Assembly (NCBI GenBank): GCA_035221665.1
Contig: CM069134.1
Span: 100,068,001-100,132,000 of the forward strand
Reading direction: 5' to 3'
DNA from: Okamejei kenojei
Lineage: Eukaryota
DNA length: 64,000 nt
A program made the translations under genes and the position numbers. Below, one piece after another: positions 1-64,000 of this stretch (its first letter is position 1; each line of letters opens with the position of its first letter). The notes beneath the pieces are model-generated. The model was not told the origin of the DNA and searched no databases. It worked only from the letters and a program-made list of their open reading frames with translations.

Positions 1-2337
1 CAATCACACTCTATATTCAAAACTTACTTGCAATTGGGGTTTAGCTACATCTAACACTGGCCTTGCTGAATGACATAGGCATCGAATGTGTGCATCAGAA
101 ATACTAAAGACATCCACATAGTGGTGCTTTAGTAGGGTTAAGTACTGAAGACCTTAGGAGTGGGAATACTAACCCTGCACTGTCGACATATAGTGACATT
201 AGTGCCAGATTGGGTAATTGTAAGGCAAATTACTTGATGGGGAATGCTATCAATCATTACGTCAAAGTAATTGATTATGCCAAGCACTTTTATGATGTTT
301 CACCATTGTACAGTGCCACACAAACAGCTTGTATTAATTCTTGTGTCCTATAGCTTTTTCATAGCATTGAAAAATTACCAATACTTTCCATGCTTAAGGA
401 AGAAAGACAATTAGAGGTATGATCCACTTTCCTCACTCTCTTCCAAGACCTACCTAAGATTTATTGTCACAGCATCAGGCAAAACATACTCTTATTTTGT
501 GGAATTCCAGGATTATCAACACTGATTTTGGGACTCTTTCACAATTCCGTTCATTGAAAATGTGACCATAATTTGATATTTGACAGAATGAATTCAATTT
601 TTTAATTTTTTTCGACTAACAAGTTGTTGCAGGACTCTTTCCAGAGTTTTGGAAATTGCAGCCTGGTTATTCATTGGCAGAGTACTGTGCTGCAGATAAC
701 AGATACAATCCAGAGTAAAGAGCAATGGTGCCTCTTCATGCCCAGTGCAAAGTTTGACCATTGGTTTTCTGGCAGAGAGAACTAAAACTTGCGTCTGGCA
801 TGAAATCCATCCCAGCCTATTGATACCAGCAATAATGTGTTGTACAATTTCAGGCTTCAAATGGTGAACTTCTCCCTCATCATTATGAACAATAATAGTT
901 CAAATTTACTTACATGACAGTTTTTGTTTCCAGCCCTGTTTCCCTGATATTGCCATTTATAGGACCAAGATTCAACCGGTATTATTTGCATGGCTTCTTC
1001 AAAACCTTCTGTAGTTACTAGTTATTCTATAAACTATTCACGTAAAATTAAGCCTTGTTTTTATCTTCCACCGTTTTCTGTATTCAAAGCTTATCTACAG
1101 CTAATGCCCAATTATTAGATGACATGCAAATGGAATGTGGGCATCAAGGCACAATAGGGACCAAGTGGGAGATGGTATATGATGGGTTCCTCACTGACAA
1201 TCTTGTCCACCCAGAATTTACCTGGACGCATATCATCAATTAGACTTCACGATGAAACGTAGTTCAACCAAGCAATGCTTCATCAGGACATTCCTCACTG
1301 TGACATGCAACTTTAGATACAACCTCATGGCCAGGACTACTCTCACAGTCTAAGTCAAGGTTAGTCTCTCTTAGCTTCTTCACCTCAGGATTATTCCTGG
1401 CTGCTGAGACTAAACTATCTCAAATGTCACAGTTTACTGCTCCCTGCTGCATTAGCAACATCACTGATGCTCTGTTCTTAAGGAGAGGAGCCCTCGGCCC
1501 ATAGGAACAGATAGAATGGGGACTGGAATCTTCCTGCAGTGCAGGCTTCCCCAAAGGGCAGGAGCCTAAAGACCTTCCAATTGGCACGGCTATAAGCATG
1601 GAGAGCCTCCTGCTCTTAGGGCACACAGAACCCTCCTTACTTTGTCAAAACTACAGCAAGATTGGAACATTAGATAAATGCATGAAGGACCACCATTCAT
1701 GGCTCCCATTAATGCAATAAGAGGATGACAATTTGAATCCTTTTTCAAGACCTCTCTATCCTAACATCAGTGTCAAGGATGAAGCTAGAGGAATCACATT
1801 ACTTAAATGGCCTGGAAAGCATGGGAATGGGGCTGTAGGTGAGGTAATGGCAAAGCCATATACAGATGACAATCCTTCCAAGAGCCAGGAGATAGTTTTG
1901 CATGTGGTTTCTTCAATGAGCGAGCAGCAGAGGGCGAAGTTAGAGGCTTCAGCACAATTTGTCTGTGCCCATCTCACTTGCAACATTTTGACTAAAAATC
2001 ACTATTGCTGCGTTTTCAAAATAATTCAGTCAGTTAGCCCAATCAGTACTTATGCTTCAATCACACCTCCTTTCATCCTTCCGCATTCATCTCCATCAGC
2101 TTATTCCTTTATTCCTCTCACCCTCGTAATGCATTTGTTACTTCTTGTCACCCTGCATCATTTCTCAGCCACTTGTATTGAAGATCTGTAGTTTTGCTTT
2201 TCTCTGCATTACTATGGCCTTGCTATTAAGACCTTGCATCATTTTAAAATAGCTTCTTGGTTAACACCTCTGTCTTCTCCTCCCAAGAGAAACGATTCAG
2301 TCTGTTTATGGGTTCCTGATGGGTTCAACTCTGGCGC

Positions 2338-2627
2338 TTAGTTTTAGAGATACAGTGCAGAAACTGGCCCTTCGGCCCACTGGGTCTGTGCCGACCAGTG
2401 ATCCCCGCATATTAACACTATCCTACACCTACCAGGGCCAATGTTTACATTTACCAAGCCAATTAACCTTCAAGCCGGTACGTCTTTGGAGTGTGGGAGA
2501 TAACCCACGTGGTCACGGGGAGAACGTACAAACTCTGTACAGACAGCACCCATAGTCGGGATCGAACTCGGGTCTCCAGCGCTGCATTCGCTGTAAGGCA
2601 GCAACTCTACCGCTGTGCCACCGTGCC
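2338..2627 (-). mobile_element. tRNA-derived SINE (HE1/V-SINE-like), full length
   Basis: The reverse strand reads GGCACGGTGGCACAGCGGTAGAG (A box) ... GAGTTCGATCCC (B box), then the V-domain-like core GAGTTTGTACGTTCTCCCCGTG and a CR1-like tail GGGCCGAAGGGCC...CTGTATCTCTAAAAC. Confidence 0.9.
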
Positions 2628-3154
2628 ATACCTTTGGAATCATCCTGGTATCCCCCAGTGCTTCTACACCCCCAAGTACAATGTGATGACTAGATTGCAT
2701 AAACCTCTACAGAATGTTACCTAAAGAAGGATTTATAGAAATTTAACATAACACCCACATTTTTAATTTGATCCCTCTAAAAATAAATCCTGATAATTAC
2801 TTGATTTTTGAAGACCTCATTAACTTGCCCTGCTAGTTTTAGTAACTTGTGTATTTGTACTCCCAGATATCATTACTCCTTTAACCCATTGAGATTCAAT
2901 GTTATCAAGTAACACCAAAGATTGTTATTGTTCTTGCTGATAGGTGCCCATTTGCACTCCTTTACATCAAACTTAATTAACCAATGGTAGACTATTATTG
3001 CAAAATATTTTGATGTCTTCTTGGTAACCAAAGGATTTCTGCCAATGATGATCATAACAAGTGCATCTTCAGAAGGTGAATTATACTATTATTTTTTTGT
3101 ATTTCCAAGGAAGATGATAGAGCGTAATACATCCATCGGTATACTGTAGAGCAA

Positions 3155-3250
3155 GTGTTTCCTCCACAGATGCTGCCTGAACCGCTGAGTTCTTCCTGCA
3201 GATTGCTTTTTGCTCAAGATCCCAGCATCTGCAGTTTCTTGAGTCTCCAG
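3155..3250 (+). mobile_element. Degenerate Penelope-like terminal repeat fragment
   Basis: CCACAGATGCTGCCTGAACCGCTGAGTTCTTC...CCAGCATCTGCAGTT matches the downstream half of the repeat module seen at 3900-4030 and 36541-36640. Confidence 0.65.
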
Positions 3251-3805
3251 TACAGAGAAGGCATTTGAATTATGTTTTCTTGGGGTTTAATAGCAACCTT
3301 CTCCAGAGCAGAGGGCATGAAGCAGTATTCAAAGGCATACCAATTACCTTGAAGACTAACACTGGAGGGAGAAGATCATCTGCAGCCTTTTATTTTGAAA
3401 GAAGACTGTTAAGTCTGACATCATGCTTAAAATATTTGGAATATAGACATTCTGGAGTAATAAGTTTGGAAGAAATCTGATTTTTTGAATTTGAACACTG
3501 TGTAAATGACCTTTGCTGTATTTGCCTTGTTAAAATGATACAGATCCCAGCTTGGCATCTTAAAGTTGAATGATTTATTGTGAATAGATGTGACTGTTAC
3601 AAACCGGGTCTTGGTGCAAGTAAATTACGCACACATTTTGTGTGTGTATTGAGTAAGCAGCATTAAGGACCAGACAAGTTAACGTATCAGATAAAACTTC
3701 TCTTATGAGTACTCATGTCTACTTTTTGTAAATTGCCATTGATATTTCCAATATATTCTACTTTTACGAAATGTGCTGGAATGAATGAAGTGAGTAAGTA
3801 GTAAA

Positions 3806-4030
3806 GGCAGACAAAAATGCTGGAGAAACTCAGCGGGTGCAGCAGCATCTATGGAGCGAAGGAAATAGGCAACGTTTCGGGCCGAAACCCTTCTTCAGAC
3901 TGAAGAAGGGCTTTGGCCCGAAACATTGCCTATTTTCTGTGCTCCATAGATGCTGCCTCACCTGCTGAGTTTCTCCAGCATTTTTGTCTACCTTCGATTT
4001 TCCAACATCTGCAGTTCCTTCTTAAACGAA
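3806..4030. mobile_element. Palindromic non-autonomous Penelope-like element with two head-to-head hammerhead-like cores
   Basis: Inverted arms of ~95 bp are centred on 3899. Cores CTGAAGA-A-stem-GAAAC lie at 3874-3898 (-) and 3900-3924 (+). A perfect 11-bp direct repeat TAAGTAGTAAA flanks it at 3795-3805 and 4031-4041. Confidence 0.85.
3900..3927 (+). ncRNA. Minimal type I hammerhead ribozyme-like motif
   Basis: CTGAAGA A GGGC TTTG GCCC GAAAC ATT gives the CUGANGA core, a 4-bp stem II with tetraloop, GAAA, then an NUH triplet. Helix I and helix III are weak or absent. Confidence 0.55.
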
Positions 4031-4333
4031 TAAGTAGTAAATACATCTTATCCCTTGCCGCTGTCCTCCCTGACATGAGATTGTGCATGGTGCTCTGAAA
4101 GGTTAAGAGTATGTACATGCCTGCACAGAGACTTCTAATAACTTTGAGGATAAGTAGCTGTTGTCCATTTCAGTGCATTCTCTGGTATTAGTAGCAGCCG
4201 CCTCACAGCAGCAGAGAAATAACAGATGACAGGGAATATGGAGGATAATTCTTTCCAATAAACTCATTGGCACACAACCCATTATTTGGCTTTTAAGAAA
4301 ACAGCAGCATCTGCATTGCATTAGTCTTGAGAT

Positions 4334-4617
4334 GCCGCCTTACAGTGAATACAGCGCTGGAGACCCGGGTTCGATCCCGATTACAGGTGCTGTCTGTATG
4401 GAGTTTGTACGTTCTCCCCGTGACCTGTGTGGGTTTTCTCCAAGATCTTCGGTTTCCTCCCACACTCCAAAGACCTACAGGTTTGTAGGTAAATTGTCCT
4501 GATAAATGTAAAAATTGTCCCTAGTGTGTGTAGAATAGTGTTAATATGCGCGGATCGCTGGTCGGTGCAGACCCGGTGGGTCGAAGGGCCTGTTTCCGCG
4601 CTGTAAACTAAACTAAA
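4334..4617 (+). mobile_element. tRNA-derived SINE (HE1/V-SINE-like), 5' slightly truncated
   Basis: B box GGGTTCGATCCC, core GAGTTTGTACGTTCTCCCCGTG...GGTTTCCTCCCACACTCCAAAGAC, tail GAAGGGCCTGTTTCCGCGCTG followed by (TAAAC)n. Confidence 0.9.
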
Positions 4618-5439
4618 GCTCAGCAAGAAGGCATGATCTGTTGACGCGTCAAGCCTACTGCCATTTTGTCATGGATGGCAACTCTATCTGTTTAATTCCA
4701 AATTCTCATCCATGCTCATCATTCTCTTATTACCCCTACTACTTAACAAAGTCTGTATCGTTTTTAAGTACTTCAATTGATTCTGCATCGTTGTCCTGTT
4801 ATTGTAGTGGACTCTGCATTCTCAGAACTATTTTGTATGAAGTAATAGTTTCTGGTTTTTTTTGTTCATTGTTACTGTCTGAATTTTCCCTCCCTCACAG
4901 TTACTCGACCAGAGAGAGAGATAAGATTTCCTCATCCAACCTGCCAGTTATTTTTATTATTTAATTAATAAACCTTAAGGTGGATTCTCCTCTTTCTTGT
5001 AACTGGGGAACTGCCTCCCTTAGAACATCTGCACAGCAATGGCCTGCAAGGCAATGACACATCTGGTTAACTAGTAGAGAAGCAGGGTGAGATTCCTGAC
5101 TCCGTTTCTCTCTGCTCCATTCTTCTTGTTACCCATATGAGCATCCCTGCTTGTGGGGAACTAGAACATTGATACTATGAACCCATTGTGTCAGAGAATC
5201 TCCAGATCTTTCAGATGTAGGTTGATATTGCACTCACAGAATCGGAGGGCTGTGGCTCTCCTGCACTTAGAGGTGCTCTTTCACCCAAGGTAACAGATGC
5301 TCTGACAGCATATTCTCCATATTGTGGACATTATTCTGTCAGCATACTGTAGTACAGCTGCAATTATTCTGTCTATCAACTTTCAAGGTTCAATAACATC
5401 CTCAGCGAGGTCACAAGAGCCTGCCAATGCTGGAATAGT

Positions 5440-6400
5440 TTTCCGACATTGGTGCCACATTCATCGTGATCCTACCACCGGTTATATCTTCCTGGTTCCA
5501 TCCCTTCCTCTTTTCCGTGGGGACCACTCTTTGTTCATTCATTTCTCCCATCCAACACCCCCACCCCCTGCATATGCTAGAGATACAACACTCGTTCCTA
5601 TACCTCGCTCACTTTCAGCCAAGGACTCTAGCAGCCCTTCCAGGAGAGATTCACTTGTGTCCCGTCCAATTTTGTCTAACGCATTCAGTGCATCTGATGT
5701 AGCCCCCTCTGCATTGGCAAGACCAAGTGTAGACTAGTTTTGCTGAACACATTCTTCATCCATGTAGGTCTGCTGGAGCTCCAGGTTGCCACCCATTTTT
5801 ACTCCCTTCCCATGTCCATACTGGCCTTTTCGACCTCCACTGCCAGAATGAGGTTAAACACAAACTGGAGGAACACCACCTCATATTCTGCTTGGATAGC
5901 TTACTATACAATGCAATGAACAACATATGTTCTAATTTGAAGTAAAATGCACAACTATCCCCTTCTTTTCCCCTCACTCCTTCTCCCACCACCATCCTTA
6001 CCTTGCTCCTTTCCCTTCCTCCTTCCACTCATCACCCACCCTTTCCAATTCAGAGTCCTCCATTTTCTTTTTATCCTTCTCTTTCCCCTTTCCCCTCACC
6101 GCTTCCATCGTTACCCCTCCCTCCGGCTTTACATTTCAATCTTCTTCTTTCCCTCTCTGATAACATTTTGTCTCCAATTCACCTCAAGCCTTTGTCATTA
6201 TTTCCACCATCTGCCAAATGACCCCACTCACTTCTATGTGTCTATCATTTGCTAGACTTCCCCCCCCCCCCCCACCTCTCTTTACCAGTTTTCTTCCTCC
6301 CACTTTTATCAACCTGAGGAAGGGCCTTGACGCAAAATGTTGTCTATCTAGTCCCTGCACAGAGACGGCCTGACCCATTTTAGCATGTTGATTTTGCTCC
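5440..6400 (+). mobile_element. Decayed Penelope-like element 3' part (GIY-YIG endonuclease remnant, pyrimidine-rich 3' UTR, degenerate terminal module)
   Basis: Broken frames read RFTCVPSNFV*RIQCI*CSPLCIGKTKCRL (GIY-YIG-like) and HCQNEVKHKLEEHHLIFCLDSL...SNLK* ending at ~5945. A degenerate core CTGAGGAAGGG...CAAAATG follows at ~6314. Confidence 0.75.
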
Positions 6401-6650
6401 TTCAGTGGTTAACTCCCTGAAACTAGTGCAGGTTGGATTTAGTGATTTATATTTTTAATATTTCTCTCTGTACCTCGCTCCATACATAGACTGGAGAGCA
6501 GCTCATCCAAACTTTGTGGGACTGAAATCTTTGCAGCCCACATTTGGCCCCATATCCAGCTTTTTGTTGTCACCAGTCTGCACCTTTCTATCATTGCAAG
6601 GTACTGTTTCCCACCGCTGGTCTTGTTGCATCATCAGAAGATCCAATGTG

Positions 6651-6780
6651 GAGTCATAGAGAGTTACAGCATGGAAACTGGCCCTTCCCCCCAACTAAAT
6701 TCATTCCAATTATCAACCACTCAATTACACTAATCCTATGTTAATCTCATTTTTTCATTCTCTTCACATTCAGTTCAACA
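6651..6780 (-). mobile_element. SINE 3' part (host of the CR1 insertion; continues at 9094-9195)
   Basis: Tail TACAGCATGGAAACTGGCCCTT.. and TACACTAATCCTA. The SINE core resumes after the LINE with CTTTGGGGTGTGGGATGAAAC. Confidence 0.65.
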
Positions 6781-6792
6781 GTTCAAGATGAT

Positions 6793-8995
6793 CACTTCGG
6801 GACCAGTGATCACAATACCATTAGTTTCAATATAATTATAGAGAGAGTCAGAACTGGACCTAGGGTGGAGATTTTTGATTGGAGAAAGGCTAACTTTGAG
6901 GGAATGCGTAAGGATTTTAAAGGAGTGAATTGGGACACTTTGTTTCATGGGGAGGATGTAGAAGAGAAATGGAGGACATTTAAAGGGGAAATTGTAAGAG
7001 TACAGAATCTTTATGTCCCTGTTAGGTTGAAAGGAAATAGTAAAAATTGGAAAGAGCCATGGTTTTCAAGGGAAATTGGACACTTGTTTCGAAAAAAAAG
7101 AGAGATATCTACAATAATTATAGGAGGCGTGGAGTAAATGAGGTGCTAGAGGAGTATAAAGAATGTAAAAAGAATCTTAAGAAAGAAATTAGGAAGGCTA
7201 AAAGAAGATATGAGGTTGCTTTGGCAAGAAAGGTGAAAGTAAACCCAAAGGGTTTCTACAGCTATATTAATAGCAAAAGGATAATGAGGGATAAAATTGG
7301 ACCATTAGAGAACCAGAATGGACAGCTATCTGCAGAGCCAAAAGAGATGGGGGAGATATTGAACAATTTCTTTTCTTCAGTATTCACCAAGGAGAAGGAT
7401 ATTGAACTCTGTGAGTTAAGGGGAAAAGTAGAGTAGCTATGGAAACTATGAGATTCAAAGAGGAGGAAGTACTGACACTTTTGAAAAATATAAAAGTGGA
7501 TAAGTCTCCAGGTCCTGACAGGATATTCCCATTGACATTGAGGGAAGTTAGTGTAGAAATAGCAGGAGCTATGACAGAAATATTTCAAATGTCATTAGAA
7601 ACGGGAATAGTGCCGGAGGATTGGCGTACTGCGCATGTTGTTCCATTGTTTAAAAAGGGTTCAAAGAATAAACCTAGCAATTATAGACCTATTAGTTTGA
7701 CGTCAATGGTGGGCAAATTAATGGAAAGGATACTTAGAGATAATATATATAAGCATCTGGATAAACAGGGTCTGATCAGGAACAGTCAACATGGATTTGT
7801 GCCTGGAAGGTCATGTTTTGACAAACCTTCTTGAATTTTTTTGAAGCGGTAACTAGGGAAATTGATGAGGGTAAAGCAGTGGATGTTGTCTATATGGATT
7901 TCAGTAAGGCCTTTGACAAGGTTCCCCATGGAAGGTTGGTTCAGAAGGTTCAATCTTTGGGTGTTAATGGCGGAGTAGCAAGATGGATTCAACAGTGGCT
8001 GAATGGGAGATGTCAGAGAGTAATGGTGGATGGCTGTTTGTCAGGTTGGAAGCCGGTGACCAGTGGGGTGCCTCAGGGATCTGTGTTGGGTCCACTGTTG
8101 TTTGTCATGTACATCAATGATCTGGATGATGGGGTGGAAAATTGGATAAGTAAGTATGCAGATGATACTAAGATAGGTGGTGTTGTGGATAATGAAGTAG
8201 ATTTTCAAAGTCTACAGTGAGATTTGGGCCATTTGGAAAAGTGGGCTGAAAGATGGCAGATGGAGTTTAATGCTGTTAAGTGTGAAGTGCTACATCTTGG
8301 CAGGACAAATCAAAATAGGAAGTACATGGTAAATGGTAGGGAATTGAGGAATGCTGTGGAACAGAGGGATCTAGGAATAACTGTGCATAGTTCCCTGAAG
8401 GTGGAATCGCATGTAGATATGGTGGTAAAGAAAGCCTTTGGTGTGCTGGCCTTTATAAATCAGAGCATTGAATATAGGAGTAGGGAAGTAATGTTAAAAT
8501 TGTACAAGGCATTGGTAAGACCAATTCTGGAGTATGGTGTACAATTTTGGTCACCTAGTTATAGGAAGGATGTCAACAAAATAGAGAGAGTACAGAGGAG
8601 ATTTACTAGAATGTTGCCAGGGTTCCAGCAACTATGTTACAGAGAAAGGTTGAACAAGTTAGGTCTTTATTCTTTGGAGCGCAGAAGGTTAAGGAGGGAC
8701 TTGATTGAGGTCTTTAAAATGATGAAAGGGATAGACAGAGTTGACGTGGATACGCTTTTCCCATTGGGTAGGGAAGATTCAAACAAGAGGGCATGACATG
8801 AGAATTAAGGGACAGAAGTTTCGGGGTAACGTGAGGGGGAACCTCTTTACTCAGAGGGTGGTGGCTGTGTGGAATGAGCTTCCAGCAGAAGTGGTGGAGG
8901 CAGGATCGATTTTAACATTTAAGACTAAAGTGGATAGGTATATGGACGTGAAGGGAATGGAGGGGTATGGTCTGAGTGCAGGTAGATGGGACTAG
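6793..8995 (+). pseudogene. CR1 ORF2 reverse transcriptase, frameshifted, with one in-frame stop
   Basis: ORF pieces 6865-7137, 7047-7436, 7439-7834, 7831-8220, 8224-8796 and 8741-8995 carry the motifs KSPGPD, NYRPISLT, QHGF, DFSKAFD, GVPQGSVLGP, YADD, LERRRLRRDLI and WNELP. Confidence 0.92.
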
Positions 8996-9081
8996 GGAAA
9001 AACAAATGGTCGGCACGGACTGGAAGGGCCGAGAGGGCCTGTTTTCCGTTCTGTAATTGTTATATGGTTATATGTTATATG
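6793..9081 (+). mobile_element. 5'-truncated CR1 LINE with 12-bp TSD
   Basis: Starts at the end of the endonuclease (HFGTSDHNTISF), contains the whole RT region, a 3' UTR and a (GGTTATAT)n tail. GTTCAAGATGAT is duplicated at 6781-6792 and 9082-9093. Confidence 0.95.
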
Positions 9082-9202
9082 GTTCAAGATGATACCACTC
9101 ATCTACACACAGGGTCAATGGACAATGGACAATTATCCTATAAACCTGCACGACTTTGGGGTGTGGGATGAAACAGGAGCACCTGGATGAAACTTGGATG
9201 AA

Positions 9203-9414
9203 ACAAGGACACCCAGGCCTCGTTGCACCCCCTCTGACACCATTCCGATAATAATCTGCTTCCTGTTCTTGCCACCAAAGTGGATAACCTCATATTTATC
9301 CACATTATACTGCATCTGCCATGCATCTGCCCACTCACCCAACTTATCGAAGTCACCCTACAGCCTCATAGCATCCTCCTCGCAGCTCACACTGCCTCCC
9401 AGCTTTGTGTCATC
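9203..9414 (-). mobile_element. CR1 RT fragment
   Basis: The reverse frame reads DDTKLGG...WADAWQMQYNVDKYEVIHFG. Confidence 0.85.
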
Positions 9415-10772
9415 CTACTATGATTTGGCTATAATAGTAGGTGTGTGAATTGGAACTGTCTCCTGGCATTGCACTCATCTCTTGATCATCCCCCAATGCA
9501 AATGCTCTGTTGTCAGTGACTGTAACATAAGTAATCAAGATGCTCAGTGGAATTTCCCCCCCCGCTAACTCTCTCCCATCTCTCTAAAATGTACCTCTTT
9601 TGCCTGATCTTTTGGGTGCCTCCTAGTATGATGGTCATTCTTTTGAATATTAACCATGAAGCTGCTGAGAAGTGTTTCAACATTGGCTGCACAAACAGAA
9701 TGCGTTGTTGTAGTAGGGATGCTTGTAGAGTTGTTGTCGTAGAGACGTTACTGAATGGTTTGGTAAATCCTTCCATTGCTGCTTTGCTGGAAATGTCAAG
9801 TGTGCACCATGTGAATTGAAATAATGTACTTGCTTACTTGTACAGCTGCAGGATACTACTCATATAATTGTCAAAGAAGCTTATTAATGTAAGCACAGCA
9901 CCTTAAAGACTTAGTATATATTCTTGTACACAATTGGGACCACTGTTTGAATTTACCTTTCAAATGAAAAGCGATATTGGCAGGAAGAGCATTGCAAAAC
10001 GTTGGCTCCATGTGGTGCCCTGTTTTCCAACTGTTAAAGCTAGAAACTCGTGCAACAAGCCCAGCCAAATCTCAGATGTGTTGCGAACAGTCGGAGGTGA
10101 TGTTTCGTGTGTAAACTTGCCAGACTCAGAATGTTATTGTTTCTGTCTCTTAGAGTGAAGCGAAACCCCAGCTCCAGCGCAGGAAGAAGAAATAAATAGA
10201 TATAAATCCAGGTAGGGAAAAAATCAACTTAAATGAGAGCTCATTGGGAATGTCTGTGAAATTGCATTTGTGTCTGGTGGCAGCATTGCGAACATTAGTG
10301 TAACATTTTAAAATCATAATCCTAACGCAAAGTTTCAAATGACAGGAATGACTGTTGGGAATTTTGTTGTGTCAATGTACAATGTAGGTCACATCTTTCT
10401 TGTGAAACCCTAAACTGTAATCCAGTCTGTAAAACAGTCTCTGATGATTAGAGCCAGGATTGTGCCGTAAATGCCATGTGCCATTTCATGCCTTTTCTGA
10501 TGATTTCACCAGGATAATGCCTTTTTCACGATGCCCTTTGCCCAAATCAGCCTTTTTTTGCCGTTTTACTAAAAGGTCGTTTGCATTTTCTCTAGTTGTA
10601 CCGTGATTACAATGACGTTTTCTAGGTTAATATGTTAATATTAATGTTATTATTAACGTGTTAACTTAGTATAACACAAGAAAACTTCCACCACCGGGGC
10701 AAAACCGGGCACGCCACCGTCGGTCGTTCATTCGTTCATGCCGCTTCCCGCTGGTTCAGTCTTCTCCAAGAT

Positions 10773-10930
10773 CAATTTAAGAAAGAACTGCAGAAGATGG
10801 AAAAATCAAAGGTAGACAAAAAATGCTGGAGAAACTCAGCGAGTGAGGCAGCATCTATGGAGGGAAGGAATAGGCGATGTTTCGGGTCGAGACCCTTCTT
10901 CAGACTGATGTGGGGGGGGGGGGGGGCAGG
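10773..10930 (-). mobile_element. Penelope-like terminal module with hammerhead-like core, nested in the hAT
   Basis: The reverse strand reads CCACATCAGT-CTGAAGA-A-GGGT CTCG ACCC-GAAAC-ATC..., with the core at 10879-10903. Confidence 0.8.
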
Positions 10931-12069
10931 AATTCCACTGTGGGAATTGGAAAACAAATCTCTCAGAGGCTTTTTTAGAGAATAGCGAGTCATCATTACG
11001 GAAGAATTATGTTGACAGCAACTTCACCATTGTTGTGCAGAAAATTAGAGATGAAGTTGCATGCGACAAAATATGGATCTCAATAGACGAGACAACCGAT
11101 GCTGTGGGGAGATATGTTGCCAATGTGATCATCGGTACAATGGAGGCAGGTCAACCATCAAAGGAGTATTTGTTGACATTAGAGGTCTTGGAGAAGTCAA
11201 ACAGCTCAACTATTGCTCAGTTGTTTATATCTTCACTTGCTGTACTTTGGACAGAAGGTATAAAACACGAGAATGTTCTTCTGTTTGTGATTAAAAGTTT
11301 TACTCCCCAAAATGTCGCATTTGACATGCTTAGCTCAAGGACTTCATAGAATTGCCAAGCACATATGTAGCTTGTTTCCGAATGTCGATCGCCTACTTTC
11401 CAATGTCAAGAAAATCTTCCTCAAAGCACCGTCACGTGTGCAGTTGTTCAAGGAAATGGCACTTGAGATTCCGCTACCTCCTCAGCCTGTTTTGACTAGG
11501 TGTGGTACATGGCTCTCTGCTGTACTCTACTATGCTGCAAATTTTGAAAAGATGAAAGAAATCGTCAACTGTTTTGAAGAAGAAGAATCTGCTGCAGTCA
11601 GGATCGTCAGTGTAATCATGCAGAAAACGTCCCTTCACCGCGATCTTGTGTTTATTGCTTCCAATTTTGCAAACTTCCCACAAGCTATCACTTCCCTTGA
11701 GAAACGAGGCGAAACATTAGTGAATAACTTGCAGGTTGTCAACAAAGTAACTGACGATATTCGTAAAGGTCCTGGCAATATAGGTAAAGACATACAAGGA
11801 AAATGTGAGATGTTTTTTAGCTAACAAAGGTCTTGAAGAAATAGAAAACATAGCTAAAGTTCTCAAAGGTAGTTGTAATGCACAAGATATCGACATGAAT
11901 ATAGAGCCTGTAGCTTGTTTCGGGTATGCACCAGTGACCTCAGCTGAGGTAGAAAGAAGTTTTTCACAACTGAAGCATATTCTGTCTGTCAGACGACAGT
12001 TTAATACCAGATAATTTGAAAAAAAAAATGCTAGTAATTATGTGCAACCAGGCAATTTTGGTCATTTAA
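10931..12069 (+). pseudogene. hAT transposase remnant (CGGBP1/DUF659-like clade)
   Basis: Motifs IPLWELENKSLRGF, IWISIDETTD (first catalytic D), HLTCLAQGLHR (CxxH mutated), PVLTRCGTW and YAPVTSAEVERSFS (catalytic E). There are frameshifts and a deletion near 11290. Confidence 0.85.
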
Positions 12070-36029: not shown

Positions 36030-36534
36030 ATTGCTTTAATACTGCTTTAAACTTTAAGGCACAATTTTTTCCAGATGTTCCCACCACACTGCCCGATGAA
36101 TTGCTAACAATGAACAAGAAGTCCAAGTATTAGTGTTTTCTAAGGGACAGTGTTTCTCCATTCACGATGAGTCAGTCCAAAGGGAATTGAAAATCAACAG
36201 TACTGTAGATGCTGGAAATCTGAAATAAAAACAGAAAAACTGGTCAGACAGCATCTGTGAGAAGACAAATAGAGTTAACATTTCAGATGGTAGACACTTT
36301 GTTAAACCTTTTTCAGTTTTGCTTTCCACAGATATTGTGGTGATCTCAATGTTTTGAAATACTTTTTGAAAAACCAACTACACTGCATCCAATCTATCTG
36401 GTTTGATTTAATTCCAAAAGGAATTCCCTGTTGTGTCCATAACCCTGGGAAATGTTGGAGGTGCTAGAAGGAAGGGGAATTTAAAACTTAATACATTTAA
36501 CCACTCTGGTCCACTTACCACTTATCATCTCAGG

Positions 36535-36640
36535 AACCCCCCACATCAGTCTGAAGATGGGTCTCGACCCGAAACATCACCTATTCCTTTGCTCCATAGA
36601 TGCTGCCTCGCCCGCTGAGTTTCTCCAGCATTTTGTCTAG
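36535..36640 (+). mobile_element. Penelope-like terminal module with hammerhead-like core
   Basis: CCACATCAGT-CTGAAGA-T-GGGT CTCG ACCC-GAAAC-ATC at 36541-36578, followed by the family downstream segment. Confidence 0.8.
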
Positions 36641-37175
36641 TCTGATGATTTATCACTCAGGGGAGGGGAAGCTTTTTACATGTGAAAATAAAATAAACTA
36701 AAATAAAATAAACTCAAACTAACACCAGTCTTGTTAACAACTAACAAACTAACAACTAACACTGAAAATCCGTAGAGTTCTGATAAAATTCAATAAAAAT
36801 CCAGTGTGGTCTTTTGTTCCACTAAAACTGGTTTCACGGGAAGAAAACAGCTCTATCCAGTTGCTGTAGATATTAAATGGCTGGTAATTGAAAAAGTTAA
36901 GAATGTGAACAACACTGGATGATATTTGATGTCAAATCTATAATGTTGGTGTGTAGGCCATTATTTATTGATATCTCATAAATGATAAATAAATGGCACA
37001 CTTAGCTATACTCTCCTTTTTCCTCACTTTTTCTTTGGGTAAATTAGAGCATAAAAATAGATTATTTGGACATTCTGGCAGTGCTATGTTAGGCACTGGC
37101 TGTTTGTGACTTGCCTATTTCATTTCCTGAAGTATAATAGTGACGAGTCTTCAAAGTACCTCACCAACTGTGACG

Positions 37176-37453
37176 GTAGACACAAATGCTGGAGAAACTC
37201 AGCGGGTGAGGCAGCATCTATGGAGAGAAGGAATAGGCAACGTTTTCGGGCCCAGACCATTCTTCAGACTGATGTGGGGTGGGGGGGGGGGGGGGGGGGG
37301 GCGGGAAGAAGAAAGGAAGAGGCAGAGACAGTAGGCCGTGGGAGAGCTGGGAAGGGGAGGGGAAGGAGGGAGAAAGCAAGGAGTACCTGAAATTATAGGA
37401 TGAAAATGTCAATGTTCATACCGCTGGGGTGTAAACTGCCCAAGCGAAATATG
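37176..37453 (-). mobile_element. Penelope-like element 3' end (ORF C-terminus plus terminal module)
   Basis: The reverse frame reads IFRLGSLHPSGMNID, matching the C-terminus at ~5880-5945. It is directly followed by a UTR and the ribozyme-like module. Confidence 0.85.
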
Positions 37454-38271
37454 CTGAAATGGATCGTAAGGATACAAGTGATATTCACGTTATTCTTTAT
37501 AATCATGGTGCAATGTCAGTAAAATCTACATTTGTTCTACAACAAGGAAGAGTTTAGTGAAGGAATATGAACCATTTAGATCAGAGGTTGGAGGGAAATA
37601 AACAAACTAAAATAATCAGTGAATAAGTAGTGTTAATAGTGCAAAACTATTATTTACTGTTCTCTGGCAGACATTTTGCCTTCTAACAATTCCAGTCTGG
37701 ACAGATTTTCAAATAACAATTGATTTAAAACCATTCTATTGCCTTTGAATAATTTTACGATGTTTGTTACATTGGCTGTAGCGATGTGAGAACTGAGACT
37801 TATATCCCTGGAATCTTTCTTCTGTCGGCGTCTCCAAATCCTATTTGCACTCATTCTTTCCCCATTTTGGCATGGTCCATGGGACAGGATCCACAGATAG
37901 TTTTGTAGCTTGAACCTAATGCTTGCCTTTTGGCAGTAGTTAGTATTTATATTCATCCTAAAGGGCAGCTTCACATTAGTAAGAGATTGGCAAGGCATTC
38001 GTATTGTATTAATGAAAGCTTTACACCATAACAGCCACTTCATAAAACCTGTGTTGATGTTTCAAAGGATTATTGACAGAAAATATATTTTGAATCTGTT
38101 CCCTGTGACCTTCACATAAACTAAGCACAGCTTTTACATAGTATTTCCTTTAATTCCTAATTTGGTTTGTTATAGGTATCAAGGGATATGTAGATAAAGT
38201 GGGTAGGTCGTGTTGAGGTATAGATCAGCTATGTCTTAATTGAATGGCAGAGTAGTCTTGAAGTAACTAAC

Positions 38272-38367
38272 AGAGAAACATAGAAAATAGGTGCAGGAGG
38301 AGGCCATTTGGCCCTTTGAGCCTGCACCGCCATTCATTGTGATCATGGCTGATCATCCACAATCAGT
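38272..38367 (-). mobile_element. CR1 3' tail
   Basis: CATAGAAAATAGGTGCAGGAGGAGGCCATTTGGCCC...GATCATGGCTGATCATCC. Confidence 0.85.
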
Positions 38368-39174
38368 TATCCGCCCATCCTGGGACCCGCAGTGTCCCTC
38401 GCCAGCATGTAGACAACGGGGCCCGGCGCTGCCCCCCCCCCCCATCCCACTCTACCACCCTATCTCCCTCCTCTCCATTTCCCTCATCCTCCTCCCCTCA
38501 CTCCCATTCCCTGCCCCAGCACCTACCCAGGTCGTAGAGCAGCGCCGGCCCCTGGAACTCGGCCTGGTTCTCATACTCGTCCCAGCCCTGGCTCTAGGTG
38601 GCCGAAGCACTTGCCGCAGATAGCCAGAGGTGAGTGGGCCGGCAGAAGGCGCTGAAATGGCGGCCAGGTACTGCTGTCGGCTCCCGGCGGCTGCTCACAG
38701 CTACCCGAGCTGCTTCTATCCCCGGCTACAATGCGTGGCTTCGCGCCCGGAGAGTTGCGGCAGCGGTGAGTGAGTGAGTTACTGCCATTATCCCCGACCC
38801 CCTCCTTCTCAATACTCATGCCCTCCCTGCAACTTTACCCCTGGCACAGACTCCCCATACGCTGTGAAAGGAACTCTCCCCCCAATTGGTCTCTTCAGCA
38901 AATGTTGTCATTCAATAAGATGACAACTGATTCTACTTTACCCTGTGCTCCCGTTTTTCCCACCATCTCTCCACCTGCCATCACCCTTCACCACCCACCC
39001 ATTCAGTAATTAAGAATAAAGGAGACTAGGAAGCCTTGGGCAAATTGAATTGTTACTGGTTTTATTTTTATTTTTTATTTTTACGGAGTGAACAATCTGT
39101 GCATGCGTGGTTTAATTTTTTTTAAAAATCCGACTGAGTGCCTACCCTGAGTAATTACTCACGGCACATGCCTG
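38368..39174. mobile_element. Non-autonomous DNA transposon fragment with one hAT-like terminus
   Basis: Ends ...GGCACATGCCTG (reverse CAGGCATGTGCC) exactly where CR1 sequence resumes. Shares an internal ~265-bp module with the hAT at 45059-46932. Confidence 0.55.
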
Positions 39175-40762
39175 TTGAGTACCCTGGGATGCGGACCTCC
39201 AGGCTCTGGGGATTTATCAGCCTTAGATCCCATCTGTCTACCTGATACTATTTCTCGCCTAATGCAAATTTCTTTCAGTTCATCTGTCTCCCTAGATCCT
39301 CTGTCCTCTAGTACATCTGGGAGATTGTTTGTGTCTTCCTTAGTGAAGATAGAACCAAAGTACCTGTTCAATTCTTCTGCCATTTCCTTGTTCCCCATAA
39401 TGATTTCACCTGGTTCTGCCTTCAAGGGACCCACATTTGTCTTTACTAATCTTTTTCTCTTAACATACCTAAAGAAGCTTTTACTATCCTTCTGTATATT
39501 CTTGGCCATCTTACCCTCGTACTTGCCCTTTTTGTTACCTTCTGTTGCCCTTTGACTGTTTCCCAATCCTCTGGCTTCCCGCTACTTTTTGCTTTGTTTT
39601 ACACCTTTTCTTTTAGTTTCATTCCATCCCTAACGTCCCTTGTCAGCCACGGTTGCCTCTTACTCCCCTAAAGGGGCTGTCCCACTGTACGAGCTAATTC
39701 AAGAGCTCTCCCGTGTTTAAAAAAAAAATCAAACTCGTGATAAGCACTTAGAATGTACGTAGCGGGTACGTTGGAGCTCGGGACGTCTCTTAGCGGCTCG
39801 TAACGCTAACGGCAGGTACTCTGGAAAGGCGGTAAGCTCGGGAAGACTCGTGAAGATTTTTCAACATGTTGAAAAATGTCCACGAGAGCCCCGAGTACCT
39901 TCGAGCAGCTATTAGCGTAATTCTCCGAGTTCGAATTAGGGGAAACTCGAGAGAACTCTTGAAATAGCTCGTACAGTGGTACAGCCCCATTAGAATCTTT
40001 CTTCCTCTTTGGAATGAAATGATCCTGCATCTTATGGATTATGCCCAGAAATTCCTGCCATTGCTGTTCCACCGTCATTCCTGCTAGGATCTTTTTCCAG
40101 TCGACCTTGGCCAGCTCTCTCATGCCTTCATAGTCCCCTTTGTTCAACTACAACATTGACACTTCTGATTTAACCTTCTCCCTCTCAAATTGCAGATTAA
40201 AATTTATCATATTATCGTCACTACCTCCTAGCGGTTCCTTTACCTTGAGTTCCCTTATTAAATCTGGTTCATTAGACAACACTAAATCCAGAATTGCCTT
40301 TTCTCTGGTCGGCTCCAGTACAAGCTGCTCTCAAAATCCATCTCGGAGGCACTCTACAAACTCCCTTTCTTGGGGTCCAGAACCAACCTGATTTTCCCAG
40401 TCTACCTGCATATTGAAATCTCCCATAACCACAGTGGCATTGCCTTTGTTAAATGGCAATTTTAATTCCTGCTGCAACATGCACCCTATATGCTGGCTAC
40501 CGTTTGGGGGCCTGTAGATAACTCCCATTAGTGTCTTCTTACCTTTACAATTCCTCAATTCTATCCACAGCGACTCTACATCGCCAGTCCCTATGTCACC
40601 CCTCGCAAGGGACTGAATTTCATCCCTCACCAACAGAGCAACCCCACCTCTGCCCACTTGCCTGTCCTTTCTATAGGATGTATAACCCTGAATATTCAGT
40701 TCCCAGTCCCGATCCACCTTCAGCCATGTCTATATAATCCCCACAATGTCATATCTACCAAG
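39175..40762 (-). mobile_element. CR1 ORF2 endonuclease and linker region, decayed
   Basis: WELNIQGY..RKDR..GRGGVALLV, GVIYRPPN, VMGDFN, NIQKDSKSFFRYV, FGSIFTKED, KSPEPGGPHPRVL. Confidence 0.92.
39672..39989. mobile_element. PIF/Harbinger-type MITE nested in CR1
   Basis: TIR AGGGGCTGTCCCACTGTACGAGCTA / TAGCTCGTACAGTGGTACAGCCCCA. Flanks TAA (39669-39671) and TTA (39990-39992). Confidence 0.88.
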
Positions 40763-40812
40763 CAAATAGGCAACGTTTCGGGTCGAAACCTTTCTTCAGA
40801 CTTCTGAAGAAA
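40763..40812 (-). mobile_element. Short Penelope-like hammerhead-core fragment
   Basis: AAATAGGCAACGTTTCGGGTCGAAACCTTTCTTCAGAC is followed by an inverted CTGAAGAAAG. Confidence 0.65.
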
Positions 40813-41550
40813 GTTGCAGAATGTCTGCCTGGACATGCAGTGGCCAGAAAACAAATCACATGGAAAATTATGGATTAACTTTAAGTGTATTGTCCAATTG
40901 CATGTCCTAGTAATCAACTCAAAAGTGGCGTTTGTGCTTGTTGCAAGCAGCAATCGTGTACATTTAACAGGCAGAGCCAAGTTACTATGTTTAAAATGGA
41001 GAAAGTGAACACATTTCCATTTTGTGGGAAAACTAATTTTGCAGTGTTTTCGGCAAAAGAATTTGAGAAGTGAAAAGAAGCTAGTCAAGGAAGCACACAA
41101 AACATCATTGATCTAAGAACATTAACACTACACCCCTGCTGAGCCTCACTTTGTTCTCTATGTACGTGCCATCTATCTATTTATATTACTAAATATCTGA
41201 TCTTGACCACTTCCTGTTGTTCTGTATATTGATTTTAGAAAAATCGCTGCCACGTACGGCTGTGATCTTTGGCCATCTTACTCAGAGTCCCCTTCCGCTG
41301 CGCAGGACAAGAGGATTTTTCCCATCGATGAAAAATAAAACAGTTATTAGTGTTTTAAAATATTTGAGATTCTCCCTCCTTCCAGAGGGACTATAAAACC
41401 CGGAACTGTTGAGTGCCTCAGTCAGTCTCTGCAAGATGGGGGAGCGAGAGTGTCATGTCTCTCAGTCTGAATAACACTGAACACATGTCTTCTAAACTGT
41501 GAGTGGTTTTACTGAACTGTCAGTGCCCTTAATGTGGTTTGAAAATATAG

Positions 41551-41731
41551 TTTGGAAATGCTAAAGCTGTGTTGCCTTTGGTTTGGAAGTGCTAAAGCTG
41601 TGTTGCCTTTGGTTTGGAAATGCTAAAGCTGTTTTGCCTTTGGTTTGGAAATGCTAAAGCTGTGTTGCCTTTGCTTTGGAAATGCTAAAGCTGTGTTGCC
41701 TTTGCTTTGGAAATGCTAAAGCTGTGTTGCC
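41551..41731 (+). repeat. 31-bp minisatellite, ~6 copies
   Basis: Unit TTTGGAAATGCTAAAGCTGTGTTGCCTTTGG. Confidence 0.95.
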
Positions 41732-41826
41732 TAATTAAAGTTACCTTGCCTAATTAAAGTTGCCTTGCCCAATTAAAGTTGCCTTGCCTAATTAAAGTTG
41801 CCTTGCCTAATTAAAGTTGTCTTGCC
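41732..41826 (+). repeat. 19-bp minisatellite, 5 copies
   Basis: Unit TAATTAAAGTTGCCTTGCC. Confidence 0.95.
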
Positions 41827-42167
41827 TTATATATAATTAAAAGTCTAATCTTGTCCACTTCCTGTTTGCGTTTATATTGATTTTAGAAAAAACGCTACAA
41901 CGTATGGCTGTGATTGTTGGCCATCTTACTCAGAGTCCCCTTCTGCTCATTAGGTGCCGAGGATTTTTGCCATCGATTAAAAATAAAAGAGTTATTAGTG
42001 TTTAGAAATCTTGAGATTCTCTCTCCTGTCAATCACACCATGAAGGTAAGGCCCCTCTGGTGGGAGGGGGGGAGGGACTATAAAACCCAGAAGTGTGGGC
42101 GTGGCTCAGTCTCTGCAAGATGGAGGAGGGAGAGGTCACGACTCGCTGTCTTTAGTGGCCTTGCACA

Positions 42168-42332
42168 CAGAGGGAGTTAAATGTGGCCTTTGTGGCTAAA
42201 GGGATCAGGGGGTATGGAGAGAAGGCAGGTACAGGATACTGAGTTGGATGATCAGCCATGATCATAATGAATGGCGGTTAGGCTCAAAGGGCCGAATGGC
42301 CTACTCCTGCACCTATTTTCTATGTTTCTATG
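42168..42332 (+). mobile_element. CR1 3' end inside the Helitron
   Basis: GGGTATGGAGAGAAGGCAGGTACAGG...GGCCTACTCCTGCACCTATT followed by a (TTTCTATG)2 tail. Confidence 0.9.
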
Positions 42333-42432
42333 CTTGAAATGGTATGAAACAACACTTGAATTTGATGGCCTTGCACCATGTTTGAAATGGAATTTCAAGG
42401 AATAGCTGTGTCAAATGCCAGCCCACCAGCCG

Positions 42433-42511
42433 TGAGTGAGTGAGCTGCCAGCACAACAGGCTTGAGTGACTGAGCTGCCAGCACAACAGGCTTGAGTGAC
42501 TGAGCTGCCAG
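42433..42511 (+). repeat. 30-bp tandem repeat, ~2.6 copies
   Basis: Unit TGAGTGACTGAGCTGCCAGCACAACAGGCT. Confidence 0.9.
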
Positions 42512-44754
42512 TCCAAGAATCCATTTGGTCCACAATGTCCATACTAGCCCTCTCTCCTGTCAATGACTCTTCAGCCCACAACACCCATACTAGCGCTCCT
42601 GAAAGCGCCCCCTCCCCCCCCCCCCCCCCCCCCCACTGGCCACCAATATTAGAATTGGTGGAGAGGTGGAATATTGTGTTGGGGGACCAGCCCTCCCGTG
42701 TGATGCTGGGACCCAACGGGTCCCACTTGGTCTATTATATTACTAAAACTCTCATCTTAACCACTTCCTGTCTGCGTTGTAATTAAATTTGCGTAAGATT
42801 TTTTGCCATCTTACCCATCATTCTCTGCTGCAAGTCAAATAAGTTTTGTTCGGATCGGTGAAATAGTACAAAAGTTATGAAGGTTTTGAAGGTTCCTCCT
42901 CCCCCACAGTGCCCCCCATTCCCCCTCTCCTCCCCCACAGCACCCCCCCCATCCCTCCCCCACCCCACCTACATCCCCCTCCCCCCCTACATCCACCTCC
43001 CCCCCACACCACCCTCCCACACACACCCTCCCCCACCCCCCCCTTCCCCACAGCCCCCCTGCCCCACACCCCCTCCCCAGAGTGATGGAACATTGCTTTG
43101 GTGGAACGGGTTGCGTTGGGGGAACAGGTGAGTGGTGGAATATTGCGTTGGGGAATGGGTTGCGTTGGGGGGGGGGGGGGACCAGGCTTCCCGTGTGACT
43201 GGGAACCAACGGATCCCACTTAGTATAGTTTTAACTAAAACTACTTTGAATTCTTCCACATTTTTTGCAACAATTCCCCTTTACAACAAATAAGAAGCGC
43301 AGGTTGTGTGGAACATAGGAAAAACTGTAGAGCAGTTCTCCAATACAGTTTATTTAATCTTTCAACTCATGAACCTGAAGTGCCACTCTCTTAGGTCAAT
43401 TTTCACTTATTCCTCACTTTCCATTGAATACCTCATTGATACTTAGATAACTACATAAATATGCAGAGGAGGCCTTACTAATGGTGTTAAGGCAACTGTA
43501 CATGCTTAACATTTAGCTGCTGCCTATATTTCAACTCCCATAAACAGATACCAAGCCAAAAAGAAATGAGCCTGAGAATTATGACTGATATAGAATAAGA
43601 ATTCACATTCCACTCAATATTTATCTATGCTGAATATCTTCTTCTAAGTGCTTTTGCTTCTATGCCAATTTTTTTTGTATCTCACTTCTGGGCCAAATTT
43701 GCACATCAAATTTCAGTCTTTTGGTCTGGCTTATTATTCCAAGTTATAGGAACAGTATTTGGTCTTCACCGAGGCCCTCGTTCCTTTACAAAGCAGTAGC
43801 TTAACCTCAGATTTTTGGTTTGTGACATCTTTGACTGATCCAGATAGTTTAATCATATAGGTAGATAAATATTTCAAAAATTCTTCTTCTCAAAATGCTT
43901 ATTGTATTATGTCTCTCAGTGCTGAGTAATGTTAACGTGGACAGCTACGGTAAACTGAAGATGAGGAATTTGTTTCTCTTTGCTGTCTCATCCAGAGGAA
44001 TTTTACATATTAGAGCTGCAACTGCCCAGTGACATACAAAAAATTGGAGTCTCTTAAAGTATTAAAGATGCATTTGAGGAAGAGAAAGGAAAAAAGTTAA
44101 AGTAATTTAGAGAGAAATGTTTGCTGCAAGCAGATTACCAACCACTTATTGGGTTAGACTCGTTACAAGGTGCTGCTCCTCTCGGAGATATTAGCAATAA
44201 TATGGAGGTAGAGAGATCTACAGGATGCAGGTGGTGGGATCCTCATGCAAGAGATAGTGGTGCTGAATAGTGGCATTGAGACCTTAGAGATGAAGGTAGT
44301 AGCAGTTCATCACCATCGTCTCACTGGTTGAACCGTATTTGCCTTGTTTCATTATAACAATGAATCTCAGATCATCATCATCATCATCATCATCGTTGAA
44401 AACATTAGCGACGCAGTGGTGCTGGTTTCCGACGGGAACGGTGACTTCCGCCGCTGGAACTATAACTGGAAAATAACTATAACTGGAAAATTTTGGTGTG
44501 TGCGCTTTATCGTCGTTCCTAATGGCCCTGTCTCACGGTGCGAGTTGACCCACGAGTGACCCCAAGTGACAGACTCGTGGTTGTGCACGAGATCCTAAGT
44601 TGATGTTCAAGTGTTTGAACCGAGTTCCCACGGGTATGGTATTTTGCCGTTTACTGCGATGTTCCAAGTTCGTCTCCAGAGTTAACCAAGTTAATCTCCC
44701 GAGCTGACAATGTCTCCTGACGTACTCTTGAGCTGACAACTTCTCCTGAAAAGT

Positions 44755-44925
44755 GACACAGTGTTTCTAACGGGCCCTTCAGCCCACCAAGTCCGCGCCG
44801 ACCAGCGACACTAGCACCATCCTACACACGAGGGTCAATTTACATTTTTAGTTACATTTACATTTACGAAAATTTTCATTTTTACTTACATTTTTAGACA
44901 AGTTACAACCAAAGCCAATTAGCCT
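44755..44925 (-). mobile_element. SINE 3' fragment
   Basis: ACGGGCCCTTCAGCCCACCAAGTCCGCGCCGACCAGCG...CCTACACAC matches the SINE tail at 2341-2460. Confidence 0.75.
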
Positions 44926-45319
44926 TCTTCAGAAAAAACCCAGAGATTTGAAGAATTGTACAAAACGTCTCCTGCCCATATTCTAGCCGGGCCCATTGAG
45001 TTCCTCCAACATTTTGGGTTTTGAGTGAAATTGGTAGGATTGCTCTGATAGCCACCATCAGGGCCGGTCCTAGGCCGATTGGACCGATTTTTCCAAAGTG
45101 GGCTCCGCGCCCAAGGGGGGCCCCGCGTTAATTTTCCGTATTTCATATGGAAATACCAATTCGCTTTGTCAAATAAAGATTTTTTTTTAAACATTCCCCA
45201 TACGGATTTTTTTACATGGAATACAAGCGCTGTACGGTCATCAGACACAAACGATGTGTTAACCACTGTGGTGTTAACAGCCAGTTGTGTTAACAGCTAG
45301 TAGTTAACAAGTACTTATC

Positions 45320-45496
45320 CAATGCGTCAACAATGCATCGATCCACATTCCTCAGTAAATGTGTAATTGTGTTTTAGACGAAGTATTAATGACGCTGCGT
45401 TCCTTTGAATACAATTCACGCGGCATCATTAACACTTCTTCAAAACATAATTACATTTTACTCTGGAATGTAGATTGGTGCATTGAAGACACATTG
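45320..45496. repeat. Imperfect fold-back (~80-bp arms), MITE-like
   Basis: CAATGCGTCAACAATGCATCGATCCACATTCC... pairs with ...GGAATGTAGATTGGTGCATTGAAGACACATTG. Confidence 0.75.
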
Positions 45497-45705
45497 AGAA
45501 TTTCTTAAAAGTCATCATCATGAGTACGAACTTCTTTTTGGTGAAGTTCTTGGTGTGCAGGTTAGTCATTCAATTTATCTACCGACCCACGTTGTGTCTC
45601 TCTGTCTTTCGCTCTCTCCCTCCCTCTCTCGCGCGCGCTCTCTCTCGCCCGTTCCCCACCTCTCGCTCTAGTTCTCTCGGCATTCCCGGAATCATTGACG
45701 TTTTG

Positions 45706-45834
45706 CGGTACACAAAAATGCTGGAGAAACTTAGCGGGTGAGGCAGCATCTATGGAGCGAAGGAAATATGCAACGTTTCGGGTCGAAACCCTTCTTCAGA
45801 CCCGGCTATTTCCTTCGCTCCATAGATGCTGCCT
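45706..45834 (-). mobile_element. Penelope-like palindromic module with hammerhead-like core
   Basis: The reverse core CTGAAGA-A-GGGT TTCG ACCC-GAAAC-GTT lies at ~45772-45799, followed by a partial inverted arm CTATTTCCTTCGCTCCATAGATGCTGCC. Confidence 0.8.
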
Positions 45835-47720
45835 AAAGCCCTGCCCCGCTGTGCGACTTCACCCAAGAGCTTAAAATCTCTGTGTAGCATCTCTGTTCCT
45901 ATCTTCAAACTCCCATTTTGAAATAAAATACAGTTTTCGAGCAGGATCGCAATTCGTCGATTTCCACGCATTTTCAATCTTCGTTCGATTCGGTGTAATT
46001 TTCACACCTGGTTGATGTCGTTTTTTTTAAAGATACAGTACATTACAATTGAGAAATTTTTGTCGAAAGTTTTATTTTATTTCAAAGTGGGAATTGGAAG
46101 ATAGGGACAGAGATGCTACAGTGATGGCTGCATCTGCGCTTCCTTTCTGTTGGGGGGAAGAGTCCTGGCCCGTGGCGGCTCCTGATAAGTGATATGTTCC
46201 CCCCTCGGGTGCTGCCTTGCCCGCTGAGTTCCTACAACACTCTGTGTTTTTTGTTTGGCTCTGAAGTTGAAGGTGGACCCCCCTGTGTCTACGTTCAACT
46301 CCCTGTCTGTGGTGGCTCAGCGGGACGGGCAGGGGCTCTGGGGAGAGGGTCATCCAGCTCAAGAACGGGTCAGCGGGCGATGGATAACAGGACAGCGGGT
46401 GGTGGAGCTTACTCCATATGTCAGTGCAAGTAACCTCAATTGATCCCTTGATCGCGCTGACACAGGAGTAAACTCCACCGCCCGCTGTGATGTTATCCAT
46501 CACCCGCTGACCCGCTCCGCTCTATGATCTTTGCTCTTGAGCTGGTCCCTTCACTGTTCACACGGAGAGCACTGCCAGAGGTGGGCGGGCCGGCAGAAGC
46601 CGCTGAGATGGCAGTCGGTTCCGCTGTCCGGTGATGGAGGCCGCTCGTAGCCACGCGAGCTGCTTCCCTCCCCGGCCACAACGCAGTAGCTCCATGCCCG
46701 GAGCGCCGCGGCAGCAGTGAGTGAGTTACAGGCATGAACCCGACCCTCTCCTTCTCAACGCTCCTTCCCTCCTCGCAACGTTACCCCTGGCTAGATTCCC
46801 CACATGCTGTGAAAGGAACTCTCCCCCCAATTGTCATGTTACTCACGACACGTGACTCATTTATAATTATTTATTTATATATATCCGAACATTTTTCCCA
46901 ATCGGGCCCCGCACCTCTTAAGGCCGGCCCAGGCCACCATAAACCCGATGCGCCGAACAGGTCCCGTGTCATAAGGAAATATGAAGCATTCTGCGGTTCA
47001 GCCGTTTTTTACTCTGTCCAGCTGCCGATTTAAGAGTGCCCACGTTAACACGTTAGACTCAAGAGACACTAAGGTCAACCTACGTTATTACAACGAGTTA
47101 AAATGTTTCTATTTTTATCTTGAACAGTGAATTTGACACGTTGAAAAAATCAAACATGTCATTTGCGCCACGAGTGGACAAGTTGATCGCGCGAGTTCCG
47201 ACGTTGCCGCTACGTTCCTGGTACGTGATCACCATGGGTGAAAACTCAGGGTCACTCGTGGGCCAACTCGCACCGTGAGACAGGGGTTTTACAATGCTAT
47301 GTACGACAGTGATCGCAACTTCTACTGAACTGTAGATGGCCGTTGGCTCGCTAGAAGTTCATCTGCCCTTTGACAGGTCTTGATTTTGGTCTTGCTGGGG
47401 GTCCACAGCCCCCTCCTCACCTGGCAAACCAGGTGGGGAGACAGTTCAGTCCCCAACTATCCGACCATGGAGCAGGTAGCACGGGATTACATGGTACCTG
47501 TGGCGGAACGAACAATCCCCGACCTGACCTGAGACAATGAATCTGGTTCCTATTATTTTGATTCCTGTAATTACTTTCGTTAACCCCCAAAGATTTATTG
47601 TTGGCCTCCTCCTAGTTCTCTAATATGGTCAGCATTTATTAACCATTTTCAACTGATCTCGAGAGGATTCTGGTGTGCATAACCTTGAACCATTATGAAC
47701 AGGGCAGCACCATCTTGAAC

Positions 47721-48030
47721 AGGGTGGCACAGTAACACAGTTGGTAGAGATGCTACCTCATGGCGCCTGAGACCCGGGATCAATCCTGACCTCGGGTGCA
47801 GTTTGTGTAGAGTTTGCACATTCTCCCTGTGGGTTTCCTCCAGGTTTTCCGGTTTCCTTCCATATCCCAAAGACGTGCGGATTTGTAGATTAGTAGTCCT
47901 CTGTACATTGGCCTGAATGTGTAGGGAATAGATGAGAAAGTGGGATAACATAGAACTAGTGTGAATGGGTGATCGATGGTCGGCATGAACTTGCTGGACC
48001 GAAAGACCTATTAACATGCTGTATTTCTAA
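47721..48030 (+). mobile_element. tRNA-derived SINE (HE1/V-SINE-like)
   Basis: GGGTGGCACAGT...GGTAGAG head, GGGATCAATCC B-box-like site, GAGTTTGCACATTCTCCCTGTG core and CR1-like tail. Confidence 0.85.
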
Positions 48031-48940
48031 CATGATCACTGTATTTCATCTGGTGAAAATATGCCCCACCAAGCTGTTTGGTATAGTTTTTCAGGTATTT
48101 AATCCTGGCAACAACAATGAACCAGCAAACCAACCCAATAATTGCAAATTTCAAATACTGTACAAACTTTACATTTGTTTTAAAAATAAGCCAGATTTTT
48201 GGATGAATATAATTTTAGAAACACTCAGTCAGTAAGTTCCTGAGTGTTTGAGTATTGGTATTTGGCAATGCCCACACTTTATCCCAACGGCAGCCTCCAG
48301 TTGCTCAGGCATGGAGCTCGCCAAACCAGCAGCAGTTGTTTCCTCTCGTCTTCACTCACTGTCACGAATGCAAAGTTCGAACTGCCTTTTACTAAACTGT
48401 TCTATTGTGCTTATAAATAGTTTCATTATTTGTCCTCAAATGCTAAATTGTAGACATGCAGAGCATGGCAACATTCAATTCTGGGCTTTTTTTGGTAAAT
48501 AAATATAATCTGTTCAGCATTCCATCTGGAACAATTTATTATTCGAAGTTCACGCATTATAAAAATAATAATGAAAACATGAGGTCATCATTCAAGTTCA
48601 AAAATATAAAATACTTGTTCAGAAACTCATTATGCACTAGAAATTATATTGTAATACTGGAAGGATAAATAATAACTAAACAATATATTACAGAAAGCAT
48701 TATCATGCAATAATGACAATTTTCCCTAATGTGAGACTTCATCTGCCAACCTGGGTGTGAGGGATTAAAAATACAGGGACAGTACGTATAATGGAAAAAA
48801 TCATCCTTACAGTTTTCACAAATGACAATAAAAAAATATCTGAAATACAAAAAATAAAAATTCAGTCTTGTGAATTTTATGTGAAAAAATAAAAGTAAAT
48901 AAACATAAAATTTTGTTTATAACTCGCATTCCTGATGCAT

Positions 48941-50372
48941 GAGTAAGTAAGGAAGTTTATTGGCCGAGTATTCACATACAAGGAATTTGCCTTGGTGCTC
49001 CGCCCACAAGTAACAACATGACATACAGTGACAGTTACGAATGACTCAGAAAACACTAAACATTAATAATAATAAAACATTAATGATAAAACACCATTGA
49101 TCAAGCATGTGAACCAACAAAATACCAGATCAAAGGGAGGCTACAAATTTTTGGCTGTTGAGTACTCGTGGATAAAAACTGTTTTTATGTCTGGCTGTGG
49201 CAGCTTTGACAGTCCGGAGTCGCCTTCCAGAGGGAAGTGATTCAAAGAGTTTGTGGCTAGGCTGAGAGGGGTCAGAGATGATCTTGCCCGCTCGCTTCCT
49301 GGCCCTTGCAGTGTACAGTTCATCAATGGAGGGAAAGTTGCAGCCAATAATCTTCTCTGCTGATGATGGAGAAGGTGAGAACAGACTCTATGATGGCCGT
49401 GTAGAATTGGACTATCATTGCCTGTGGCAGATTGTGCTCCCTCAGCTGCCGCAGGAAGTACATCCTCTGTTGTGCCTTTTTGACTGTGGAGTCGATGGTA
49501 GCCCCCCACTTAAGGTCCTTGGAGATGATGGTTCCCAGGAACGTAAAAGACTCCACAGATGTGACTGTGGTGTTGTTGATGGTGAGTGGGGTGAGGGGAG
49601 GGGAGCTCTCCTAAAGTCTACAATCAATTCCACTGTCTTAAGAGCATTGAGCTCTAGGTCGTTGCTATGGCATTAGGATGCCAGCTGTGACACTTCCTGT
49701 CTGTAGGCAGATTCCTCCCATCGTGGATCAGTCCAATCGGGGTTGTGTCATCCGCAAACTTGAGAAGCTTGACAGAGGTGTCTGGGGAGGTGCAGTCGTT
49801 GGTGTAGAGACAGTAGAGGAGAGGAGAGGGTACGCAGCCTTGCGGTGCTCCTATGCTGAGTGTTTGCGGGTCCGGGATGTGCTTTCCCAGCCTCACATGG
49901 TGCTTCCTGTCTGTCAGGAAGTTGGTGATCCACCAACAGAGGGGTTCAGGCACAGTCAACTCGGAAAGTTTGGAGTGTAGTAGCTCTGGCACACAATGGT
50001 GTTGAATGCGGAGGTAAAATCAACAAACAGGATCCTCGCATAGGTCCCCTGGCGGTGTAGGAGCTGTAGGATGAAGTGCAGGCCCAGGTTGACTACATCA
50101 TCCACAGATCTTTTGGCCCGATATGCAAACTGCAGAGGGTCCAGTAGGGAGTTTGTGATATTTTTCAGCTTGGCCAGCACAAGCCTTTCGAGTGTCTTCT
50201 TGACTACAGAGGTCAGTGCGACAGGCCTGTAGTCATTAAGACAAGTAATCCTTGCCTTTTTGGGTACAGGGACAATTGTGGAGACTTTGAAGCAGGTAGG
50301 GACAGTACATGTTTGCAGGGACTGGTTAAAAATGTCTGTATAGACTGGTTGCAACTGTTCGGCACAGAGCTT
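48941..50372 (-). mobile_element. Rex1/Babar-like LINE RT region and 3' end, frameshifted
   Basis: [62 protein letters not shown] and FYTAIIESVL, with a short-repeat tail at 48941. Confidence 0.9.
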
Positions 50373-50374
50373 TA

Positions 50375-50637
50375 TGCCCCTGTCCCACTTAGAAAACCTG
50401 AAAGGAAACCTCTGGAGAATTTGCACCCCACCCAAGGTTTCCGTGCGGTTCCCGGATATTTTTGTCAGTCTCCTTAATGGTCGAAAGTGGTTTCCGCTTC
50501 TTCTATGTTCCGGCAATTATTTCAAAAAATTCAAAACCGGCCGCGACTAAAAATAGGTTGCCGTTTTAAAAATCGGCAATTTTTTAGTCGAAGCCGGCTG
50601 CGATGCTAGTTGAAGGTGGTTGCCAGAGGTTGCAAGG
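50375..50637. mobile_element. PIF/Harbinger-type MITE, left part
   Basis: TTA|TGCCCCTGTCCCACTTAG, homologous to the element starting at 52690. No right TIR. Confidence 0.75.
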
Positions 50638-51529
50638 TACGACCATTTTTTCACCCAGTTTTATTCCACCAGGGAGGTCTTTCCTTACGTATTTGTGAAG
50701 TGGTGAATGGGAAGGAGAGGGTGCAGGGTCCATTCTTTATAGACTGGGGTCTGGCTGTGTTGGTTGGGGGGAAGGAGGGAGGGGGTGCCAGGGGGTACCA
50801 ATGAACAGATAATGCAGCTTTGCTTTACGGAAAGTCATGATGTGGCACTTTTTCTAGGAACCCAAATCCCCCTATCCCCCCACAATGCGGGGGATTGTCT
50901 GTTGAGCTTGTATTTTCTAGTCCACACTTCGTAATAAACCCCAGAATCGATTCCACTAGAATCCCAGTTCAGGAGTAATGAAAGTAGAATAGAAGTCTTA
51001 TTTGAACGTTATCTTCCATTCCAGTGTCTTACAGAATGGCTGAAGAGACTGATAAGTAGTTGGGGAAAATAGTTTTCCTTTCATTAATTTGTGCATTCCT
51101 TTAAAGAATGGAATGTCTTTTTTGTTTTAATAACCAGAAAATCAAGCAGACAGCATCAGACAGTATCCAATGCTTCCTCATATCTTCCTTGATAAGTAAT
51201 AAGCTGATTTGTTGTGTCAACATACAACTGGAATGAATGGTATCTTCCTAACAGCTTAGTCACAGATGAAACCTGGTACTCCTGGGAAATGTCTTGGAAA
51301 ACTTATTGGCCAATTTCAAACTGCGGTGAAGTTTTCAAGGATTAGCAGTTTGATATATTGGCCACCACTGAGTATGCAGATTAGTTGATGCTGACAGCTG
51401 GAAGATTTGCACCAAGGAGAAATCATTCTTCACAGTAACGGAAAAAAAAACGTATTGACAGTTTCATTCCTCTGGTCGTTCATAGTTTCTGCTATAACAA
51501 GCATCCTGAACCAAAATGTATTTTGAATG

Positions 51530-51790
51530 CTGAAAGAAGAGGGGAGGGGAGATATGCCTGGTGATGGCATTGCATTAAGATTACAAAAATGTATATATTG
51601 AATGTGGAGGCCGCTGGGGTGCAACATGAAGACAAGGGGAACGTCATCCTTGTTCTAGTTGGGAGAAGAAAGAGTGAGCATGATTGTGCAGGAAATGGAA
51701 CAGATGCTGTTGAGAACCGAGTGAGCTACACTTGAATAATGTCAGAAGGTGATGAATCAGAACAGATGTGTCAGAGAAAGAGAAACTGGG
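51530..51790 (-). mobile_element. Ancient Penelope-like ORF fragment
   Basis: GACAAGGGGAAC (reverse VPLV) and CAGAACAGATG..GAGAAACTGGG resemble the RT thumb/linker of Penelope-like elements. Highly diverged. Confidence 0.5.
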
Positions 51791-52095
51791 GCAGCACAGT
51801 AGTGCAGTGAGTAGAGCTGCTGCTCACAACTCCAGTGACCTGAGTTCAAACTGATTTCTGGTGCTGTCAGCATGGAATTACAAGTTCTTATCTGGTTTCC
51901 TCCCACAGCCCAAAAATGTGCAGGTACGTTAATTGCTTATTGGTTAGTATGAACGCGAGTAGTAGAATCTGGGGTCGGGATGTGGAGTTGAGAGGATTGT
52001 GAGAAAAGTAAAATGGGATTAGTGCAGGCTTAGTGCAGCAAGGGTGGTTGCTGGTTGCAACACACTTGATGGGTCAAAGGACCTGTTTCCATGCC
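51788..52095 (+). mobile_element. Old tRNA-derived SINE
   Basis: GGCAGCACAGTAGTGCAG...GAGTTCAAA head, GGTTTCCTCCCACA core and GGACCTGTTTCCATGC tail. Confidence 0.75.
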
Positions 52096-53219
52096 TTAAG
52101 AATAACAACTCTTTGTGAATGGTATCGTCATAGAAAGCAGGATGGGAAAGTGTAACAGAAATAATTGGGAGAGTTAATGGGCTGGTATTGCACATTGGTC
52201 ACTAACCTGTTCCTAGAAACGAATGTTGGAAAGTTGAGAAAGGAAATAGAAGATTTGAAAATTGAACAATGAAACAGAGACCAAGATGGAAATAAAATTG
52301 AAGGATGAAGATAAAACTGATGAGTCTTTCTAGTTCTACTGGAAAGCAGGAAATGGCTCCAATACATTAGTCAACATACTGGAAAAGGAGTGAGTAAGGC
52401 AGCCCAAGTAAGAGTGAAACAAGAATTGTTTTGCGTGGCTTATAATTAGACAAGATAGCTTGGGCCTTTATTGAGAGGAAGTAAGTGGAGTATGGTGGTG
52501 TGGTGCATATATTTGGGCATCTATCCTGGTTAGGGGTAGGCTGGAAAGTGACTGTACACCCGCAATGAAAATTAGAGACATGGAACTGAAATGGAAATTT
52601 AAAAAAAAACTGCAGATGCTAAAAATCTGAAATAAAAGCTGAAAGTGCTGGAAACACTCAGCAGATCTGTGGAAAGAGAAACAGAGTAATGCCCCTGTGT
52701 CCCACTTAGGAAACCTGAACGGAAACCTCTGGTGACCTTGCGCCCCACCCAAGGTTTCCGTGAGGTTCCTGGAGGTTTTGGTCACTCTCCCTAATAGTGG
52801 AAAGTGGTTTCCGTGTAGTCGAGGCTTCTTCTATGGTCCTGCGATTATTTCAACAAATTCAAAACCGGCCTCGACTAAAAATACGTTGCCGTTTGGTCGA
52901 AGCCAGTGGAGTGGGGTTGCTATTTACTTACAGGCAGTCGAAAGCAATCTCCTTCGCTGACCGGCCATTTTGATTGGCTCATTGGAGTTTTCAGCAAAGA
53001 TCCTATAGGTTCTTTGGTTTTCAGGACCTAGAAGATCCGCCGGAAGGTAAAATGCCCGCTAACTTTATTAAACTTCTTAAAACTGTCTCCACTCCTCCCC
53101 CCCCCCCTTCCCTCCCATTCCCTTCTCCCCCCTTCTCTCCTCTTCTCTCTCCCCTTACCTCCCCTTCTCTCCCCTTAGAATCATAGAATCATAGAAAATA
53201 GGTGCAGGAGTAGGCCATT

Positions 53220-53327
53220 TGGGGAAAACAAATGGTCGGTAGGGGAAAACAAATGGTCGGCACGGACTGGAAGGGCCGAGGGGGCCTGTTTCCGTGCTGT
53301 AATTGTTATATGGTTATATGGTTATAT
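53220..53327 (+). mobile_element. 108-bp CR1 3'-tail insertion with 9-bp TSD, inside another CR1 tail (53176-53378, - strand)
   Basis: Same 3' UTR and (GGTTATAT)n tail as 8996-9081. TAGGCCATT is duplicated at 53211-53219 and 53328-53336. Confidence 0.88.
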
Positions 53328-53445
53328 TAGGCCATTCGGCCCTTCGAGCCTGCACCGCCATTCAATATGATCATGGCTTCTCCCGCTCTCTAAATGACTT
53401 CCTGTGCTCTGTGGCAGCCGTTTACCTTCCTCTTCATCGTGCAGA

Positions 53446-53612
53446 NNNNNNNNNNNNNNNNNNNNNNNNNNNNNNNNNNNNNNNNNNNNNNNNNNNNNNN
53501 NNNNNNNNNNNNNNNNNNNNNNNNNNNNNNNNNNNNNNNNNNNNNNNNNNNNNNNNNNNNNNNNNNNNNNNNNNNNNNNNNNNNNNNNNNNNNNNNNNNN
53601 NNNNNNNNNNNN
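53446..53612. other. Assembly gap
   Basis: Run of N. Confidence 1.
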
Positions 53613-55293
53613 TGTAGGATCTTTGCGCAGTAGATGCAGACAGTAGATGCAGCTCACGCTTCGGTCGAGGCTTTCCAGGCAAGAGACCAAAACCTCTGGC
53701 GACTCATGGAAACCTTGGGTGGGGCGCAAGGTCACCAGAGGTTTCCGTTCAGGTTCCCTAAGTGGGACAGGGTTTCAGGCTGAAGACCACTTTTCTGAAC
53801 TACTCAATATTTTCTGGTTTTAATTCAATGAACTGGAACTGTTAAAGTGATGGTGGCTGCAATTAATTTGGCAGATATATATGGGAAGAGACTAGATGAA
53901 GAGAAAAAGGGACTTCTGGGATGACAAGAAAATAGGTGTTTACTAGAGCGTTTGTAGGTGTGGACCTTAGAGTTGTACAAAGTTGAATGGTGATGAGATT
54001 ACATGCCGTGGAAACAAGGTTCATGTACAGTGTGCCAACACAGTGTCACATTTATTCTTAAATTCTATTAACCACTGACATTTATGACAACATATCCATG
54101 CTTTGCTCATAAAAACTAATTAAGATGAAGGTTCATTAACCTCAGGATCATCTAATTCTGCTTCTCGAACCTTCTGTTGGCCATTAGTTGAGGTACAACA
54201 TTATGGCAAGTTTTATTTCCCACTTTAAGTTAAATGCAGTAAATGTTTGTGGATGTGCACTTTCGCTCTCACATCCTGATAGGCATTAGTTCATTAAAAC
54301 TTATGTTGTAGAATCATTCTTCTTATAAAATGTTTGTCTTTTCATTGTGACAAAGTGGAACTCTTTCCCCCGTACTTCCCCTCAACCATCCCAATCTGCT
54401 TAATTCAAAATAGAATGGTTTCACTCTTCCTTTGCTCTCAGTTAACACTGGTACAATTTCTTCCTCTACTGTCCTACCCAATATAACCATTCCCCCTCCG
54501 CCTTCACTCTAATTTTCTTCTCTCAGTCACTTCCATTATTTAATCCTATTTGTTTTCCCATGTTTTCTCTCTCTTCTCCTTCCTTTATCCCTTAGCTGCT
54601 TCCCTTCCCTCCCCTCCCCCTCCTCGAGTAGGACTGTTTGCTGCACGTTCCGAAATGGACACTCCCACGGCCTACAACAGGGGTTGATCCCAAGTTCAGC
54701 AGCTGCAGCACATCGACATTTTGGAGCAGCTGTGAGGAATAAATCAGGGAGCAAAGGGTAACAGCCTGGATTTTCATGTTAGATGGCTTAATAACAATGC
54801 TGTCATCATTTTCCAGTGGCCCCGGTTAGCCTATTAAATCCAGAAGTGCCTTGTTAAATAACATTTTATACATATGTTTTTTAATGTAAGGCTTGAATTG
54901 TTACATTTATATACCGGTAACTGTATGCTAAAACATTGGTATTTGGAATTGTATTTTAAAGAGGTTACTTTCATGCAACAGCTCCATGAATCTTTAAACA
55001 GTGATTGAAAACCTATTTGAAGCTTTAGGTGAGAATTTTTAACTTTTTAAAATTTCCAACATGGCTATGATATAAGGTAATTGACCTGAAACATTAACTA
55101 TTTTTCCTCTTCATAATTGCAGCCTGACCTGAGTAATTCTAGAATTCTCTGGATTTGTTTCAAATTTTCAGCAACTGCAGTATTTTGTTTTTGGATCGTT
55201 CTCTTATTGCAGGTCCCATGAAGTCTGCATTCCTTGGTTCTGCAGCTGAGGGTCCCTTTTTGACTTCAGGCCACGGATTTTGGGCGTTCCATT

Positions 55294-55580
55294 CCATGTA
55301 TAACCATATAACCATATAACAATTACAGCACGGAAACAGGCCCTCTCGGCCCTTCCAGTCCGTGCCGACCATTTGTTTTCCCCTAGTCCCATCTACCTGC
55401 ACTCAGACCATACCCCTCCATTCCCTTCACGTCCATATACCTATCCACTTTACTCTTAAATGTTAAAATCGATCCTGCCTCCGCCACTTCTGCTGGAAGC
55501 TGATTCCACACAGCCACCACTCTCTGAGTAAAGAAGTTCCCCCTCACGTTACCCCGAAACCTCTGTCCCTTAATTCTCAT
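55294..55580 (-). mobile_element. CR1 3' end, same family as 6793-9081
   Basis: MRIKGQRFRGNVRGNFFTQRVVAVWNQLP...AGRWD*, with the matching 3' UTR and tail. Confidence 0.92.
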
Positions 55581-58500
55581 AACCCAAAACATTTAAATCT
55601 GATTGACTGTTTAAATACAGCAGGCATCTATTCAACTGCTGTCCGTGCATAGGGGAGAGTGACATTGAGAGTGGGGTGCAGGGCACCAGTGGATAATTTG
55701 TTCTTGTAATTATAAATCTCAGGGGACCTCCAAAACCATAGGCTATTGGTCCAAGGTGAGTGGTAGGAAGGTCAGGGGAGGTTTAAGGAAACAAAAATCA
55801 GCTGGAAGTTGTTGGAGTCTGGAACATACTACCTAATAAGATACTTTTACAACATTTAAGTATAATCTGTATGAGCATTTGAATTGTCAAGGCACTGAGA
55901 GCTGACAAATAGGATTGGATAGGTGCTTACTTGATGATCAGCATGGACAGGTGGGCCCTTCTCTGTGCTGTATGACTCTATGGGAATATATTTTTCAATT
56001 AAGCAGTTACTGAAATTTATAGCATAAGAGGAGGTCATTTGTTCCATGATGCCCATGACATCCGAATATAAAAACTATTTGGACCAACTCCATTTCATTA
56101 TGCTTTGTAGCCTTGTAAGTGACAGGACATCAAGTACACATCCAGGTTCCTTTCAAATGTGCTGAGGGGTTTTGCCTCCAATTCCCTCCAATGAGTGATT
56201 TCCTGACCTCGTCACCTATTGAAAGCAAAGTGTTTTCTTCCATTCCCCTTTAATCCTTGTGGGAGAATATGTGGCTGAAAAGCATTCCTGATACAGAGCC
56301 AAAGCGACATGTGGCTTGCTATAATGCATGAATTAAAACATAATCCATTGTAAAGCTGTCCAAGATATATATTGTCCCACCTTTGAAAGGACATTGCCAT
56401 AATTTACGTGAGGTCAAAGAAGGCCTTGAAATTGCAGCTTTAATCATAACAGGACGGACTCAGAGGAGCATTTGCACCAAAACTAGAAATGCATCCAATA
56501 TTATTAATTTAACTTTAAACGATAGATTCAACCAAAATTATTTGTCTGCTTTTTTAGTTATTGTAGTTTCCATTTTTGTTTGCTCTGCTGTTCTTCTGTC
56601 TCCTTTGTTGCTATTTTTTTCATTCTACATTGTGGACAGGCAACCGCTTCAATACCCTCATCTCATAAATCCATGCTGCATTGATTTAAGGTCATTATAT
56701 CATACCAGGAGTACAGAGATCAAAATGACACATAGTATTTATGCGATATTACACCAAAGCTTTGTACAATCGCAGCAAGAGAAGTCGAAGGAGGGAAAGA
56801 AGGAAGGGTTGGAGATGACCGTGAGAAGGCAAGGGAAGGGTGGGAACTGGAAGTGTGTTCCAATTCTGTTCAGCAGCAATAAGCAGCACCATTGTTGTCA
56901 TCAATTCACCTGAAACTGAAAAGGGGGTGGAAGGGGCTTGAGTGGTACTGAAATAACATTGTTCTACATTCAATGAGAATGTGTGCAGCAAGGACCCATA
57001 CAAATTCTATTAGTTCACAGGTATAGGTAAATTATGCCAGGCGAGTGCTGATATTATGCCATCCTTTCGTCGATGAAGCACAGGGTCCACGGGTTGTTCT
57101 TTTGAGGGACTGGGTATTAATTGTAACAAATGATTATAAAACTATTAAAGTGGTGTTTAATGGTAAAAAGATTCATATATGTGCATGGCAAGAGATTGGA
57201 TAGGCACAATAAAATTTATGTTACAAAAGAAATCAGAACTTCTGATGTAAGATAATTAACCTGAAACATTCAATGCATTTTCTCTTCACATATATTATAT
57301 GACTGGTTAAGAATTCTCTAACATTTTCATTTTTTTAGTTCTATTCAGCCTTTCACAACTTTATGTTAACCCTAAATGCTCTGTAGCCAGTGAAGTACTA
57401 TACAAGTGTGGTCAGTTTTGACAGACAGGGAATATGTAATAATGCCATAAATGTACCAGCCAGGGTGTTTAGAAGTGAAATATGTGTCCAGATATATCAT
57501 CTCTAGGATGAATATCATCCAGGTCTACCCTACCCTTCATCTGAACGACAGCACCTAATCAGTGCTGCATGTATTTTTGGCATAACCTCATGTTTATCCT
57601 TACCAGGATGAAAAGCAGAGAGGAATATAAATTGTACCATTGCTTGCCAGGGCTAAACATATGGGAGAACATTGACCACCAGTTATACTCACTTTTACAC
57701 ATTGGTTTAATTGAATTCAGCACAAGCAATGCTTCGCACACATTTGATATTTGTGATTAAAAATTAATTTCTGCCCCAGGCAAATTCATACTTTTAAATA
57801 TTAGTTCAATGTAGAGATTACAACCATGTTACAATACAAATGTGCATTGCTGTGTTTCTAATTATGTTACTGGTTTAATTGTATTGTTTCCAGACCTTCA
57901 GAATTGGGATGGTGCTTGTGAAACTCTCTAATAAATATATGTAATAAACTTTGAATACAATTTTGATATTTCTGTTTCTTTCACATGTAATTAATGTATT
58001 TAAAAGGTTAGAAGTAGACATATGGCAGTAATTCCACACATTAAATATGCACAAGGTATCTATCTGCCTTTCATATTTTAATGCATTCTGGTTTTGTGTG
58101 AATGTCACTGTGAATTTATTATAGACTTCTGCTGTCTACTCCTTGGTTTTGACATTAATAAAAACATATTTCCTATTGTAACGTTATACCAAGAGGCAAT
58201 TTGGTGCAGATTGGTTTAAACCATTTCTTAGTTAACCCTATGTGTTGCTTGGGTTTAGAAAAGGATCAATTTTGAATGGGAAAAGAGAGCCGAGGTAAAA
58301 CAGGTTCACTGACAAATAATGATGGTACAGTCCCAATTATATTTTCTGCCTCAATTATCCTGCTGCACTATCTCACAATGCCCCTGACTTTCAATCCTCT
58401 CATCTACCATGAACATTCATGACCCTTGTTGAAATGGTGATGGATTATAACATTCTTTTAAATTTGGTTCTACATTTAATCCATGCATCTCTAGGACCTT

Positions 58501-59189
58501 TCCTCACCAGACTAACGTCTGCATGGATTCCACGTCTGACTTTTCGAATCTCCAGGGGAACGGCATCTATGTTTATTTTTCAATGGATCCACTAATGTTA
58601 CAGTGGGAAACTGAGAAAAAATAAATAAATTCAGGACCAAATGCTTACTCAGCTTTTTTGAAGGTATTTTCTTATGCTGGGGATGACTATGCCTCAGCAA
58701 TATTGACTATAAAGTGCTTTGGAAAATCCTACGGTTCCAAAAGAAGCAATATAAATGCATGATCTTATTTTTTCAATTAAATCACATGGCTTTATTTGAT
58801 TTTGATAGAATTTTGTTAGAAAGCAGTAAGCTAAAAACAAGTCGCAAACAATTCCTTTTTCATTGAATTTACTGAACGGAAACAGGGTGCTATTGTTTAG
58901 GAGGGAATGGAATGAGGCTGCAGACAGGCCTGAACAATAGGGAGCCAAATTAAAACGTGGCTTGCATCCTCTTCAAAAAAGCCTACAAAGAATTTGTACC
59001 AAATTTGAAACTTCCTGTTTCTGTTGGGTACAGAAAGTTATCGTTCATTAAAAATAATTTATTTTTTAGGACTCCAACAGTAAAACTGAAGACTACAAAA
59101 TTGCTGTTGGTATGTTATTTGGATATTAACTGTGGGTTACTTTTACTCCATTTGTTTCATTGACTCCATATACACTTCTCATTGCCTCA

Positions 59190-59430
59190 GTAAGGGGCAC
59201 CAGCATGATCAAGGATCAGTCGCATCCCGGCCACTCCCTCTTCTCCCCTCTCCCATCAGGCAAGAGGTACGGAAGTTTGAAAATGCATATCTCCAGATTC
59301 AGGGATAATTTCTTCCCAGCTGTTATCAGGCAACTGAACCGTCCTCTCACCAGCTACAATGTGGTCCTGACCACTCGTATACCAAGCAAAAGTTTTCACT
59401 GTACCTTGGTACACATGACATAAACTAAAG
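59190..59430 (+). mobile_element. Rex1/Babar-like LINE 3' end
   Basis: IKDQSHPGHSLFSPLPSGKRYGSL...RFRDNFFPAVIRQLN and tail TTTTCACTGTACCTTGGTACACATGACA. Confidence 0.85.
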
Positions 59431-59434
59431 TATG

Positions 59435-59802
59435 GTCTGCATTTATAAAATGTCTTTCACAATTTTTCCCTGACTTCCAATGAAGTGTTTCAGAGGTAAA
59501 GTCATTGGCGCAATATAAAAAACAAGGCAGCTAATTTGTGCTCAGCAATTTTTCCTCAAGCGGCATTGAAATATTGCTTTTATGATGTTGACTTATGGGG
59601 ATAAATATTGTGGAAATAAATATGGCCACCATAGATAACTATTCAGTCTATCTTCAAAATAGTGTTGCGGTATTTATTACATTTATTTGACAGGTAGAGA
59701 GATCCTTGGATTAACATCACTTTCAAAATATGCAAGCCTCTGGTGGTGAAATACAGTATCTCCACTGAAGTGAAGTGTTGATGAGGATTTCTGTGCCCAA
59801 GG
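59435..59802 (-). mobile_element. Ancient Deu-domain SINE relic (AmnSINE1/SacSINE1-like)
   Basis: Blocks GCATTTATA, CCAATGAAGT, GGCAGCTAATTTGTGCTCAGCAA, GGGATAAATATTG, TCTTCAAAATAGTG and GATTTCTGTGCCCAAG occur in the order I recall for the Deu core. This is recognition from memory only. Confidence 0.6.
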
Positions 59803-59928
59803 CAAAAGGCCATAAACACAGTGATGATACAACTGAATCACAACAGGTCAGGATCATGTTTGCTAGTTTGTTAAACCTCTGATATTGCTGTTTTCAACTG
59901 CTTGTGTGACTGCAGTTTTGTGCAAGAG

Positions 59929-60202
59929 AAGTGAATGGATTGAATATATCTCTGAAGAAGGGTCTCGACCCGAAACGTCGCCTATCTCCTTCGCTCCTTA
60001 GATGCTGCTGCACCCGCTGAGTTTCTCCAGCTTTTTGTGTACCCTCCCATGGTTCTAAGTTACTCAGAAGATCTTTAAAGTTGAGAATTAAATCTACCTT
60101 GTCTCTAATAAGCTTTATTTAGAGGAATCCTGTGGTGGTAAACTGTGGACTGTTCTCCCTTGAGTAACTTAGAACCATGGGATATATTGAATCCATTCAC
60201 TT
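59929..60202. repeat. Fold-back with 42-bp arms; left arm interrupted by a ribozyme-like module
   Basis: The right arm 60161-60202 is the reverse complement of 59929-59950 joined to 60047-60066. Confidence 0.85.
59951..60044 (+). mobile_element. ~94-bp Penelope-like module with intact hammerhead-like core
   Basis: T-CTGAAGA-A-GGGT CTCG ACCC-GAAAC-GTC followed by the family downstream segment. The boundaries are defined by the interrupted inverted repeat. Confidence 0.85.
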
Positions 60203-61027
60203 TACTGGACAGACAATTTATGAAATAACATATGCCTGTTATCAGTGAAATAACATAGATGTCAGTTATCTGGGCAGAAGGTCATCACACACAAAATATG
60301 CTGGTTCAGCCTGTTTGGGAGCAGAATTCTGAGAAACTGGCAGTATCAACCAATCTGCAATAATAACAAGAAGAAAGGGTTATCGGGAATTGCCACAAAA
60401 ATGGAGTCGAGGCCAGCATAGATCAGCCATATTGAGTGGCATGGCACACTTCAAGGGCCTGGTGGCCTATACCTCATACCTTGTGCACAGCAGAGAGGAA
60501 TTAACAAACTAGGGTTTTGATTTATCAGGTGTCTGTGACTGTGAGTTTCCCAATTCCAATAACAGTTCAATTGATATTTTGTACTGCCTACTGGGTTCAA
60601 GTGGGTGCTTCACTGTTTTGCATGCTTTGGAACTTTACTTTCCCTTGAATGATGAAGTTCAAAGGAGCTTTCCAGAGTATCCATTAGAGCTTGTTTGCCT
60701 GATGTCTGCCTGCACCTAATTTCAGTAGCACACACCCATTGTCCAAGGCACAGTGGTCTATAGATTGAGAGAGACCTTAAGTACATTACAAGAGGATTGA
60801 CGAAGCAGCTTGCTCTACGGGCTAGGACCGAGTACTCGAATAACATCTGATTGGCTCATGTGACAAATCACCACAAGAATCTAGAATTTAAAGGAGCACA
60901 CATTCAGAGGGTAGTTGACAGTTCATGCATGTGCCCTTGTGGAAACAGGCAGGTACGGGATACTGAGGGATACTTACATAATTATGTAAGTCTAATGCTA
61001 TCTTTCATAATTCTTTGTTATTTTGCG

Positions 61028-61310
61028 GAAGGAGGGTATCAGCCCATCAGATCCATGTCAGCTCTCCACAGAACAATCACATCAGTGCCATTTTCTTGTA
61101 TCTCTTAAATGTTCATCAACTCTTTGATTATTTTGGCCACAAATGGGTCATTTACAACTTACCATCATGTCTTTGGGATGTGGGAGGAAACCAGAGAATC
61201 TGGTGGAAGACCAGGAACAACATGTAAGCTCCACACAGACAACACCCAAGGTCAGGAATTCAGGTCCCTAGAACTGTGAGGCAGCAGTACTGGCTGCTGC
61301 TCTAACATGC
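61028..61310 (-). mobile_element. Old tRNA-derived SINE
   Basis: TCTTTGGGATGTGGGAGGAAACC...CTCCACACAGACA..CTGTGAGGCAGCAG. Confidence 0.75.
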
Positions 61311-61530
61311 AGAGTGCTAACTCGACACCTGCATTGTTCTAAAATACTTTGAGTTGTTACGGTTTGATTGGATAATTATGTGAGAACATTTCCAATTCTA
61401 CACAGCATATTGAAGGTATGCAATTCTGTTATACGAGAATATCTGACATGGAAGGAACAAATTGTAACATTTTGTGAGAGTTTAGATAGTGAAAGAATAC
61501 TGAACTTCATTCTGCTTGATATATCCTTAA

Positions 61531-61865
61531 AGGGCCTGTCCCACTGTACGAGGTAATTCAAGAGTTCTCCCGAGTTCTCCCCTGATTCAAGCTCGTGTAA
61601 TGTATGTAGCGGGTACGTAGGGCTCGTACGAGTAAAAAGTAAACATTTTTTTCATCACGAGTATTTTTTTACTCGTGGACATTTTTCACAGTGTTGAAAA
61701 AACGTCACGAGTTTACCGGATTTCCTGAGTTCCTATCGTTACTCGTACGAGCCGCTACGTGACATCCACGAGCTCCTAAGTACCCGCTACGTACGTTACA
61801 CAAGCTCGAATCAGGGGAGAACTCGGGAGAACTTTTGAAGTACCTCGTACAGTGGGACAAGCCCT
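61531..61865. mobile_element. PIF/Harbinger-type MITE
   Basis: Imperfect TIRs of ~95 bp starting AGGGCCTGTCCCACTGTACGAGGTA. Flanks TAA (61528-61530) and TTA (61866-61868). Related to 39672-39989. Confidence 0.9.
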
Positions 61866-62038
61866 TTAGATACCTTGGCAGATTCCTATGTGTGCTGTCT
61901 TTACACCATCTGATAGCATGCACAGCATTACCATCTGTCGGCAAGAATTATAAAGAGAAGGAGGGTGTGGAAGGTTTATTCACCCATTGAATAAATACTG
62001 CAATTATTTTACTGCGATTCAAATTCTGCAATTATATT

Positions 62039-62112
62039 ACTGCAATTCAAAGTCTGTAAGTCTTTCCTGAGGAAAGACCTCAGGAAAGACTTTACAGACT
62101 TTGAATTGCAGT
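62039..62112. repeat. Near-perfect 74-nt hairpin (34-bp stem, 5-nt loop)
   Basis: ACTGCAATTCAAAGTCTGTAAGTCTTTCCTGAGG-AAAGA-CCTCAGGAAAGACTTTACAGACTTTGAATTGCAGT, with one bulge. Confidence 0.95.
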
Positions 62113-62727
62113 GACAAATGTAGCTTGTCAGTTTGTGTATAGCTAGGTCCCACACGAAGAAATATTATTTTCTGTTAAGATCCAAATGTGCGTCATAATT
62201 TTCTAGCTGTTGAATAGTGCACAATTTTGTCCATGGCAGTCTTGCGTGTGCCAATATCCTTCAGATGAAGAGGCAAACAATGACGTTGCCTCATCTGCTT
62301 GCATCCATATTGGACATAGATAATTTGTACATAATCAAAACATTACAGTTGCTTTTTGAGAACCACAAATTTGCATGAATGCTTCATTGAAAATGATCAC
62401 TGGCCAGCTATACACTAATGGGATAGACCATTTTTTACTCTTGCAAGGTTTTTGTTAGATTCCCACATCTCGCTCATGTGGTGGAATTGGTGGAAATGAG
62501 CTGCCCCTGTTAATGCCGCTCGAAGTAATTATTAGGGAACGATAACTGTTAAATCTATTGGTGAAAACTGGCATACGTTTTTTAAGTATGGAAGGAAATG
62601 GAAGCATGGATTTACAACTTTACAACTGTCCAGTTGTTCAGATGCCGAAGTTCTTCCACGATACTCTCTAGACTGCACGACTCTTCAGTCTTGTCTTGTA
62701 GCTGTGACAGAGGATAATGTTGATTAC

Positions 62728-62797
62728 CATGGCAACAGGTCTGGATAGTATGCCTTTGGCATCTTCAGCCTTTCTTTGCTTCTGTTCATCCTCATGA
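62728..62797 (-). other. Candidate 70-bp coding exon (unverified)
   Basis: Acceptor TGCTTTTATTTCAG, donor ATG|GTAATC, purine-rich open frame HEDEQKQRKAEDAKGILSRPVAM. No gene recognised. Confidence 0.35.
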
Positions 62798-63014
62798 CTG
62801 AAATAAAAGCACATTGTGAAGCACTTATTCATCCTCATGAAGAAATAGAACCACCTCAACATCAAGAATCATTTTGTCCACAGTAACTCTTAAACAACTG
62901 ATTTTCAAAATGCATTCCTCGCTTTTAACTTTGGTTGCTTATAGACAAATTTAAACATTTCATTTGTGTATGATACTCAGAATGACATTTCAACAATTTT
63001 CACAACAATGAAAG

Positions 63015-64000
63015 CATAGATACATAGACAATAGGTGTAGGAGTAGGCCATTCGGCCCTTCGAGCCAGCATCACCATTCAATGTGATCATGGCTGATCAT
63101 CCACAATCAGTACATCGTTCCTGTCTTCTCCCCATATCGCTTGATTCTGCTAGCCCTAAGAGCTCTATCTAACTCTCTTTTAAATGCATCCAGTGAATCG
63201 GCCACAACTGCCTTCTGTGGTAGAGAATTCCACAAATTCACACATCTCATTGTGAAAAAGTTTTTCCTCATCACAGTTCTAAATGGCCTACCCCTTGTTG
63301 TTAAACTTTGGCTCCTGGTTCTGGACTCTCCCAACATCGGGAACATGTTTCCTGCATCTATCGTGTCCAATCCCTTAATAATTTTATATATTTCTATAAG
63401 ATCCCCACTCATCCATCTAAATTCCAATGAATACAAGCCCAGTTGCTCCATTCTTTCATCATATTCACAGTCCCGCCATCCCGGGAATTAACCTCGTGAA
63501 TTAACCTTGTGACCTTTCATCACTGCCTACTGTACCTGCATGCTTACTTTCAGTGACTAGTGTACAAGGACACCCAAGTCTCATTGTACTTCCCCTTTTC
63601 CTAACCTGACACTATGCAGATAATAATCTACCTTCCCGTTCTTGCCCCTAAATTGGATAACCTCACATTTATCCACATTATACTGCATCTGCCATGCATT
63701 TGCACACTCACCCAACCTGTCCAAGTCACCCTGTATCCTCATAGCAACTTCTTCACAGTTCACACTGCCATCTGCAAATTTTCTAATGTTACTTCCAATT
63801 CCTTCATCTAAATCATTAATGTATATTGTAAATAGTTGCGGTCCCAGCACCGAGCCTTGCGGCACCCCACTAGTCACTGCCTGCCATTCTGAAAAGGACC
63901 CGTTAATCCCTACTCTTTGTTTTCTGTCTGCCAACCAATTTTTTATCCATGACAATACCCTACTCCCAATACCATCAAACTTTGCCCACTAATCTCCTGT
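63015..64000 (-). mobile_element. CR1 LINE 3' region (RT C-terminal half), running off the window
   Basis: RKQRVGING, GVPQGSVLGP, KFAD, WQMQYNVDKC, LGLYSLEFR and WNSLPQ, with a CR1 tail at 63015. Confidence 0.93.

What the first reader, a model, noticed from the sequence alone, without database searches (positions are those of the whole stretch)
3795..4041. 225-bp mobile unit made of two head-to-head hammerhead-like ribozymes, with an 11-bp TSD
Seen: ~95-bp inverted arms meet at 3899 so that CTGAAGA...GAAAC cores point outward on both strands, and a perfect TAAGTAGTAAA repeat flanks the whole unit. Known: Penelope-like elements carry minimal hammerheads in their terminal repeats and often insert with an inverted 5' repeat copy. 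Inference: this is a single non-coding insertion that places a potential self-cleaving motif on either strand of any read-through transcript, and would also fold into a long hairpin.
Basis: partly seen in the sequence, partly recalled or inferred. Interest (0 to 1): 0.7.

Follow-up and report, generated by a model that had tools for sequence, protein, structure and literature searches.

The report
Mirror-image Penelope retroelement stump
This DNA hairpin is real but ordinary: it is a very short, old insertion of a very common jumping gene whose two mirror halves were likely joined as it landed, and its ribozyme-like motifs are predicted to be locked in the hairpin and unable to cut.

Summary
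The structure is confirmed: 95-bp arms (89% complementary) meet at 3899, a one-sided tail of about 33 nt follows, and a target-site duplication (TSD) flanks the unit (11 bp exact, likely 14 bp with one change). It is not a dedicated two-ribozyme element. The arm plus tail is the 3' end of a very abundant Penelope-like retroelement (RT, Zn-finger-like linker, GIY-YIG; Neptune type), 91-93% identical in long copies. The exact junction occurs at 1,173 loci, in at least three subfamilies. Each copy's arms usually share subfamily variants, the centre base is A or T (26:17) and left ends vary. The inversion is therefore likely rebuilt at each insertion. An inverted 5' copy, a one-sided 30-40-bp tail and opposite-strand hammerhead pairs are published PLE features. 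Cleavage here is unlikely: the cores lie on different strands, helix I is 0 or 2 bp, and freeing a core costs 34-38 kcal/mol. Three other organisms carry the insertion; no empty site was found. One lead: many copies stop matching the parent 1-4 nt before the core, as if cDNAs ran off a fixed RNA start.

The parts
3792..3805 (+). Left target-site duplication (exact 11-bp part 3795-3805; likely 14 bp with one later change). The last two A's also pair as the outer end of the left arm.
   Evidence: family TSD lengths
3806..3898 (-). Inverted, tail-less copy of the Penelope-like pLTR end (left arm)
   Evidence: 2 differences from the majority state of related copies
3871..3898 (-). Minimal-hammerhead-like core with GUU triplet, palindromic 15.2/16.2 pair and 2-bp helix I; predicted buried in the hairpin
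3899..3899 (.). Inversion junction, centre base A (A in 26, T in 17 of 43 one-tailed copies)
3900..3994 (+). Direct copy of the pLTR end (right arm)
   Evidence: 8 differences from the majority state, 4 of them CpG-type by inspection
3900..3927 (+). Minimal-hammerhead-like core with AUU triplet, broken 15.2/16.2 pair and no helix I; predicted buried in the hairpin
3995..4027 (+). One-sided PLE 'tail' of about 33 nt (36 nt if the TSD is taken as 11 bp)
   Evidence: tail described in PMC8557442, PMC11167929, PMC3846280
4028..4041 (+). Right target-site duplication (exact 11-bp part 4031-4041)

Best explanation
This is a minimal, 5'-truncated and 5'-inverted insertion of a very abundant Penelope-like retroelement, and its hammerhead-like motifs are likely inert passengers locked in the hairpin. 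Shown: the arm and tail are the 3' end of an element encoding RT and a GIY-YIG endonuclease; the unit has its own TSD; the same junction recurs across subfamilies with mirrored arms. Inferred mechanism: the element's protein made a staggered cut of about 14 bp and primed reverse transcription on both DNA ends, once at the tail end and once at the tail start. Both cDNAs ran off near the 5' end of a short RNA beginning 2-3 nt before the core. Their self-complementary 3' ends annealed across a natural palindrome with one central mismatch, and each then templated the other. The result is arm-centre-arm-tail between TSDs. The copy has since decayed.
For: Parent link: 29 of 30 GIY-YIG loci carry the arm just after the stop codon. 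Long copies hold RT (RVT_1 31.3 bits, cut-off 29.6) and GIY-YIG (22.4 bits, E 1.5e-4, just under the 22.6 cut-off). Arm plus tail is 91-93% identical to the window in L146 and L147. Continuum: 30 tail-selected loci (one is the window itself) include uninverted copies, inversions at other junctions, and inverted arms 89-833 bp upstream. Recurrence: 1,173 loci have the exact 23-nt junction, against 7,551 matches to one uninverted parent motif. In the first 50 such loci, 43 have the tail on one side only, and the centre is A 26 / T 17 (p = 0.22 against 50:50). Both arms fall in the same subfamily class in 35 of 37 usable copies; identity is 0.924 within and 0.866 between copies, reached by 0 of 100,000 permutations (13 of 50 dropped for short or broken left arms). 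Diagnostic columns agree between arms in 26, 23 and 24 of 27 copies, against 18.2, 12.6 and 11.6 by permutation. TSDs of 9 bp or more: 28 of 37 copies, against 9 of 1,332 mismatched-flank controls. Fixed 5' end: exact-core copies stop matching the parent at -1 (7,289), -2 (12,900), -3 (10,302) and -4 (3,057, purines only), out of more than 72,548 cores. Inert ribozyme: mean unpaired probability of the core is 0.135, the penalty to free it is 33.7 / 37.5 kcal/mol, and pairing starts with the first 8 nt. Literature: two RT start sites bound the tail, both strands are cut and extended, a dimer is predicted, and the hammerhead is not needed for insertion in vitro (PMC11167929).
Against: The two-primer step is inferred from end products only. 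Mirrored arms could also come from fold-back self-priming (favoured in PMC3846280, on an antisense template), from conversion between arms, or from several independent palindromic masters. The pile-up at -1 to -4 has no matched control further upstream. It can be inflated by point mutation, by other subfamilies with different upstream sequence (seen), by RT stalling at the C-rich tract, or by microhomology joins. The peak is broad. No full-length copy with a direct 5' pLTR was found among 12 long loci. No empty site was found for this locus. The parent's own hammerhead has only a 2-bp helix I, so helix I length alone does not separate this copy's - strand core from the parent's.
Confidence: 0.85

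Rival explanations
1. The palindrome is a non-autonomous element in its own right: a master hairpin copy is transcribed and retrotransposed whole by the Penelope-like protein.
For: The top 40 genome matches all span nearly the whole unit, and 28 of 30 examined have a TSD-like repeat. There are 1,173 exact junctions. One young subfamily supplies 25 of 43 one-tailed copies.
Against: The top 40 were selected for likeness to the query. In the unbiased 50, even the young subfamily has mixed centres (A 16, T 9) and left ends from position 34 to 101. No column shows a fixed left-versus-right difference inside the arms. Junctions vary widely. A 95-bp perfect duplex would likely be a poor RT template (inference).
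Confidence: 0.06
2. It is the same PLE stump, but the mirror arm arose by fold-back of a single cDNA, or by self-priming on an antisense template, at the natural palindrome and not by two primed cDNAs.
For: The parent has an imperfect 11-bp inverted repeat over the start of the core, and other junctions sit at other internal palindromes. Most copies have arms of one subfamily. PMC3846280 reads junction palindromes as self-priming (passage).
Against: Fold-back of the tail-primed cDNA predicts centre T and parent bases left of the centre. A is at least as common (26 of 43), and several copies carry the parent's upstream bases right of the centre (L009, L012, L017). A few copies have arms of different variants (L159; this copy and L025 at one diagnostic column).
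Confidence: 0.25
3. The unit works as a two-way self-cleaving or small-RNA-producing module in read-through transcripts.
For: Core nucleotides are intact on both strands. The hairpin is very stable. The insertion is retained in three other organisms. In another PLE, protein assists hammerhead cleavage (PMC11167929).
Against: The cores are paired in the ensemble and during simulated transcription. The + core has no helix I and a broken 15.2/16.2 pair. There is no same-strand partner. A single minimal hammerhead showed no cleavage in PMC4209133. The arms carry CpG-type decay. Rfam miRNA matches are far under threshold (38.8 against 81 bits), and no hammerhead family was listed up to E = 10.
Confidence: 0.05

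Closest known systems
Insertions of endonuclease-bearing Penelope-like elements with inverted 5'-truncated pLTR, one-sided 30-40-bp tail and TSD (PMC8557442, passages; PMC3846280, passages)
   Same: Head-to-head inverted pLTR pieces, tail on one end only, palindrome at the junction, variable-length TSD; parent with RT, Cys linker and C-terminal GIY-YIG.
   Different: This is the extreme short form with no ORF sequence at all, and one exact junction is reused at 1,173 loci of this genome.
Minimal hammerheads of metazoan PLEs (Cervera and de la Pena 2014, PMC4209133; parts 1-2 of 4 read)
   Same: Conserved core, extra base between 9 and 10.1, G10.1-C11.1 pair, no helix III loop. That paper notes pairs of motifs 100-700 bp apart on opposite strands and ascribes the scattered motifs to truncated PLEs.
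   Different: Here the two cores are 1 nt apart and base-pair with each other. Helix I is 0-2 bp, not 4-5 bp (2 bp as in the D. virilis variant).
Anolis Poseidon element PAc (PMC11167929; parts 1-2 of 4 read)
   Same: 3' ends of copies fall at two sites bounding a tail (about +95 and +128 here); hammerhead shortly upstream.
   Different: PAc is Penelope/Poseidon clade and was assayed in vitro. This family has the Neptune-type Cys linker and was not assayed.
Non-LTR retrozymes (bioRxiv 10.64898/2026.07.22.740005; part 1 of 5 and passages)
   Same: Short, non-coding, hammerhead-bearing, PLE-related.
   Different: Retrozymes are head-to-tail tandem units with hammerheads on one strand. This is a single head-to-head join.

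Membership tests
EN+ Penelope-like element (Neptune type), truncated insertion | Sequence contiguous with an ORF for RT plus C-terminal GIY-YIG | tested here: met
   RVT_1 is over the cut-off in L149; GIY-YIG is at E 1.5e-4, 0.2 bit under the cut-off, in L145.
EN+ Penelope-like element (Neptune type), truncated insertion | Zn-finger-like CX2-5CxxC linker between RT and EN | tested here: met
   A C-x4-C-x2-C motif is seen in translations of several copies. No tree was built, so Neptune versus Nematis is not settled.
EN+ Penelope-like element (Neptune type), truncated insertion | Inverted 5'-truncated copy next to the 5' end | tested here: met
EN+ Penelope-like element (Neptune type), truncated insertion | 30-40-bp tail on one end only | tested here: met
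   33-36 nt here; one-sided in 43 of 50 junction loci.
EN+ Penelope-like element (Neptune type), truncated insertion | Target-site duplication of variable length | tested here: met
   28 of 37 copies against 9 of 1,332 controls; lengths 9-22 bp.
EN+ Penelope-like element (Neptune type), truncated insertion | Direct pLTR at the 5' end of a full-length ORF | tested here: inconclusive
   Not found in 12 long loci; shared sequence reaches about 2.9 kb.
Minimal type I hammerhead of PLEs | Conserved core, extra base before helix II, G10.1-C11.1 pair, NUH triplet | tested here: met
   Both strands.
Minimal type I hammerhead of PLEs | Palindromic 15.2-16.2 pair | tested here: inconclusive
   Met on the - strand (C/G), broken on the + strand (C/A).
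Minimal type I hammerhead of PLEs | Helix I of 4-5 bp | tested here: not met
   0 bp (+) and 2 bp (-); parent copies also have 2 bp.
Minimal type I hammerhead of PLEs | Second same-strand motif for the dimeric fold | tested here: not met
   The two cores in the unit lie on opposite strands.
Minimal type I hammerhead of PLEs | Self-cleavage | not testable with these tools
   Needs an in vitro assay.
Non-LTR retrozyme | Head-to-tail tandem units, each with a hammerhead | tested here: not met
   Single head-to-head join.
MITE / fold-back DNA element | Inverted repeats at both termini and a short fixed-length TSD (recalled definition) | tested here: not met
   The tail lies outside the inverted repeat; TSDs are 9-22 bp.
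miRNA precursor (Rfam mir-722 and others) | Gathering score | tested here: not met
   38.8 against 81 bits; a generic hairpin match.

The most novel reading that the evidence does not exclude
The thousands of mirror stumps in this genome record how Penelope-like elements integrate: a dimeric protein primes two cDNAs, at times from two different RNAs, on both cut ends at the two tail boundaries; both run off a fixed initiator-defined RNA start just before the hammerhead; and they join through a 5-nt self-complementary end with a central A:A mismatch. This copy, whose arms differ at a subfamily-diagnostic base, would be a two-template product.
Probability: 0.35. Interest if true: 0.5.

Novelty: new member of a known kind. 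Interest (0 to 1): 0.2.

Why it matters
As a locus it matters little: it is one decayed copy among more than a thousand of the same shape, with a published architecture. As a population the copies are a cheap read-out of the still unsettled PLE integration cycle. The near-even A/T centre, the mirrored subfamily variants and the pile-up of 5' ends just before the core make specific predictions for the existing in vitro PLE system. They also warn that genome-wide hammerhead counts in such genomes include many structurally blocked motifs.

Tried and rejected
Rfam scan: no hammerhead family listed; the miRNA hits are generic hairpin matches. The first GIY-YIG family search returned a different PLE family, not the parent. 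Empty site: none found. Contigs of organisms B, C and D run from both unique flanks into the element. In organism E the right-flank contig starts 41 nt before the TSD, which suggests but does not show the insertion. Expression: no RNA holder was listed for the stretch; one short contig of a run guessed to be RNA covers 4095-4273 with 5 differences. This is no evidence either way. Small-RNA reads could not be examined. Host gene: none of 12 window ORFs scanned (of 69 listed) matched a host gene family; the two with hits look like transposon pieces. Intronic or intergenic position is therefore unknown. Pile-up of 5' ends at the hammerhead cut site: only 5 of 173 incidental copies end at +28 to +31, and the ungapped method has artefact peaks at +35 and +43, so this is inconclusive. 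TSD check on short uninverted copies: 2 of 30 loci gave a repeat near the core, one of them doubtful; many apparent short copies proved to be complex inversions. No sequence shared between different loci was found beyond the tail end among 144 distinct ends. Literature searches listed no paper on this family in skates, or on twin priming of PLEs; subscription papers and repeat databases were not searched. Supplementary files were not read; those of PMC4209133 may list cartilaginous-fish hammerheads.

Full report
Observation. Inverted arms at 3804-3898 and 3900-3994 are 95 nt long and 89% complementary, with one base between them. Either strand folds into a hairpin of about -160 kcal/mol, far beyond 200 shuffles. 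Hammerhead-like cores face outward on both strands. An exact 11-bp repeat flanks the unit. It extends to 14 bp with one mismatch; since family copies end at the base matching 4027 and family TSDs centre on 14 bp, the element is more likely 3806-4027. A tail of 33-36 nt lies outside the inverted repeat on the right.

Setting. The window lies in a 2.76-Gb genome. The closest database proteins to the parent element are named from skates, so a skate-like fish is likely. The window holds about ten more pieces of the same repeat, mostly single arms. No host gene was identified.

What it belongs to. Copies chosen by the tail alone show a continuum: long uninverted copies, short ones, and inversions with many different junctions. 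Upstream of the longer copies lies the end of an ORF with a GIY-YIG motif, for which the first look found 136,644 candidates. In 29 of 30 such loci the arm follows shortly after the stop codon, and the copies end at about +95 or +128. Walking upstream gave RT and GIY-YIG domains in the same copies, with a Cys-rich linker between them. Arm plus tail in L146 and L147 is 93% and 91% identical to the window's right side. By the description in PMC8557442 (passages) this is a Neptune- or Nematis-type endonuclease-bearing PLE; no tree was built. No copy with a direct 5' pLTR was found among 12 long loci.

Is the palindrome a unit that copies itself? The exact 23-nt junction occurs at 1,173 loci; one uninverted parent motif has 7,551 matches. 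I examined the first 50 junction loci on contig C1, chosen without regard to arm sequence. The tail is on one side in 43, on both in 1 and absent in 6. Among the 43 the centre is A in 26 and T in 17, and left ends vary. TSDs of 9 bp or more were found in 28 of 37 two-armed, one-tailed copies, against 9 of 1,332 mismatched controls. The copies fall into at least three subfamilies. Both arms were assigned to the same one in 35 of 37 usable copies, and arms are closer within than between copies (0.924 against 0.866; 0 of 100,000 permutations; 13 of 50 dropped). The subfamily calls were made with simple motifs, and one of the two discordant calls (L157) is a noisy copy. Among the 30 best matches, after dropping 3 of 4 copies that share flanks, three diagnostic columns agree between arms in 26, 23 and 24 of 27; that set is biased toward the query. 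A single master would give a fixed centre, a fixed left end and shared arm-specific differences; none is seen. The inversion is therefore most likely made anew at insertion.

How it is likely made (inferred). In the Anolis element both DNA strands are cut and extended, reverse transcription starts at two internal sites that bound the tail, a dimer is predicted, and hammerhead cleavage is not needed (PMC11167929, parts 1-2 of 4). Two cDNAs, one from each site, give an arm with tail on one end and an arm without tail on the other. A fold-back of the tail-primed cDNA alone would give centre T; A is at least as common, and some copies carry the parent's upstream bases right of the centre. Genome-wide, exact-core copies stop matching the parent at -1, -2, -3 and -4 in 7,289, 12,900, 10,302 and 3,057 cases (the last counts purines only), against more than 72,548 cores (that count excludes G at -11, so shares are approximate). 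The bases there fit a vertebrate initiator consensus (recalled, not tested); an initiator-like motif is reported in a rotifer pLTR (PMC3846280, passage), and an internal promoter in Drosophila Penelope (PMC2377424, passages). cDNAs ending at -3 would have self-complementary last five bases with a central A:A mismatch, which would resolve to A or T. I took up the RNA-start idea after seeing short copies and an earlier AI note (e1-9820663), which is a lead, not support. Against it: the peak is broad, has no matched upstream control, and can be inflated by mutation, other subfamilies, microhomology or RT stalling. PMC3846280 prefers self-priming on an antisense template, which I cannot exclude. 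This copy's arms differ at one subfamily-diagnostic base, which fits two templates but also one mutation.

Ribozyme question. Both cores have the conserved bases, the extra base before helix II and a 4-bp helix II. The - strand core has GUU, a palindromic 15.2/16.2 pair and a 2-bp helix I like the parent. The + strand core has AUU, a broken pair and no helix I. On either strand the core is made after its own complement and is predicted to pair from the first 8 nt; forcing it open costs 33.7 or 37.5 kcal/mol. Minimal hammerheads are thought to need a same-strand partner, a single one showed no cleavage, and opposite-strand pairs were already noted, with most scattered motifs ascribed to truncated PLEs (PMC4209133, parts 1-2 of 4). 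Activity at this locus is unlikely but was not assayed.

Age. The left and right arms differ from the majority state of relatives at 2 and 8 sites. Contigs of three other organisms run from both flanks into the element, with flank differences up to about 5%, so the insertion predates their split. No empty site was found.

Comparison and verdict. The inverted 5' copy, one-sided tail, junction palindrome and TSD are published features of endonuclease-bearing PLEs. It is not a retrozyme (bioRxiv 2026.07.22.740005, part 1 of 5 and passages), a MITE or a miRNA gene. Four literature searches listed no description of this skate family or of twin priming in PLEs; supplements and repeat databases were not seen. 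Eight earlier AI notes reach the same reading; they are not independent evidence. Verdict: a new member of a known kind, interest 0.2. The mechanistic lead would deserve about 0.5 if confirmed.

Noticed in passing
G000:C43:10000-36000 (L081, L082); also near the starts of C17, C11 and in C111: A second, unrelated PLE family in tandem arrays of about 6.35 kb, often near contig starts. It has a 759-aa RT plus GIY-YIG frame, preceded by an overlapping frame of about 600 aa with no Pfam hit. An upstream ORF and a possible chromosome-end location would be unusual for an endonuclease-bearing PLE.
   Followed up: partly
Parent copies L089-L118, about 1830-1945: Between the ORF stop and the core lies a pyrimidine tract ending in CAG, with a donor-like site at the stop codon. 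It resembles an intron ending at helix I, as reported for D. virilis Penelope (PMC4209133). Untested.
   Followed up: no
L107, L116, L146, L147, L102 (arm +49 to tail): In 5 of 6 parent copies folded, part of the arm pairs with the tail to form a stem enclosing the tail start; a possible RT-binding or start structure.
   Followed up: no
window 4340-4600: A SINE-like repeat with a tRNA-like start; recalled as V-SINE/HE1 type, not tested.
   Followed up: no
window 10776-10908, 30674-30785, 33530-33628, 36546-36639, 37172-37280, 40760-40811, 45707-45834, 59951-60046: Further pieces of the same PLE end; the one at 45707-45834 has a short inverted piece with a different junction.
   Followed up: partly
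window 10909-11821 and 30820-33680: A DUF659-like transposase fragment next to a PLE end, and LTR-retrotransposon-like pieces including an integrase core.
   Followed up: partly
L021, L022, L027, L029: One palindromic insertion was duplicated with its flanks to at least four places, as a passenger in a larger repeat.
   Followed up: no
L159: A palindromic copy whose two arms belong to different subfamilies: a two-template product, or a new insertion into an old copy.
   Followed up: no
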